Position numbers and translations under genes: made by a program
Notes under the pieces: model-generated
Database searches by the model: none
Told to the model about the DNA's origin: nothing
The model's input: only the letters and a program-made list of their open reading frames with translations
Shown: positions 1 through 64,000 of the stretch, piece by piece
How positions within the stretch are numbered: the stretch's first letter is position 1
Layout of the letters: every line of letters starts with the position of its first letter
From: Candidatus Hodarchaeota archaeon
GTDB lineage: Archaea; Asgardarchaeota; Lokiarchaeia; Sigyniarchaeales; SOKP01
Assembly (NCBI GenBank): GCA_048887225.1
Contig: JBHLJY010000004.1
Coordinates: 32,001 to 96,000 of the forward strand
Length of the DNA: 64,000 bases
Direction: 5' to 3'

Positions 1-1
1 A

Positions 2-466
2 AAAAGACCGTCGTTTAGAAGAGTTGAATCTTGGCGTTACGTTAGAGTTAAGGATTCGTGGAGAAAAGCAAGAGGTATAGATTCACAAACGAGGAAAAAA
101 ACTAAAACAGGTGTAAAATCTCCATCAGTTGGATATAGAAATCCTAAAAAAATACGAGGTTTACACCCGTCTGGCTACGAAGAGGTAAGATTAAATAATA
201 AAAACGACATAGAGAGGTTAAATTTAAGTCCAAAAAAACATGCTTTAAAGATTTCTGGTAAGTTAGGGGCAAAAAAACGATTAGAATTAATAGATTATGC
301 ACAAAAAAGAAATTTTCATATACTTAATATTGGAATTTCTCAAAAGGAGATAGAAGAATTTGAAGCTATGTTGGAGTCTCCTATTGAGGAGTTAGAAGAA
401 GAAGAGTTTCTTGAAGAGGAAGAACTTGATATTGATGAATTAGATGAAGATCAAAAAAAGGGATGA
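2..466 (+). CDS. rpl32e: 50S ribosomal protein eL32 (5'-truncated by window edge), with acidic C-terminal tail
   Basis: Manual translation from nt 2: KRPSFRRVESWRYVRVKDSWRKARGIDS...VGYRNPKKIRGLHPSGYEE; stop TGA at 464-466; lies upstream of L19e as in the archaeal spc operon. Confidence 0.95.
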   Translation, partial: KRPSFRRVESWRYVRVKDSWRKARGIDSQTRKKTKTGVKSPSVGYRNPKKIRGLHPSGYEEVRLNNKNDIERLNLSPKKHALKISGKLGAKKRLELIDYAQKRNFHILNIGISQKEIEEFEAMLESPIEELEEEEFLEEEELDIDELDEDQKKG

Positions 467-470
467 TAAA

Positions 471-926
471 ATGAATTTAAATGCTCAGAGAAGAATGGCA
501 GCGGAAATTTTAAAATGTGGTGTAAATCGAGTCTATTTTGATCCATACCTCGGGGAAGAAATTGCTATGGCAATTACTAGAGAGGATATTCGCAACTTAA
601 TTAAAGAGGGGATTATCCAAAAGCGATATAAAAAAGGGATTTCAAGTTATAGAAAAAAAATTCGGCATCAAAGAAAAAAAAAAGGTTTAGCGAGAGGTTT
701 GGGAAAAAGAAAAGGAACAAAACACGCAAGACTTCCAAAAAAAGAAGTGTGGATTAGAAGGATTAGACCAATTAGAAAAGAATTAAAAAAACTTAGAGAC
801 CGGAAATTAATAACAACTCCAACTTATCGAAAATTATACAAAAAAGCAAAAGGAGGAATATTTAACAGCGTTTCTCAATTAAATCGCTATATTAAAGACA
901 AAGAATTATTTAGGAGAGGGAGGTAA
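471..926 (+). CDS. rpl19e: 50S ribosomal protein eL19
   Basis: MNLNAQRRMAAEILKCGVNRVYFDP...AITREDIRNLIKEG; ATG 471 preferred over 444, which overlaps eL32. Confidence 0.96.
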   Translation: MNLNAQRRMAAEILKCGVNRVYFDPYLGEEIAMAITREDIRNLIKEGIIQKRYKKGISSYRKKIRHQRKKKGLARGLGKRKGTKHARLPKKEVWIRRIRPIRKELKKLRDRKLITTPTYRKLYKKAKGGIFNSVSQLNRYIKDKELFRRGR

Positions 927-927
927 A

Positions 928-1521
928 ATGGCTCGCGGGCCACGATATAGAAGATCATTTAGAAGAAGAGAACTGGGAAAAACAAATTACTATAAAAGAT
1001 TAAAACTTTTAAAGTCAAGAATATTGAGATTGGTTATTAGAATTTCTAATAGCCATGTAAGAGTTCAATTTATTGAGTCTAAGAGAGGCGGAGATAAAGT
1101 ATTAATATCTGCTTTTTCCAAAGAATTATCTAAAAAGTTTGGATATAATGCTAATACTGGTAACATTCCTGCGGCATATTTAACTGGTTATCTAGCAGGG
1201 TTAAGAGCAGAGAAAGCAAAGATTGATAACGCAATACTTGATTTAGGCATATTTTATCATAAAAATCGCGCTCTAGCTGCATTCAAAGGAGTTTTGAAAG
1301 CAGGGATTAATATTCCCTATCGTGAAGAGTTTTTCCCAGAAAGTTTAGAAGAAAGAATAAAAGGATCTCATATTGAAAATTATGCAAAATTATTAAAAAA
1401 AGATGAGCCAGAAAAATTCACTCAAATTTTTTCTGGATATTTAAATAAGAACAAAATAGATCCATTAAAAATAAACCAAATCTTTTCAAATACATTAAAG
1501 TTGATTGAAAACAACGCTTAA
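928..1521 (+). CDS. rpl18: 50S ribosomal protein uL18
   Basis: MARGPRYRRSFRRRELGKTNYYKRLKLL...NIPAAYLTGYLAG; operon position. Confidence 0.96.
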   Translation: MARGPRYRRSFRRRELGKTNYYKRLKLLKSRILRLVIRISNSHVRVQFIESKRGGDKVLISAFSKELSKKFGYNANTGNIPAAYLTGYLAGLRAEKAKIDNAILDLGIFYHKNRALAAFKGVLKAGINIPYREEFFPESLEERIKGSHIENYAKLLKKDEPEKFTQIFSGYLNKNKIDPLKINQIFSNTLKLIENNA

Positions 1522-1537
1522 TTCCATAATGATACCA

Positions 1538-2152
1538 ATGAGTCGATTAAGAAAAGTAGAAGAAGTATGGATTCCGAAGACTAAGCTAGGAGAATTAGTT
1601 AAAGAAGGATTAATAAACCTCGATCAAATTTATCAAAATAATCTAGTAGTTAAAGAAAAAGAAATAATCGATGTTCTTCTGCCACAACTCGCTGAAGATG
1701 TAATCATAATAAAAATGGTCCAGCAAATGACTGCTAGCGGACAAAAATCTAGATTCAAAGCCGTTGTAATCGTAGGTTCTGACGGATTTTTAGGTGTTGG
1801 CGCAGCAAAAAGTAGAGAAGTTGGTCCAGCAATCAGAAAAGCAATAGATAAAGCAAAACTTTCGGTGGTTCCAGTTTTAAGGGGTTGTGGTAGTAAAGAA
1901 TGTGGATGTGGTGGAACTCACAGTATCCCGTTTAAAGTTCAAGGAAAATGTGGAAGCATTAGAATTCAACTCATTCCCTCTCCAGCAGGCGTAGGATTAG
2001 CATGTGCAGATAAGGTTAAACAAGTATTAAAGTTGTGCGGTATCGAAGATATCTGGAGTAAAACTTTTGGAGATACCCGAACCAGCGAAAATCTAGTAAA
2101 AGCTACGTTTGATGCTCTTAAAAACGCTCATAAATTTAATTTTAATATTTAA
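1538..2152 (+). CDS. rps5: 30S ribosomal protein uS5
   Basis: WIPKTKLGELVK...GCGSKECGCGGTHSIPFKVQGKCGS...PAGVGL; start 1529 or 1538 more likely than 1505. Confidence 0.96.
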   Translation: MSRLRKVEEVWIPKTKLGELVKEGLINLDQIYQNNLVVKEKEIIDVLLPQLAEDVIIIKMVQQMTASGQKSRFKAVVIVGSDGFLGVGAAKSREVGPAIRKAIDKAKLSVVPVLRGCGSKECGCGGTHSIPFKVQGKCGSIRIQLIPSPAGVGLACADKVKQVLKLCGIEDIWSKTFGDTRTSENLVKATFDALKNAHKFNFNI

Positions 2153-2157
2153 ATTGA

Positions 2158-2694
2158 GTGGTTGAAATGGCCATGGTAAAAAAAAAACCAAAACTAAAAC
2201 AAGGAACAGATTTCACACCAAAACTTTTTTTCGCAATTCGAATAAGAGGTGCTCCAGGTATGAGAACAAAGATCCTTGATACATTAAAAATGCTAAGAAT
2301 GCATAAAATAAACCATGGCGTCTTGATATGGGCTGAAAAAAGTTATTGGGGTATGTTAAATAAATGTAAGGATTATATCGCTTACGGAGAAATTGAGGAG
2401 AAAACTTTAGTAAGGTTATTGAGAGTTAGAGGAAGGATTGAAGGAAATAAACCACTCACAGACGAACATATTAAAAATCTTACCGAATTTAAAACAGTAA
2501 AAGATTTTGCTAAAGCCTTATTAAATGGTAAGATACAATATAGAGAAAAAGATGTTTATAAACTCAAACCCGTTTTCAGAATGCATCCACCAAGAAAAGG
2601 TCATCGCGGATCAATAAAAAAACATTACCCTGAGGGTGGAACTCTTGGTAATGTTGGAGATTATATCAATATTTTAATCCATAAAATGCTATAA
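2158..2694 (+). CDS. rpl30: 50S ribosomal protein uL30
   Basis: AIRIRG...DTLKMLRMHKINH...FRMHPPRKG...GGTLG; exact start uncertain (2158/2167/2173). Confidence 0.95.
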   Translation: MVEMAMVKKKPKLKQGTDFTPKLFFAIRIRGAPGMRTKILDTLKMLRMHKINHGVLIWAEKSYWGMLNKCKDYIAYGEIEEKTLVRLLRVRGRIEGNKPLTDEHIKNLTEFKTVKDFAKALLNGKIQYREKDVYKLKPVFRMHPPRKGHRGSIKKHYPEGGTLGNVGDYINILIHKML

Positions 2695-2712
2695 TTGAGA
2701 ATGTGATGCTAT

Positions 2713-3177
2713 ATGAGAAAATTTTCTAAAAGAATTCGAAAAATGAGAGGTACTCGCACCTGTGGATATGGGAAAGTAGGACAACATCGAAAAACGGGTC
2801 AGCGTGCGGGAAGAGGTAAAACCACTCAATGGAAAAAAAGTAAAAGATCATTATATTTAAAACAAAAAGAACTCGGATTTCCAGACCCAGATTGGATAAT
2901 GGGAAAAAGAGGCTTTAAAAGACCTCAAGATATGGTCCGCCTTTCTAAAATTAATGCAATTAATGTTAAAGGTTTAGATTACAAAATTGAGAAAATTGCG
3001 ACAAAATCAGCTGATACTTATACAATAAATTTAGACGATCTCAATATTCAAAAACTACTAGGTCGGGGTCAGACTAACAAAAAAATTAATGTATCCGTCA
3101 AAAAAGCCTCTAAAAGAGCAATTGAAAAAATTGAAGCGGCTGGCGGTAGAGTTACTCTTCTCTCTGAAGCAAAATAA
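2713..3177 (+). CDS. rpl15: 50S ribosomal protein uL15
   Basis: RKMRGTRTCGYG...KLLGRG...ASKRAIEKIEAAGG. Confidence 0.95.
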   Translation: MRKFSKRIRKMRGTRTCGYGKVGQHRKTGQRAGRGKTTQWKKSKRSLYLKQKELGFPDPDWIMGKRGFKRPQDMVRLSKINAINVKGLDYKIEKIATKSADTYTINLDDLNIQKLLGRGQTNKKINVSVKKASKRAIEKIEAAGGRVTLLSEAK

Positions 3178-3271
3178 TTTAGTTCATGTTATTTCCTTTA
3201 CTTTTTCTCAAAACTAATGTTGGATTTTGAATCTTTAAATCAAATTTTAATGCGTAAGGCATTAATAAATT

Positions 3272-3910
3272 TTACGAGATATCCAGCATTTTGTATATCA
3301 ATTGGATTAATCCGGGCAAAATAAATATAAATCCAAGCATGTTTCCAATTAAATGTATCGTAGTGAACGGCAACCCTATAATGTAAGTGGGCCAAAACGA
3401 TTCGATTGATCCATAAAAAACTAACGCACCAATTAAAGTTGAAATAACATCAAAAGTAAATGTAATCAATGCTCCAATGATAGCAAAAGTTAATAAAATA
3501 GAAAATACATATAAATCCTCCTCGGGTTTAAAAAATTCTTTCTTACTTAAGAAATCACACATTACACCTCCTAACAATCCAACTGAAGCATAATGAGCTA
3601 ATTGATACGCAAATAAGGGTATAGGAGAAATCCCATAAGGATTAAAAAATACAAAAATGAATGAACTCATTATACCAACTATCGCACCATCTCGTTTACC
3701 CATTATAAAACCTGATAAAAATATCATTAAAGTGAATAACTCGATATTCGGAATAAACACCAATGCATAACCTAAAACTACTGCTAAAGCAGTAAAAATA
3801 CCTATCAGTGCAGATCGGAAAGACTTTCTCTCGAGCCATACTGTTTGACTTGATTTTTCCCCTTCTTTTATTAGATTTCTGTCCGATTTTTCTTTTGATT
3901 TTAAATCCAA
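3272..3910 (-). CDS. ECF transporter S component (CbrT-like, putative cobalamin)
   Basis: About six hydrophobic segments with an IPNIELFT motif and a C-terminal H-x-x-G-N; divergent from a DUF4430 gene. Confidence 0.75.
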   Translation of the reverse strand: MDLKSKEKSDRNLIKEGEKSSQTVWLERKSFRSALIGIFTALAVVLGYALVFIPNIELFTLMIFLSGFIMGKRDGAIVGIMSSFIFVFFNPYGISPIPLFAYQLAHYASVGLLGGVMCDFLSKKEFFKPEEDLYVFSILLTFAIIGALITFTFDVISTLIGALVFYGSIESFWPTYIIGLPFTTIHLIGNMLGFIFILPGLIQLIYKMLDIS

Positions 3911-4060
3911 AAATATTACCTTATGCTTGTTTTTAATAGTTCTAAGTTCAAATAGTCAAAACATTTTTAATTGATATAATATTTTTTTCTTTAAGAACTT
4001 TTAGGAAACTTATCCTATACTTTCGAAAAACAAGACCTCTAAACTTCTAATCACAACAAA

Positions 4061-5920
4061 ATGAAAAAAAATCTATTATTAATAGGACTATTCATCTTTA
4101 TAATGGCAATCGGAGCCATAATTTTTTACTCAACACTCCAAAATAATGGATTTGAGGAAGATACTATATCTTCTTCAAATCACATGTCTAAACCTAAATC
4201 AGCTTCTATTCCTTCAAATTATAGTCAAGATTTAGGTTTAGATGGTGTTTATATATATAATGTAACTGATTTCGGCGGACCTACGGGTTATTACAATTTT
4301 ACACCTTGGCCTGCACCCTCATTTGAAGGAAATTGGGAGGCAAAAACAGGCGGGCAAATCAAAATTAATTTTACAGGTTTTTACAATGAGAATCCACTAT
4401 GGTGGGGAGATATTTATTATGATTCAATTCCTTGGATGGACATTGAGATCATGAAGAATGATTCAGGTGTGCTAGTGAGTAATTTTACTTTAACAAATAG
4501 ATCGAATACTGAGATATCATATAACCTAATCCTCGGCTATAGTAGTTTTCAGCCAGGTTTTCTTATTCCTATTGATAATTTAACAAATATTAAGAAAATC
4601 GCGATTGAAGAAGCTCCTAAAGGTTACTTCTCAGGACAGTCTATTGTTGAAGAGTCTTTTCATTTTCTTCATATTGATTACGAGAACATAGGTGGAACGA
4701 CAACTAATTTACTTTATGATAAATCGACTGGTTTATTAGTTTGGGCAAAACTATCCTTGGGAGGATATCAAATGGAAATAAAATCACTGAACCTTACTTA
4801 TAATTTAGATTTAACATATAATTATACTGTAAGCGAGTATGGTGAGCCTTTAAAATGGTTTAATTTATCAGGTGATTTCAGAGGAAATGTAAATACTAAT
4901 GTGACTGGTATAGTCAGAGTTAATTTTACGGGCAATTACGACAAAGAAGTTAATGATGAAAGTATTTTTGATAACCCTATTCCTTGGATAAATATAGCTT
5001 TTATTGAAAATAATACTGGAATTTTGAATACTAATTTTACTCTAAGTAATATATCTAATAGTGAAGCAGCGATTAATCTTCAATTAGGATTTAATAATTT
5101 TAGCTCCGGATTTCTTATTCCTACTGATAATATAACATCCTTAATTAATAATGCCACCAATGAATACTTAAGAAATCCATCAAACTGTCTTATTTTTATA
5201 GCTGAAGAAACAGGATTAACAGTTAAATTCATTTTCATAGAAACAGGCGGAGTTAATTTCACTTCCATTATTTATGATAAATTCACAGGTCTTTTAATGT
5301 CGATGAGAACAGTTTCTGGAGATTTCTTGCTCGATATGGAGATAGTTTTATATTATGAAGAATCTGATACAGTTCCACCTCCCAATCCATATTCTAAAAC
5401 AGTTTATGACACAGAAGAGGAAAAAGGAGATAGAGAATTTGCTAATTTTATAGTGCCGTTTTTACTATTAGGATTTGGTGCTGGAGCGTCAATTGGGTTG
5501 CTAATATGGAAAAAAGACATTAAAACACTAAAATACTTATTCACTGGAATTTTGGGCTCTTTATGCTTTAGTTCTCTTATCTTTTTTAATTATTGGCTTA
5601 CAACGGGTATTGCTTCCACTGATGAGACTGAAACACCTTCTGAAGTTGTAGAACATATTACCTTAATCGTAGAATTTGCAGATGATAACATAAAAAGATG
5701 GGAAGATTTTACACTTTATGGAGGTAAAACCACCGTATTAGATGCTTTAGATAAGTATTGTGATATAGAATATGATGATTATGGATGGGGTGTATTAGTT
5801 ACTGAGATAGATGGTATAGAGGGTGACTGGTTATACGAAGTTAATGGTGAAAAACCAAGTCATGGAGCCGATAAGCATTATCTCAGGGATGGAGATGAAA
5901 TTAAATGGGTTTTGCAATAA
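4061..5920 (+). CDS. Membrane-anchored surface protein: two ~185-aa repeats, 2 TM segments and a C-terminal DUF4430 (transcobalamin-C-like) domain
   Basis: Internal repeat (INFTGFY..IPW..NFTL.N.SN.E..GFLIP.DN..YDK.TGLL, twice); C-terminus TVLDALD...GVLVTEIDGI...WLYEVNGE..HGADKHYLRDGDEIKW. Confidence 0.75.
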   Translation: MKKNLLLIGLFIFIMAIGAIIFYSTLQNNGFEEDTISSSNHMSKPKSASIPSNYSQDLGLDGVYIYNVTDFGGPTGYYNFTPWPAPSFEGNWEAKTGGQIKINFTGFYNENPLWWGDIYYDSIPWMDIEIMKNDSGVLVSNFTLTNRSNTEISYNLILGYSSFQPGFLIPIDNLTNIKKIAIEEAPKGYFSGQSIVEESFHFLHIDYENIGGTTTNLLYDKSTGLLVWAKLSLGGYQMEIKSLNLTYNLDLTYNYTVSEYGEPLKWFNLSGDFRGNVNTNVTGIVRVNFTGNYDKEVNDESIFDNPIPWINIAFIENNTGILNTNFTLSNISNSEAAINLQLGFNNFSSGFLIPTDNITSLINNATNEYLRNPSNCLIFIAEETGLTVKFIFIETGGVNFTSIIYDKFTGLLMSMRTVSGDFLLDMEIVLYYEESDTVPPPNPYSKTVYDTEEEKGDREFANFIVPFLLLGFGAGASIGLLIWKKDIKTLKYLFTGILGSLCFSSLIFFNYWLTTGIASTDETETPSEVVEHITLIVEFADDNIKRWEDFTLYGGKTTVLDALDKYCDIEYDDYGWGVLVTEIDGIEGDWLYEVNGEKPSHGADKHYLRDGDEIKWVLQ

Positions 5921-5978
5921 ATAATTTTTGTTTTTCTAAAAGAAGAAGATTAATCTTCCATATTTCAAATTAAAGATA

Positions 5979-6407
5979 TTATTTACGTGCTATTTCCTTT
6001 AGAATTGGATCCATTATCTTGAATGCCTTTTTGACCTTATGGACATAATAACCAAGTTTAAAAGTTTTTTTACAGTTGGTAAATAGCATAAAATCGTTAT
6101 CTTTATCACCTACTAATATGATAGTGTAACCTTGAGTGCCTTTAATTAAGATTTCTTTTAATTCGCCTTGATTTAGTCCTTCACTAATTTTCTCACCTAA
6201 CGAGATTAAAGTGGCAGGACTTGCACTATAAATATCCGCGACCACATCTGCAGTCTCTGAACTAGCAACTCTTAAACCAGTCTTAGAAACTATTGCAGTA
6301 CCTTCTAAATCAGTGCTACTTTCAAGTGTTTCTAACGCACGCATTAAATCGTCTAATATCTCTTGATTTATCTCGTATTCTTTCTGTGATCCTTGCATAT
6401 TTTCCAT
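5979..6407 (-). CDS. Roadblock/LC7 (MglB/LAMTOR-like) domain protein
   Basis: AIVSKTGLRVAS...ATLISLGEKISEGLNQGELKEILIKGTQGYTIIL matches the roadblock pattern. Confidence 0.85.
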   Translation of the reverse strand: MENMQGSQKEYEINQEILDDLMRALETLESSTDLEGTAIVSKTGLRVASSETADVVADIYSASPATLISLGEKISEGLNQGELKEILIKGTQGYTIILVGDKDNDFMLFTNCKKTFKLGYYVHKVKKAFKIMDPILKEIARK

Positions 6408-6447
6408 TTAAACAACCTCACTTATTAATATTATAATTTTTGGTAAT

Positions 6448-7863
6448 TTAAATTTTTTTTATACTAAAACTTCTCAATTCTTTTAACAAAACTGGATCCC
6501 CCTTTGATACTTCTATATCTTTACTTTCAATTCCGACAATCACAGCTCCTTTTGTTCCAAATGTTCCAAGAATTTTTGTAAAAGGTGGCTCCAGCTGCCT
6601 TCCTACTATTTTTTTTGCTCCAGCAGCACTTTGTGCTAAACCTGTACTAATTATCCCTTGAGAATGATCTGGATTTTTAATATATCCTTTTTTTACCTTG
6701 TATTTATAGAATTGCGGAGATACTGAATGAATTTTTGTCAATTCTGCGGACCCTAATATTCTAAGTGTGGTTGGCGGTAAGTCTAATCGACTTAGAAGCA
6801 TTATTTTTTTTTTTCTAATTAAAACCTTTTCTTTTAGCCATAAAAAAGCTTTAAATCCCTTATCTTTATTAGTTGCAATTTTTTGAATCTTTTTACCATC
6901 TAATTCATAATAAGGATAAAGATTTCCTATAACTGTATGCATTCCTATAGTAACATGAACTTGCGTTCCAAAATGAGTTTCAGGTTTGAATAAATTATTA
7001 TTATTTACTCTAACTTCGAGAATTTCCCCATAATCAAAAGCTTCGGGATTATTGGTAGCATAACACCCTCTATATATTTTCTTAACATCTAAATTTTTTA
7101 TATTTATTCCTACTCTATCTCCAGCTTTAGCATTTTCTACATTTTCATGAAATATTTGAATTGATTTTACTCTGCCTGAGGTATTTATGGGCAATACAAT
7201 TAAATTATCATTTATTTTCACTTGACCCTTTAATATAGTACCTGTTATAATAGCTCCCATACCCTTAATTGAAAAATGATGGTCTATAGGGATAATAATA
7301 GGCTCATCCAAATCTCTTTTAATTTTTATAGGTTTGATTGTTTCAAGGATACCTTTCTTTAATTCATTAAATCCAGTTTTTTCTTTGGCAGATATAGCAA
7401 ATATAGGTATATTTGAACCGAAAGAAGTTGAATTAAAAAAATTTCTCGTATTTTTAATTTGTTCCTCAATATTTCCTTTAAATAAATCAGTTTTATTTAA
7501 GACAACTAATATTTTTTGGATTCCAAGCGACTCAATCATAATGAGATGTTCGCCAGTTTGAACTTGCGGACCTTTATTTATATCTATTACAACTATCGCA
7601 AGATCTATAATTTCGACAGATGAAGCGCTAATCCTAATCAAATCAGCATGTCCAGGTCCATCAACTAAAGTTATTAGATATTTATCCAAGATAAAGCTTG
7701 TAAACCCCAAATCGATAGTAATACCTCTTTCCTTACTTTGAGGATGAGCATCAATACCGGCGGTAGATATAATTTCACTTAAAACTGCGGCAATTGCAGT
7801 TTTACCAGAATCGATATGACCGAATAATCCAAGATGTACTGGAATTTTTTTTTCAAGATCCAT
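6448..7863 (-). CDS. selB: Selenocysteine-specific translation elongation factor SelB/eEFSec
   Basis: GHIDSGKT, QSKERGITIDLGF, DGPGH, QTGEHL, NKTD, IDHHFSIKGMG; archaeal-type domain IV (GTFGTKG); tRNA-Sec and SepSecS nearby. Confidence 0.93.
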   Translation of the reverse strand: MDLEKKIPVHLGLFGHIDSGKTAIAAVLSEIISTAGIDAHPQSKERGITIDLGFTSFILDKYLITLVDGPGHADLIRISASSVEIIDLAIVVIDINKGPQVQTGEHLIMIESLGIQKILVVLNKTDLFKGNIEEQIKNTRNFFNSTSFGSNIPIFAISAKEKTGFNELKKGILETIKPIKIKRDLDEPIIIPIDHHFSIKGMGAIITGTILKGQVKINDNLIVLPINTSGRVKSIQIFHENVENAKAGDRVGINIKNLDVKKIYRGCYATNNPEAFDYGEILEVRVNNNNLFKPETHFGTQVHVTIGMHTVIGNLYPYYELDGKKIQKIATNKDKGFKAFLWLKEKVLIRKKKIMLLSRLDLPPTTLRILGSAELTKIHSVSPQFYKYKVKKGYIKNPDHSQGIISTGLAQSAAGAKKIVGRQLEPPFTKILGTFGTKGAVIVGIESKDIEVSKGDPVLLKELRSFSIKKI

Positions 7864-8057
7864 TGCTAAACTTAGTTTAAAAAAAGTAATGAATTGTTAT
7901 AAATTATAAATTCTTTCTTAAAATTTAAAAAATTTTCACGATATAAGTAAAAGATAAACATCAAAATTTGGACTCGTGTAATTTTATTTATAAAAATTTT
8001 AATTAAAAATATAATATAATATAATGTTAAAAATAACCCTATAGAGTTAATAAAATC

Positions 8058-8966
8058 ATGCCAAAATTTTGCGTTTACTGTGGTAAAGAAATTAAAGGGA
8101 CAGATAAATTTTGCATCCATTGTGGAAAACCATTGCTTACTGATCTTCCTAAAACCGATGAAAAATCAGATTTAACGGTTTCTGAAGATTTAAAAAAAAT
8201 CACATCTGAGAAAAAGCAAAAAAAGAAAGCAAAAAAAGAAAAAGTTGAAGAAAAGGTAGAAGAAGAGGAAATTGAAGAAGTAATTGAAGAGGAAATTGAA
8301 GAAGTAATTGAAGAGGAAATTGAAGAAAAGAAAAAAGAAAAAAAAGAAAAAGAAGTAAAATCCCTTCCAGATGACGTAAAAGAACATATAGAAATCCATC
8401 TTCAACTTAATGCTATACGGGAAAAAAAGAAAACATTAGCAGAAAAGTTGATGGAGTTACAAAAAATGGTTAAAAGTCCACAGTACGATACTGATTTTGA
8501 ATTTGGAGAAAAGATTAATGTTCAATTAAAAGCAGTTAAATCACTCATTGAAGAAGTGAAACAAAAGGAGAACGAATTACAACAAAGGGTTAAAAGTAAA
8601 TTTATTGTAGAGAAATTAAACATGGATATTGCGATTAAAAGAGACCAACTTAAAAACCTAATGAGAGAGCACAAACTAAAAAAAATTAGAGATAAAGATG
8701 TCGTTAAAAAATTAAAAGAGAAATACACACAAGAATTAGAAGAACTAATTAATCAAAAAGAAGAATTAGTTGCAGGAATATTTAAATGGATTGAAGAGAT
8801 TATTGATGAAAAAAACGAGTTAACAATTGAAAGCAAATTTAATAAGGCACGATTTTCTTCTAAAGAAATTTCGGAAGATGTATTTAAAGAAAAAGACAAT
8901 GAATTTGAAAAGCAAATAAATAAATTGAGTGGCAAAATCAATACTTTAAAAAAATTAATAAAATAA
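8058..8966 (+). CDS. Zinc-ribbon protein with acidic linker and long coiled coil
   Basis: N-terminal CVYCG...CIHCG; EEEIEEVI repeats; heptad-rich C-terminal half. Confidence 0.7.
   Translation: MPKFCVYCGKEIKGTDKFCIHCGKPLLTDLPKTDEKSDLTVSEDLKKITSEKKQKKKAKKEKVEEKVEEEEIEEVIEEEIEEVIEEEIEEKKKEKKEKEVKSLPDDVKEHIEIHLQLNAIREKKKTLAEKLMELQKMVKSPQYDTDFEFGEKINVQLKAVKSLIEEVKQKENELQQRVKSKFIVEKLNMDIAIKRDQLKNLMREHKLKKIRDKDVVKKLKEKYTQELEELINQKEELVAGIFKWIEEIIDEKNELTIESKFNKARFSSKEISEDVFKEKDNEFEKQINKLSGKINTLKKLIK
8262..8327 (+). repeat. 24-bp in-frame tandem repeat (about 2.75 copies) encoding EEEIEEVI
   Basis: gaagaggaaattgaagaagtaatt at 8262 and 8286, partial copy at 8310. Confidence 0.85.
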
Positions 8967-9016
8967 GTTAAGAGAAAATTTTAATTGTTTTTTATTATTT
9001 TTAAATTTGATAAAAA

Positions 9017-9154
9017 ATGAGAAAGAAATTAATAGCTTTTATAATACTACTCATAGCCTTGTCTTTTTTAGTTATAGGGATACTTGAAGCTCAGATAGCA
9101 CTTATAGATCCATTTTACGAGGAGATGTCAAGTTTTCAAGCGTTTGGATCTTAA
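9017..9154 (+). CDS. Small single-TM protein (45 aa; not in ORF track)
   Basis: MRKKLIAFIILLIALSFLVIGILEAQIALIDPFYEEMSSFQAFGS*; fills the intergenic gap with a basic-then-hydrophobic N-terminus. Confidence 0.55.
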   Translation: MRKKLIAFIILLIALSFLVIGILEAQIALIDPFYEEMSSFQAFGS

Positions 9155-9183
9155 ATTTTATACTTATTTTTAAAATTTCAATT

Positions 9184-9483
9184 TTAATCCCATCGTCCTT
9201 TTTTTATAGTGGCGGAATCTTCTAAAAAACCTTTTTTTTGGATTAGCTTTTCGTCGGATTTTCTTACTTTATTAGCCATTTTGTAGTGTTTTTTACAGAA
9301 AAAAACTTTGTGAAGTCTATTCTCATCTAACTTTAATCCTGCTTTTTCACAAACTTTTGACCATTTTTTTTCTGAGAGAGAACGTATAGCTATCTCACCA
9401 CATTCTTTTACAGAACACTCTCTTGCTTTACTAGCCGGTCCACTAAGATCTCTTTTCTCTCTAAGTTCTTTCGGAAGTTTCAT
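9184..9483 (-). CDS. Small basic C2CH zinc-finger protein (THAP-like spacing)
   Basis: CSVKEC-x34-CKKH with an internal KKW. Confidence 0.6.
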   Translation of the reverse strand: MKLPKELREKRDLSGPASKARECSVKECGEIAIRSLSEKKWSKVCEKAGLKLDENRLHKVFFCKKHYKMANKVRKSDEKLIQKKGFLEDSATIKKGRWD

Positions 9484-9554
9484 AGCAATTCAATCGGTAA
9501 ACATTTTATTAGAATAAATATTAAGTTTTGTAAATAACTAATATCTTAAAATTT

Positions 9555-10292
9555 TTGCTAAAACTAATGGAAAATTTAGATTTAATTTTCAATGAAAAAT
9601 TAATTAAGAAAAAATTATTGGCATTTGATTCTCGAGAGAGAATTTCCCTCAAAGATGATTTTTTTACATCATCAGCAGTCTTGTTTTCAATAATGCCATA
9701 TGAAGAAAAACCATATGATTTGGTTATAATCCATCGCACTGATAGAGGGTCACCACACAGAGGAGAAATGTCATTTCCAGGAGGAAAATTTGATCCAGAT
9801 ATTGATATCTCCTTAAAGGAGACTGCATTAAGAGAAACAAAAGAAGAAATTGGTGTATCAAAAGATAATATTAAAATTTTGGGTTGTCTTGACGATTTTC
9901 CCACCATGACCAAATATATTATAACTCCGTTTATTGGCATTATTGATCCCAATCAAAAGCTAATAAAAAATGAACGTGAAGTACAAGAAATCCTTAAAAT
10001 ACCAATTGATTTTTTCGTAAGTAAAAAAAATTTTAGGGAGCAGGCAATTGATATTGAAGGGAAAAAATTTCCTATTTTCTACTTTAATTATAAAAACAAA
10101 CAAAATGGCAAAACTTATACAATCTGGGGTGCAACAGCATACATGATCTCAACCTTTATTGAACTCATATATGATGTGAACATGTCGGAACTTGGATTAC
10201 AACGATTTAAACTGAAAAAAATCAAGCATCTGAAGGATTATATTAAATATAGAAATAAAATCCACAGAAAATTTGAAAGAAACAAAATTTAA
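9555..10292 (+). CDS. Nudix hydrolase, CoA pyrophosphatase (NUDT7/NudL-like)
   Basis: SAVL...HRGEMSFPGG...ALRETKEEIG...IWGATA. Confidence 0.9.
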   Translation: MLKLMENLDLIFNEKLIKKKLLAFDSRERISLKDDFFTSSAVLFSIMPYEEKPYDLVIIHRTDRGSPHRGEMSFPGGKFDPDIDISLKETALRETKEEIGVSKDNIKILGCLDDFPTMTKYIITPFIGIIDPNQKLIKNEREVQEILKIPIDFFVSKKNFREQAIDIEGKKFPIFYFNYKNKQNGKTYTIWGATAYMISTFIELIYDVNMSELGLQRFKLKKIKHLKDYIKYRNKIHRKFERNKI

Positions 10293-10301
10293 TTTAAGAA
10301 A

Positions 10302-10967
10302 ATGTCCGATTCAAAATTCATTTTTAATCCTGATTTTATTCAAAAAAGATTGAAAACATATGATTCTCCTTCTAGGCTCTGTTTGGATGATGATTCATTT
10401 ATTAAATCTGCAATTGTTTTTTTAATTATTTCATATAAAGATAAACCTTACGATTTAGTTTTAATCCAACGCACTCACCGAGATAGAGATAAGCATGCTG
10501 GAGAGATGTCTTTTCCAGGAGGATTATTTGATTCACAATTGGATAAATCATATAAAGATACTGCTCTCAGAGAGACAGAAGAAGAACTTGGAATCGCTAG
10601 GGAAAAAATTAAATTGATAGGCTGTTTAGATGATCACATTACTCCTAAAAAATTTATTATCACACCTTTTGTAGGTTATATTGATGAGCATCAAGAAATG
10701 ATTAAAAACGAAGATGAAGTACAGCAGATTATAAAGATTCCTATAAGTTTTTTCACCAATAAAAAGAATTATAGAGAAAGAACATATAAACTTAAAGACG
10801 ATACGGTTGCAGTAGGAAAATATAATTATCAAGCACCCAATGATAAGAAAATTGTTATTTTTGGAGCTACAACCCATATAATTGTGACTTTTATCGAATT
10901 GGTTTATAATTTTAAACTAATGAATCCGGGAGCAAGACGGTTAACATGCGATGATTTTAAAGCTTGA
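10302..10967 (+). CDS. Nudix hydrolase, CoA pyrophosphatase paralog
   Basis: HAGEMSFPGG...ALRETEEELG...IFGATT; clear tandem paralog of the upstream gene. Confidence 0.9.
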   Translation: MSDSKFIFNPDFIQKRLKTYDSPSRLCLDDDSFIKSAIVFLIISYKDKPYDLVLIQRTHRDRDKHAGEMSFPGGLFDSQLDKSYKDTALRETEEELGIAREKIKLIGCLDDHITPKKFIITPFVGYIDEHQEMIKNEDEVQQIIKIPISFFTNKKNYRERTYKLKDDTVAVGKYNYQAPNDKKIVIFGATTHIIVTFIELVYNFKLMNPGARRLTCDDFKA

Positions 10968-11067
10968 AAATGAAAATTATTTATCTTAAAAAGATAATTT
11001 TTTTTCTTTATAAATAACAAAATTAATATTCTTATTAGATTTAAATTGTAATTTTTTCAAAATCAGT

Positions 11068-12447
11068 TTGAAAATGGCTGACGATAAATTTTTAAATAAT
11101 AGACGTGATAAAGCAGGATTTTTTAGATGCCCATCGAGCGACCACATATGTTTAGGGGAAGGAATTCACTTGTATAATGAGAGCGAAAATCGTTATTTAA
11201 TATCTCCTGTAAAGATCCATGTACAGAAAGATTCTCCAAGAGAAAAATTAATAAATAATATAAGAAATGTTTTTGAAAGGGAATTCCCAGATAGTCAACT
11301 TTCTGATTTTGATATATCAAGGATCATTTATAATGACCCTAAATTCATTAAAGATAATTTTCTTCACTCAAGAAAAATAAAGAGAAATTCAAAACCAGAT
11401 TTACTTGTACTTATGAAAATTATTTATTATATTCAAAGTTTAAGTATCAATGACATTGCAAAATTTAAAAAAATGAAAGATAATACCACTAAAATATTAG
11501 ATAACATTAAAATAGATATCAGAAAAATAATTCTTGATTTTATCTTTGATAATCCTTATAGTACGAAGTATATTAAACAAGATAATCGAACTAAACACCA
11601 AAGAGAAAATAATTATTGGAGACCTGAATTTGAACTCTTTTTAGATTTATGGTATGCTGCTTCGTTAAATAACAAAGAACCAATAACGATTAAAATCTTC
11701 CAACAAACGATTGGTAATCCTGCTTTTTCAACACCTACTAAAATTGGGAAATGTAATCCGAAATATTTTTACAATTTGCTTAAAAAAATGCCCTCCTTAT
11801 TTCCTCAAATATCACTAAAGGATTTTAAGCAGGTTCATCGAAGTGTTAAAAATTATATAAGAATTCGAAATTTAAGGGAAACTTATAGAAATTATTCAAT
11901 CTATTGGGAGGATGAACTAACAAAGAAAGGCCAAATTACTATTCTTCTTTTAAGAGATTTAGGTGTGGAAGTATTAACTCTTAAAAAGATTCCATCAATA
12001 AGTTTTAATAAAAATTTAGATTTACATGATCCAATAAAATATCAACGACATCATATATTTCCTAACGATAAAGATTCAATTAATCCGAACAGATTAGTGC
12101 TTGCAGTTTTAACTTCCCACACTAGTTTAGAAGGATTAACAAATTTAATAATTTCTCTTATAAAGGATAGAATAAAATCATGCGATAATATTCCACAATA
12201 TTATAAAAACAATATTAAAAATGCTCAACAATTATGGAATGAATTTCTAAAAAGACGAGATATTATAAAAAATATGGGTATAGAATACTTTTTCAGGACC
12301 TATTATCCTGATGTAGTGAATAGGTTTTATAAAAATGTTCCAAGAGGTCATCTTAAACTAGCAATTAAACAAGTGATTAAAAATTGGCTTAAAGATGGAA
12401 ATCCAGAACCCGTACTTCCAAAATATTTATGGCTTCAACTTATTTGA
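11068..12447 (+). CDS. Hypothetical basic protein with a possible HNH-like motif
   Basis: 459-aa ORF; YQRHHIFPNDKDSINPNRLVLAVLTSH resembles a His-Me nuclease motif. Confidence 0.5.
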   Translation: MKMADDKFLNNRRDKAGFFRCPSSDHICLGEGIHLYNESENRYLISPVKIHVQKDSPREKLINNIRNVFEREFPDSQLSDFDISRIIYNDPKFIKDNFLHSRKIKRNSKPDLLVLMKIIYYIQSLSINDIAKFKKMKDNTTKILDNIKIDIRKIILDFIFDNPYSTKYIKQDNRTKHQRENNYWRPEFELFLDLWYAASLNNKEPITIKIFQQTIGNPAFSTPTKIGKCNPKYFYNLLKKMPSLFPQISLKDFKQVHRSVKNYIRIRNLRETYRNYSIYWEDELTKKGQITILLLRDLGVEVLTLKKIPSISFNKNLDLHDPIKYQRHHIFPNDKDSINPNRLVLAVLTSHTSLEGLTNLIISLIKDRIKSCDNIPQYYKNNIKNAQQLWNEFLKRRDIIKNMGIEYFFRTYYPDVVNRFYKNVPRGHLKLAIKQVIKNWLKDGNPEPVLPKYLWLQLI

Positions 12448-12553
12448 AGAAATATAAAAAATGAGGATAAAAAAGAGAGGATTTCTAAATAGGTTTCAAA
12501 TATTGAAAAAACCAAAAATTTCTTTTAAATTTATTAATTTTATTAATTTAAAT

Positions 12554-12706
12554 GGCCCTCGACGGTCGGATTTTGGAATCGTCTCGTTTTCAAACGATAA
12601 GTGGTCTTCGACGCTGGGCTTCAAACCCAGTTATCCTGCGGAGGGATAGGAGTTCGATAATTGCAAGGATTTTCCTTACTTTTGGAAGTCTCCTCGAGGG
12701 CCGCCA
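12554..12706 (+). tRNA. selC: tRNA-Sec (UCA) with two introns (12571-12600, 12659-12688)
   Basis: 9-bp acceptor GGCCCTCGA/TCGAGGGCC, G73 and encoded CCA; after splicing: 7-bp D stem GTCGGAG/CTTCGAC with TGGT loop, 6-bp anticodon stem GCTGGG/CCCAGT with CT-TCA-AA, long variable arm, 4-bp T stem GGAG/CTCC with TTCGATT (9/4 fold); directly upstream of SepSecS. Confidence 0.95.
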
Positions 12707-12728
12707 TTTTAAGATTTTAATGTGATGT

Positions 12729-14081
12729 ATGTTGGTTGATTTCAACAAAATAAGCGAATTTTTTAAAAACTCACCTATACCTCAAAACATGTTAAATAGA
12801 GGGCAGATAGTCTTAGATAATTTTTTAAAACCCATAAAGATTTTATTTGAACAGAAAAATGTACCCAAAGAACCTTGGAGTGACGAACAAATCGAGGTAT
12901 TACTTCAAGCTCTTTCAAATATGGATACTGACAAGGATACTAATGCCGCTAAAGTAGGCGAAAGGGAGGCAAGAATTGCTTCCAAACTCCATTTAAAAAC
13001 TTCAGCCGGATTCTGTCATGGAGTTGGTAGAAGCGGTTTTTTAACAGCTCCGCAACCAAAGGCTCCAGGTGGATCAATAATGTACGAAATCTCTAATTTT
13101 TTAGCGAGAAATTTTCTTAAAAATTTTGGCCTACCCAATATTAAGGATGCGATTGTTGTTCCTTTAGCAACAGGAATGTCGTTATCTTTATGTTTAGGTG
13201 CTTTAAGACTTGATATAGAGAGTAATAAAAACACAATATTAGTGCCACGAATAGATCACAAATCTATATTAAAAGCATTTGATTTAGGAGGTTTTAAACC
13301 TAAAATTATTAATGGTAAAATATTTGGTGATGCTGTAAGAGTGCCTATTGATGATATTAAAGCAAAATTAGATAATAATTGCTTTGCGATTATATCTTTT
13401 ACGAGTTTTTTTCCACCCAGAGAGTATGATGATATAAAAGAAATTAGTAAATTTGCTCAAGAAAATAACCTTGTTCATCTTGTAGTTAATGCATATGGTG
13501 TTCAAAGTCCCGAATGGATGAAATTAATTAGTTCTGCTATTGATGCAGGAAGAATAGATGTCATTATTCAATCTACAGATAAGAATTTTCTTACACCAGT
13601 AGGCGGAGCTGTAATTGCCTCCCCTCGAAAAGAAATAATATCTACAATCAGTCAAGCGTATGCTGGTCGAGCTTCAGCAACACCAGTTGTAAACTTTCTT
13701 ATTTCTATGCTTTCTTTAGGTATTAGTGGGTATCAGAATCTATTGGAAGAACAAAAAAAAAATCGTGTATTACTTGAAGAAAAGTTAAAAGAAACTGCGG
13801 ATAAAATAAATGAAAGACTTTTAGATATATTTAATCCTGTAGCCGTCGCACTATCTCTTGAAAATTTAAAAAAAGAACAAATAACTGCTTTAGGGGGTGC
13901 TTTATATAATTTAAGAGTCACTGGACCTAGAGTCTATAATCCTAAAGATGATAATTTTGGAACATGTTGTGATAATTATCCTATCCCCTATATTGTAATG
14001 AATGCAGCTATAGGAGCTAAACCTACGGATATTAATTCTGCAATTGAAAGATTTGAAAAAGCTTATGACCAAATTACCTAA
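12729..14081 (+). CDS. spcS: O-phosphoseryl-tRNA(Sec) selenium transferase (SepSecS)
   Basis: VGEREARI, HGVGRSG, QPKAPGGS, VPLATGMS, DHKS, NAYG, QSTDKNF (PLP Lys), YAGRAS. Confidence 0.96.
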   Translation: MLVDFNKISEFFKNSPIPQNMLNRGQIVLDNFLKPIKILFEQKNVPKEPWSDEQIEVLLQALSNMDTDKDTNAAKVGEREARIASKLHLKTSAGFCHGVGRSGFLTAPQPKAPGGSIMYEISNFLARNFLKNFGLPNIKDAIVVPLATGMSLSLCLGALRLDIESNKNTILVPRIDHKSILKAFDLGGFKPKIINGKIFGDAVRVPIDDIKAKLDNNCFAIISFTSFFPPREYDDIKEISKFAQENNLVHLVVNAYGVQSPEWMKLISSAIDAGRIDVIIQSTDKNFLTPVGGAVIASPRKEIISTISQAYAGRASATPVVNFLISMLSLGISGYQNLLEEQKKNRVLLEEKLKETADKINERLLDIFNPVAVALSLENLKKEQITALGGALYNLRVTGPRVYNPKDDNFGTCCDNYPIPYIVMNAAIGAKPTDINSAIERFEKAYDQIT

Positions 14082-14196
14082 TCATATTAAAAAAAAAAAT
14101 TCTTCTAAGGTTATCGAAATAGATATATATAAATTTGAAATTAAAAATTATAAGAATATATCAAATTCCAAAAAGTGACATAGAGTATAATAGATT

Positions 14197-14880
14197 ATGG
14201 TCGAAAACCGTCTGCTTGATCAATTTAACTCTGTAATCACTTCCGAGTGGTTATCCACTAATATTACGGAAGATTATGCCCCTTTAAATCATAAAGAATT
14301 GTTTGAATTGGCCTATCATACATCTAATAATGTAGGTAATAGAAATATTTTTATAACATTATCCCAAGATGAACATAAAGCTGGTTCAAAAGCAATTCTT
14401 TATTCAAACACCAAAAAATTTATCTCAATTGAAGCTCTTGACGATAAATTGTCAATTACAAAGTACTACAGCGAAGGTAGTAGTGGTGATAAATTAATTA
14501 ATGAAACAGCCCCCAAACTCAGAAAGAGGAAGGAAATATTTGTTAAAAAGGAAAAAAATGTGAGAGAACAAATTCTTAAATCTATCTTAGTTGAAAGAAA
14601 GCTAGACGAGTGTGCCAATCTGGTAATGGTTAAAGATATTAATCGAAAGATTTATTTCGCCATTGGTGATGCGAGAGAATCTGCTGCGGTTGTGCCATTA
14701 TTTATGGAGGCTGAAGGAGCAAGTTTGGTGCAATTAGCGCTTAACAAATGGATGAGTACAACCCAACAATTAGATGAAGAGGGAGCATTCCCAGAAACTC
14801 ATGTCTCTGGATTACTTAAAAACTTAATGCAGATTAAGAAATGGTTGCTAAATTTAATTTCTCTTAATTTAGATAAATAA
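14197..14880 (+). CDS. Hypothetical protein
   Basis: 227-aa ORF with host-like codon usage; no recognised motif. Confidence 0.6.
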   Translation: MVENRLLDQFNSVITSEWLSTNITEDYAPLNHKELFELAYHTSNNVGNRNIFITLSQDEHKAGSKAILYSNTKKFISIEALDDKLSITKYYSEGSSGDKLINETAPKLRKRKEIFVKKEKNVREQILKSILVERKLDECANLVMVKDINRKIYFAIGDARESAAVVPLFMEAEGASLVQLALNKWMSTTQQLDEEGAFPETHVSGLLKNLMQIKKWLLNLISLNLDK

Positions 14881-14935
14881 CCTAATTTTAACATCTGATA
14901 ATTTTTTCAAAAAGAATTATAATTTGAGAATCAAA

Positions 14936-15119
14936 TGCTCCCGGGGGGATTTGAACCCCCGATTTCTTGGTTTTTTACAAATCGTAAAAATCTCTCAGGT
15001 TTTTACTAAACACAGACAGAAATTTTAAAATTGTATGTCTATGTGTCAATTATAAGACCTGCGCTTGTTGATCAAGCTCATAAAACCTGTGCTTGTTAAC
15101 CAGGCTAAGCAACGGGAGC
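14936..15119 (-). tRNA. tRNA-Ile (UAU) with three introns (15067-15096, 15001-15049, 14964-14993)
   Basis: Spliced product GCTCCCG TT GCTT AGCCTGGTTA AAGC G CAGGT CTTATAA ACCTG AGATC GGGGG TTCAAAT CCCCC CGGGAGC A is a complete cloverleaf; each intron has BHB-like junctions; CCA not encoded. Confidence 0.88.
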
Positions 15120-15261
15120 TTTTTAAAATCAACAACTATAGAATTATACAAAGTGAAAAAGAACTAAAAACATAAAAATTTAACTATAATCCCTAATGTT
15201 ATAATTATATTCAAAAAAATATTAAAAAAAGTGTTATCAGAGCTTAAAAAGGTGATAATTA

Positions 15262-15675
15262 TTGGCTGAAATGATGCAAGACCTTTTAAATTCGATTTAT
15301 AACCGTATCGCACAATTGGGGCAAGCTATTCAAAGTTTAAAGACTACTTTAGACGAGTTAAACCAAAATATTGAGCAAAAAATATCTAATTTAAACGAAA
15401 GAATGTTAGAATTCTCAAAAGAAATTAATACAACTCAAACAATACATATTGACGCTTTAAAAGAGATAGGATTTGAGGTTAAAAGTGAAATAGAAAGAAT
15501 TCGACAAGGGTTGGCACTCGATTCATTCCAGAACATGATTTCATCTCTCGAAAATTTCGAAAAATTAGCTTCTGAAGTGCTTAATCAAGACACAGTGAAT
15601 TTATTATTATCCGAAGCGATCGAATCTGTGAAGAAACTGAAAGAGAATCTACGAGAGGAAGAGGTGAGCGGTTAA
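15262..15675 (+). CDS. Coiled-coil hypothetical protein
   Basis: All-helical heptad pattern; GGTGAT RBS upstream. Confidence 0.7.
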   Translation: MAEMMQDLLNSIYNRIAQLGQAIQSLKTTLDELNQNIEQKISNLNERMLEFSKEINTTQTIHIDALKEIGFEVKSEIERIRQGLALDSFQNMISSLENFEKLASEVLNQDTVNLLLSEAIESVKKLKENLREEEVSG

Positions 15676-15677
15676 GA

Positions 15678-16100
15678 ATGGCTGAACAGCTATTAGATCA
15701 AATGATACAAAAAATTAACGCAATTACGCAATCTTTAGAAGGAACAATTTCTCAAATTCAGAATATGAGCGATACAATCAATAATATAAATCAAAAATTT
15801 AGTGAGGAGACTGTAAGCTTAACAGAAAATATCAGATTAATTGTAGAAGTATTAAAACAATTTCGCGTACAGTCATCTAAAAGTTTAAAAGAATTGTCAG
15901 ATGAATTAAACGACAAAATACAAGATTTATGGGATAAAAATTCTTTAGAATCTATTCTAAAAGAAGAGAAGGACTCACTTGACATAATAAGACAAGGAGA
16001 AATAGCGGTTTCCAATAATTTGTATTACGCTCAATTGCTCTCTATAATTCGCTCTATTAGAGAAGAAACAAATAGGGTATTAAGTGGAAGAAAAACTTAA
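15678..16100 (+). CDS. Coiled-coil hypothetical protein (probable paralog of upstream gene)
   Basis: Similar size and N-terminus (MAEQLLDQ vs MAEMMQDL; NINQK vs NIEQK); GAGGTGA RBS-like motif upstream. Confidence 0.7.
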   Translation: MAEQLLDQMIQKINAITQSLEGTISQIQNMSDTINNINQKFSEETVSLTENIRLIVEVLKQFRVQSSKSLKELSDELNDKIQDLWDKNSLESILKEEKDSLDIIRQGEIAVSNNLYYAQLLSIIRSIREETNRVLSGRKT

Positions 16101-16282
16101 TTCTATCTTTTTAAATCTTAAAATTATTAAGTTATAGCTAACTTTAAGGTGGTCCTTTATTTTATGCTAAAAAATAAAGATGAAAATTAACGCAAACTAA
16201 TAAAGAAGAATATTCCTAAAATCTAAAGCGTTGCTGGATTTTTATCAGGTTTTTAAAAGAATTCAGAAAAATAATAATAGTT

Positions 16283-17116
16283 ATGACAGATTCTAAAAAA
16301 AACATAATCGCACTTTTAACTGATTTTGGTCCTCTCGGAGGTCATTACGTAGCCAGTATGAAGGGTGTTATTTTAAAAATTAATCCTAATGTTAAGATCA
16401 TTGATATCTCTCATAACATATCATCCTTTTCGATAATTGAAGCCTCATATGTAATTAAAACTACATATAAATATTTTCCAGAAAATACTGTTTTTATAAT
16501 AGTTGTAGACCCAGGAGTAGGAAGTTCGAGAAAAATATTAGCCATTAAAACAAAAGCAAATTATTTTTTTGTTGGTCCTGATAATGGGATTTTTTTAAAT
16601 GCAATTTCTACGGACGAAATCTCAGAATGTGTTATAGTAAATAATGATAATTATTTTATAAAGCCAGTCTCAAAAACCTTTCATGGGAGAGATATAATGG
16701 CTCCTGTTGGAGCTCACATCTTAAATGGAATCCACTTAAACGATTTTGGCCCTCCTTTTGAACCAATAAATTTTGCTAAATATCCAATCGAATATGAAGT
16801 CCTCCCGGAAAAGAAAGTCATCAAGTGCACTATTATGTATGTGGATAATTTTGGAAATGGAATTACTAATATAGCAATAGAGAAAAATTTTATTAAAGGA
16901 ACATCTTTATTGTTAAAAGAAAATATGGTTATTGCTTTAGAATTCAAATCCCGAAAATATGAAGGCAAATTCATATCTCATTTTGCGTCCGCATCCCTAA
17001 ATTCTCTTGTCTTCTTGAAAGGATCAACTAATTATCTGGAAATTTCAATAAATCAAGGAAATGCAAGTAAAGACATAGGTTTTAAATCGGGCGATATTAT
17101 TACAATTAATTTATAA
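16283..17116 (+). CDS. SAM hydroxide adenosyltransferase / chlorinase-fluorinase (DUF62) family protein
   Basis: LLTDFG, VVDPGVGS, GPDNG, TFHGRD, YVDNFGN motifs. Confidence 0.92.
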   Translation: MTDSKKNIIALLTDFGPLGGHYVASMKGVILKINPNVKIIDISHNISSFSIIEASYVIKTTYKYFPENTVFIIVVDPGVGSSRKILAIKTKANYFFVGPDNGIFLNAISTDEISECVIVNNDNYFIKPVSKTFHGRDIMAPVGAHILNGIHLNDFGPPFEPINFAKYPIEYEVLPEKKVIKCTIMYVDNFGNGITNIAIEKNFIKGTSLLLKENMVIALEFKSRKYEGKFISHFASASLNSLVFLKGSTNYLEISINQGNASKDIGFKSGDIITINL

Positions 17117-17133
17117 GCGAATATGAAAAATTT

Positions 17134-18264
17134 ATGGAAAAAGAAATTCTAGCTTGCATAGATAACAATAATTTAAAATATCTACAATCAGGGCAGATCT
17201 CTAAATATATCTTTCCAGTTTCTCGGAAAGAAGCACATCAAAAAAATATTACTCATTTAATAGTCCGCTTTTTTATAATGGCCATTACTCCTGAAAATGA
17301 ATTTCTTTATTTAGTGCAAAAACGAGGAAAAACTAAGGAAAGTTACCCTAAATATTATACAGATTCTGCTTCTGGTCATGTAGAGTATGAAAAAAATTTA
17401 AATCTCAACAAAATTAAAAAAAATGCAACACGAGAACTTGAAGAAGAATTTGGAATTCCAAGAAAGGGAATTCAGAAAATAATATTTTACGATCTAGATG
17501 AAGAAAAAGATAATTTTACTTCTGAAATCGCTTTCATTTTTTTAGGTTTGGTTAATTATAATATAAAATTAGACCCTAATCCTAAAGAATTAGAATCCGA
17601 TGGAAGTAAATTCTATACAAAATTACAATTAGAAAAATTGTTAGAAACTCAAAAATCAGTTGATTATTCTAAAGAAATTTGGAAAGAATTAATAAAAACT
17701 GATATTAAAGACCTTTTTGAAACAGAGAAAGATTCACAATCAAATAAGAAAGAAAAGGTTGCGTTGTTTATTGGAAGATTTCAGCCACTACATCATGGGC
17801 ATATTTATGTCATAAGAAATATTTTAAAATCGTTTCATACTTTAAAAATTGGAATTGGAAGCTCACAATTATCGAATGTCAAAAACGATCCTTTCACGAA
17901 CGATGAAAGAAAACAATTTATAAATGCCGCATTGAAAAAAAGAGAAATACCAACTAAAAAATATAAAATATACAATATTCCAGACATATATAACGCAAAA
18001 AAATGGTGTGATCATGTAATTTCTATAGTAGGAGAATTTGATGTCGTCTTTTCTAATAGTTCTTTCATTAGACAACTATTTCAAAATAAAGGGATTAAAG
18101 GTGGAAGAAGACTTGTTATATTTAAAAATAAATTCAATGCAACAAACATCAGAAATTTAATAGCTAAAGATGATAAAAATTGGCTAAAGCTTGTGCCAAA
18201 AGAGGTATATAATTTAATACAAAAATTTAATGGAGTAGAAAGAATTAAATCTTTAAATAAATAA
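17134..18264 (+). CDS. Fusion of an N-terminal Nudix (IDI-like) domain and a C-terminal NMN adenylyltransferase
   Basis: SASGHV...ATRELEEEFGI (Nudix box), then FIGRFQPLHHGH, IGSSQ, DPFT, NATNIR (NadM family). Confidence 0.88.
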   Translation: MEKEILACIDNNNLKYLQSGQISKYIFPVSRKEAHQKNITHLIVRFFIMAITPENEFLYLVQKRGKTKESYPKYYTDSASGHVEYEKNLNLNKIKKNATRELEEEFGIPRKGIQKIIFYDLDEEKDNFTSEIAFIFLGLVNYNIKLDPNPKELESDGSKFYTKLQLEKLLETQKSVDYSKEIWKELIKTDIKDLFETEKDSQSNKKEKVALFIGRFQPLHHGHIYVIRNILKSFHTLKIGIGSSQLSNVKNDPFTNDERKQFINAALKKREIPTKKYKIYNIPDIYNAKKWCDHVISIVGEFDVVFSNSSFIRQLFQNKGIKGGRRLVIFKNKFNATNIRNLIAKDDKNWLKLVPKEVYNLIQKFNGVERIKSLNK

Positions 18265-18290
18265 TAATAAAAGAAGAAATAGCATTTGTG

Positions 18291-19397
18291 TTATTTTAAA
18301 TAATCGACTTTAGTGCTAGCGGCGGGTTTTTCGTAAAAAATTAATTTATTCTTATCTAATTTTGCATAAAATCCCTTGTCCCTAATTGTTTCAAAGATTT
18401 TGAATTTTATTTCGTTATCGTTAAATTCTGAACTTAATTCAGGGGATTTATATTTGATGTAATCAATAACATCTTTCAATAAAGTAGAAGCTGAAATGGA
18501 GGAAAATAATACTAAGGCCTCCTCTATCTTTTTTAATAACTCAGGATTCATATCAAATTTAATTTTAGCTTTCATTATTTTTTTGCGAAGTCTAATGACA
18601 TCATTAGATTCGGATTGAGGATTAATCTCTAAATATCGATTACAAGCATCAATAGCTCTTTTATAAGCTCTTGCTATGTAAAATCCATTAGCCAAATTTT
18701 TCCACATTATCGAATCTTTACTATCTTCTTCGATCATCTTTTTATATATTTTAATGAGGTTGGAGAAAGGCAAATCGTAAAGCCAATCTATTTCTAAAGA
18801 CTTTGTATAGGCCTCAATAGCTTTGTCATATTCTTCCTTACAATACCAAACCCAACCTAAATTGTTCCAAGCTATTTTGCTGTTACCTTCCAATTTTAAA
18901 GCTTTTAAGTAAGCCTCAGTAGCCATATCGTATTTCTCTAAAAAGCGATAAGCTCGCCCTAAATCAATCCAATTAGCAGTATTTAAGGGATCGATTTTTA
19001 ATGCTTCTTTAAATACTGTTATCGCTTTATAATATTCCTTGCGGTCGAAATATATATTAGTTAGATTTACCAGAGGAATATCATAATTAGGATCAATTTC
19101 TAATGATTTTTTATACATTTCAATAGCATCTTCTATTTTGCCCTTACATTCTAATGTATAGCCGATGTTATTTATCGCAGTTTTATTATTTGGCTCGATA
19201 TCTAAAACTCTATCGTAATAATCAATCGCTCTTTCGTATTCTTCTAAATGTCTATAAGATAAACCGATTTTTATAAGGGCATCAACATTATCTGGTTCTA
19301 AATCTAAAGCCTTTTTATATACGTTAATAGCCTCATTATACTTACCTTTATCAAAATAATTACTTCCTTTGTCCATAAATTCTTTAGCCGTAACCAT
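18291..19397 (-). CDS. Tetratricopeptide repeat protein
   Basis: About 7 TPR units (A...Y.KAL.L.P pattern). Confidence 0.9.
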   Translation of the reverse strand: MVTAKEFMDKGSNYFDKGKYNEAINVYKKALDLEPDNVDALIKIGLSYRHLEEYERAIDYYDRVLDIEPNNKTAINNIGYTLECKGKIEDAIEMYKKSLEIDPNYDIPLVNLTNIYFDRKEYYKAITVFKEALKIDPLNTANWIDLGRAYRFLEKYDMATEAYLKALKLEGNSKIAWNNLGWVWYCKEEYDKAIEAYTKSLEIDWLYDLPFSNLIKIYKKMIEEDSKDSIMWKNLANGFYIARAYKRAIDACNRYLEINPQSESNDVIRLRKKIMKAKIKFDMNPELLKKIEEALVLFSSISASTLLKDVIDYIKYKSPELSSEFNDNEIKFKIFETIRDKGFYAKLDKNKLIFYEKPAASTKVDYLK

Positions 19398-19501
19398 TGT
19401 TCTAACTCCTTATATCTATATGTATTATAAAGGTTGTAATATTTTAAATAATTATTTTATGAGGCATTAAAATCAACAAAAAAAGAGAAAGAGAACTATT
19501 T

Positions 19502-20569
19502 TTGAGCGATAAGAAATTTTTGGAAATTAATGGCTCATTTGGAGAAGGGGGAGGTGCCATCCTTCGTTTAACCGCAGCTTTTTCCATATTATTTAATCGC
19601 CCTATTAAAATTAAAAGTATACGTGCTAATCGCCCTAAGCCAGGATTAAGAACTCAACATTTACTAGGGCTTAAGGCACTTGTTGAGTTAACTGATAGTT
19701 CTTTAAGCGATTGTAAAGTTGGATCTAGAGAATTAACTTTAATACCAAAAAGAAGGATTAAAAGTAATATTCACGTAAATATTGATACTGCAGCATCTAT
19801 AGGCTTATTACTTCAACCTATTCAAATTGCATCTTTAGGATTTAAGAGATCGGAGAAAATCGAAATTCTTCTTAGTGGCGGAGGAACCTTTGGTAAATGG
19901 GCTCCAAGTCTTAATTATTTACAACGAGTTACTTATCCGATTTTCAGTAAATCTGGTTTAAGAATTGATATTGAAATAAAAAAACACGGATGGTATCCAA
20001 AGGGGGGAGCACACTCAATATGTTCCATATTCCCTCCAAAAAATAAGTTAAAACCGATAAATTTAACAGAATTAGGAAATATTGATTTAATTGAAGGTGA
20101 AATTATTATAACCAATCAATTGAGGAGACAAAGAGACAACATAGCTGAAAGAATTCGAAAATCTATTAAACAACAAATTAAAAGAAAATTAAAGATAGAA
20201 ACAGATGTAAAGTATACTTGGGTGGATTCGAAAAGTCCTGGCGTGGGCCTCTCTTTATGGGCTCACTCTGATACAAATGCAATAATATCCACTGGTACGA
20301 TTTTAGGAGAAAAAAGTATATCTTCTGAAAAACTTGGATTTATTGCAGCAAATCAGCTGATGAAGTATATAAAAAAGGAAATTCCCGTTGATAATTATTT
20401 AAGCGATCAATTAATACCGTTAATGGCATACGCTAAGGAACCTTCAAAAATAAGAGTTCTTGAAATTACAAATCATACAAAAACCAATTTAAAGTTAATT
20501 AAAAACTTTATAAACAGAGATTACAAAATTACCAAAAACCAACATAATTTTTTAATAGAATATCAATAA
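19502..20569 (+). CDS. rtcA: RNA 3'-terminal phosphate cyclase
   Basis: INGSFGEGGG.ILR, IRANRPKPGLRTQH, GWYPKGG, LSDQL, catalytic TNHTKTN. Confidence 0.93.
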   Translation: MSDKKFLEINGSFGEGGGAILRLTAAFSILFNRPIKIKSIRANRPKPGLRTQHLLGLKALVELTDSSLSDCKVGSRELTLIPKRRIKSNIHVNIDTAASIGLLLQPIQIASLGFKRSEKIEILLSGGGTFGKWAPSLNYLQRVTYPIFSKSGLRIDIEIKKHGWYPKGGAHSICSIFPPKNKLKPINLTELGNIDLIEGEIIITNQLRRQRDNIAERIRKSIKQQIKRKLKIETDVKYTWVDSKSPGVGLSLWAHSDTNAIISTGTILGEKSISSEKLGFIAANQLMKYIKKEIPVDNYLSDQLIPLMAYAKEPSKIRVLEITNHTKTNLKLIKNFINRDYKITKNQHNFLIEYQ

Positions 20570-20736
20570 ATTCGGGCATTAATCACTTCTTTTTTCATAA
20601 TATAATCTACAATCATAAAAATTCATAAGAAATTTTTATAAGATCTTGTTATTATATTTTGTTTTAAAACAAGTGTTAACCTAAATAAATAACTCTTAGT
20701 TAAAATTTTATTTTTTTGTTATTTATCCTGGATTAA

Positions 20737-20764
20737 ATCATATATCTGTTCTAAGATATAAGAT
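20737..20764 (+). repeat. 28-bp 11-6-11 dif-like site, copy 1
   Basis: ATCATATATCT-GTTCTA-AGATATAAGAT; arms are 10/11 inverted; lies between convergent 3' ends. Confidence 0.7.
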
Positions 20765-20812
20765 AGAAATAAAAAAAAAAGAAAAAGGATTTAATTAAAT
20801 TTACACACTTGA

Positions 20813-23800
20813 TTATTCTTTTTTTGGAAGATTAATTATGCCTTTCTTGATTAATACAACAACAGCTACACCACCACCTAGGCTAGCAAGAATAACTACA
20901 ACTATAATTACCATTACTATGCCTATATCCTCCTCGTCGTCGTCATCATCGTCATCTCCGGCAGCAGGACTAGGACCAGGACTAGGACCAGGAGATACAT
21001 CTTGACCATCATCATAAATAGGTTTAGTATCTTCACTTCCTCCACCACCAGGAATAGGATGTAGAGTATTCCCTATGCCATCACCATCTGGATCGCTGCC
21101 CGTATAATTGTCCCAATAATTACCAATGATACCATTGTCCCATCTATTATCGGTACCATCGTCAATGGCATGGACTGTATTATTTCTAAAATAATTCAAA
21201 TAAAAAGTGTTATAATTGCTACCTCCATTGAGAAAAATTCCTCTTCCTTCATTGAAACAAATCTCATTTCCTGTAATATTATTGTTAGTGGATACATCAA
21301 AATTTATCCCGTAGCGTGTGTTATTGTTGATTATGTTTTCAGTAATGTTGTTCCATTCGGCTGAACTTAAATATATACCATCATAACCAGTACCAGAATC
21401 TCCATTATTAGTTATGTTGTTTTCTGAAATGCAATTATCATCGCTGTTTAATATACATATTCCATGCTCCTCATTATATTTTATTTCATTTTTAGAAACT
21501 GTGTTATTATGACTATCATCTTGTAAATATATCCCGTACTGTGTGTTTTTGTTTGCAGTGTTTCCCGAGATAGTGTTGTCAGTGCAATTATTATATAAAT
21601 ATATCCCTGCATTTTGGTTTGATGTCATGTTGTTGCATGCGGTATTGCCTGAGATGGTGTTATCGTCGCAATATGAATATAAATAAATTCCGTATAGGGT
21701 GTTGTCGTTTGCGGTGTTTCCCGAGATGGTGTTATCGTCGCACTCACCTTCTAAATATATCCCGTACTCTTTGTTGTTGTTTGCGGTGTTTCCCGAGATA
21801 GTGTTATCAGTGCAATTATTATATAAATATATTCCGTACTGTGTGTTGTTGGTTGCGGTGTTTCCCGAGATTGTGTTATTGTCACAATAATCTTCTAAAT
21901 ATATCCCGACAAATTGGTTTGATGTCATGTTGTTGCATATGGTGTTTCCCGAGATCATGTTGTTATCGCATTCATCCCATAAATATATCCCATAATCTTC
22001 GTTGTCGTTTGCGGTGTTTCCCAAGATGGTGTTATCGTCGCACTCACCTTCTAAATATATCCCGACATTTTGGTTTGATGTCATGTTGTTGCATACGGTA
22101 TTTCCCAAGACAGTGTTGTCGTCGCAATCATCCCATAAATATATCCCATAATCTTCGTTGTCGTTTGCGATGTTTCCCGAGATTGTGTTATCGTCGCACT
22201 CACCTTCTAAATATATCCCGTACTGTGTGTTGTTGTTTGCGGTGTTTCCCGAGATTGTGTTATCGTCGCACTCACCTTCTAAATATATCCCGTACTGTGT
22301 GTTGTTGTTTGCGGTGTTTCCAGAAATTGTATTATTCTTGCAACGGTATCCTAAATATATCCCTCTTAATTGGTTTGATGTCATGTTGTTGCATACGGTG
22401 TTTCCCGAGATTGTGTTGTCATCGCTATATTCATATAAATATATCCCGTACTGTGTGTTGTCGTTTGCGGTGTTTCCAGAAATTGTATTATTATTGCAAC
22501 GGTATCCTAAATATATCCCTCTTAATTGGTTTGATGTCATGTTGTTGCATGCGATGTTTCCCGAGATTGTGTTGTCATCGCAATCATGCCATAAATATAT
22601 CCCATAATCTTCGTTGTCGTTTGCGATGTTTCCCGAGATTGTGTTATCGTCGCACTCACCTTCTAAATATATCCCGTACTGTGTGTTGTTGTTTGCGGTG
22701 TTTCCCGAGATGGTGTTGTCGTCGCACTCATTTTCTAAATGTATCCCTCTTAATTGATTTGATGTCATGTTGTTGCATGCGATATTGCCTGAAATGGTGT
22801 TATCGTCGCAATATGAATATAAATATATCCCGCTTTCACTATTATCGTTTGCGGTGTTTCCCGAGATGGTGTTATTATCACTATACCATAAATATATCCC
22901 GCTTTCACTATTATCGTTTGCGGTGTTTCCCGAGATGGTGTTATTATTACTATTATATAAATATATCCCGCTTTCACTATTATCGTTTGCGGTGTTTCCC
23001 GTTATGGTATTATTGTCACATTCATCCCATAAATATATACCGAAATCGTTGACGTTTGCGGTGTTTCCCGATATAGTATTATTGCTGGAATAATGCATAT
23101 AAATGCCATAATTCTTATTATATGACATGTTACACATTGAGATAGTATTATTATTGCTGTATAATAATGAAATTCCAATTGATCCATGAGAAACATTTAA
23201 GTTTGAAATTATAGAATATCTACAGTTGGCAAGGAATACTTCTCCAGCATTCGTGAAGTCTGCTAGTTCCAATCCGATCTTATTGACATAGTAATAAATT
23301 GGTTTTCCATTTATAGTATTTGTAGTATCAATATGGTGTGATGAACATTGTTCAAGATTACCAATAATGAATAAACCTGACTCAATCATAATATTTCCCG
23401 AGACAGTGTTATTATTACTCTCCTCTAGATATATTCCATACCTAGTGTTGTCGTTTGCGGTGTTTCCCGAAATTGTATTATTATCACAATTATATAAATA
23501 TATCCCGCTATCCCTGCTGAAATTTGCGGTGTTTCCCGTTATGGTATTATTTTCGCAATAATATAAAGATATCCCTCTATATTGGTTTGATGTCATGTTG
23601 TTGCATGCGATGTTTCCCGAGATTGTGTTGCTATTGCAATCAAAATATAAAAGTATCCCATTATCGTCGTTGTCGTTTGCGGTGTTTCCCGAAATTGTAT
23701 TGTTATCACAATTATATAAATATATCCCGCTATCCCCGTTGAAATTTGCGGTGTTTCCCGAGATTGTGTTGTTATCGCAATTTATTCTTAGATATATCCC

Positions 23801-24862
23801 GCACCAGTTGTTATTGTTTGCGGTGTTTCCCGTTATGGTATTATTGTCGCATTCATCTTCTAAAAATATCCCATAAATCCCGTTTTTGTTTGCTGTGTTC
23901 CCCGAGATTGTGTTGTTATTGCAATTTATTCTTAAATATATCCCTCTATCTTGGTTTGATAATGAATTTTTATTGCATGCGGTGTTTCCCGAGATTGTGT
24001 TGTTATCGCAATTATCATATAAATATATCCCGTCCCCTCTGTTATCGTTTGCGATGTTTCCCGAGATTGTGTTGTTATCGCAATTTATTCTTAAATATAT
24101 CCCATAAAAATCGTTGAAATTTACGGTGTTTCCCGAGATTGTGTTGTTGGTGCATTCATCCCATAAATAAATCCCGCTACCCCCGTTTAAATTTGCGGTG
24201 TTTCCCGAGATTGTGTTGTTATCACAATTATCCAATAAAAATATCCCTCTATCTTGATTTGATGTCATGGTGTTACTTGCTTTATTTCCCGAGATTGTGT
24301 TGTCGTCGCAATCACCTACTAAATATATCCCGTACTCGGTGTTATCGTTTGCGGTGTTTCCCGATATCGTGTTATTATCACAATCATATAAAAATATCCC
24401 GTTTTTATCGTTGTTTGAACAATTGTTAATCAATAAGGCTCCGTTATTTGTGTTTTCCAATTTGATTCCCGCATTCCCCCAATTTGCTCCCGAATTGTAA
24501 ATAGTACAATTTTCAATCCTAAAATAATCGTTTTTGGAATTATTTATAAAAATACCGCTTCCCGTAGGGGAACTGCTTGCGTCGATAGTAACGTTTTCAA
24601 TAACATAGGGCTTGCTCCACGATCCATCGCCACTAAACCAACCCTTACCAGTCGCATCCGACCAATTGCCGTCAATATATATGAAAGATTCAGTATAGGC
24701 TCCCGATTTTTTCGGATTTTTTAAATTAGTTACGTCTAGAATTTCCCCGCTTCCTTCATTATTTAATTGCTGATCGCTGAAATTTACGTTTCTAATGATT
24801 ATTATAGCGAAAACCATTCCTATCGCTATTAAGATTAATATTTTTGATTTATTCGATTTCAT
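20813..24862 (-). CDS. Large surface protein with NosD/CASH parallel beta-helix repeats and a C-terminal TM anchor
   Basis: N-terminal hydrophobic segment; more than 35 GIYL..(C)DNNTISGNTAN.N repeats; GNYWDNY.G.D.DGDGIG; acidic linker plus TM. Confidence 0.9.
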   Translation of the reverse strand: MKSNKSKILILIAIGMVFAIIIIRNVNFSDQQLNNEGSGEILDVTNLKNPKKSGAYTESFIYIDGNWSDATGKGWFSGDGSWSKPYVIENVTIDASSSPTGSGIFINNSKNDYFRIENCTIYNSGANWGNAGIKLENTNNGALLINNCSNNDKNGIFLYDCDNNTISGNTANDNTEYGIYLVGDCDDNTISGNKASNTMTSNQDRGIFLLDNCDNNTISGNTANLNGGSGIYLWDECTNNTISGNTVNFNDFYGIYLRINCDNNTISGNIANDNRGDGIYLYDNCDNNTISGNTACNKNSLSNQDRGIYLRINCNNNTISGNTANKNGIYGIFLEDECDNNTITGNTANNNNWCGIYLRINCDNNTISGNTANFNGDSGIYLYNCDNNTISGNTANDNDDNGILLYFDCNSNTISGNIACNNMTSNQYRGISLYYCENNTITGNTANFSRDSGIYLYNCDNNTISGNTANDNTRYGIYLEESNNNTVSGNIMIESGLFIIGNLEQCSSHHIDTTNTINGKPIYYYVNKIGLELADFTNAGEVFLANCRYSIISNLNVSHGSIGISLLYSNNNTISMCNMSYNKNYGIYMHYSSNNTISGNTANVNDFGIYLWDECDNNTITGNTANDNSESGIYLYNSNNNTISGNTANDNSESGIYLWYSDNNTISGNTANDNSESGIYLYSYCDDNTISGNIACNNMTSNQLRGIHLENECDDNTISGNTANNNTQYGIYLEGECDDNTISGNIANDNEDYGIYLWHDCDDNTISGNIACNNMTSNQLRGIYLGYRCNNNTISGNTANDNTQYGIYLYEYSDDNTISGNTVCNNMTSNQLRGIYLGYRCKNNTISGNTANNNTQYGIYLEGECDDNTISGNTANNNTQYGIYLEGECDDNTISGNIANDNEDYGIYLWDDCDDNTVLGNTVCNNMTSNQNVGIYLEGECDDNTILGNTANDNEDYGIYLWDECDNNMISGNTICNNMTSNQFVGIYLEDYCDNNTISGNTATNNTQYGIYLYNNCTDNTISGNTANNNKEYGIYLEGECDDNTISGNTANDNTLYGIYLYSYCDDNTISGNTACNNMTSNQNAGIYLYNNCTDNTISGNTANKNTQYGIYLQDDSHNNTVSKNEIKYNEEHGICILNSDDNCISENNITNNGDSGTGYDGIYLSSAEWNNITENIINNNTRYGINFDVSTNNNITGNEICFNEGRGIFLNGGSNYNTFYLNYFRNNTVHAIDDGTDNRWDNGIIGNYWDNYTGSDPDGDGIGNTLHPIPGGGGSEDTKPIYDDGQDVSPGPSPGPSPAAGDDDDDDDEEDIGIVMVIIVVVILASLGGGVAVVVLIKKGIINLPKKE
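21540..24400 (-). repeat. Internal near-identical ~66-78 bp coding repeats of the beta-helix gene
   Basis: Recurring gtttcccgaga..gtgtt(a/g)tc and tttgatgtcatgttgttgcat; tandem 69-bp duplication around 22172-22320. Confidence 0.85.
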
Positions 24863-25331
24863 TTTTTTTAAATTTTTTTTTAAGATTTTAGATGATCAAA
24901 TGTTTGTATTTCAAATTTAATGATCATCAATAGTTCAACAATCTTAAATTTTATATTTAAAAGGATCTGGTAAATTTTTGAAGCATTAAATTTTCCAAAT
25001 TTAATTTTAATTAAATAAATTAAAGATATTAACCCATTTTAAAGACTAGAGCAAAGATTTAAGCACGAAACGGTAAATTCTAATAAATTCCAATAGAATT
25101 ATTTGATACAAAATGATACAAAAAATATTTTTGTGGTATCATAATAATAACAAATCAATCGCTTTTTGTTTTTGTGGGCACATATAAATTAAAAATTGAA
25201 TATAGTACATTAACATTTTATATAAGGATTATATAATAAATGTCAATATTAAGGCTAAAACATTGATTTTGAACAAAAACATCTTATCGTTTTTTTTAAA
25301 AGACCTTAATAATCAAATTGAAAATCAAGAA

Positions 25332-25359
25332 ATCACATATTTGTTCTAAGATATAAGAT
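25332..25359 (+). repeat. 28-bp 11-6-11 dif-like site, copy 2
   Basis: ATCACATATTT-GTTCTA-AGATATAAGAT; 26/28 identical to copy 1, same orientation. Confidence 0.7.
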
Positions 25360-25465
25360 TCACTAAGCTTAACCTTTCAAAATAGCAAAAAAAAATTATC
25401 AGTAATGATTATAAAGTCTTGTTATTATATGAATATTATAAATTATCTTTAAATTTTCAATTAAG

Positions 25466-26374
25466 ATGTCAATCGCACTCCAAAGATGTCCCAGATGCGG
25501 AAACGAAAATCCCGCAGATAGTTTTGTTTGCTCCTTCTGCGGTAAAAGATTAAAAATGGAATCTATTGAAAATTTTTTTCTTTTTCGTCGAATTGAAGAG
25601 GAATGGGTAACACCACTTCCATGGTATATGAAAATTTATTATCTTTTTAGAGATCCCTCTCGTGCGTTCCACGATATCAATCACAAGAGAAGTGCAGCTC
25701 CTGGTTATATTATTCTATTATTAAATTCATTATTATGGGGTTTTATGGGTTTAGCTTTTATCTCACATTTTAGATTTAGCCCCATTTCGACGGCATTTAT
25801 TTATGCAATATCGTTTTTTATAATTTTTTTTATATTTGGACTACTTTTCAATTTTATATTTTATACAATTCTTACTTGGTTGTTTAGTAAAGGTGCTAAT
25901 TACGCCGTTGGATTTTCAGAAAGATTAGATATTCGTTTTGGAGGTGAAAAAGAAAAAATAGAGCTTCATAAAAAATCAGAGATGAGCCCTTTTTCTATTT
26001 ATAAAGGAGGCACGCTATTACAAAAACAAGCGGCTTATAAATATAAAATGCTTTTTTGCGCTTTTACTCCTTTTTTATTGGTTAATGCTATTAAAGTTAT
26101 AATCATTCTTATTGCATTCCCTACTATTAGGGTTGATACTGAAAGCGAACTGCCCCTAGATATTTTTAACAGAATATTTAGATCTCCAGTTTGGACTGTA
26201 CTCGATGTTATTGACGCTTTAACTATGGCAATTTGGGTACCTATTTTAATGGCTTTAGCCATAAGAGACTTATCCAATTCATCTACACTCCGCGTTTTAA
26301 TTTCATCACTGATAATAGGTGCATCTGTTGCAGTGCTGTTCTACTTTCTTAGACCTACTCTTTTTGGAAGTTAA
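25466..26374 (+). CDS. Zinc-ribbon + Yip1-family membrane protein
   Basis: CPRCG...CSFCG; LFRDPSRAF.DI followed by about five TM segments. Confidence 0.75.
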   Translation: MSIALQRCPRCGNENPADSFVCSFCGKRLKMESIENFFLFRRIEEEWVTPLPWYMKIYYLFRDPSRAFHDINHKRSAAPGYIILLLNSLLWGFMGLAFISHFRFSPISTAFIYAISFFIIFFIFGLLFNFIFYTILTWLFSKGANYAVGFSERLDIRFGGEKEKIELHKKSEMSPFSIYKGGTLLQKQAAYKYKMLFCAFTPFLLVNAIKVIIILIAFPTIRVDTESELPLDIFNRIFRSPVWTVLDVIDALTMAIWVPILMALAIRDLSNSSTLRVLISSLIIGASVAVLFYFLRPTLFGS

Positions 26375-26442
26375 AGCTAAATTTATTAACTGATAATCCC
26401 ATCATTATTTAATTAAATTGAATTTCTCAAAGTATTATTTAA

Positions 26443-27090
26443 ATGAAAGAAGATAAAGCAAATTTCGCTAAAATCGAATCTGAATTATTCGCACTAATTA
26501 ACTCTATAATAAATCTTTATATTAAATATCAAAAAGGCTCAATTAACGAAAACTTCTTTCAAAAAGCCGTTAAAGACGCAATGAATGGTTTATTGAGTAT
26601 AAATCTTTATTTAAAAAAAAGAAATATTTCACTTACCAAATTTTTAAATGGTATGAATCTTCTCGACGATTATGATAAAGTTATGAAAATTGTTAATAAT
26701 ATTTCTGATTTAGATTCTTACGATGAATTTAATACAGTTCGAAATGGAAATAAATTTTATTCTGAGAAAAGACTAAGGAGTTCTATATTAGAACTGCCTG
26801 GAATTGCTTCAGAGATAACCTCTTCATTTATCACGCTTATCGATGCGTTAAAATTAGAAGGGCAAAGCCAATATCTTATGATTAGACTGCTGAATGAGTT
26901 AAAGGCTAATTTTAAAAAATTTAAATTTCCAGGATTAAAAGATATTCGACTTAAAATAAAAAAAATTTATAGAGACGCTTTAAAGAATACTGCTAATCTC
27001 GTCAGTGATAATCAATTTAGAGAAGAAATAGCAGATCGGTTGTATTCAGTTTTGAAAGAATTTCAGCAAAAAATCAGTGTAAAAACTTAA
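26443..27090 (+). CDS. Vps28-like ESCRT-I subunit
   Basis: SELFALINSI..LY.KY.KG.I (Vps28 N-terminal pattern) and ASEITSSFITLIDALKL (Vps28 C-terminal FIT.MD.LKL signature). Confidence 0.78.
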   Translation: MKEDKANFAKIESELFALINSIINLYIKYQKGSINENFFQKAVKDAMNGLLSINLYLKKRNISLTKFLNGMNLLDDYDKVMKIVNNISDLDSYDEFNTVRNGNKFYSEKRLRSSILELPGIASEITSSFITLIDALKLEGQSQYLMIRLLNELKANFKKFKFPGLKDIRLKIKKIYRDALKNTANLVSDNQFREEIADRLYSVLKEFQQKISVKT

Positions 27091-27189
27091 TTAGAATAAT
27101 AAAATTAATATTTTTTCTATAATTTGAGAAAGTATTAGTATAAAATTAAATTCTAAAGCTATAATCATTATTCATAGTGACGATTTAAT

Positions 27190-27459
27190 TTGCCGCGACC
27201 TGGATTGAGATCACACGCACAAGCACGAAAAAAATTAAGAACACCTGGAAATCGGAATATTACTCACTATTGGAGAAGAAAACCAAAATCAAGTCATTGT
27301 GCTATATGTAAAAATCCGCTTCCTTCAATCCCAAAACTGAGACCTTCAAAAATGAAAAAGACTGATAAAATCAGAAGACGACCCAATAGATTGGAAAGTG
27401 GAAGATACTGTGCTAAATGCCTTCAAATTTTAATAAAACAAGCCGTTTGGAATCAGTAA
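27190..27459 (+). CDS. rpl34e: 50S ribosomal protein eL34
   Basis: RTPG, CAICK.PL, RPNR..SGRYCAKC. Confidence 0.93.
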   Translation: MPRPGLRSHAQARKKLRTPGNRNITHYWRRKPKSSHCAICKNPLPSIPKLRPSKMKKTDKIRRRPNRLESGRYCAKCLQILIKQAVWNQ

Positions 27460-27573
27460 GAATTTTCTATTATTATCGAAAACATATTTTCTATTTTTAT
27501 AGCGTTTTTAAGGATATTAAAATTAAAATTATAAAGTATTAAATAAAACATACGGAAAATTAATTATCAAAAC

Positions 27574-28113
27574 ATGATTTTAACAATTTCTGGTCTACAT
27601 GGAACAGGTAAATCGGTAGTGGGTAAGAAAATTGCTTTAGCTCTGGGGATTAAATATTATTCAACCGGGGAGGCGTTTAGAGATCTTGCTAAGGAAAAGA
27701 ACATGACTTTAGAAGACTTTACCAAATATGTAGAAAAACATATTGAAATCGACAAAGAATTGGACAAAAAAATTATAGAAATAGCTAAAAAAGATGAGAT
27801 CATAATTGACAGTCAATTAAGTGGATATCTCTTAAAGGACATCGCAGATTTTAAAATTTTGCTAAAATGTTCATTAGAAATTCGCGTTAAAAGAATGGCT
27901 GAAAGAGATAATACAACATACGAGGAGAAATTAAAAGAGACTGAACTTCGAGAAAAATCAGAATCAGAACGATTTATTTTACTTTATAATATTAAAATAA
28001 ATGACATGGAAAAAGCGAAAGAGATTTTTGACATAATTTTAGATACTGAAAAATTGTCAGTAGAAGAAGCTGTAAATAAAATCCTTGAAGAGATTAAAAA
28101 AATAATTATTTAA
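27574..28113 (+). CDS. cmk: Cytidylate kinase (archaeal type)
   Basis: TISGLHGTGKS, STGEAFR, IDKELD; conserved L34e-cmk-L14e order. Confidence 0.92.
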   Translation: MILTISGLHGTGKSVVGKKIALALGIKYYSTGEAFRDLAKEKNMTLEDFTKYVEKHIEIDKELDKKIIEIAKKDEIIIDSQLSGYLLKDIADFKILLKCSLEIRVKRMAERDNTTYEEKLKETELREKSESERFILLYNIKINDMEKAKEIFDIILDTEKLSVEEAVNKILEEIKKIII

Positions 28114-28239
28114 CTCATTTTTCTAAAATCGTAAAAAATTTATTATTAAACATATTTCATATCTTACAAAGGATTGTTTGTCTTTACTGGAATTAAACCA
28201 GTATTGATAAATTTACCAAAAATAGTTTGGTGACAAATT

Positions 28240-28512
28240 ATGAGTATTTACGATATTGGAAGAATAGTAGTAAAAACAAGAGGAAGGGAAGCGGGCAAAT
28301 ACGCAGTAATCGTTGATATAATAGACAAAAATTATTTACTCGTTGATGGATTAAAAGTCCGAAGACGACGTGTTAATTATAATCACATAGAACCTACTCC
28401 TGATTTAATAAATATTGAAAAAGGAGCTAACCACATAGAAATTGAGGCAGCTATTAAAAAAGCTAAAAAGACTAAAATAATGAATCAAACTATTTCCATA
28501 CCTATAAAATAA
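28240..28512 (+). CDS. rpl14e: 50S ribosomal protein eL14
   Basis: IGRIVVKTRGREAGKYAVIVDIIDKNYLLVDG..VRRRRVN..HIEPT. Confidence 0.95.
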   Translation: MSIYDIGRIVVKTRGREAGKYAVIVDIIDKNYLLVDGLKVRRRRVNYNHIEPTPDLINIEKGANHIEIEAAIKKAKKTKIMNQTISIPIK

Positions 28513-28572
28513 TTTAAATCCATAATTTTTTATAATTTTACCAATAAATATATTATTTTCTTTTATTCTTAC

Positions 28573-28708
28573 GCAACGGTTGCCTAGCCTGGTACGGCGC
28601 TGGCTTGGAGTGGTCAAAAGCCCAATTAGCCAGTGTGTGAATGCACTCGGGGGTTCAATGTGAATTTTGTATTTCGCAAAAAGCGAACAAATCCCTCCCG
28701 TTGCGCCA
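28573..28708 (+). tRNA. tRNA-Ser (GGA) with two introns (28611-28627 at 37/38; 28659-28690 in the T loop)
   Basis: Acceptor GCAACGG/CCGTTGC, G73, CCA; anticodon stem CTGGC/GCCAG; long variable arm; BHB central helices TTGG/CCAA and GTTC/GAAC. Confidence 0.92.
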
Positions 28709-28773
28709 TTTGTTAAAGTTGAATAAAAAATGAGAATCTTTTAAACTATGATGATTTTTTTTAAAAAATTTGA

Positions 28774-29379
28774 TTAAACATCAGGAAACTGCATTGCAGT
28801 AGCTTTCTGTCCACCAAACATTTGTTCCATTCCTCCCGAAGCTTGTGTCTGCAATTTAAAAATTCTCTGAAGTAGGGTATTAATACCTAACGAACAAATG
28901 AAATACCAAGCAGTAAAATTGATCCACGCGTAGGTGCCAATCCAAGAACTTTCGTCGGCAAATGCCATATTAAAGAAAAAATTTAAAAAAGGCAATGAAT
29001 ATAAGGTTTTTCCCATTGGTGTTGACGCAACCGAATCATTAGCGAAGAACATCCTTAAAATAATAAAAGTAATAAGCATCGGAAGAAAAGTAATACATGT
29101 AGGTTTTAATCTCTGCATTGCCATACCTTGTTGCGTTTTCTTGAGCATCTCCTCTCGACGCTCCCATTTTTTACGCTGTTTGTGATATCTCTCAACGTCA
29201 ATTTCAGCTAATTCTATAATCCTCTTCTTCTCTTCTTGGTGAGCTTTTATTTGCTTCTGTTTCCGTTGAATTTCTTCAGTGTCTACTAACCACTTTGTCA
29301 AACCGACGCTTACAAAGGCAATGATAATAGATAATAATAATATAAAAAACATTGAATCAGGAGGACTTAATAACGACAT
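28774..29379 (-). CDS. DUF106 / EMC3-TMCO1 (Oxa1 superfamily) membrane insertase
   Basis: TM-coiled coil-TM layout, LKP..ITFLP and WYFICS motifs; immediately downstream of secY. Confidence 0.88.
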   Translation of the reverse strand: MSLLSPPDSMFFILLLSIIIAFVSVGLTKWLVDTEEIQRKQKQIKAHQEEKKRIIELAEIDVERYHKQRKKWERREEMLKKTQQGMAMQRLKPTCITFLPMLITFIILRMFFANDSVASTPMGKTLYSLPFLNFFFNMAFADESSWIGTYAWINFTAWYFICSLGINTLLQRIFKLQTQASGGMEQMFGGQKATAMQFPDV

Positions 29380-29486
29380 GGTAATGGCATTTTGAGTTTT
29401 GATTATCTTAATTTGTTATACTTAATAATATTAACACTATTTTAATATTTTTTTTAGAGATCTTTTTTAAAGCTTTGAATTAGATT

Positions 29487-30956
29487 TTAATCTAATCCTA
29501 AGAAACCCCTCATTGATGGATATTGCTGGGCAGCCACCTCTTTGGAAATCGTCTCGGCATATTGATGTATAATACCTATAGCTATTAGAAGTCCCGTACC
29601 TGAAGTCAATGCACCTAGACCATCTGCCATAAAACTTAACAACGCTATGAGTATCCCGTTTAATATGATTAATGTAGGAATATATCTTTGAAGTATTCCT
29701 TCTATGATTTTCGCCGAACTTCGAAAGCCAGGAACCATCATCCCTGAATCTATGATCTGCTGGGCTATATCTCGGGGTGCTAGACCTGATACTTCGACCC
29801 AAATTTTCCCAAGTTTGATACATAAAAAGATAAATATAAATAAATAAATGACCGCCCGTAAAGGATCGTCCATTAATGCCTCTATCCCAAGCGGAGGCGA
29901 AAGATAATATATCAGACCTGAAGTTGGAACAAGATAGCCTCCCGTGCCGGTCCCTGTTTCTTGTCTCTCGAAAGTCCCGAATAAATCAAGCCAGAAATCG
30001 TAACCTTGACCACGTAGCCCGGACTGTGGTCCCGCTAATAATTGACCAAAAAACAATAAATTCGCATATAAAGCATTAACTAAAATAACTGGTATATTAG
30101 AGACATAGAGCAATTTCATTGGATATTTGCCTTTAAAACCTCGATAGCCTCGATAAGCTAACGGAATTTCAACTCGGGTGCCTTCAAACCACACAACAAT
30201 TACAAATATAACTAATGTGGTAATTATTCCTAATAGAGACGGTAATTGCCCTCGTATCCAAATATCATCTAAATTGGTCTCAGGATCGTCATCAAATAAA
30301 ACGTAAAAGAATGCAATAATTATGCCTCTCGGTATACGGCCTTCTCCTGGAGCTTCGATAAAACTGAAAGCGTTCCAAAATATTTGACCAGCGACTCCAG
30401 CGGCAATAAACAAAGATACACCGCTGCCAAGACCCCAACCTTTTTGAAGTAGTTCATCGAGCAATATAATTACGATTCCAGCAAATAATAATTGCATAAA
30501 AATTAACACTATGTTTTGTACTCCAAGTTCAGTTGGCGGACCAAAAGCACCTCCTATTATATATGCAACTGTATTAAACATGGTTAAAAATATCGACATG
30601 ACTTTTTGTGTCCCACTAAACATTGCCCGATCGTATGGATCGCTCATATCGACAGTGATGATTTTAGAACCAAGTAGGAGCTGCATTATAAGTCCCGCTG
30701 TAACTATAGGACCAATTCCAAGTTCCGTTAACGTCCCTCTTTGGCTTGCAAGTATAACTCTTAACCAATAAAAATAATCTGTTGAATCCTCTAGTTCTAC
30801 ACCATATAATGGAATATTTGACATAATTAAGTAAATGATAAGTACCAAAGCTGTCCAGACGAACTTCTCTTTAAAAGATACCTCTCTCTGAGGATTTCTA
30901 ATTTCTGGCATTACTTTTACAAAAGGCGTAAAAAACCGAATGAACTTTCCCGCCAT
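29487..30956 (-). CDS. secY: Preprotein translocase subunit SecY/Sec61alpha
   Basis: GTLTELGIGPIVTAG, GWGLGSGVSLFIA, YPMKLLYVSNIP, PGFRS, SGTGLL. Confidence 0.97.
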   Translation of the reverse strand: MAGKFIRFFTPFVKVMPEIRNPQREVSFKEKFVWTALVLIIYLIMSNIPLYGVELEDSTDYFYWLRVILASQRGTLTELGIGPIVTAGLIMQLLLGSKIITVDMSDPYDRAMFSGTQKVMSIFLTMFNTVAYIIGGAFGPPTELGVQNIVLIFMQLLFAGIVIILLDELLQKGWGLGSGVSLFIAAGVAGQIFWNAFSFIEAPGEGRIPRGIIIAFFYVLFDDDPETNLDDIWIRGQLPSLLGIITTLVIFVIVVWFEGTRVEIPLAYRGYRGFKGKYPMKLLYVSNIPVILVNALYANLLFFGQLLAGPQSGLRGQGYDFWLDLFGTFERQETGTGTGGYLVPTSGLIYYLSPPLGIEALMDDPLRAVIYLFIFIFLCIKLGKIWVEVSGLAPRDIAQQIIDSGMMVPGFRSSAKIIEGILQRYIPTLIILNGILIALLSFMADGLGALTSGTGLLIAIGIIHQYAETISKEVAAQQYPSMRGFLGLD

Positions 30957-31135
30957 TATTCCTTAGTTAAAAGTATTTTTGTATAATATTGTAATCAGTA
31001 AAATATAACTAAAAGAAAAAGGAATTTTAAAAAAAGTTTTTGATTTAAGAAGAATAACAAAACAACCTATTTTAATTATTAAAATAGAAAATAAATACAA
31101 AAAAACATCTATTTTTAGCCAAAGGCCGCTGTCGT

Positions 31136-31432
31136 TTAAAACAATGAACCTATACCAGTGGGTTCTTCTTCCTTAACCTCTTCTTCTTTCGTTTTTTTAG
31201 GTGCTGCTTCTTTTGTTGGTTTTCCTGTAACTGTTGGTGTTGTCATAACTGGAGCTGATGATACGTTTGCAATAATGGTATCTATATCTGTCTCATTTAA
31301 TCCAGCAATTAATTTTGCAATTTGTGATTTATCAGGCGTTACGCCTGCAGCTGTTAATACTTTTTCAATAGCAGCTTCGGTGATTTTTTTCGAAGCTTTA
31401 TGTAGTAAGAGCGCAGCATATATACTTTCCAT
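31136..31432 (-). CDS. rpl12: Ribosomal stalk protein P1 (aL12)
   Basis: MESIYAALLLH...acidic tail GIGSLF. Confidence 0.95.
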   Translation of the reverse strand: MESIYAALLLHKASKKITEAAIEKVLTAAGVTPDKSQIAKLIAGLNETDIDTIIANVSSAPVMTTPTVTGKPTKEAAPKKTKEEEVKEEEPTGIGSLF

Positions 31433-31518
31433 ATTATTTTACCTCTTTTTTTTATTTTTTATTAATTAATGTGAAAAATTTAGAATTTTTAATGATTAAA
31501 TTAAGTTTTTACATAAAA

Positions 31519-32427
31519 TTATCCAAATAAACCTCCTATTCCAACGGATTCAGATTCTTCTTCTTCCTCTTCTCGTTTTTCTTCTTCTGCTTTTACATCC
31601 TCTTTTTCTACAGTAGGGATAATTCCACCTTCAAACACTACAACATTGACTATATTCGCATTACTTACCGCTTTTTTAATATATTCATCTATCATATCTT
31701 CGAAAAAAATAGGCACTTCAAAAAGAATTCGTAATGCAGCGGAATAACATGATCTTAAATCTTGTTGGAATTTTTCTATATCCATATATAGGATTTCTTC
31801 GGAAATTATTTCTCCGTCAGCCCAAGCAAAATGGATTTTAATCAATGATTCTATGGGTTTAATTCCTAATTTTTTTAAGACAGCTGCTTGTTTGATGTCT
31901 ACCAAATCTCCAGCTTTATGAGTACGTGTATCTTCTTTAATCCAGATAGTATCATTTTGAATTCGAGTAGGTAGACGTAATGTCATGTTTAATTCAGAAA
32001 TTACTTGGCCCGTCGGTAATCCTGTATCTCCTGCTGGAACCCATATATCTACTGGAGTGATTTCATCGGGCTTAGCTGGTACCATCCATTCTGTTTCGTT
32101 AAAAATCTTTTTTAATTCAAACATATTAGTGTTTGTAAAAACGAGACTTGATTGTCCTGGAATATTTCTTGCAAACTCGTCTAGATTAGGCTTTTTCGAT
32201 TCCTTTTGATATTTCTCAATGGCTCGGATTTGTAAGTTTTTCTTTGACATTCGAATTTCCGCTTTTCCTCTTAAAATATTGCGCGTGTCTTGAATTTGCC
32301 TATCGTTAATGTGAGCCATTTCTATGACTGCCACATTTTTATATTTCTTAAATAAATCTACTAAATAATCAATCTCGTCTAATTTCCATTGCGGAATTTG
32401 TTTTTTCGAAATCATTTTTTCACACAC
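31519..32427 (-). CDS. rpl10: 50S ribosomal protein uL10 (P0)
   Basis: IPQWK, LRGKAEIRMSKK, VPAGDTG, LKKLGIKP, acidic tail GIGGLFG. Confidence 0.95.
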   Translation of the reverse strand: MCEKMISKKQIPQWKLDEIDYLVDLFKKYKNVAVIEMAHINDRQIQDTRNILRGKAEIRMSKKNLQIRAIEKYQKESKKPNLDEFARNIPGQSSLVFTNTNMFELKKIFNETEWMVPAKPDEITPVDIWVPAGDTGLPTGQVISELNMTLRLPTRIQNDTIWIKEDTRTHKAGDLVDIKQAAVLKKLGIKPIESLIKIHFAWADGEIISEEILYMDIEKFQQDLRSCYSAALRILFEVPIFFEDMIDEYIKKAVSNANIVNVVVFEGGIIPTVEKEDVKAEEEKREEEEEESESVGIGGLFG

Positions 32428-33148
32428 CTACATTTTTTAAGTATACCTCATCAATTTTAATGGGTTTACCCATAGTAGTTTTTATAAACATCGATCTGAA
32501 ATTATTATATTTGTGAGGCATTTGGTCTGCGACATAATCAACAACAGCTTTCATGTTTTCTAAAATTTTATCCATTTCCATTGACTTTTTTCCTATCTTT
32601 ACCTGTAAAACTGGATGCTTTTTAACAATAATTCTTATAATTTTTTTATATCTCTCAATGGCTATTTTAAGATCACTTACTGATGAGATGATTCCATAAC
32701 CACTCGGGAATGGTTTAGGCATTTTCCCTGTGGGTCCCAAGAATCTGGCAAGAAAACGTGCGACATCTCGCATATTTTTGTCTTCAACAATGAAGAAATC
32801 ATATTTTTTTACAAATTTCTTTTTGTACTTTTTTTCTTCTCGATCTAAAGCCGCTAATCCATCTGCATTAAGTGTATCTAGTCCTAAATTTTTAGCTTCT
32901 AATAATATATCATCAGAAGCAATAACACAGACTTTTGGGTTATCATCAGTTATTACATCGTTAGGCAATATCAACTCTTTGTCAATTCTTTGTTTCGGAT
33001 CATTTAAATTAATATCTTTTATATTTATAATCAAATCAATTGTTTCGTCGAAGTTTCGCACTTTATCTTTGAATCCTTCTCGCTTTATAACCGAAAAATC
33101 AATCGCAGCGTTTAAAGACCTTTTTAATAATTTATCGTCAACTTTCAT
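32420..33148 (-). CDS. rpl1: 50S ribosomal protein uL1
   Basis: RNFDETIDLIIN, LGPTGKMPKP, IKTTMG. Confidence 0.95.
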   Translation of the reverse strand: MKVDDKLLKRSLNAAIDFSVIKREGFKDKVRNFDETIDLIINIKDINLNDPKQRIDKELILPNDVITDDNPKVCVIASDDILLEAKNLGLDTLNADGLAALDREEKKYKKKFVKKYDFFIVEDKNMRDVARFLARFLGPTGKMPKPFPSGYGIISSVSDLKIAIERYKKIIRIIVKKHPVLQVKIGKKSMEMDKILENMKAVVDYVADQMPHKYNNFRSMFIKTTMGKPIKIDEVYLKNVGV

Positions 33149-33151
33149 TTT

Positions 33152-33713
33152 TTACAAATCCTCCTTTATTTTATCATCGTATTCTCCATTATTAATTCTC
33201 TCTTGAATGATCCTAGGGTCCTCTCCTTCAACAGTTAGGCCTACAGATAAGGCGGTTCCTAATACTGTTTTAACACCAGTTTTAAATGTTTTATCTAAAA
33301 AGATGTCTTTTTTAGCATTTGCGACCGAAATTATTTGGTCAAGAGTTAAATTACCAATTTTATCCTCTCCTGGATTTGAAGAACCCTTCTCAACTCCAAC
33401 TTCTTTCAATAATAATGAAGCTGTAGAAGGAGTTTCTACAAAAATTTCAAATTGTTTTGTCTCAGGATCACACTCAATTCTCACTGGAACAGTTAATCCT
33501 TTAAACACCATTGTTTTTTCGTTTACAGCATCAATGACATCCTTAATATTGATACCCGTTGGACCTTAAGCCAATAATTCGAAATGAATTATTTACAGCC
33601 GGTCCAATTGGAGGTCCTCCTGAAGCATTAGGGGTAATTTTCGAAGTGAAAGTTTATTATACACTCCCTCCAGTCACAAGGGCCTTTACTACAACCTTTC
33701 CTTTTTTACTCAT
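33152..33713 (-). CDS. rpl11: 50S ribosomal protein uL11, split into exons 33713-33664, 33627-33595 and 33566-33152
   Basis: Joined exons = 498 nt, 165 aa: MSKKGKVVVKALVTGGSASGGPPIGPAVGPTGINIKDVIDAVNEKTMVFKGLTVPV...; the ORF track shows only the last 119 aa. Confidence 0.9.
33567..33594 (-). other. uL11 intron 2 (28 nt, strict BHB, frameshifting)
   Basis: Outer helix TTGGACC/GGTCCAA, central helix GGCT/GGCT (two G-U pairs), bulges GT^A and TA^A, inner helix AATAATTC/GAATTATT; splicing gives GCT GTA GGT (A-V-G). Confidence 0.9.
33628..33663 (-). other. uL11 intron 1 (36 nt, relaxed BHB, contains in-frame stops)
   Basis: Central helix AGGG/CCCT, bulges AG^T and AA^T, inner helix GTA/TAC; splicing gives GGG AGT GCT (G-S-A). 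Confidence 0.82.
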
Positions 33714-33917
33714 CGCTATCAAATTATTATCTTAAATTTGTTTCAAAATATATCATTAAAGGTTTAGGAACGCATCGTTTTTTCAATAGAATTTATTTCA
33801 ATATCTCAATTATATTGAAACCGCTATAATTTGCGTCCTAAGTCTATAAGAAAATATTTTGAACTTAGTGTGTTGGAAAGTGAATTAGAATTAAAAAAGT
33901 TTATTAAAAGATATCGT

Positions 33918-34103
33918 TTAAAATCTGCAACATAATCTTCGACCATAGTCGAGATTGCTCTTCAAATATTCATTCTCCAGTATTTTCATAACTTTATCAT
34001 ACTCGAGATTTAACTTTTTTACAATATCTTCTATCTCAATACCAGGTGTAGATATCAATCTAAAAATCTCTTTTTTTACATCTTCATTAACTTCTTCAGT
34101 CAT
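33918..34103 (-). CDS. Small HTH-like protein ending in LCCRF
   Basis: IEDIVKKLNLEYDKVMKIL resembles a helix-turn-helix; 61 aa. Confidence 0.5.
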   Translation of the reverse strand: MTEEVNEDVKKEIFRLISTPGIEIEDIVKKLNLEYDKVMKILENEYLKSNLDYGRRLCCRF

Positions 34104-34163
34104 TGTTTTTTAGATAATAATTTCTATATTTTAATATTTAGCTTAATTTTTAAAAATAAAATT

Positions 34164-35228
34164 TTATTTCGAACTTTTTCTTTTACCTTCAATTATAGCC
34201 TTCCCTAATTCTAGTACTCTGTCGAAGGGTTCCTCACCATCTTTCCTTAGTTGTAGAATTATTGCTTCTTCTGGACAAACGTTAGCACATAATCCACACC
34301 CGAGGCATAGATCTGTATTAACTATTGCGAAATCTTCCAATTGTATTGCTTCAACTGGGCATCGTTCTACGCAATTACCACATCCAACACATGTTTCTCG
34401 ATCTATTATGGATTCGAACATTGCGTTTAGAAATCTATGTTTATCTAGTCCTTTTTGCGTTATTCCTTTCATAGATGCACAACAACAAGGACAGCAATTA
34501 CATATATTTGACAAGTGTTTGGAATTAACTCCTGCATGAATCAGGCCTGCATTGTCTGCTTCTTCAATAATATTTATAGCCTCCTCAGCAGAAATTTCCC
34601 TACCGACCCCATTTTCAATGTAATATTCAGCTGCAACCCCGAAGGATAAACAGTTTTCTATTGGACCATCGCAACCTTCACCGTTTAATTTTGCTTCTTT
34701 ACGGCAAATACATTCGTATACTGCTATTTTTCTGGCATTTTTAATACTCTCTTTGAGTTTATGGTAAGGGTACAGAACAGTATGAGCTTCTATTGTTTCT
34801 TCAACAGGAAGCACCTTGAATCCCGGTACATTACTTGCCCCCATTTCATTCATATATGCTAAATCATAATATTTTTTAAACATTTTTGCGAGCTCTTCAT
34901 CTAGTTTTCCAACGGAGTACTCATATAATCCAACCATAAACGGTGCTGAATTGTAAAGTGTCTTCCCATCTCGTCTAACACGGAAAATGAGTCCCTTTCT
35001 TGACATTGAATCTAATTTTTCTTCTACTTCTTTTATTTCCGATCCTACTCGTCTAGCAATTCGAGATGCTTTTTCGGGAATAGGAGTTAGGAATATTGCT
35101 ATTTTTGCTTCTTCTTCCGTAAAAAGTCTTTTCAAGATCTTGATTTCAATCCCGTTTGATGTTTTAGGATAGCCTAATGGGAACCGATCTAAAAATTCTC
35201 TTAACTTTAAGTAAGCCTTTTCAGACAT
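34164..35228 (-). CDS. 4Fe-4S cluster-binding protein (N-terminal wHTH-like region, C-terminal 2x[4Fe-4S] ferredoxin)
   Basis: CICR, ICNCCPCCC, CVGCGNCVERCP, CLGCGLCANVCP. Confidence 0.88.
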   Translation of the reverse strand: MSEKAYLKLREFLDRFPLGYPKTSNGIEIKILKRLFTEEEAKIAIFLTPIPEKASRIARRVGSEIKEVEEKLDSMSRKGLIFRVRRDGKTLYNSAPFMVGLYEYSVGKLDEELAKMFKKYYDLAYMNEMGASNVPGFKVLPVEETIEAHTVLYPYHKLKESIKNARKIAVYECICRKEAKLNGEGCDGPIENCLSFGVAAEYYIENGVGREISAEEAINIIEEADNAGLIHAGVNSKHLSNICNCCPCCCASMKGITQKGLDKHRFLNAMFESIIDRETCVGCGNCVERCPVEAIQLEDFAIVNTDLCLGCGLCANVCPEEAIILQLRKDGEEPFDRVLELGKAIIEGKRKSSK

Positions 35229-35355
35229 ATACTTTAACCTCAGTGCTTATTTTGAAATATTGAAAAATAAATAAGAATTTTATTTTTATCATCAATAGGA
35301 CTCTTATTAATTATGAAAAAACCATAGGTTAATTAAATTTATATTACTTATAGAT

Positions 35356-35955
35356 TTGATGAATAACGAAAAGGACTTATCCATCGTAGATTCTGATGAG
35401 AAAATCAATATCATTAATCAAATTCAAGAGATTCTAAATTATATTAAAGTAAAAAAATTTGTTAAATTAATACCAGAAGTTCGCACAAATATCGCAGGTG
35501 CTTTAAATAATGCAATGAAATTGGAGGATGTTGCCGGAGTTGATGGCAGAATTACAATTATCGATGGTATGCCAAAAGCTGCAGGTGATATTAAATTTGG
35601 AACCGCCGAACATACTGCTAGGTTGATTTTAACAACAAAAAAATTCGATAGTTCAATTAATTTTGTGATTAATCTGAGATATAGTCCTGAATTAATAGAA
35701 GCTATTCAAAAAAAAACTAATTTAGAAATGTTTGAGATAATTCGGGAAAATGAACGCGAAGAAAATCAAAAAAAGGAATTAACCACCATGCAGTGGCTAA
35801 TTAAGGAAAGTTTTATTGAAAAAGGAAAGATTCCAGATATCATTTGGGATAAAGGTGCAATCGGCAAAGAACCAATGATTAGATTGTTTGCAAGAAATTC
35901 AAATGATATGATAAAAAAACTAAGTAAAATTCTTGACCTAATTAATAGTGATTAA
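35356..35955 (+). CDS. thiN: Thiamine-phosphate synthase ThiN-family protein
   Basis: LIPEVRTNI, VAGVDGRI, FG.AEH.AR, PDIIWDKG.IGKEPMIR. Confidence 0.85.
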   Translation: MMNNEKDLSIVDSDEKINIINQIQEILNYIKVKKFVKLIPEVRTNIAGALNNAMKLEDVAGVDGRITIIDGMPKAAGDIKFGTAEHTARLILTTKKFDSSINFVINLRYSPELIEAIQKKTNLEMFEIIRENEREENQKKELTTMQWLIKESFIEKGKIPDIIWDKGAIGKEPMIRLFARNSNDMIKKLSKILDLINSD

Positions 35956-36048
35956 TATTTTAAATATAAAAATTTCATATAAATTTAAAAAATATTAAAA
36001 TAGGTTTATTAATTAATTAAAAAAAACCATCTGAATTATGTAGAAACC

Positions 36049-36621
36049 ATGAATGAAGAAATTTCGGAAAGATTAGATGTTAAAGCTAAAGAAAAAACAC
36101 TTTTACAGACTAATCTGACAAAAAGAGTAGCAACGGCTGGAATATTTATTGCGGTTGGGTTAATTTTAAGTTACTTAAATCCCTTTGCCTACTTTACAAT
36201 TTTTGGGACTAAAATCAATCCATTCGCTCACTTCATTAATGCAATGACAGGAGTTTTAATTGGACTATCATTTGCTTGTGTAGTTGCATTAGGTATCGCA
36301 ATTTTACGTTTTGTTCTTGGAATAGGTACAATCCACGCTTTCCATGGGGGGATCTCTGGAGCTGTTGTTGTTGGCCTATCGGCTTATATTTTACGAAAAA
36401 AATCTCCTAAACATGTAGAATTAGCAGCGTTTACTGAACCAATAGGTACAGTATTTATTGGAGGTACAATTGCTCAATTAATCGCACCTCTCGGAGGCAT
36501 TGAGGGTTTATTTATTTATTGGGGATTATTTGCTATGAGCTGTATACCTGGCTGCGTTTTAGGTTATTTAATGTTAAGAGTCCTAAAAAGAGCAGATATC
36601 ACATGGGAAGATTACTTTTAA
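36049..36621 (+). CDS. thiW: ECF transporter S component ThiW
   Basis: PFAHFINAMTGVLIG, GTIHAFHGG, EPIGTVFIGG; adjacent to thiN. Confidence 0.85.
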   Translation: MNEEISERLDVKAKEKTLLQTNLTKRVATAGIFIAVGLILSYLNPFAYFTIFGTKINPFAHFINAMTGVLIGLSFACVVALGIAILRFVLGIGTIHAFHGGISGAVVVGLSAYILRKKSPKHVELAAFTEPIGTVFIGGTIAQLIAPLGGIEGLFIYWGLFAMSCIPGCVLGYLMLRVLKRADITWEDYF

Positions 36622-36643
36622 TAATTATTCCACTTTTTTTTTA

Positions 36644-37237
36644 ATGTTTATGAAATTCCGCGAGAATTTAGATTTCAACGAGTTTATTGGTCATCAAACT
36701 CTATTATATGGTGAAACAGATACAAAAAAGACCTATTATACAGCAAGATTTGTTCAATTTCTTCTAAAAGTTAAAAAAACTAACCCTAAAGATATAACCA
36801 TCTTAGATTTTGCCCCTAAATTGTTTAAATACTATGGTATAAGGATTGGAGGGAAAATCGAGGATTATTTTCCACAGAGCTTAAAATGTAATAATCTTGT
36901 TTTTAAAGGAGAAATAATACCACCCCGGCTAAGGGCAAGTAATAAAAGTGAGCTATATAATAATACCTGTAAAAACTACAAAAAAACTCACGAAATTTTA
37001 AAATTTTATAACGAGAATCCAACTCAAGTTTTAATAATTAACGATATTTCTATATATCTTCATCTTGGAAGTAAAAAATTTTTATTAGAAACAATTAAAA
37101 AAGCAGATACGTTTTTTGGAAATACTTATTACGGTTCTTTTATAGAGCGTAATTTTGCTAGTCTTTTTAGCTTGAAGGAAAAGCGTGTCGTTGAATCTCT
37201 CATTAAAAAAATTGAAAAGTCTTATTCTACGGATTAA
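36644..37237 (+). CDS. Hypothetical protein with a degenerate P-loop
   Basis: TLLYGETDTKKT, ILDFAP, IINDISIYLH. Confidence 0.6.
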   Translation: MFMKFRENLDFNEFIGHQTLLYGETDTKKTYYTARFVQFLLKVKKTNPKDITILDFAPKLFKYYGIRIGGKIEDYFPQSLKCNNLVFKGEIIPPRLRASNKSELYNNTCKNYKKTHEILKFYNENPTQVLIINDISIYLHLGSKKFLLETIKKADTFFGNTYYGSFIERNFASLFSLKEKRVVESLIKKIEKSYSTD

Positions 37238-37282
37238 ACACCTTCTAATAGTAAATTAAGGAGGAATAAAGCTTTTTGTCGT

Positions 37283-37597
37283 TTAGCCAATTTCCATCCC
37301 TTTATATTTTTGTTCTTGAACACTCATTATCCATTTTCTTATATTTTTTACCATTTTAAACACATCTGGTAGAGGACGAATTGATTTATTGACAAATTCA
37401 ACACCTTTCATAGAAATAGCATAATACTTCTTTCCATCTTTTTTAAGTGATTTTTCTAAATACCCTTTCTTAATTAACCTATTTATTTCTGTATAAACTG
37501 AAGATTTTCTATTCAAACCTTCTCTAATTTGCCTTTCCGACAATGGTGCTGAATAAAACAACACATATATAATCTTCTCTTCTGTTGTCCCAAGCAA
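37283..37597 (-). CDS. Winged helix-turn-helix protein
   Basis: PLSERQI...KSSVYTEINRLIKKGYL...YYAISMKG. Confidence 0.75.
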   Translation of the reverse strand: MLGTTEEKIIYVLFYSAPLSERQIREGLNRKSSVYTEINRLIKKGYLEKSLKKDGKKYYAISMKGVEFVNKSIRPLPDVFKMVKNIRKWIMSVQEQKYKGMEIG

Positions 37598-37731
37598 ATT
37601 TGTTCATCTCAAAAAAAAAATCACTCATTCTTTTTCAATTTCTTCTTTAATTAATTCTTTATTTTATAGCAATTTATACTTATATATTTAAAAAATAAAT
37701 TTAAAACTATAATAATCAAGATGATGATTAT

Positions 37732-39294
37732 ATGAATCGGACTGAAACTGACTCTGAGCCCCCTTTAGAATTTACATTAGATAGAAAAAAAATAATAGCA
37801 AATTTAATGGAATTAATACCAAAAATGAAAGAACTTAATAAGAAATCTAAAGAGATCTTACCAACAATTCAAAAACCAAAATTGCAAGTTATAGCACCTG
37901 ATTCAAATACGATAAAAAATGATTTAGAAAAGATTTGTAGCGTCCCCCACAGGAGGATTGGAACAGAAGAAGCTCATGAGATTGAAAATTTTATTGAAAA
38001 AACATGTAGAAAATTAGGGCTTATTAATGTCAAAAAAGAAACATTTGAGATTATAAATTGGGTTGCGACTAATTGGAAGATATTAATTAAAGCAAATAAT
38101 GAGATTATTGAAATTCCATGTTTCTATGTTTTAAATACTGAATTTACAGATAAAAATGGGATTACTGCGCCTCTAATATATGTAGGAGCTGGTTCAAAAA
38201 AGGATTTTAAAAAAAAAGATGTTAATGGAAAGATTGTAGTAGCAGATATAGAATTCCCTACTCTACCATTAGGCAAATTACTAAAAATAGCAGAACCATA
38301 TTATATCGCTGATCCCACAAATACAATTGCTGATACAACAGAAATTATTCTAACTTTTGCTCTTACAAACTTTCCACCACAATCTTTAGGTGGAAAACCA
38401 AGAGAAGATTCAGTATATTGGCGAGCAGTACGTAGAGGTGCTTTAGGATTAATTCTGATCTTACGTGATGCTCCTACTAATATTAATTCTCATTGGGGGC
38501 CTTATGATGGTTCATTCAAACCTGTTCCTGCTTTATATGTTGGGAAATATGATGGAATGAAGGTTAAAGAATTGGTTCAAACAGAAGCCTCTCAAGGTAC
38601 TATAATCCTTAATGGATATAAAGAAATCAGTAAAGCAAACAATATATGGGGGATCTTACCTGGTCAATCAGAAGAAATGATAATGGTCTCATCTCATACT
38701 GATTCTGCATTCAAAGGAGCTTCTGAAGATGGTACAGGAGTAGCTATGATTCTTGCTCAATTAAGAGCATGGTCAAAAATTCCTAAAGAGGAAAGACCTA
38801 AATCTTTATTATTTGTTTTGACAGCAGGTCATCTTTACGGAGGTATTGGTGCAGAAACATTTGCGAAGAAATACAGAGATAGTTTATTAAGAAATGTTTT
38901 AGTTGATATAAATCTTGAGCATATGTGTGCTAAAGAGGTTGAAGAAGACCCAGAAACTCATAATTATCGATTTACAAACAACCTTGCATTAGGAGCAGTG
39001 TTTTTAACTCATAATGAAACCTTAGTTGCTCATACGATAAAAGCATTCAAAGAGCATAAAATAGAGCGTATGATTTTAATTCCAGAAAACTTCTTCGCTA
39101 CTCCTGCAATTGGAGAAGCAGGACATTTTACCAGTTATAGCGATTTAAAAATTATTCATTGGATACGATCGCCGTATTATCTTCTAACAGCAGAGGATAC
39201 TTTAGATAAAATTGCCATAGATAAATTACACCCAACTGCTCAATGTGTGACTGATTTAATTAATTCATTAATGCAGCTATCAACAAAACCTTAA
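37732..39294 (+). CDS. M28-family peptidase with PA domain
   Basis: HRRIGT, PA insert (DVNGKIVV), SSHTDS, EDGTG, DINLEH; the usual EE motif is replaced by GH. Confidence 0.8.
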   Translation: MNRTETDSEPPLEFTLDRKKIIANLMELIPKMKELNKKSKEILPTIQKPKLQVIAPDSNTIKNDLEKICSVPHRRIGTEEAHEIENFIEKTCRKLGLINVKKETFEIINWVATNWKILIKANNEIIEIPCFYVLNTEFTDKNGITAPLIYVGAGSKKDFKKKDVNGKIVVADIEFPTLPLGKLLKIAEPYYIADPTNTIADTTEIILTFALTNFPPQSLGGKPREDSVYWRAVRRGALGLILILRDAPTNINSHWGPYDGSFKPVPALYVGKYDGMKVKELVQTEASQGTIILNGYKEISKANNIWGILPGQSEEMIMVSSHTDSAFKGASEDGTGVAMILAQLRAWSKIPKEERPKSLLFVLTAGHLYGGIGAETFAKKYRDSLLRNVLVDINLEHMCAKEVEEDPETHNYRFTNNLALGAVFLTHNETLVAHTIKAFKEHKIERMILIPENFFATPAIGEAGHFTSYSDLKIIHWIRSPYYLLTAEDTLDKIAIDKLHPTAQCVTDLINSLMQLSTKP

Positions 39295-39522
39295 TCGCGC
39301 TCTTTTTTAATAATAATTTGAAGATTTAATAAATTTTAGAATTATTATTGAAATATCGTTTTTAAATAATGTTTTAAAACTGAATCTATTTAGTCTTACT
39401 CACTTTATTTTTTTTTTAAAAATTTTATTGTCAAACATTAACTTTTTAATAAGATATTTTAACAGATAACTTATCTTTTATTATGAACTTTTTTTTATAG
39501 TTTCCTTTTTATAATTTTTTTA

Positions 39523-39768
39523 ATGTTAGATGAAATTGACTATATGAAACCATTGGAAAATTATAATTTAAAAATTAGATATATAAATGGACAAAAATTA
39601 TTAAAGGATATTCTGCATAAATTTAATCAAGAAAGTGTAATGAAGGATTTCTTAGAGGAGATTGAGGGCTTTATAAAAGGTATTCATGAAGTTTTTCCTA
39701 GATATTCAAAAGAAATAAAAATGCAATGTGAAAAAATACATCATTTTTTAAACTCAGAATCAGTCTAA
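39523..39768 (+). CDS. Hypothetical protein
   Basis: 81-aa ORF, no motif. Confidence 0.4.
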   Translation: MLDEIDYMKPLENYNLKIRYINGQKLLKDILHKFNQESVMKDFLEEIEGFIKGIHEVFPRYSKEIKMQCEKIHHFLNSESV

Positions 39769-39827
39769 TGCTTTTTAAATTTTTTTTTTCTGATTTCTAA
39801 ATAATAGTTTTTAATCTTTTCTTTCTA

Positions 39828-41729
39828 CTATAAAATTGGTAGTTTTACTGTAAATGTACTACCCATTTTTCTTCCTCCAGATTCAGCCCAAATATGACCT
39901 CCATGTAAATCAATGATTTCCTTACAGATATATAAACCAAGGCCTGAACCCTTTCTATCAACATATTCTAATCCTTCTCCAAATCTCTCTATTTTTCCAA
40001 ATCTGGTGAATAATAGATTCATTTCTTTTTTAGTTAATCCTATACCCGTATCACTTACTGAAAAAATAACCCAATCCTCTTGTCTCCATAAACTTATATC
40101 AATTTTTCCATTAGGTGGCGTATTATTTATAGCATTTGACAAGAGATTTGTAATTACTTCTCCAATTCTCTTTTTATCTATATTCAAATATAATGCTTCG
40201 GGGAGATTCAAATTTAGTGAAAGTTTTCTATTAATAAGTAAATACTTCATATCTTGAGAACTTTCTCTAATTAATTCACTTAAATTAAGTTTTTCTTTCT
40301 TGACCTCCATCTTATTATCTTCAATTCGAGATACATTTAGTAATTTTGCTACTAGTTCCTTTAATCTGGAGCCACCTTTATTAATCATTTGAATTATTTC
40401 TAATGCTTCTTTTCCAATTTGATCTTTATAAACTGTTGTAAGAAGTTCTGACCCGCTTATAACTGGTATTAAAGGAGTTTTTAATTCATGTGAAACCCTC
40501 GAGATTAAATCTTTCCGAATTTGTTCGAGTTCTTTTAATTTTTCGAATTCTTCTTGAATTAAAAGTTCTGCTCTCTTTCGCTCAGTAATATCTTGTGCTA
40601 TAAACTGTACTAATGTTTTATTTCCAATTTTTATTAAAGAGCCACGGAGATTTACCCAAATAAAACCTCCAGCTGACCTATATAAAGGAAATTCAATCGA
40701 TTCGTTTTTATCACCTTCAAGTATTTTTTTAAAATAGTATGCAAGTGAAGTTATATGTGCTTTATTTTTCTCATTTAACGAAAATATTTCCTTAAAGTTT
40801 TTTCCGAGATAATCATCTATTTTATGGATACTAAGAAAATGACTAGTGGCACTATTACAGGCAATTAAATTTCCATTTAAATCTAAAAGTCCTATGGAAT
40901 AAGGAGAACTTTCGAATAAATGTCTAAATTTTATCTCAGATTCTTTTAACTTTTGTTCAGCTTTTTTCTCATCAGTAATATCTTGTCCTATAAATTGTAT
41001 TAAGGTTTGGTCTTCTATATTTATTAAAGAACTATTGAGACTTATCCATTGAATACTTTTATTAGATCTAACTAAAGGAAATTCAAAAGATTCCGTAGTT
41101 TCTCCATTAACGTTTCTTTTTATTTGATCTAATATTATTGGGATTATTGGTATTTCCTCTTCTTGTATAGAGAAGATTTCTCTAATATTTTTACCGATTA
41201 AATCATCTCTCGTACGCGAAGTAAGAAAATCATTGACGGCAATGTTTATATCTAAAATATTACCCTCTAAATCTAGTATTCCTATAAGAAATGGTGAGCT
41301 TTCAAATAAGTGTCTATATTTTTCTTCACTTGCTTTGAGTTGCTTTTCTGCTTTCTTTCTCTCTGAAATGTCTCTAGCGATACCCAAAACAGCATATATT
41401 TCATTATTTTCTTTCAAAGGGATGCCAATAGTTTCCACATAAATAGTATTACCAGTTTTACTTTTTAATTCATATTCAGTAAGTGTGGATTGTCCTCCTG
41501 TCGTTAAAGTTTCATTTAACTGGGTAAAAGCCTTTTTCAGTTGAATTGTATCTATTAAGTCACCGAAGGAAAGGTTATTAATATCTTCTATAGTATAACC
41601 TAAACTTCTTAATGCGGCATCATTCGCATCAAGGAAATTCCCTTTAAGATCAAAAACATAAATTAAATCTAATGTTTGTTCAAATAAATCTTTGTATTTC
41701 TCTCTTATTTCATCTTTTTTATATGTCAT
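39828..41729 (-). CDS. PAS-domain sensor histidine kinase (3 PAS + HisKA + HATPase)
   Basis: PAS repeats ending DISERK/DITDEK/DITERK; SHELKTP, NLLSNA, DTGIG, GSGLGL. Confidence 0.95.
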   Translation of the reverse strand: MTYKKDEIREKYKDLFEQTLDLIYVFDLKGNFLDANDAALRSLGYTIEDINNLSFGDLIDTIQLKKAFTQLNETLTTGGQSTLTEYELKSKTGNTIYVETIGIPLKENNEIYAVLGIARDISERKKAEKQLKASEEKYRHLFESSPFLIGILDLEGNILDINIAVNDFLTSRTRDDLIGKNIREIFSIQEEEIPIIPIILDQIKRNVNGETTESFEFPLVRSNKSIQWISLNSSLINIEDQTLIQFIGQDITDEKKAEQKLKESEIKFRHLFESSPYSIGLLDLNGNLIACNSATSHFLSIHKIDDYLGKNFKEIFSLNEKNKAHITSLAYYFKKILEGDKNESIEFPLYRSAGGFIWVNLRGSLIKIGNKTLVQFIAQDITERKRAELLIQEEFEKLKELEQIRKDLISRVSHELKTPLIPVISGSELLTTVYKDQIGKEALEIIQMINKGGSRLKELVAKLLNVSRIEDNKMEVKKEKLNLSELIRESSQDMKYLLINRKLSLNLNLPEALYLNIDKKRIGEVITNLLSNAINNTPPNGKIDISLWRQEDWVIFSVSDTGIGLTKKEMNLLFTRFGKIERFGEGLEYVDRKGSGLGLYICKEIIDLHGGHIWAESGGRKMGSTFTVKLPIL

Positions 41730-41982
41730 CTTAATCTATTTTTCTTGACTCCTAAAAAGTTAATGATAAAAGTAAAATTTATGCTTTTCCTTTTTTAAGG
41801 TATTTATAGATTTTAGTTGCTCTAAGTTATTCGTCGTCATTTTTCGACTTTCTCCTATGACATATCTGTAAAAAACTTTATATATAATGGAAAAAAAAAA
41901 AAAATTAGCTAATAATGGTTAAGGGTGATTATTTATCACATTTGTACAAGAGAAAGGATTATATCAAAAACTATATCAAAAT

Positions 41983-42183
41983 TTGAAAGAAATATCTAAA
42001 CTTCGAACAGATTTAATTAAATTCTTAGAATTAGTTCTGGATTTATTTTCGTATAAAAATTCTACTACTCAAGAAAAGGATATTTCTAATAAGATTTTAT
42101 TCTATATTAAATCTTTCAACGAGAGCCATCCTATAAATATGTTTAGTGAATTAAATCAAGAATTATTAAAAGAAACCGTTTAA
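41983..42183 (+). CDS. Hypothetical protein
   Basis: 66-aa ORF; frame is open back to 41929, just after a GGTGA motif. Confidence 0.4.
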   Translation: MKEISKLRTDLIKFLELVLDLFSYKNSTTQEKDISNKILFYIKSFNESHPINMFSELNQELLKETV

Positions 42184-42248
42184 TATTCTAAGAAACTTTG
42201 AAAATAGAAGTAGAAGATAGTTAATAAATAATTAGGGATAGAATTAAA

Positions 42249-42419
42249 ATGAATAAATTATTTGATGAAATTAAAGAAGGATTGAGAAAAGCATTAAATG
42301 AGCAAGAATCCCGCACTAATTTCGATGGTATAGTTTGCCAAAATTGTGGTTGTTATAACCATAGAGCAAGAAAGGGACAACCATGTGGTAATTGTTTAGC
42401 AAAATTGAATTTTTTTTAA
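42249..42419 (+). CDS. Small zinc-ribbon protein (56 aa; not in ORF track)
   Basis: MNKLFDEIKEG...VCQNCG...PCGNCLAKLNFF*. Confidence 0.65.
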   Translation: MNKLFDEIKEGLRKALNEQESRTNFDGIVCQNCGCYNHRARKGQPCGNCLAKLNFF

Positions 42420-42584
42420 TCATTGTGCTAATAATTTCTATCTCATTTATTATAGAACAATTGAAGCTCTAGATTAAATTTTTATACTTCTTTTTCTTTT
42501 GAGATATCGTTTAGTTAAGTTAACTATTTAAACTTATTCAACCAATATTTAAAAAACATATCTAATTATATATTCAAAAATAAT

Positions 42585-43994
42585 TTGGTAATAGTTATGG
42601 ATAATAAAGATGTTGAAATATTACACTCAAAGAAGAGTATGGCTTCATACGGTTTCGGAAAATTCGTAAATGAATTTTTAAACATGGCCTTTGGAGCATT
42701 TGTCTTTTTCTACTACGAGGCCGAGATTGGTCTGAGTGTTTGGCTCACTGCTTTTGGATACATCATATTTGCAATATGGAATGCAGTCAATGATCCTTTT
42801 ATTGGTTATTTAGTTGATCGCCCCTTCAATTTCACAAAAAAATGGGGTAGAAGATTTCCTTGGGTTTTCATAGGAGGAGTTCCGTGGATAATTTGCTATT
42901 TACTTCTCTTTACACCTCCCGCCGTAGATCCAAAAGGAGAAGGAGCATGGTTAATCTTTTTATGGTTATTAATTATGACTTGCTTATATGACACATTTTA
43001 TTCTATTTTTAATGTAAATTTTTATGGACTTTTTCCAGATAAATTTCGTTCAGAAAATGAACGCAGGGATGCCGCAGGAATTAGCACAATGGTGGGAACT
43101 TTTGGAGTAGCTCTAGGGGCAATTATACCACCATTATTTATAGTTTTTGGGAATAAACAGTCATATATAATTCAGGCAGGAGTAGCTATAATTGTATGCA
43201 TAATAGCCTTAGCATTAACTATTCCGGGGTGTCGCGAAGATCAAGAGCGAATTGACTGCTATCTCGAAAAGTGTGAAGAAGGATTAGAACGAGGATCCTT
43301 TTTTAGAACTTTTAGAACTAGTTTAAAGCATAAGAATTTTATTGCATATACGCTTGCTTTCTTGTTTTACTATTCTTTAGTACTTTGTATGATAGGATCA
43401 ATTCCATACATGGCAAGGTATAGATTAGAAAGAAAAGCGGGAGATATCATATTAATAATGGCCGGACTTCTTATTGGATCTTTTTGTTCAATACCCTTAT
43501 GGACAATTATTGCCCGTAAAATTAAGGATGACCGTAAAACGATAATCATTGCCGCAATCGCTATGATAATCTTTACAGGTCTTCTTATCTTTATAAACGA
43601 TTATTATATACTTTTCATCGGAATGCTAATATGGGGTACTAGCCTTGGAGGTTTTTGGGTTATGCTTTCTCCTAATTTTGCTAATGTTATTGACGAATCC
43701 GTAATATTGACGAGTAAAAGAGAAGAGGGTTTATATAATGGCATCAATACTTTTGTTGCTCGTGCGTCCCTTATTATTCAAGCTGTAAGTTTTGCGGTTG
43801 TACACACCCTAACTGGATTCTCCGAAGGAGCGGCAACACAATCAGCCGAAGCAAAATGGGGAATTCAAATTCATTTTGCCTTACTCCCAATGATTTTTAT
43901 TATCATTACAGCTGTGATATTTATTAAATTCTTTGACCTTACACCGGAAAAAGTAAAATCTAATAAAGAAAAACTAGTTGATATAGGAATTTAG
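42585..43994 (+). CDS. MFS transporter, GPH (MelB/MFSD2-like) family
   Basis: WNAVNDPFIGYLVD...WGRRFPW; VIDE...REEGLYNG; about 12 TM. Confidence 0.92.
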   Translation: MVIVMDNKDVEILHSKKSMASYGFGKFVNEFLNMAFGAFVFFYYEAEIGLSVWLTAFGYIIFAIWNAVNDPFIGYLVDRPFNFTKKWGRRFPWVFIGGVPWIICYLLLFTPPAVDPKGEGAWLIFLWLLIMTCLYDTFYSIFNVNFYGLFPDKFRSENERRDAAGISTMVGTFGVALGAIIPPLFIVFGNKQSYIIQAGVAIIVCIIALALTIPGCREDQERIDCYLEKCEEGLERGSFFRTFRTSLKHKNFIAYTLAFLFYYSLVLCMIGSIPYMARYRLERKAGDIILIMAGLLIGSFCSIPLWTIIARKIKDDRKTIIIAAIAMIIFTGLLIFINDYYILFIGMLIWGTSLGGFWVMLSPNFANVIDESVILTSKREEGLYNGINTFVARASLIIQAVSFAVVHTLTGFSEGAATQSAEAKWGIQIHFALLPMIFIIITAVIFIKFFDLTPEKVKSNKEKLVDIGI

Positions 43995-44049
43995 ATTTCT
44001 AAATCTATTCAGAGAATTCTTTAGATAAAAAATCAATTTCGGTTAGATT

Positions 44050-44202
44050 TTACTTTCTTTTTTTTATTTTAATAGAGTTAAATGGTAGCTTTACACCACA
44101 ATAATGACAAATATTTTCCTCATTTTCTTTAAATTCAGAGATTAGGGAACCACAATAAAAACAAAATCTTAACTTTTTTTTGTTTGCTTTAATATATATC
44201 AC
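44050..44202 (-). CDS. Small zinc-ribbon protein (~50 aa; not in ORF track)
   Basis: ...LRFCFYCGS...ICHYCGVKL...; start is GTG, or a downstream ATA/ATT after AGGTGAT. Confidence 0.55.
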   Translation of the reverse strand: MIYIKANKKKLRFCFYCGSLISEFKENEENICHYCGVKLPFNSIKIKKRK

Positions 44203-44402
44203 CTATACGTAAATTATAATATCTTTAATTAGATAAAAGGGATTTGAATATTAAAATAAACTGTAGTCCAATTATTGTCTTAAATCAATGAATATAAAAG
44301 ATATACTTAATTAATATAAGCATTTTCACTCAATTATTTTTAAAATATAACATTTTTAAGTAAAGACTTATTAAGTTTTTAATAATGGCCAAAACCTAAG
44401 AA

Positions 44403-44430
44403 ATCTTATATCTTGAACTAAATATAATCT
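44403..44430 (-). repeat. 28-bp dif-like site, copy 3 (variant spacer)
   Basis: Minus strand AGATTATATTT-AGTTCA-AGATATAAGAT; right arm identical to the other copies. Confidence 0.6.
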
Positions 44431-44567
44431 ATTTAAAAATTATTATTATTGAATATACTTCTGTTTTCTCAATTTCACCAAATTATTGCATATATATGTA
44501 GATAATAAGTCCTTTTTTATATCCGCATTATTAAAAGAAAACCAAAATCTTACATTTTGGTAAAGGA

Positions 44568-45167
44568 ATGAAATATAATAGTATCATTAAAAATACTTTT
44601 ATTTATTTATTTTTGACAGCTGCATTTTTACTAATACATGAAATAGCACATTGTATAACAGCTATTATATTTGGTGGAGAATTTAGAGGAATTTGGTTAA
44701 CTTCCTTTGTTGGTTTTGGAAAAAAATCAAATCAAGTTAGTACATTTAGCGTTTATGCTTATACTAATTATAATGATAGCATTGTATGTTATAGATGTGT
44801 GAAAGTAGCTGGTAGTTTAACTACGATATTATCTGCTTCAGTGGTTAATTATATCTCAAAAAAAAAGAAAAATTTTATTGTGTTTTTAACGACTTCTAAT
44901 GTGATTTTTTATGAAGTATTTTATTGGGCTGTTTCTCCATTATTAAAATTTGGTGATGCTTATCAATTATTACAATCTTTAAAAATAACTAATTTAACTG
45001 CAATTTTATTGTTTTCATTAATATTTTTTCTTGTAATGACTTGGTTATCAATATCATTAACAAGTACGCTTTTAAAATTGTTAGATTCCTCTTCTGGTAA
45101 ATTTAATGCCTATGATCCTAAGCAGACCAAGAAATTACGAGAAGAGGGAGCTTTTAGAGCAATTTAA
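44568..45167 (+). CDS. Membrane protein, M50-like metallopeptidase fold
   Basis: TM-embedded HEIAH, VAG, GDAY. Confidence 0.65.
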   Translation: MKYNSIIKNTFIYLFLTAAFLLIHEIAHCITAIIFGGEFRGIWLTSFVGFGKKSNQVSTFSVYAYTNYNDSIVCYRCVKVAGSLTTILSASVVNYISKKKKNFIVFLTTSNVIFYEVFYWAVSPLLKFGDAYQLLQSLKITNLTAILLFSLIFFLVMTWLSISLTSTLLKLLDSSSGKFNAYDPKQTKKLREEGAFRAI

Positions 45168-45208
45168 TGAATATGGAAATGTCCAAGAGAAAATATAAAA
45201 GATAGTGC

Positions 45209-46255
45209 TTATCTTTTATGAACTTTTTTCCTCATAATTAAGATTGTAATTATAGCAATTAGTGAGCCTGATAGTATTGATAAGTTATATCCGTTAATAG
45301 ACTCGAAATCAAAATCATTATCATCGTCATCATCATTAATTTTTAGAGGAGGTGTATACGGGACTGTAGCATTCACAAGGACATAATTCATTGCCGCAGC
45401 GCAAGCTTTAGTTGCATTGTTTAAATTAGCTTCTATGCGATTATAATACTCTTGATGTTCTAGCGTGTCTGTTGATCGGTCGGCGAAAGTATTATTCCAA
45501 TTACTAAAGAAGTTTTCGTAAAGCCAAAATGCGTTGTGAGCGTAATTGTGGGTACTATCGTTATAAGTATCCCACGCTAAGTCTACAGCTGCATCATATG
45601 GTTTTTTTGAACCGATGGTAAAAGGAAAAATTTTAAAAAATTCTTCCATATCGTCAGCTTCATCTGTTCTTGTTTTTATATAACCTTCTAATTGCGTATG
45701 ATTGTCGTCAAAATTTACAGTATCATAAGGTGGCTCATAATTTTCGGCTACATGGCAGAAAACAGCCATATCAGAGATATAATGCGTCATCGCTCCAAGG
45801 TAGAAGGCAGCTAGATCGTATTTTTCCTCATCCAAATTAACACATGCAAGATCTCCCATAGATTTCGCTCTAAGAGCTGCATCATCTTCATAAACAGAAC
45901 CATCTTGGTGTATATATATATGGTGCCAGCTAAAATCACCGAATCCTATAATTGATTTTCCGTCTAACGTCATTGAAACTCCAGAGTTATCGGGAGCTTC
46001 GGTTCCCACAAAATATATCAATTTTCTATCATTTAACCATTGCCACCTAGTCGCGTTGTCGTTCAGCAGAGCCGTTAGTGAAACATTAGCAACCCAGTCA
46101 TGACCAGCAAAATCATTGTTATAATCATAACTACTTGAGTCGTCGGCATAACTTCCATTAGGTAAAGCTACGCTTTCGTGAGTTAGTGCTGTAAAAATAA
46201 TTATTACTAACAAAAAGCTAACTGGTAATAAAATAAAATTTCTCTTATTTCTCAT
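45209..46255 (-). CDS. Secreted zinc-dependent phospholipase C/nuclease-family protein with C-terminal membrane anchor
   Basis: Signal peptide; HDW, APD, HH, LGAMTHYISD...H, H..LE; C-terminal INGY + TM + RKK (Loki-CTERM-like). Confidence 0.8.
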   Translation of the reverse strand: MRNKRNFILLPVSFLLVIIIFTALTHESVALPNGSYADDSSSYDYNNDFAGHDWVANVSLTALLNDNATRWQWLNDRKLIYFVGTEAPDNSGVSMTLDGKSIIGFGDFSWHHIYIHQDGSVYEDDAALRAKSMGDLACVNLDEEKYDLAAFYLGAMTHYISDMAVFCHVAENYEPPYDTVNFDDNHTQLEGYIKTRTDEADDMEEFFKIFPFTIGSKKPYDAAVDLAWDTYNDSTHNYAHNAFWLYENFFSNWNNTFADRSTDTLEHQEYYNRIEANLNNATKACAAAMNYVLVNATVPYTPPLKINDDDDDNDFDFESINGYNLSILSGSLIAIITILIMRKKVHKR

Positions 46256-46461
46256 AGTAATACGATTCTTTCTTATTTATTAAATCCCTTTAATAATTAA
46301 ATTATATAATTATTGATTAATTGATAACTAGCGCTTTAATAACAAATTAACATTTTTTTAAAATCTGGGGTATGTTGCGAAAATAAGATATGCAACACAC
46401 AAATATACTTCTTAAAAAAATAGTTTGAAATTTGGCTTTTTTGAATAGGTAAACTTAGAGA

Positions 46462-46489
46462 ATCTTATATCTTAGAACAGATATGAGCT
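46462..46489 (-). repeat. 28-bp dif-like site, copy 4
   Basis: Minus strand AGCTCATATCT-GTTCTA-AGATATAAGAT; similarity to copy 2 extends about 30 bp further (46431-46461 vs 25360-25390). Confidence 0.7.
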
Positions 46490-46755
46490 ATATTTTAATT
46501 GTAATAATAAAAGAGCTTATTTGTTCAATTCGTATTTTACTCTTTTTTTAACAATTCATTTTTTGACTATTAGAGGAGTAATTAAAAGGATTTGGAAACA
46601 TAAACTAGAAAAGCTTGGGAGCATAAGAAGACTTCTAGAATACCTTAAAAACTCATAATTTTTTTGAACTTCTCTTTTTTTTATATTATACAGAAAATTT
46701 TTATTTTTAAAATTATAAAAACCATTAATTAAATTAGATTATAGAGTGAAATAGC

Positions 46756-47415
46756 TTGAAAAAATTAGTTCTTTTTGGACCACCGGGAAGCGGGAAAGGG
46801 ACGTTAGCTTCATTAATACTTAAAGTTTTACCTAATATTGTTCATGTAAGCACCGGTGATATTTTTCGTGAAAATTTAAAAAACAAAACACCATTAGGCT
46901 TGAAAGCTAAAGAGTATATGGAAAAAGGCGAACTTGTTCCCGATGAAATTGTCATTAAAATGGTAGAGAGCCGTCTAAATCAAGAAGATGTTAAACAGTA
47001 TGGATTTATGTTGGACGGTTTTCCACGAAATACACGGCAAACGAGGGCTCTTGATGGAATAACTCAAATTGATACTTTTCTCCTATTAGAAGTCGAAAGA
47101 AATATAATTAAGAAGAGAATTCTCGGAAGATTTGGCTGCGGTGAATGTGGTGAGATTTACAATAAATATACGCTGCCACCTAAAATACAAAAAGGAACAA
47201 ATCAATGGATTTGCGATAAGTGCGGAGCTGAAATAGAGTTTAAGCAAAGAAGCGATGATACTGAAGAAACACTCGAGAAACGCCTAAATGTGTACGAGGA
47301 AAATGCCAAACCAATAATCAATTACTATCAGGAAAAAGGATTACTGAAAAAGGTTGACGCTGAAAATACTTTAGAAATGTCCGCTGATGATATTAAGAAA
47401 ATAATCGAACTGTAA
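46756..47415 (+). CDS. adk: Adenylate kinase (bacterial/eukaryal type with Zn lid)
   Basis: GPPGSGKGT, STGDIFR, GELVPD, LDGFPR, CGECG..CDKCG, QRSDD. Confidence 0.93.
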   Translation: MKKLVLFGPPGSGKGTLASLILKVLPNIVHVSTGDIFRENLKNKTPLGLKAKEYMEKGELVPDEIVIKMVESRLNQEDVKQYGFMLDGFPRNTRQTRALDGITQIDTFLLLEVERNIIKKRILGRFGCGECGEIYNKYTLPPKIQKGTNQWICDKCGAEIEFKQRSDDTEETLEKRLNVYEENAKPIINYYQEKGLLKKVDAENTLEMSADDIKKIIEL

Positions 47416-47451
47416 TATTTAATTAAATTCTATCTTTCTTATTGATATAAA

Positions 47452-48207
47452 ATGAAACCCAATATATGTGTAGCACTTCCAATTAAATCTGGGAATGTAA
47501 AGGAAAATTATGCGATAATCAAAAGGGTTTTAGAAAGTAAACCCGACCTAATTGAATTTAGGTTTGACTACATCGAAGAGATTTCACAGTTAACTCCCGA
47601 TTTTGTAAAGGTCTCATTAAATCTCATTAAACCGGATGTGCTATCCATTTTTACGTTTAGAGATCCATCTGAAGGGGGTCAATGTGCAATTAGCCAAGCA
47701 GATCGCTTAAAAATAATAAATTTGCTGATTGAATCCCATCCTGATTATCTAGATATTGAAATGAACACAAAAACAGAACATTTAAGCGAGATTATAAATC
47801 TCGCTGATAAAAATAAGGTAAAGCTCATATTTTCTTATCATGATTTCGAGAAAACTCCATCTTTCGAAGCAGCATCAGATATTTTTGAAGGCTTTAAAGA
47901 TAAACTATTAAGCAATCGTTTAATCGATGCCCTAACGCTTAAAGAGGTTACCTACAAAATAATATTTACTGCTCAAAGCTTTGAAGATAATTTCATTCCA
48001 ATAAAATTATGTAAAGTTGTATCAGAAAAAGAAAAAGATCAAGGTATCATTAGTTTTTGTATGGGTGAATTAGGCATTTTCTCAAGAATAATGTGCGTAA
48101 AGTTCGGTTCTTTTCTAACTTATGGCTCTTTAGAGGATAAAACTGCACCTGGACAAATAAATATTAAAAAAATTAGAGAATTACACCAATTACTATTTAG
48201 TAATTGA
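47452..48207 (+). CDS. aroD: Type I 3-dehydroquinate dehydratase
   Basis: IEFRFD, TFR...EGG, SYHDFEKTP, MGELG..SR, TAPGQ. Confidence 0.93.
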   Translation: MKPNICVALPIKSGNVKENYAIIKRVLESKPDLIEFRFDYIEEISQLTPDFVKVSLNLIKPDVLSIFTFRDPSEGGQCAISQADRLKIINLLIESHPDYLDIEMNTKTEHLSEIINLADKNKVKLIFSYHDFEKTPSFEAASDIFEGFKDKLLSNRLIDALTLKEVTYKIIFTAQSFEDNFIPIKLCKVVSEKEKDQGIISFCMGELGIFSRIMCVKFGSFLTYGSLEDKTAPGQINIKKIRELHQLLFSN

Positions 48208-48216
48208 TATTTAAAA

Positions 48217-49788
48217 ATGACAGAATTAAACGAAAGTTCATCTTCAGAAATTTACATTATACCAGAACCTGTAAAAATAGTCCAGGAAGATGGAGAATTT
48301 ATTATAAATAATAAAACAACCATTCTAACAGATTCAAAATCAATACAAAATGCTGAATTTCTAAAACAAATATTGACTCCTGCAACTGATTTAAAACTAA
48401 CTATAAAAAATCTTACCCAAAAAGAGGAAGATTCTAATGTTATAATACTTAAAGTTGTTGATAATGAAAAAACTTTAACTTCGGAAGGATATTCTCTTCA
48501 AGTCTCTCCTACAGAAGTTAATCTCTCAGCTCCCACTCCTGCTGGAATTTTTTATGGCATCCAAACACTAAGACAACTTCTTCCACCTGAAATAGAAAGT
48601 TCCAACGTAAAAAATATGGAATGGGCTATTCCATGTGTAAGTATTAAAGATTATCCACGTTTTTCATGGCGAGGATTTATGCTGGACGAATCAAGACACT
48701 TTTTTGGCAAAAATGTAGTAAAAAAATTACTTGATCAAATGGCGCGTTTAAAATTAAATAAATTTCATTGGCATCTTACGGATGATCAAGGTTGGCGGAT
48801 TGAAATAAAAAAATATCCTCTTCTTACAGAAATAGGATCAAAGAGGAAAGGAACAATTACTCCACGAAAAAAATTAGATGGAATTCCCGTTTCAGGTTTT
48901 TATACACAAAACGACTTAAAGGAAATCATTGCTTATGCAGCTGAAAGATTTATTGTAATTATTCCTGAAATAGACGTACCAGGTCATACGACAGCACTTC
49001 TCGCTTCATATCCAGAATTAAGCTGTACGGGGGGACCTTTCGAGGTTAGCACTCATTTTGGAATCCATAAAGAGGTTTGTTGTATAGGGAAAGAAAGAAC
49101 ATTTGAAGTTGTCCAAGGTATTTTGAATGAAATCATAGAGATCTTTCCTTCTGAAATAATTCATACTGGTGGAGATGAAACTCCCACAAGAAGATGGAAA
49201 AGATGTCCTATTTGTCAAGCGCGATTAGAAAAAGAGGAACTTGAGAAAGAAGGAGATCTACAAATTTATTTCACAAATAGAATTGCGGATTATCTGTCTT
49301 CTAAAGGACGCAGATTGATGGGATGGAATGAGATCCTAAATGAAAAATTATCTAATAAAGCGATCTGCCAATATTGGACCTTTAATTTTGATATGGTTTT
49401 AGATCACATAAGAAAGGGAAGGGATTTAATTATGTCAGAAATGAGTGCTGTCTACCTAAATTATCCTTATAAATTAATTCCATTAAGTAAAACTTACCTA
49501 TATGATCCTATTCCAAAAGAATTAGAAAAAAAATACCATAGTTATATCCTCGGACTCGAAGCTTGTTTATGGGCTGAATTTATTCCAAATATTAAGCGCC
49601 TGGAGTGGCAAGCATTTCCGCGCCTAATAGCTGTAGCAGAAACAGGTTGGACACCTAAAAAGAAAAAAAAATTTCGATCATTTCTAACGCGTTTAGATTC
49701 TTATCTCAAAAGACTAAGCTATTATGAGATAAATTTTGCTAAAAAAGAAGAATTTGAAGAAAAAGAAGGAAATATTCAAAACAAGTAA
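48217..49788 (+). CDS. Beta-N-acetylhexosaminidase (GH20)
   Basis: DYPRFSWRGFMLDESRHF, HWHLTDDQGWR, EIDVPGH, HTGGDE. Confidence 0.94.
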   Translation: MTELNESSSSEIYIIPEPVKIVQEDGEFIINNKTTILTDSKSIQNAEFLKQILTPATDLKLTIKNLTQKEEDSNVIILKVVDNEKTLTSEGYSLQVSPTEVNLSAPTPAGIFYGIQTLRQLLPPEIESSNVKNMEWAIPCVSIKDYPRFSWRGFMLDESRHFFGKNVVKKLLDQMARLKLNKFHWHLTDDQGWRIEIKKYPLLTEIGSKRKGTITPRKKLDGIPVSGFYTQNDLKEIIAYAAERFIVIIPEIDVPGHTTALLASYPELSCTGGPFEVSTHFGIHKEVCCIGKERTFEVVQGILNEIIEIFPSEIIHTGGDETPTRRWKRCPICQARLEKEELEKEGDLQIYFTNRIADYLSSKGRRLMGWNEILNEKLSNKAICQYWTFNFDMVLDHIRKGRDLIMSEMSAVYLNYPYKLIPLSKTYLYDPIPKELEKKYHSYILGLEACLWAEFIPNIKRLEWQAFPRLIAVAETGWTPKKKKKFRSFLTRLDSYLKRLSYYEINFAKKEEFEEKEGNIQNK

Positions 49789-49798
49789 GAACTTAAAT

Positions 49799-49969
49799 TT
49801 ATTCTTTATCAAAGAAATTTCCACATTCACCACATTTTATCAACCTTTTATAAACAGGAGTACCCTGCATCGAATAATATAATACTTGATTCTTATCAGG
49901 TTCTTCATGTAGCTTACGTGGATTTTCATTTCCACAACTTGGGCATTTAATTCGCTTATAGTCAGACAT
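49799..49969 (-). CDS. Small zinc-ribbon protein (56 aa; not in ORF track)
   Basis: MSDYKRIKCPSCGNENPRKLHEEPDKNQVLYYSMQGTPVYKRLIKCGECGNFFDKE*. Confidence 0.75.
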   Translation of the reverse strand: MSDYKRIKCPSCGNENPRKLHEEPDKNQVLYYSMQGTPVYKRLIKCGECGNFFDKE

Positions 49970-50057
49970 TTAAAAATCTCTTATAGTATTTTTTATTATA
50001 AATAGACTGGATTTGATAAATTTAAATTTTCCTTTTATTAAAGATCTTAATAATTTC

Positions 50058-50594
50058 TTATTGAATAGTTACAATCCCCGTTTTTTCAATAATTTCTCCA
50101 ATTATATCATCAAGTTTTTTCCCTGTTGTTTCAATAACAATATCTGCTGCGGCCTCGTAAAAAGGTTTTCTAAAATTTAGAACTTTTTCAATTTCTGCCA
50201 TAGGATCTTGTTTATCAATTACAGGTCTAGTTTCCTTGCCGTCTTTCATGGCTCTTTCATAAATTTCTTCCGAAGTTGCATCCAATAATACAATATGACT
50301 ATTTTGTTTTAAATAGTCAATATTAATTTTGTTTAGAACGATCCCACCTCCACACGAAATAATAACATTTTGATACTTGGAAGCTTTTTTACATGCAGTA
50401 ATTTCATATTCTCTAAATCTAATTTCTCCATCCTCAGCAAATATATCGGGAATTGATTTACCGGCGTCTTCAATAATAATTTGGTCTGTTTCTATAAATT
50501 TGTAATTGTTTCCAAGACGATTTGCTAAGGCTTTGCCTACTACAGTCTTCCCAGTGGCCATAAACCCAATAAGAGCGATACAATTTTTAGTCAT
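50058..50594 (-). CDS. aroK: Shikimate kinase (bacterial AroK type)
   Basis: IGFMATGKT, IF..DGE..FREYE, SCGGG, RPV. Confidence 0.92.
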   Translation of the reverse strand: MTKNCIALIGFMATGKTVVGKALANRLGNNYKFIETDQIIIEDAGKSIPDIFAEDGEIRFREYEITACKKASKYQNVIISCGGGIVLNKINIDYLKQNSHIVLLDATSEEIYERAMKDGKETRPVIDKQDPMAEIEKVLNFRKPFYEAAADIVIETTGKKLDDIIGEIIEKTGIVTIQ

Positions 50595-50660
50595 ATTTTA
50601 TCCTAATTTTGATTAATTGTTAATTATTAATTATTATAACTCAAAAACTATTATTATATC

Positions 50661-51581
50661 TTGAATTCTAAATTTAACAATGTAATTAAAAATAGATATT
50701 TTAAAAATACTATGTCAAAACAATCATCGTTTTCGGGAAAAACTAAAACTTTTTGTCTTATAGGACACCCAGCGGAACATAGCATGTCTCCAACAATGTG
50801 GAATCCTGCTCTTCAAGAGTTGGGACTTAATTATGTTTATGTAGTCTTTGATGTTCATCCAGACAATTTAAAAAAGGCTGTTGATGGATTTCGAGTATTC
50901 GGTATTGAAGGAATTAACGTAACTATCCCCCATAAAGAGACAATTATACAATATCTCGATGAAATTGATCCGATTGCTGAGAAAATGGGTGCCATAAACA
51001 CAATTAAAAACGAAAATGGATTTTTAAAAGGCAGAAATACTGATGCTGGAGGAGCTAAGAAATCTCTTTTAGATGCAGGATGCTCTATAAAAGGAAAAAA
51101 AATATTAATGTTAGGATCTGGAGGAGTAGCAAGAGCAATATGCTATATTTTATCTGAGGAAGCTGAAAGAATAGTCTTAACTGATATTATTAAGGAGAGA
51201 GCCATAAATCTTGCTAATGAAGTAAAAGATAAGATGAATGCTGATATTATTGGTAAAATTAGCAACGAAACCACAATTAAAGAAGAAATTAAAGACACAG
51301 ATATATTAATTAATGCAACACCTTTAGGTATGTACCCCAAGGTCGATGCATCCCCCATATCAAAAGACCTTCTACATAGCGAATTATTTGTGTTTGATGT
51401 AGTATATAATCCATTAGAAACAAAATTAATGAAAGAAGCTGCAGAAGTTGGAAGTAAAATCCTTGGAGGCTTAGATATGCTCGTTAATCAAGGAGTTTTA
51501 GCCTTTGAATGGTGGACAGGGAAAACACCTAATAGTGAACTAATGAAAAATAAAATAATCGATTTTCTCAAAATTAAATAA
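50661..51581 (+). CDS. aroE: Shikimate dehydrogenase
   Basis: GHP.EHSMSP, NVTIPHK, AINT, NTD, GSGG, NATPLGM, DVVYNP; true start may be about 50712. Confidence 0.94.
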   Translation: MNSKFNNVIKNRYFKNTMSKQSSFSGKTKTFCLIGHPAEHSMSPTMWNPALQELGLNYVYVVFDVHPDNLKKAVDGFRVFGIEGINVTIPHKETIIQYLDEIDPIAEKMGAINTIKNENGFLKGRNTDAGGAKKSLLDAGCSIKGKKILMLGSGGVARAICYILSEEAERIVLTDIIKERAINLANEVKDKMNADIIGKISNETTIKEEIKDTDILINATPLGMYPKVDASPISKDLLHSELFVFDVVYNPLETKLMKEAAEVGSKILGGLDMLVNQGVLAFEWWTGKTPNSELMKNKIIDFLKIK

Positions 51582-52807
51582 TGTCAAAAATCAACAAACC
51601 AGTTGTTTCATTGGCCCGTAATGAGAATATTGATTTAGCGGTTAAATTATGTCTTGATCAACTTAAAATCCCGAATATGACGGGAAAAACAGTTTTATTA
51701 AAACCCAATGTTGGAAGAGAGGAGGATCCCAAATTAGCGATTAATACTAATCCAGAAGTAGTTAGTGCGGTTTTTAATTACTTAAGAGAACAATATAAAG
51801 CACATTTTTTAATTGGCGATTCTCCTATTATAAATACTGATACTAAGAGAGCTTTTGAGCAATCCGGCTATTCTGAATTATTAAAACATAAGGATTTACA
51901 ATTTATTGATTTAGATGATCGACCACCAGTAGAGTTAGAAATTCTTGAAGGTAAAATTCTAAAAAAAATCAAAGTGACTGGTTATTGGCAGGATATTGAT
52001 GTAATTATAACCATTCCTTGCGTGAAAATGCATATGCACTGTGGAGCATCTTTAGGCTTTAAAAATCTCAAGGGCTTAATATATAAAAAAAAAAAAATTG
52101 AACTTCATCATTTCCGAGCACCAGAATTAATTAAGAAATTAAAAAAATCTATTGAAAAAGTTAAAGAATTAGATGTTGCTATTGCAGACCTTGCGCATGT
52201 AATCCGTGCTGACTTGGCTGTAATTGATGCTTCTTATGCTCAAGAAGGAATGGGACCTTCATCGGGAGATCCTGTAAAATTAGACACAATTATAGCATCT
52301 ACAGATTACCTTGCAGCAGACATTATAGCACTTGCAATAACTCAGCCAGAATGGACATTAGAAAATGTTCCTCATTTAAAACTCATATCAGAAATAATAC
52401 CAAATGCACCAAAAAGCCGTAAAGACATTATTACAAATCCAGAAAATATTCAAGAATTTGTTAGACCTTTAAAACCCCCTCCAACTTCAATAAACATTAA
52501 ATATAAAAATGTGAATTTAATAGACATCGATTCATGTTCTGCTTGTTTATCCACAATATTTAATTTATTGAAAAATAACAAAGATTTTATTGACAAACAT
52601 TTTACCCCCGAAAATCCATTAAATTTAGCAGTAGGAAAAGGAATAAAACAATCTGATATTTATGATGAGACTTTCTTAATTGGAAACTGCACATATGACC
52701 AACGAGAAAATGGTATTTTTATTAAAGGGTGTACCCCTGTTGAGTCAACAATTTTTGAAACTATAAAATATAACGTAAAAGAAAAAAAAAAAAAAAATTT
52801 TAAGTAA
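51581..52807 (+). CDS. DUF362 Fe-S protein
   Basis: VLLKPN, T.PEVV, K.H...SLGFKNLKG, EGMGP; C-terminal CSAC..GNC..GC.P. Confidence 0.85.
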   Translation: MSKINKPVVSLARNENIDLAVKLCLDQLKIPNMTGKTVLLKPNVGREEDPKLAINTNPEVVSAVFNYLREQYKAHFLIGDSPIINTDTKRAFEQSGYSELLKHKDLQFIDLDDRPPVELEILEGKILKKIKVTGYWQDIDVIITIPCVKMHMHCGASLGFKNLKGLIYKKKKIELHHFRAPELIKKLKKSIEKVKELDVAIADLAHVIRADLAVIDASYAQEGMGPSSGDPVKLDTIIASTDYLAADIIALAITQPEWTLENVPHLKLISEIIPNAPKSRKDIITNPENIQEFVRPLKPPPTSINIKYKNVNLIDIDSCSACLSTIFNLLKNNKDFIDKHFTPENPLNLAVGKGIKQSDIYDETFLIGNCTYDQRENGIFIKGCTPVESTIFETIKYNVKEKKKKNFK

Positions 52808-53339
52808 GTTTATTTATTATCGAAGTAGCGAAATTCTTAGCGTTCTCAAAATCTTGAACATCAGGATGTCCTTTAACCAAATTTAACCATCTCTCTTCAG
52901 CTATCTTTTGTTCTTCTGGAGTGAAGGTACTCCAAGCAGCACGCCTCTGTTCTTCTGCTTTTTCCACTAAATTTTCTCCGCAACAATCGAACGTTCCTAA
53001 TACTTCACAATTACTTTTTTCTATGATTTTATCGATTGAATTAAAACAATCTGGATAACATCCCCGTTCATAGTTTTCATGTGTATAAAAATATACAAAT
53101 TTGGGTGGGAGTTCGGGTGCTTTTTTAACAAAAGCTGTGAGCTTTCTTGAAACATTAAATGCAAAGAGACCAGACCCTATAAAAGCAACATCGTATGAAC
53201 CTAACAAACTTGGATCAGCACCTTTAATATCCAGGAGATCAACTTCATGTCCAGTTATTCCTTCTTTTATAGCTTTAGCTACTTTTTCAGTATTTCCAGT
53301 TGTAGAAAAATAAGCAACTAATATTTTCAAACTAATCAC
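52800..53339 (-). CDS. Flavodoxin-family protein
   Basis: YFSTTGNTEKVAKAI, GHPD..D...AK.FA. Confidence 0.88.
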   Translation of the reverse strand: MISLKILVAYFSTTGNTEKVAKAIKEGITGHEVDLLDIKGADPSLLGSYDVAFIGSGLFAFNVSRKLTAFVKKAPELPPKFVYFYTHENYERGCYPDCFNSIDKIIEKSNCEVLGTFDCCGENLVEKAEEQRRAAWSTFTPEEQKIAEERWLNLVKGHPDVQDFENAKNFATSIINKLT

Positions 53340-53438
53340 TAAAGTTATCTAGTTTGGAATTAATTACATAGAAAGTATTAATATTTAAAAAAAAGATTAT
53401 GATTTTTTATAAACAGTGTTAAAAAAGATTAAAATGGT

Positions 53439-53804
53439 TTATATTTTACTTCCACAAGTAGGACAAAAGTTTTGGTATTGACTATCTAATTTACCTCCGC
53501 ACAATGGACAATATTTAACTATGTCAGATTCAATTGTTTTAACTTGGCTATATTGAGCTTGCTGCTGATACGGCAACTGGCTAATGACTTGTGAATCTTG
53601 GCTTAGTAACGCTGAAACTTCTGTACCACAATGAACGCATCTGTTTTCGGGTTTAGAATAATATATAATCAAATAAATGAAAAAACCAATTCCAAACGTA
53701 CAACAGAATAAAACAATAGCTAATAATGCATCAATCGGTTCTCTATGGAGTAAAACGTTTTGCTGACAATGCGAACAAAACCCCATTGGAGGAATACGTG
53801 TCAT
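53439..53804 (-). CDS. LITAF-like zinc/membrane protein with C-terminal zinc ribbon
   Basis: CSHC-hydrophobic segment-CVHCG, Q-rich linker, CPLCG..CPTCG. Confidence 0.65.
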   Translation of the reverse strand: MTRIPPMGFCSHCQQNVLLHREPIDALLAIVLFCCTFGIGFFIYLIIYYSKPENRCVHCGTEVSALLSQDSQVISQLPYQQQAQYSQVKTIESDIVKYCPLCGGKLDSQYQNFCPTCGSKI

Positions 53805-53910
53805 AATATAATACTCATTAATTCTTTACTTTTTCAAAATGAATTGAATTCTAAGATATTCAAAAACAATACTCTCTTATAATTTTTATACTTTTAAATA
53901 TTTAATTTAA

Positions 53911-54525
53911 ATGAAAATAATGAACCTAACTCAAAAAGCATTTTTCGTAGTTATTGATGGCGTAGATGGGTGTGGAAGTACCACTCATAGTCGTCTTCTT
54001 GCTGGATTTTTGGAGAGTAAAACACTCAAAGTCTACTTAACTCAAGAACCTTCCAAAAGCGAAATAGGATTGTTATTAAGAAAATTCTTGAAAAATAATA
54101 ATATTCCACCAACAACTGACGCTCTTTTGTTTGCAGCAGATAGAGATCTCCATTATAATAACGAAATCAAGAAAAAACTTGACGAGGAATATATTGTAAT
54201 ATCAGATCGTTATATTGAATCTTCCATTATATACCAATCATTACAATCTGATGAGATCTCTGTAAAATGGGTAAAAGAGATTAATAAATTCGTAGATAAA
54301 CCAGATTTAACTATTATTTTAGATATCGATCCTAGAGTCTCTTTAGCAAGAAAAACCGAAGAGAAATTAGAAAAATTTGAAGACACACCTTTTTTAAACA
54401 AAGTTAGGGATCTTTATCTAAGCAGAGCTAAAAAGTTAGGTTATTATATTGTTAACTCTGACGATATTATTGAACTTGTACAAGAAAAAATTCAAAAAAT
54501 CGTTATTGATAAATTAAAAGAATAA
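53911..54525 (+). CDS. tmk: Thymidylate kinase
   Basis: IDGVDGCGSTT, EP, LLFAADR, SDRY..SS..YQ, PDL. Confidence 0.93.
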   Translation: MKIMNLTQKAFFVVIDGVDGCGSTTHSRLLAGFLESKTLKVYLTQEPSKSEIGLLLRKFLKNNNIPPTTDALLFAADRDLHYNNEIKKKLDEEYIVISDRYIESSIIYQSLQSDEISVKWVKEINKFVDKPDLTIILDIDPRVSLARKTEEKLEKFEDTPFLNKVRDLYLSRAKKLGYYIVNSDDIIELVQEKIQKIVIDKLKE

Positions 54526-54596
54526 GAAATAAATTTTTATTTTTATTTTAAATTTGCAGCGAAAATTACATCGTATTAATTGAAATTAGACCTAAA

Positions 54597-55880
54597 GTGA
54601 AAGAGGACAACTCATTTAAAAATCAATTGTTTAGAAAAGATAGAGTTTTCAATTATGTTCAAAAATTTAGCTTTCCTCGACTCACTGGAACTGATGGAGA
54701 AAAAGAAGCTGTTGAACTGACTGTACAGACCTTTAAAGAAATAGGATTTAAGGATAATGAAATTCAAAGAGAACCGTTTGAATTATCAGATTTTTACTCT
54801 ACGACCTTAGTTAAATTAATTGCGATAATTAGTTTAAATTCTTTATTAATTTTTGTATTGGCAATATACCTTTACCCAATCTTTACATTTTTTATAATTG
54901 GGTTAATGTCTTTAATTGTTTTTCTAATTGTTAAAGGTTTAAAATATCCGGAAAAGAAAAGATTTTGGAGCGAATATTTTGGAAATACAGTTCAGGCCAC
55001 TAATGTTTTTTTAACAATTCCAGCGAAATTATTGCCAATAGAGGAAGCTGGAAATATTATAATTTCTGCTCATTTGGATTCAAAATCTCAAACATTTAAA
55101 ACTGTGTGGAGGATATTATCGTATAGAATTTGGTTATTTTGCGGTATTATTCTTGGTGGTTTTTACATTGCATTTCTTCTTTATACTTACAATATCGTAG
55201 AACTTAATTATCAAATTGTACAAATTGGCATTTGGACATTAACGGTTTTAATTTCTTTCTCGAATTTAATATTAATATTTCTAAACACTCATAACAAATC
55301 GCCAGGTGCTTTAGACAATGCTTCTGGCATGTCTATTGTATTTGAGTTGAGTAGATATTTTAAAGATCATAAATTAGATAATTTCAATATATGGTTTTGT
55401 CAATTTTCTGGAGAAGAATTAGGAACTATGGGCTCAAGAATTTTTGTAAATAATCGCGAAGACCAATTCGTTAAAGGTAAGGTTTTTCAATTAAATTTTG
55501 ATATGGTTTCTTCAGCTAAACGTAAAAAAAGAAATAGGGTTGAATATTTAAAATCGTATGGATTAATACCCCGTAAAAAAGTCGCCCCAATCCTTAGCAA
55601 GTATCTGGATAAAGCAGCATCGGAGGAAAATGTAAAAATTTGTGGTTTTCATATAACAACAGGAGCACATTTAGATTCTGTTGCATTTCATTTAAGAGGG
55701 TATAGTGCTCTTGATATTACGACTAGAGATGCTGCGTTTTATACCCATAATAAGGGGGATACTCCAGATAAAGTTGATCCTCGTGTTTTGGTAGAAGCAT
55801 GCATAATTGCTCGAAGAGTAATTTTAATGCTTGACAAAGATTATAAGATATTATGTGAAAATCGCGAAAGAGCATGCTAA
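54597..55880 (+). CDS. Membrane-bound M28-family peptidase
   Basis: PRLTGT, SAHLDS, GALDNASG, GEELG, NFDMV, H..GD; four TM segments. Confidence 0.87.
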   Translation: MKEDNSFKNQLFRKDRVFNYVQKFSFPRLTGTDGEKEAVELTVQTFKEIGFKDNEIQREPFELSDFYSTTLVKLIAIISLNSLLIFVLAIYLYPIFTFFIIGLMSLIVFLIVKGLKYPEKKRFWSEYFGNTVQATNVFLTIPAKLLPIEEAGNIIISAHLDSKSQTFKTVWRILSYRIWLFCGIILGGFYIAFLLYTYNIVELNYQIVQIGIWTLTVLISFSNLILIFLNTHNKSPGALDNASGMSIVFELSRYFKDHKLDNFNIWFCQFSGEELGTMGSRIFVNNREDQFVKGKVFQLNFDMVSSAKRKKRNRVEYLKSYGLIPRKKVAPILSKYLDKAASEENVKICGFHITTGAHLDSVAFHLRGYSALDITTRDAAFYTHNKGDTPDKVDPRVLVEACIIARRVILMLDKDYKILCENRERAC

Positions 55881-57148
55881 AAAGAATGAAAAAGACAATA
55901 GCAGAAAAGATTTTGTTGGAACATTCGGATTTAAAAGAAATATCGCCCGGACAGTATATAGAGTGTGATATTGATTTAATAATGGTCCACGAGCAATTAG
56001 GTGGAAGAATTCATAAAGAATATGAAAAACTTGGAATTGATTATGTTTGGGATCCAAATAAAATCTTCTTTATACTGGATCATTGGGTTCCGGCCCCTAC
56101 GATATCCGCAGCTCAAATGCATCAAGATTGTAGAACCTTTGCCGAAAAGTATAATTTTATACATAATATGGGAATGGACAAGGGAATATGCCACCAAGTA
56201 TTACCAGAGATGGGATTTTCACGACCAGGAATGCTAATTGTTGGTTCTGATAGCCATACAACTACTTATGGGGCGTTTAATTGTTTATCTACAGGTATCG
56301 GAGCTACTGATGTTTCAGTTGTTTTTGCTACTGGTAATCTATGGTTTAAAGTCCCAGAATCATTTAAGATCAAATTATCTGGGGAATTACAAAGAGGAGT
56401 AATGTCGAAGGATTTTATCCTAACTTTAATTGGAGACATTTCTACTAAAGGTGCTATTTATAAATCACTGGAATTTCATGGAGAAGGGATGAAATCATTA
56501 TCAATTGATGGAAGAATGACAATTTCTAACATGATAGTAGAAGCTGGGGCAAAATTCGGTGTTTTTTTACCAGACAAAAAACTAGAAAAATGGCTAAAAA
56601 ACAGAACTAATGAACCATATAAATTTGTAACTCCTGATGATGGTGCAGTTTATGAAAAAACTATCGAGTATAACTTGTCAGAAATAACTCCTGCTGTGGC
56701 AAAACCGTCTAGTCCCGGTAATTTAGCTAAAATTGAAGAAGTAGAAGGAATCGAAATCGATCAGGCGTTCATTGGAAGCTGTACAAACGGTCGAATGGAA
56801 GATTTAAGAATTGCGGCAAAAATCCTAAAAGGTAAAAAAATTCATCCAAGAACAAGGTTAATCATAATTCCTGCCTCTAAGGAAATTTTTAAAAAAGCAT
56901 TAAAAGAAGAATTAATTGAAATTTTTATTGAAGCTGGTGCTGTAGTTGGAAATTCAACATGTGGTCCTTGCATAGGAGGACAGCTTGGCGTATTAGGAGC
57001 AGATGAAATTTGTATTAGTTCTACTAATAGAAATTTTATGGGAAGGATGGGAGATCCAAGCTCTGAAGTTTATCTCGCTTCTCCTGCGACAATTGCGGCT
57101 TCAGCTTTAAGAGGAAAAATTACCGATCCAAGGGAGGAGAGCTTTTAA
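55874..57148 (+). CDS. leuC: 3-isopropylmalate dehydratase/homoaconitase large subunit
   Basis: DH, GICHQ, DSHTTTYGA, GSCTNGR, CGPCIG, STNRNF.GRMG; leuC versus hacA not resolved. Confidence 0.88.
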   Translation: MLKRMKKTIAEKILLEHSDLKEISPGQYIECDIDLIMVHEQLGGRIHKEYEKLGIDYVWDPNKIFFILDHWVPAPTISAAQMHQDCRTFAEKYNFIHNMGMDKGICHQVLPEMGFSRPGMLIVGSDSHTTTYGAFNCLSTGIGATDVSVVFATGNLWFKVPESFKIKLSGELQRGVMSKDFILTLIGDISTKGAIYKSLEFHGEGMKSLSIDGRMTISNMIVEAGAKFGVFLPDKKLEKWLKNRTNEPYKFVTPDDGAVYEKTIEYNLSEITPAVAKPSSPGNLAKIEEVEGIEIDQAFIGSCTNGRMEDLRIAAKILKGKKIHPRTRLIIIPASKEIFKKALKEELIEIFIEAGAVVGNSTCGPCIGGQLGVLGADEICISSTNRNFMGRMGDPSSEVYLASPATIAASALRGKITDPREESF

Positions 57149-57649
57149 TTGATGGAAAAAATCGAAGGTTTTGCTTATCTTTTAGGAGATGATATTAATA
57201 CTGACGATATTGTACCTAGTCATACTTTAACTATGAGGAACCCTAATGAAATGGCAAGATGTACCCTTGAATTTATCGATCCTAGTTTTACTAAAAATGT
57301 TGATAAGGAAAATATTATAATTGCTGGTGAAAATTTCGGTACAGGAAGTTCACGTGAAGAAGCCGTTAATGTATTTAAAATTCTCGGAATTAAAGCAATT
57401 ATAGCAAAATCTTTTGCGAGAATTTATTTTAGGAATTTAATAAATGTAGGTATACCCGGAATAACTTTAAATTGGGATGAAAATTTATTTTCTAAAGGTG
57501 ATAATTTGGAAATTTCTCTCGAAAAAGGTATTATTTTCAATATAACTAAAAACATTAAAATTAAATTCACAAAACTGCCTGAATTTTTAACATTAATTTT
57601 AAATGAAGGTGGTATAATCAACCAGTTAAAGAAAATTCTCTCAAAATAA
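57149..57649 (+). CDS. leuD: 3-isopropylmalate dehydratase/homoaconitase small subunit
   Basis: DINTDDI.P, NFGTGSSRE, SFARIYFRN. Confidence 0.88.
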   Translation: MMEKIEGFAYLLGDDINTDDIVPSHTLTMRNPNEMARCTLEFIDPSFTKNVDKENIIIAGENFGTGSSREEAVNVFKILGIKAIIAKSFARIYFRNLINVGIPGITLNWDENLFSKGDNLEISLEKGIIFNITKNIKIKFTKLPEFLTLILNEGGIINQLKKILSK

Positions 57650-57654
57650 GATCT

Positions 57655-58203
57655 TTAAAATAAATCTTGTATTTCTTTCTGAATTTTTTCAATTCTTTTT
57701 TTAGATTTCAATAAAATTTTACTCTTGCCGTATTTTGTAAACCAGGTCTGAAATCTCTCTTCAATTGTAACTTCTCTTCTTCCCGCCATGTGTTTATCTG
57801 CTAAACATACGATTTTTTCTTCTAACGTCTCTGGCAAATAACTAGAATCTTTGATTTTTAGGTTTAATTCAATAATATCTTCTTTATCTAAACCTCCTAA
57901 AATATGGGTTTCACATATCCTTGCAATTTTCTCTGGAAAACCTTTATCTCGCAATATTTTACCCCCTATTAAGGCATGATTAAAACCATGTGTTTTAGAT
58001 CTTCCAATGTCGTGTAAAAGGGCACCAATTTCTACCAACTCTTTATCAACCTTATATTTTCTTATTTTACTAACAATTTCTAAAGCTTTTTCAGCAACGT
58101 TCATTGAATGACGCCGAACTGAATATGGAACTTTTAATCTTTTCAATAATTCTAATACAAAATCCCGATTGGGTAAAACGGAAGCTTGCTCTTCTTTTAC
58201 CAT
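57655..58203 (-). CDS. HD-domain (HDIG) phosphohydrolase
   Basis: RH...LLHDIGR...H...H...EEKIVCLAD. Confidence 0.88.
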   Translation of the reverse strand: MVKEEQASVLPNRDFVLELLKRLKVPYSVRRHSMNVAEKALEIVSKIRKYKVDKELVEIGALLHDIGRSKTHGFNHALIGGKILRDKGFPEKIARICETHILGGLDKEDIIELNLKIKDSSYLPETLEEKIVCLADKHMAGRREVTIEERFQTWFTKYGKSKILLKSKKRIEKIQKEIQDLF

Positions 58204-58396
58204 TATAATTTATATATTAATACTTAAGTTTAAGTTTTAGTTTTTTAAAGAGATGATTAAAAATTTAAATAAACAAGCCTGCTATTGACGAGATTTTAAC
58301 CTAAGCAAAAAATTTTTAATTTATTCACGTTTTTTAAAACTAAATAAGTAGAAAAAGAACAAGCTCAATAAAAAAATAAAAAATAAGGCGGCTTAC

Positions 58397-59197
58397 TTGG
58401 CTAAAAAGAAAAAAGAACCGCAAGAAGAGAAAGAAGGAAATGATGATACACTCGATTTAGACTTTGAGGAAGATTTTGAAGAGGATCTCGACCTTGAAGA
58501 AGAACTAGATTTACTTGACACCGAGAATTTAGAAGCAGAGTTAGAAAAAGAGGAAAAATTAATTGACAAAGATGAGGCTCAGAAACAACTATATTTATCT
58601 TGTGGAATACACATCGGTACTAAGTTATTATCTGGCGATGCCCGAAGATTTATCTACAGGCAGACTAATTATGGATTATACGTCATCGATTTAACTCAAA
58701 CTGACGAACGTTTAAACATTGCAGCAAAATTTTTAAGCAAATATGTTGAGGAAGGAAGCGATAGAGTTATTGTCAGTTCCGTTCGACGATATGGTAAGGA
58801 ACCCGTTCAGAAATTTTGCGAGGTGCTTGGATGCAGAGCTATTATTAATCGTTTTATTCCTGGAAGCTTGACAAATCCAATTATCGAAACTTACATTAAG
58901 GATGCCTCAGTAGTCGTCATTGTTGACCCGCATGCCGATAAAGTGGTTTTACGAGAAGCTCAATTAGCTAGAATACCGGTGATTTCTATATTTGACACTG
59001 ATGATACTCTTACTGGCATTGATCTTGCTATTCCAGCTAATAATCGAGGTAAAAAAGCACTTGGTTTAACATTTTGGCTGCTAGCTAGACAAATCATGCT
59101 TGAATTAGGAAAAATCTCGAGTGAGGACGAATTTCCTTATACTCTAGAAGAATTTACGAGCAAGATAACACCAGTTTATCGTCCACAACAAACATAA
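58397..59197 (+). CDS. rps2: 30S ribosomal protein uS2 with acidic N-terminal extension
   Basis: GIHIGT, RFIPGSLTN, DP..D, IPANNRG..ALGL.FWLLAR. Confidence 0.95.
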   Translation: MAKKKKEPQEEKEGNDDTLDLDFEEDFEEDLDLEEELDLLDTENLEAELEKEEKLIDKDEAQKQLYLSCGIHIGTKLLSGDARRFIYRQTNYGLYVIDLTQTDERLNIAAKFLSKYVEEGSDRVIVSSVRRYGKEPVQKFCEVLGCRAIINRFIPGSLTNPIIETYIKDASVVVIVDPHADKVVLREAQLARIPVISIFDTDDTLTGIDLAIPANNRGKKALGLTFWLLARQIMLELGKISSEDEFPYTLEEFTSKITPVYRPQQT

Positions 59198-59324
59198 ATT
59201 ATTAATTATTGAATTCTCTATAAAAATAGATTTTAGTTCCTTACCATAATTCATATATATCTTTTAAAATATGGATATTTTAATTCAATTTGCATTAATT
59301 ATACAAATTTGATGTGATATAACG

Positions 59325-60101
59325 ATAAAAAAAATTATTGCTTTTTCTGGTAAAGGAGGCGTTGGGAAAACTACTGCTTTAGTTTTGTTTTTAAAATATA
59401 TTCTCGAGACCAAAAATAAACCAGATGTTTTAGTTATAGATTCCGATCCAGATGCTAATATTGCTGATGTGATTGGTGAAGAAGTAAGATTTTGCGACAC
59501 TATTGGCGGAAAGATGAAGGTCTTAAAGGATAAAATTCAAAAACAAAAGTTACCCCCCGATATGCCAAAAAATCAAGTAATAGAATCAGATGTTTTTGAG
59601 TGTCTTATTGAAATGGATGCGTTCGATCTTTTAGAGATGGGTAGACAAGAAGGAGAGGGCTGTTATTGTTTCATTAATTCTGTCCTAAAGAATGTTATAG
59701 ACACTTTATCTAAAAATTACGACTTTACCCTCTTAGATTCACCAGCTGGTTTGGAGCATTTTGCTCGAAAAACGGGTAGAAACGTTACCGATCTCGTCAT
59801 AGTAACAGACCCGAGTAAGATGGGTATTCACACGATGAAACGCATACTTGAAATAACTAATGAATTAGATTTGAAATTTGAAAATGTCTGGGTTCTTGGG
59901 AATCGTTTCCCCGAAAATCTTAGAGATGTTTTAGAAAATGAAGTAGAAAAGTTAAAAGACGGTAACATTCATTTGTTAGGATTCATTTCAAATGATGACG
60001 AGATTAGTAGAATTAACCTAACAGGAGGAAATTTATTAGAAATTCCTAAAGAAAATCCCTCTTATAAACAAGCTAAAGAAATATTCGGAAAAATTGTCTA
60101 A
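59325..60101 (+). CDS. cooC: CooC/MinD-family ATPase (CODH nickel-insertion accessory type); apparent non-canonical start
   Basis: SGKGGVGKTT lies in frame upstream of the ORF-track start; DSDPDAN, EGCYC, DSPAGLEH. Confidence 0.85.
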   Translation: MKKIIAFSGKGGVGKTTALVLFLKYILETKNKPDVLVIDSDPDANIADVIGEEVRFCDTIGGKMKVLKDKIQKQKLPPDMPKNQVIESDVFECLIEMDAFDLLEMGRQEGEGCYCFINSVLKNVIDTLSKNYDFTLLDSPAGLEHFARKTGRNVTDLVIVTDPSKMGIHTMKRILEITNELDLKFENVWVLGNRFPENLRDVLENEVEKLKDGNIHLLGFISNDDEISRINLTGGNLLEIPKENPSYKQAKEIFGKIV

Positions 60102-60205
60102 ATTGTTATCTATTTTTATTAAAATTAAAACTATTTTAGACTAGTAGGATTATAGTTATTTATTCATTATCAGTATTTAAAATATAAAAAAATTATAGAT
60201 CTAAA

Positions 60206-62029
60206 ATGGTTAAATACACTGGAAGTGAAATTATTTCCAAATATTTAATTAAGGAAGGAGTAAAATACGTTATTGGCATCCCTGGGCATGGATGTCTTGC
60301 TCTAGTAGATGCTTTCTATAAAGATAGGGATAACCTTACTCTTATTCAACCTAAGCAAGAAATGGCGGGTATACATCTCGCAGTTGGATATTATAGAATA
60401 ACAGGTAAACCCTTAGTAGTTTTCACATCCATAGGACCAGGTGCTATCAATACCGCCATAGGTTTGGCCGATGCATATGTGGATTCGATGCCCGTTTTGT
60501 GTATTACTGGGGATACTCACGTACATATGCGAGGTAAAGGTGTTTTACAAGAAATTGAACGATCAAGAGATTCGGATTTGCCAAGAATTTTAGAACCTAT
60601 AGTCAAACGAAGCTGGCAGGTGAGTGATGTAAAGCAGCTACCAACTATAATGCAACGATCATTTAATCAAATGCTACAAGGCCGTCGAGGACCTGTGCAT
60701 ATTGACCTACCAATGGACGTTCAGGCAGAGGCAATTGATATAAAAATCCCTGAACCTTTAGAAAGAAGAGCTGCAGGCAGGATCTTAGGAGATCCTAAAC
60801 AAATTAAAGAAGCAGTAAAATTATTAAAAGATGCAAAAAGACCGGTATTATTTTTAGGTGGAGGCGTGGTAGCATCTGAAGCATTTTCAGAAATTAAAGA
60901 ATTAGCAGTAAAGATCGGGGCTGCTGTTGTGGTTACAATGATGGCAAAAGATGCTTTCCCAAATGATCATCCCTTATTTTGTTGGTCTGCTGGTAGCAAA
61001 GGAACTACAATTGGATTAAAAATGACATCAACTGCTGATGTAATTTTGGCAGTTGGGTGTCGTTTTGCTGATGAAACCGCAAGTTCATATAAAGATGGTG
61101 TGAGCTTTTCAATCCCTCCCACGAAACTTATACAAATTGATATTGATCCTCATGAAATCGGTAAAAATTACCCAGTTGCAGTAGGAATAATAGGTGACGC
61201 TAAAGCGTGTTTGAAACAAATAAATGAAACTTTAAACGCCGAATATTTTTTAAAAAATTATGAGAGTACAGATTTTTTTAAGGAAATGCAAGAAGAAAAC
61301 AAAAAATGGTTTGAATTTATTGATAAACATCGGGACGATTCGAAAGTTCCTGTCATGATTTCCACTGTGCTTAAAGAAGTGAGAAAGTTTTTCGATAGGG
61401 AAGCTGTAATCGTCACAAGTTCTGGAAACGTTCAAGCTCAAATGCTTCAAGAATTAGAATTTTACGAACCTAAAACTTGTATAACTGCTGGTGGTTTCTC
61501 TACTATGGGCTATAGTGTACCTGCTGCAATAGGGGCCAAATTGGGTTCAATTGATATTGGTAAACTTAATCGCCAAGTAGTTGCTCTTGTTGGTGATGGC
61601 GATTTCATGATGACTCTTTCTGAGCTCTCAGTTGCGGTTCAATTAGGTTTGGATAATATTTTCTTTATTGTAATAAATAACCATGGTTGGATTGCGATTA
61701 AAGACCTTCAGCAAGCCGCTTTTGGAGAAATTCGAGGTTATGGAACGGCTTTTAAAGATAAAGATGGAAATACTTATTCACCTGATTTTGCAAAAATAGG
61801 GGAAGCCTTTGGTTGTTATGCCGAGAAAATTTCAAAAAAAGAAGAGATTATACCTGCCTTGGAAAGAGCAGCTAAATCCCGTCAACCTGCTGTTATAGAA
61901 ATCTTAGTGAATCGTGAGTTTCCCTATACTGGAAGCCCAGCCATGGGTTGGTGGGATGTTCCAATTCCAGAATATTTAACGGAACGCCGAAAAAAATACG
62001 AAGAAGAAATAAAGGGAGAAAAATTATAA
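60206..62029 (+). CDS. Thiamine-diphosphate-dependent enzyme (acetolactate synthase/IolD-like)
   Basis: GIPGHG, QE, TSIGPG, GPVHIDLP.D, STMGY, GDGDF...NN. Confidence 0.88.
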   Translation: MVKYTGSEIISKYLIKEGVKYVIGIPGHGCLALVDAFYKDRDNLTLIQPKQEMAGIHLAVGYYRITGKPLVVFTSIGPGAINTAIGLADAYVDSMPVLCITGDTHVHMRGKGVLQEIERSRDSDLPRILEPIVKRSWQVSDVKQLPTIMQRSFNQMLQGRRGPVHIDLPMDVQAEAIDIKIPEPLERRAAGRILGDPKQIKEAVKLLKDAKRPVLFLGGGVVASEAFSEIKELAVKIGAAVVVTMMAKDAFPNDHPLFCWSAGSKGTTIGLKMTSTADVILAVGCRFADETASSYKDGVSFSIPPTKLIQIDIDPHEIGKNYPVAVGIIGDAKACLKQINETLNAEYFLKNYESTDFFKEMQEENKKWFEFIDKHRDDSKVPVMISTVLKEVRKFFDREAVIVTSSGNVQAQMLQELEFYEPKTCITAGGFSTMGYSVPAAIGAKLGSIDIGKLNRQVVALVGDGDFMMTLSELSVAVQLGLDNIFFIVINNHGWIAIKDLQQAAFGEIRGYGTAFKDKDGNTYSPDFAKIGEAFGCYAEKISKKEEIIPALERAAKSRQPAVIEILVNREFPYTGSPAMGWWDVPIPEYLTERRKKYEEEIKGEKL

Positions 62030-62059
62030 TATATTAATCCTCTTCCAAAAATGATATTA

Positions 62060-62875
62060 TTATGATTTTGAAAATCCTCCATGATGAAATTCGATACTAA
62101 AATTTAGGTGGTTGTCCTCGCAATATTTCTTGATTTCTTCTTCTATCAAATCCCATCCTATACGATCTCTTCTTAACTCTTGATATGTAGATAAAAGTTT
62201 AGGGTAATTTTTTTTAATTATTTGGAAAATACGGGGAATATTATGAGGTCGAAAATTTAAATTTTCAAACATATAATAATCTGTAAAATTTATCGATTCT
62301 TGAATTATTTTGCGAAAATCTGTTATTTCTGGAAAAAACGGAGATAAGAAAACATAAGTCTTGATTTTATTATCATGTAGTTTTTTAATCACATTTAATC
62401 TTTCGATTGGTCTTGATGCCCCCCGTTCAATGACTTTTGAAAATTCCTCATCTAATGTACTAATTGAAATTCCAACTTCGATATTTTCAAATTTTTTAAA
62501 TAAATCAATATCTCTTGCTACAAATTTTGATTTAGTGAGAACTGTAACTCTTGCTTTAGTTCCAATAAGTTTTTCTAAGATTTTTCGAGTATTCTGATAC
62601 TTTAATTCTAAAGGAATATAGGGATCTGTTACTGAACTAAGTAAGATTGTCTTTTCATTATATTTCTCGGGCTTTATTTTGTTTAAATCAAAAATTTTAA
62701 TATCTAAAAATTGTCCCCACTTATCACCTTTATGATTTGTAAATCTAATCATGAATTCAGCATAACAATAAACACAACCATGCTGACACCCAATATAAGG
62801 ATTAATGACAAAATCTACTCCAGGTATATTGCTTTTAGTTATAATTCCTTTAGCTTCTCGAAAGTTGATTTTCAT
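62060..62875 (-). CDS. Radical SAM protein (spore photoproduct lyase-like)
   Basis: NPYIGCQHGCVYCYA, SSVTDPY, LTKS. Confidence 0.88.
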   Translation of the reverse strand: MKINFREAKGIITKSNIPGVDFVINPYIGCQHGCVYCYAEFMIRFTNHKGDKWGQFLDIKIFDLNKIKPEKYNEKTILLSSVTDPYIPLELKYQNTRKILEKLIGTKARVTVLTKSKFVARDIDLFKKFENIEVGISISTLDEEFSKVIERGASRPIERLNVIKKLHDNKIKTYVFLSPFFPEITDFRKIIQESINFTDYYMFENLNFRPHNIPRIFQIIKKNYPKLLSTYQELRRDRIGWDLIEEEIKKYCEDNHLNFSIEFHHGGFSKS

Positions 62876-62906
62876 ATAATAACTAGAGCATATAATTAAA
62901 AATAAA

Positions 62907-63998
62907 TCAGATGGCGTAAATTGAGAATTTTGTATCTAATTTTCTTCTTAGGATCCTAGGAAAATTGAAATTTTTAGAATAATAATTAAATATAAGAATA
63001 TCAATTCTTTTCTGTTCATTAATATAATTGTAATCTAAATCTCTTTTCTTTTCTTCAATTATTTTTTTGACAAGTTGCTCTACCAGCTCTTTAGTGTTAT
63101 TATCAGGTTCTATAAATGGTAGAGCATGAATACCTGTTATTTGAATACTGCTAGTATTATTTATGATTCCTTTAGCAAGGTAATTATATAAAGAGCTGTT
63201 TAATAGGCCTAACGCGTACTCTACTGAAATAGAATTGTTCTTAACAATAAATCCAATAGCTTTGTTCGAATCCCAATAACATCCACTTGGCATATAACGA
63301 GCTGCAAGTCTAGAGCTAACACCACTTATAACAATTCCTTCTTCTTCAAAGGGAACATTTTTAGGAATATCGTAAATTGGAAGTGAATTTTTATCCCATT
63401 CTAATGCTTCCATAATAGGTCTATAGTATTGATCTGCTCCACCTCTCTTCAAATATGGTTTCCATCTATCAGTTTCAAATTCATCCTTCGTTATGATTTT
63501 ATATTTCTTATTAGGATCTATTGTTTTCTCATTTCGCTTTTTAAAGATATTTGCTAATTTAGTCCCCTCAACGGCAGCAATATATTTTAAATTATTATGC
63601 GTATGCATACCGATATGCCCTTTAATGTGAGCTTCCAATCTTGACGAATTTTCAAATAAATTGATAATTTCTTCTTCTACATCGGTAAAAAACAAATTAT
63701 ATGGTAATAGATGATATTTCTTCTGTTTAAATTTATTTATAATTTTAGGTTTTTGATATTCATCTTCATTTTTAACTCTCGGGATGATTCTCATTATATT
63801 TTCTTTTCTCTGAATTCGATTCTCTTTACCAACACATTTCTCAAGGATTATTATAACAGGATTAGTACTCACATCTTGACTCTCAAAAAGATCTTTTGGT
63901 GCTAATAATATTTCGCTGATTTTACAATTTTCTAAAATGAATTTCCTAAATTTTGTGTGCGTATTGAGAGTTAGAAAGGAATCACTGATTATAAAACC
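62907..63998 (-). CDS. N6-adenine DNA methyltransferase / type IIG R-M protein, C-terminal part (runs off window)
   Basis: Frame open to the window edge: GFIISDSFLTL..HTKFRKFIL...LF....V...IIIL; TaqI-C-like region PYLKRGG...LGLLNSSL...LP. Confidence 0.8.
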   Translation of the reverse strand, partial: GFIISDSFLTLNTHTKFRKFILENCKISEILLAPKDLFESQDVSTNPVIIILEKCVGKENRIQRKENIMRIIPRVKNEDEYQKPKIINKFKQKKYHLLPYNLFFTDVEEEIINLFENSSRLEAHIKGHIGMHTHNNLKYIAAVEGTKLANIFKKRNEKTIDPNKKYKIITKDEFETDRWKPYLKRGGADQYYRPIMEALEWDKNSLPIYDIPKNVPFEEEGIVISGVSSRLAARYMPSGCYWDSNKAIGFIVKNNSISVEYALGLLNSSLYNYLAKGIINNTSSIQITGIHALPFIEPDNNTKELVEQLVKKIIEEKKRDLDYNYINEQKRIDILIFNYYSKNFNFPRILRRKLDTKFSIYAI

Positions 63999-64000
63999 TA

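Follow-up and report, generated by a model that had tools for sequence, protein, structure and literature searches.

The uL11 gene analysed here has a reading frame that is interrupted twice near its 5′ end, and the two inserts resemble each other. Our analysis showed that this likeness is real but modest. The most probable reading, to which we give a probability of roughly 0.6, is that both inserts are BHB mini-introns, and that their likeness reflects a family trait, a hairpin tip under purifying selection, rather than a recent copying event in this genome.

The window, that is, the whole 64-kb stretch of DNA that was analysed, is contig C4:32001-96000 of an Asgard (Promethearchaeota) MAG of 3.27 Mb with 30% GC. 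Exon and intron borders were placed by spliced protein-to-DNA alignment, and the neighbouring genes were identified with Pfam. The features are as follows, in positions of the window.

33713-33664, minus strand: uL11 exon 1, from the ATG through the second base of codon 17; product matches intronless orthologues
33663-33628, minus strand: uL11 intron 1, 36 nt, phase 2
33650-33640, minus strand: shared core of intron 1, TTCACTTCGAA, a hairpin tip with a C-G pair closing the pentaloop ACUUC
33627-33595, minus strand: uL11 micro-exon (exon 2), 33 nt
33594-33567, minus strand: uL11 intron 2, 28 nt, phase 2
33588-33578, minus strand: shared core of intron 2, TTCATTTCGAA, a hairpin tip with a C-G pair closing the pentaloop AUUUC
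33566-33152, minus strand: uL11 exon 3, stop codon included, with the L11 RNA-binding domain (Pfam PF00298, E 1e-19)
33148-32420, minus strand: uL1, downstream of uL11
32427-31519, minus strand: uL10, downstream of uL1
31432-31136, minus strand: P1, downstream of uL10
29487-30956, minus strand: SecY, next downstream of P1

uL11 is the first gene of the uL11-uL1-uL10-P1 cluster, and a genome search returned a single uL11 match in this 98% complete genome. Excision of both introns in the spliced alignment gives a uL11 of 165 aa, and the spliced motif TGGSASGGPPIGPAVGPTGINIKDV, which spans both junctions, equals that of intronless orthologues residue for residue. The micro-exon codes for part of S17, for ASGGPPIGPA and for part of V28 in the N-terminal domain of uL11. 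Its GGPPIGP is identical across 68 aligned relatives. The original prediction had described two uL11 introns with a shared core, separated by an in-frame 33-nt micro-exon with the motif GGPPIGPA. This was borne out, and its exon and intron coordinates and quoted strings proved exact. It was also right that skipping of the micro-exon would keep the frame (AG and A would join to AGA, and reading would continue in frame downstream). Intron 1 has an in-frame UAA UAA close to the start, at which unspliced RNA would stop. The uL1 gene carries its own GGAGG Shine-Dalgarno box 10 nt ahead of its ATG. SecY follows on the same strand about 180 nt past the P1 stop, and there is no spc-type cluster setting. 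No tRNA genes (ARAGORN) and no Rfam families at gathering score were found in the whole 64-kb window.

Both inserts show the archaeal BHB geometry, with 3-nt bulges on opposite strands, a 4-bp helix and symmetric cuts, which in intron 1 is relaxed. Intron 2 forms a canonical hBHBh′ motif. Its outer helix of 7 bp (UUGGACC/GGUCCAA) is built from the Gly-Pro codons GGACC/GGUCC, its central helix is GGCU/GGCU (4 bp) with the 3-nt bulges GUA and UAA, and its inner stem of 8 bp (AAUAAUUC/GAAUUAUU) carries the 5-nt loop AUUUC. The BHB fold of intron 2 has an energy of −21.5 kcal/mol, 0.2 apart from the MFE of −21.7 kcal/mol. In intron 1, the central helix pairs AGGG (33669-33666) with CCCU (33633-33630), and the bulges are AGU and AAU; the end of exon 1, AGGG-AG, supplies the exon strand of this helix and part of bulge 1. 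The inner helix GUA/UAC has 3 bp, the terminal hairpin is UUUC-[ACUUC]-GAAA, and the outer helix is displaced and lacks contiguous pairing. We class intron 1 as a relaxed BHB because of this short inner helix and displaced outer helix. When forced, its BHB fold lies 2.1 kcal/mol above the MFE.

The genome also encodes the proteins that such introns need, namely two EndA paralogues (PF01974) of about 200 aa each and an RtcB ligase (PF01139). Asgard EndA is reported to be of the broad-specificity (alpha-beta)2 type with an L1 loop (PMC5829648), and the two paralogues are presumed to be of this type. The two-subunit tRNA-splicing endonuclease would cut both introns from the uL11 pre-mRNA, and RtcB would join the exons, all three of which would be required for uL11. 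Exact matches to the spliced E1-E2 and E2-E3 junctions numbered 0 in metagenome contigs. Self-splicing introns of group I or II were considered and rejected, since the inserts measure only 28 and 36 nt, Rfam has no match in the window and no PF00078 reverse transcriptase was found in the genome.

We explored the same region in 72 related Asgard loci (L001-L072). These were fetched via the neighbouring uL1 gene, with the uL11 5′ region some 430-560 nt ahead of the uL1 match. The 51 introns found in them occupy four sites that lie inside a 50-nt stretch of coding sequence.

Site A: codon 17, phase 2, the site of window intron 1; 15 introns
Site B: codon 24, phase 2; 12 introns
Site C: codon 28, phase 2, the site of window intron 2; 6 introns
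Site D: codon 34, phase 1; 18 introns

A gene has from 0 to 3 introns, in the combinations A, B, C, D, AB, AC, AD, BD and ABD, and uL11 is uninterrupted in about 30 relatives. By site combination, the micro-exons of relatives are 21, 29, 33 or 50 nt long. The uL11 5′ region appears as an intron hot-spot, with three introns in L052 and L070; in some genes, introns A and B flank a 21-nt exon and their BHBs overlap. According to the tree of uL11+uL1+uL10, close sisters differ in the sites that are occupied. Among very close sisters, L015 has B while L013 has A and D, and L037 has B while L020 has none. Local mosaic tracts around a site were found in some pairs (L036 vs L038, L016 vs L038). Presence and absence of introns turn over fast among relatives despite the lack of a PF00078 match in the window's genome, and precise intron loss and gain may proceed by recombination between alleles instead of by a reverse transcriptase. 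Sites B and C, which are 12 nt apart, have U|A-GGU-CC as a common context and were never seen together in one gene. Judged from these sequences, this pattern could fit a register shift in repeated Gly-Pro codons, and equally a competition for the same helix partner.

The closest relative, L001 (JBHLQY010000055.1), has a uL1 that is 97% identical, and its uL11 carries the same two introns. Its record is labelled Candidatus Thorarchaeota; the labels of the remaining near relatives read Promethearchaeota, Hermodarchaeota or Odinarchaeota. Record labels are unreliable for lineage here.

Compensatory changes in the relatives support the BHB structure. Of the 51 introns, 45 have all 4 pairs of the central helix, and none has fewer than 3. 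A gapless alignment of 14 introns of 28 nt showed pairing in 94% of cells, compared with 28-47% when the partners were slid, and both sides had changed in 11 of 12 pairs. The central helix of site A covaries (AGGG/CCCU vs UGGG/CCCA or CCCG). At site C, the outer helix of L030 has GGACC...GGUCC swapped to GGUCC...GGACC, so that the helix between the two exons, which is made of Gly codons, is kept. The flanking exons also showed constraint. Third-codon positions beside a site show complete (100%) fixation only where the gene has the intron at that site, and are otherwise about 30-40% identical. At site A, for example, the fixed synonymous positions of intron-bearing genes include codons 13, 16, 17, 19 and 20 (window 33595-33690). 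Since these positions are fixed only together with the intron, the exons belong to the selected structure. On this sequence evidence, both inserts are genuine BHB introns, and we infer that they are spliced in vivo.

The tip is a C-G closing pair around the pentaloop A-N-N-U-C on an AU-rich stem. We found the pattern C-NNNUC-G in 35 of 50 distinct uL11 introns (70%), with examples from each of the four sites (A 9/15, B 10/12, C 5/6, D 11/18). As background, the pattern is present in 0.28% of 1808 random BHB-like hairpins that come from the window's genome and have 5-nt loops, and its share among random 32-mers is 2.7%. In the alignment of 28-nt introns, U19 and C20 are invariant and G21 is nearly so. 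The mean pairwise identity is 0.92 for loop U4 and 0.58 for C5, values that include some hairpins mis-anchored by the script, compared with 0.30-0.39 for loop positions 2-3. Four-fold degenerate sites of the same genes are saturated (0.34). Because U4 stays at 0.92 while these sites are saturated, the core is under selection. As the genomes are related, they do not count as independent samples, and part of the introns may postdate their hosts, which would inflate the apparent conservation; however, divergence is visible in the stems and in loop positions 2-3 of these very molecules.

We interpret the tip as a feature that selection keeps in the uL11 introns of the window's Asgard lineage, most likely because it helps a weak AU-rich BHB to fold or to be recognised. 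The original prediction had offered the core as a possible protein-binding site. Its part as a functional site agrees with the selection signal in the loop, and the binding itself is putative. We also considered the tip as a mimic of the uL11 binding site in 23S rRNA, as a sequence pairing with the start codon and as a UUCG-type tetraloop, each of which was unsupported by eye. A transposon-like target site was dropped because the 5′ exon ends are unlike between sites.

How much of this likeness exceeds chance can be estimated for the pair in the window. What the two introns share is, in structural terms, the terminal hairpin tip UUC-[AYUUC]-GAA of each; AATAA stands upstream and TTA downstream of both cores. 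The best local alignment of intron 1 with intron 2 has a score of 18. This score was reached in 60 of 5000 dinucleotide shuffles (1.2%), 86 of 5000 random genome segment pairs (1.7%) and 3 of 1500 random 28-mers with folds as good as that of intron 2 (0.2%). The likeness claimed in the original prediction thus withstood the shuffled controls (p about 0.01-0.02). The search string TTCAYTTCGAA gave another result. It has 7 copies in the genome, about 7 being the estimate from composition, and two of them sit 62 nt apart inside uL11. Among the matches listed, none of the other five copies lies in a comparably good BHB; the one that is listed, on contig C20, has a 6-bp inner helix and no outer helix. 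The search for this string in other BHB hairpins, as proposed in the original prediction, thus yielded no comparably good case among the matches listed.

Across the relatives, cross-site pairs of introns reach a score of at least 18 in 8.7% of cases, seven times more commonly than shuffled pairs (1.2%), and the best cross-site local scores are 18-21. The pair in the window stands at the 92nd percentile of cross-site pairs. The mean cross-site score is 13.1 within genomes and 12.1 between genomes, and the medians are equal. Each of the two window introns resembles introns at its own site in other genomes more than it resembles the other: intron 1 shares 68% identity with L052-A and 89% with L001-A, and intron 2 shares 80% with L006-C.

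We investigated other introns of the window's genome. Genome-wide ORF-rescue scans for mRNA introns returned mostly gene boundaries and AT-rich noise, and confirmed cases alone were used. Confirmation came from split HMM coordinates for RtcB, from the end of the Pfam match for the LsrF-like aldolase and from motif continuity for CSD, hdrB and acs. The introns are listed below by contig.

C12:16601-16631, minus strand: hdrB intron, 31 nt, AUC[AUUUA]GAU, a near-variant of the tip
C4:215764-215799, plus strand: acyl-CoA dehydrogenase intron, 36 nt, CGC[AAUUC]GCG, the exact tip motif
C2:11573-11602, minus strand: intron of a cold-shock gene (CSD), 30 nt, without the tip
C1:321212-321243, plus strand: intron of an LsrF-like aldolase, 32 nt, without the tip
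C2 about 89800-89829, plus strand: acs (acs-1) intron, 30 nt, without the tip
C13:33458-33486, plus strand: RtcB intron, 29 nt, without a uL11-type tip

As four of these six introns lack the tip, BHB splicing as such can do without it. The tip recurs among mRNA mini-introns but is neither universal nor a requirement for a BHB. The introns of hdrB, acyl-CoA dehydrogenase, CSD, the LsrF-like aldolase and acs all have A as their first base, which is also the third base of bulge 1. For acs, the frame requires excision of 30 nt, whereas a length of 28 nt is predicted from the best 4-bp helix. The uL11-type recurrent tip was absent, by eye, from the 14 tRNA introns that ARAGORN placed in this genome. 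We also ran a covariance model of the 28-nt form, which fits that geometry only and was scored on 110-150 of about 3700 candidates per genome. In 61 genomes of one family, the window's included, all matches with E ≤ 0.007 were at the uL11 junction, at most one per genome, and in the window's genome the sole match below E = 1 is intron 2.

The likeness of the two introns is best read as a kept family trait because the tip recurs at four sites and in many genomes, and also in the acyl-CoA dehydrogenase intron and, as a near-variant, in hdrB. The least probable of the other explanations is chance, by which two AT-rich hairpins would happen to have the same palindromic 11-mer. A genome of 30% GC in which this 11-mer is as frequent as expected, and a motif picked after being seen, would suit such an accident; the p-value of 0.01-0.02 for the pair does not, nor does a tip present in 70% of 50 related introns against a background of 0.3%. 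A recent local copy, as in the original prediction, would have one uL11 intron reverse-spliced from the other in this lineage. We regard this as improbable. The high percentile of the pair and the shared phase 2 are what it would produce, but cross-site pairs within a genome would then be more alike than those between genomes, and each intron would not be closest to introns of its own site in other genomes. With no enrichment of within-genome pairs and no reverse transcriptase, the recent copy is unsupported, and the same loop stands at four sites in distant genomes. Regulatory splicing was also proposed, with the micro-exon as a skippable cassette or with intron retention gating uL11 and the stalk genes. 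It is very improbable here. The 29- and 50-nt micro-exons of relatives would shift the frame that skipping preserves in the window's gene, and the exon codes for the invariant GGPPIGP. Unspliced RNA does stop at the UAA UAA of intron 1 and uL11 does lead its cluster, but uL1 has its own Shine-Dalgarno box and about 30 relatives are intronless. Selected exon skipping is unlikely because micro-exons are 21, 29 or 50 nt long in relatives and the motif is invariant; neither the conserved frame-preserving length nor the dispensable segment of a regulated cassette exon was found.

An ancient common origin is the alternative that we take most seriously, and it is possible, albeit unlikely on balance. 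A founding mini-intron would have been copied to neighbouring BHB-competent sites, by reinsertion at the RNA level or by shifted recombination between repeated GGNCC Gly-Pro codons, and the site families would be paralogues that have kept the tip. Four sites inside 50 nt, cross-site similarity above shuffled controls and a 28-nt covariance model whose matches, no more than one in each of 61 genomes with the window's included, all lie in uL11 would all be expected from such a history. So would the common context of B and C, 12 nt apart and never together. However, the similarity is confined to the 11-13-nt tip, which selection alone could explain, and the same tip occurs in acyl-CoA dehydrogenase and a near-variant in hdrB. 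No reverse transcriptase was found, and Asgard tRNA introns are reported almost never to form cross-position families (bioRxiv 10.64898/2026.10.13.758758). Purifying selection on a family-wide hairpin tip is the reading that we prefer.

Splicing inside archaeal coding sequence is documented in the searchable literature for cbf5 only, with one intron. This BHB intron, in the coding sequence of the cbf5 pre-mRNA of Crenarchaeota, is described by Yokobori et al. 2009 (PMC2738675) and in papers cited there. The uL11 introns are similar in that a tRNA-type BHB intron lies in a coding sequence, relies on the tRNA-splicing endonuclease and a ligase, and is gained and lost patchily among relatives. 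However, uL11 has two introns (up to three in relatives) within 50 nt, with micro-exons of 21-50 nt and four alternative sites, and differs from cbf5 in being a ribosomal protein gene of an Asgard host with a conserved hairpin-loop motif.

For Asgard mRNA introns, the searchable literature holds nothing, and the Asgard papers in it treat tRNA introns only (PMC11291895; bioRxiv 10.64898/2026.10.13.758758). They report that Asgard tRNA introns are short (median about 22-23 nt), sit at many non-canonical positions and have been gained repeatedly. The same enzyme system would serve both kinds. Asgard tRNA introns lie in tRNAs, and cross-position families have almost never been reported for them, whereas the uL11 introns lie in mRNA and have a loop motif common to four positions. 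Transposition of tRNA introns in Thermoproteales, as Fujishima et al. 2010 is cited in bioRxiv 10.64898/2026.10.13.758758, gave families with at least 80% identity over the whole intron in many genes. There too, related introns stand at different positions and are constrained by BHB formation. In contrast, the 28-nt form of uL11 is found in one gene only, and identity among uL11 introns is limited to the tip, so that they do not form a transposed family of the Thermoproteales type, with about 80% or more identity across the whole intron.

New in our analysis are the conserved loop, the selection signal, the constraint on exon flanks, the mosaic four-site pattern and the RtcB intron. Yeast ribosomal protein genes have 5′-biased introns, some with splicing feedback, e.g., RPS13. 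The introns of uL11 are likewise near the 5′ end; those of yeast are spliceosomal, and the comparison is an analogy.

The single-copy essential uL11 of an Asgard archaeon thus needs two predicted splicing events around a 33-nt exon, and its relatives use four alternative sites with rapid turnover. The hairpin tip is a concrete and mutable element, which makes it testable whether splicing uses signals beyond the BHB and whether introns spread by family. It is a rather doubtful but attractive extension that mini-introns with the hairpin C-[A N N U C]-G form one lineage, which would have colonised mRNAs of Loki-type Asgard archaea at the four uL11 sites, in an acyl-CoA dehydrogenase gene and, with a near-variant tip, in hdrB, and that the hairpin is kept because a dedicated factor or the endonuclease itself reads it. 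If so, there would be mRNA intron spread in archaea, with a recognition system, in the closest prokaryotic relatives of eukaryotes.

The RtcB intron deserves a separate description. It lies between PGGVGY and DINCG, with the central helix UUGG/CCAA, a stem of at least 8 bp and the loop AUAG, and it is present in four genomes (the window's, L091, L094 and L117). RtcB is uninterrupted in about 31 Asgard relatives and in 32 of 45 distant archaeal or bacterial loci, the other 13 being without a readable junction. Because the RtcB gene is split by a BHB intron, the ligase for splicing would itself need splicing, which points to a self-dependent splicing circuit.
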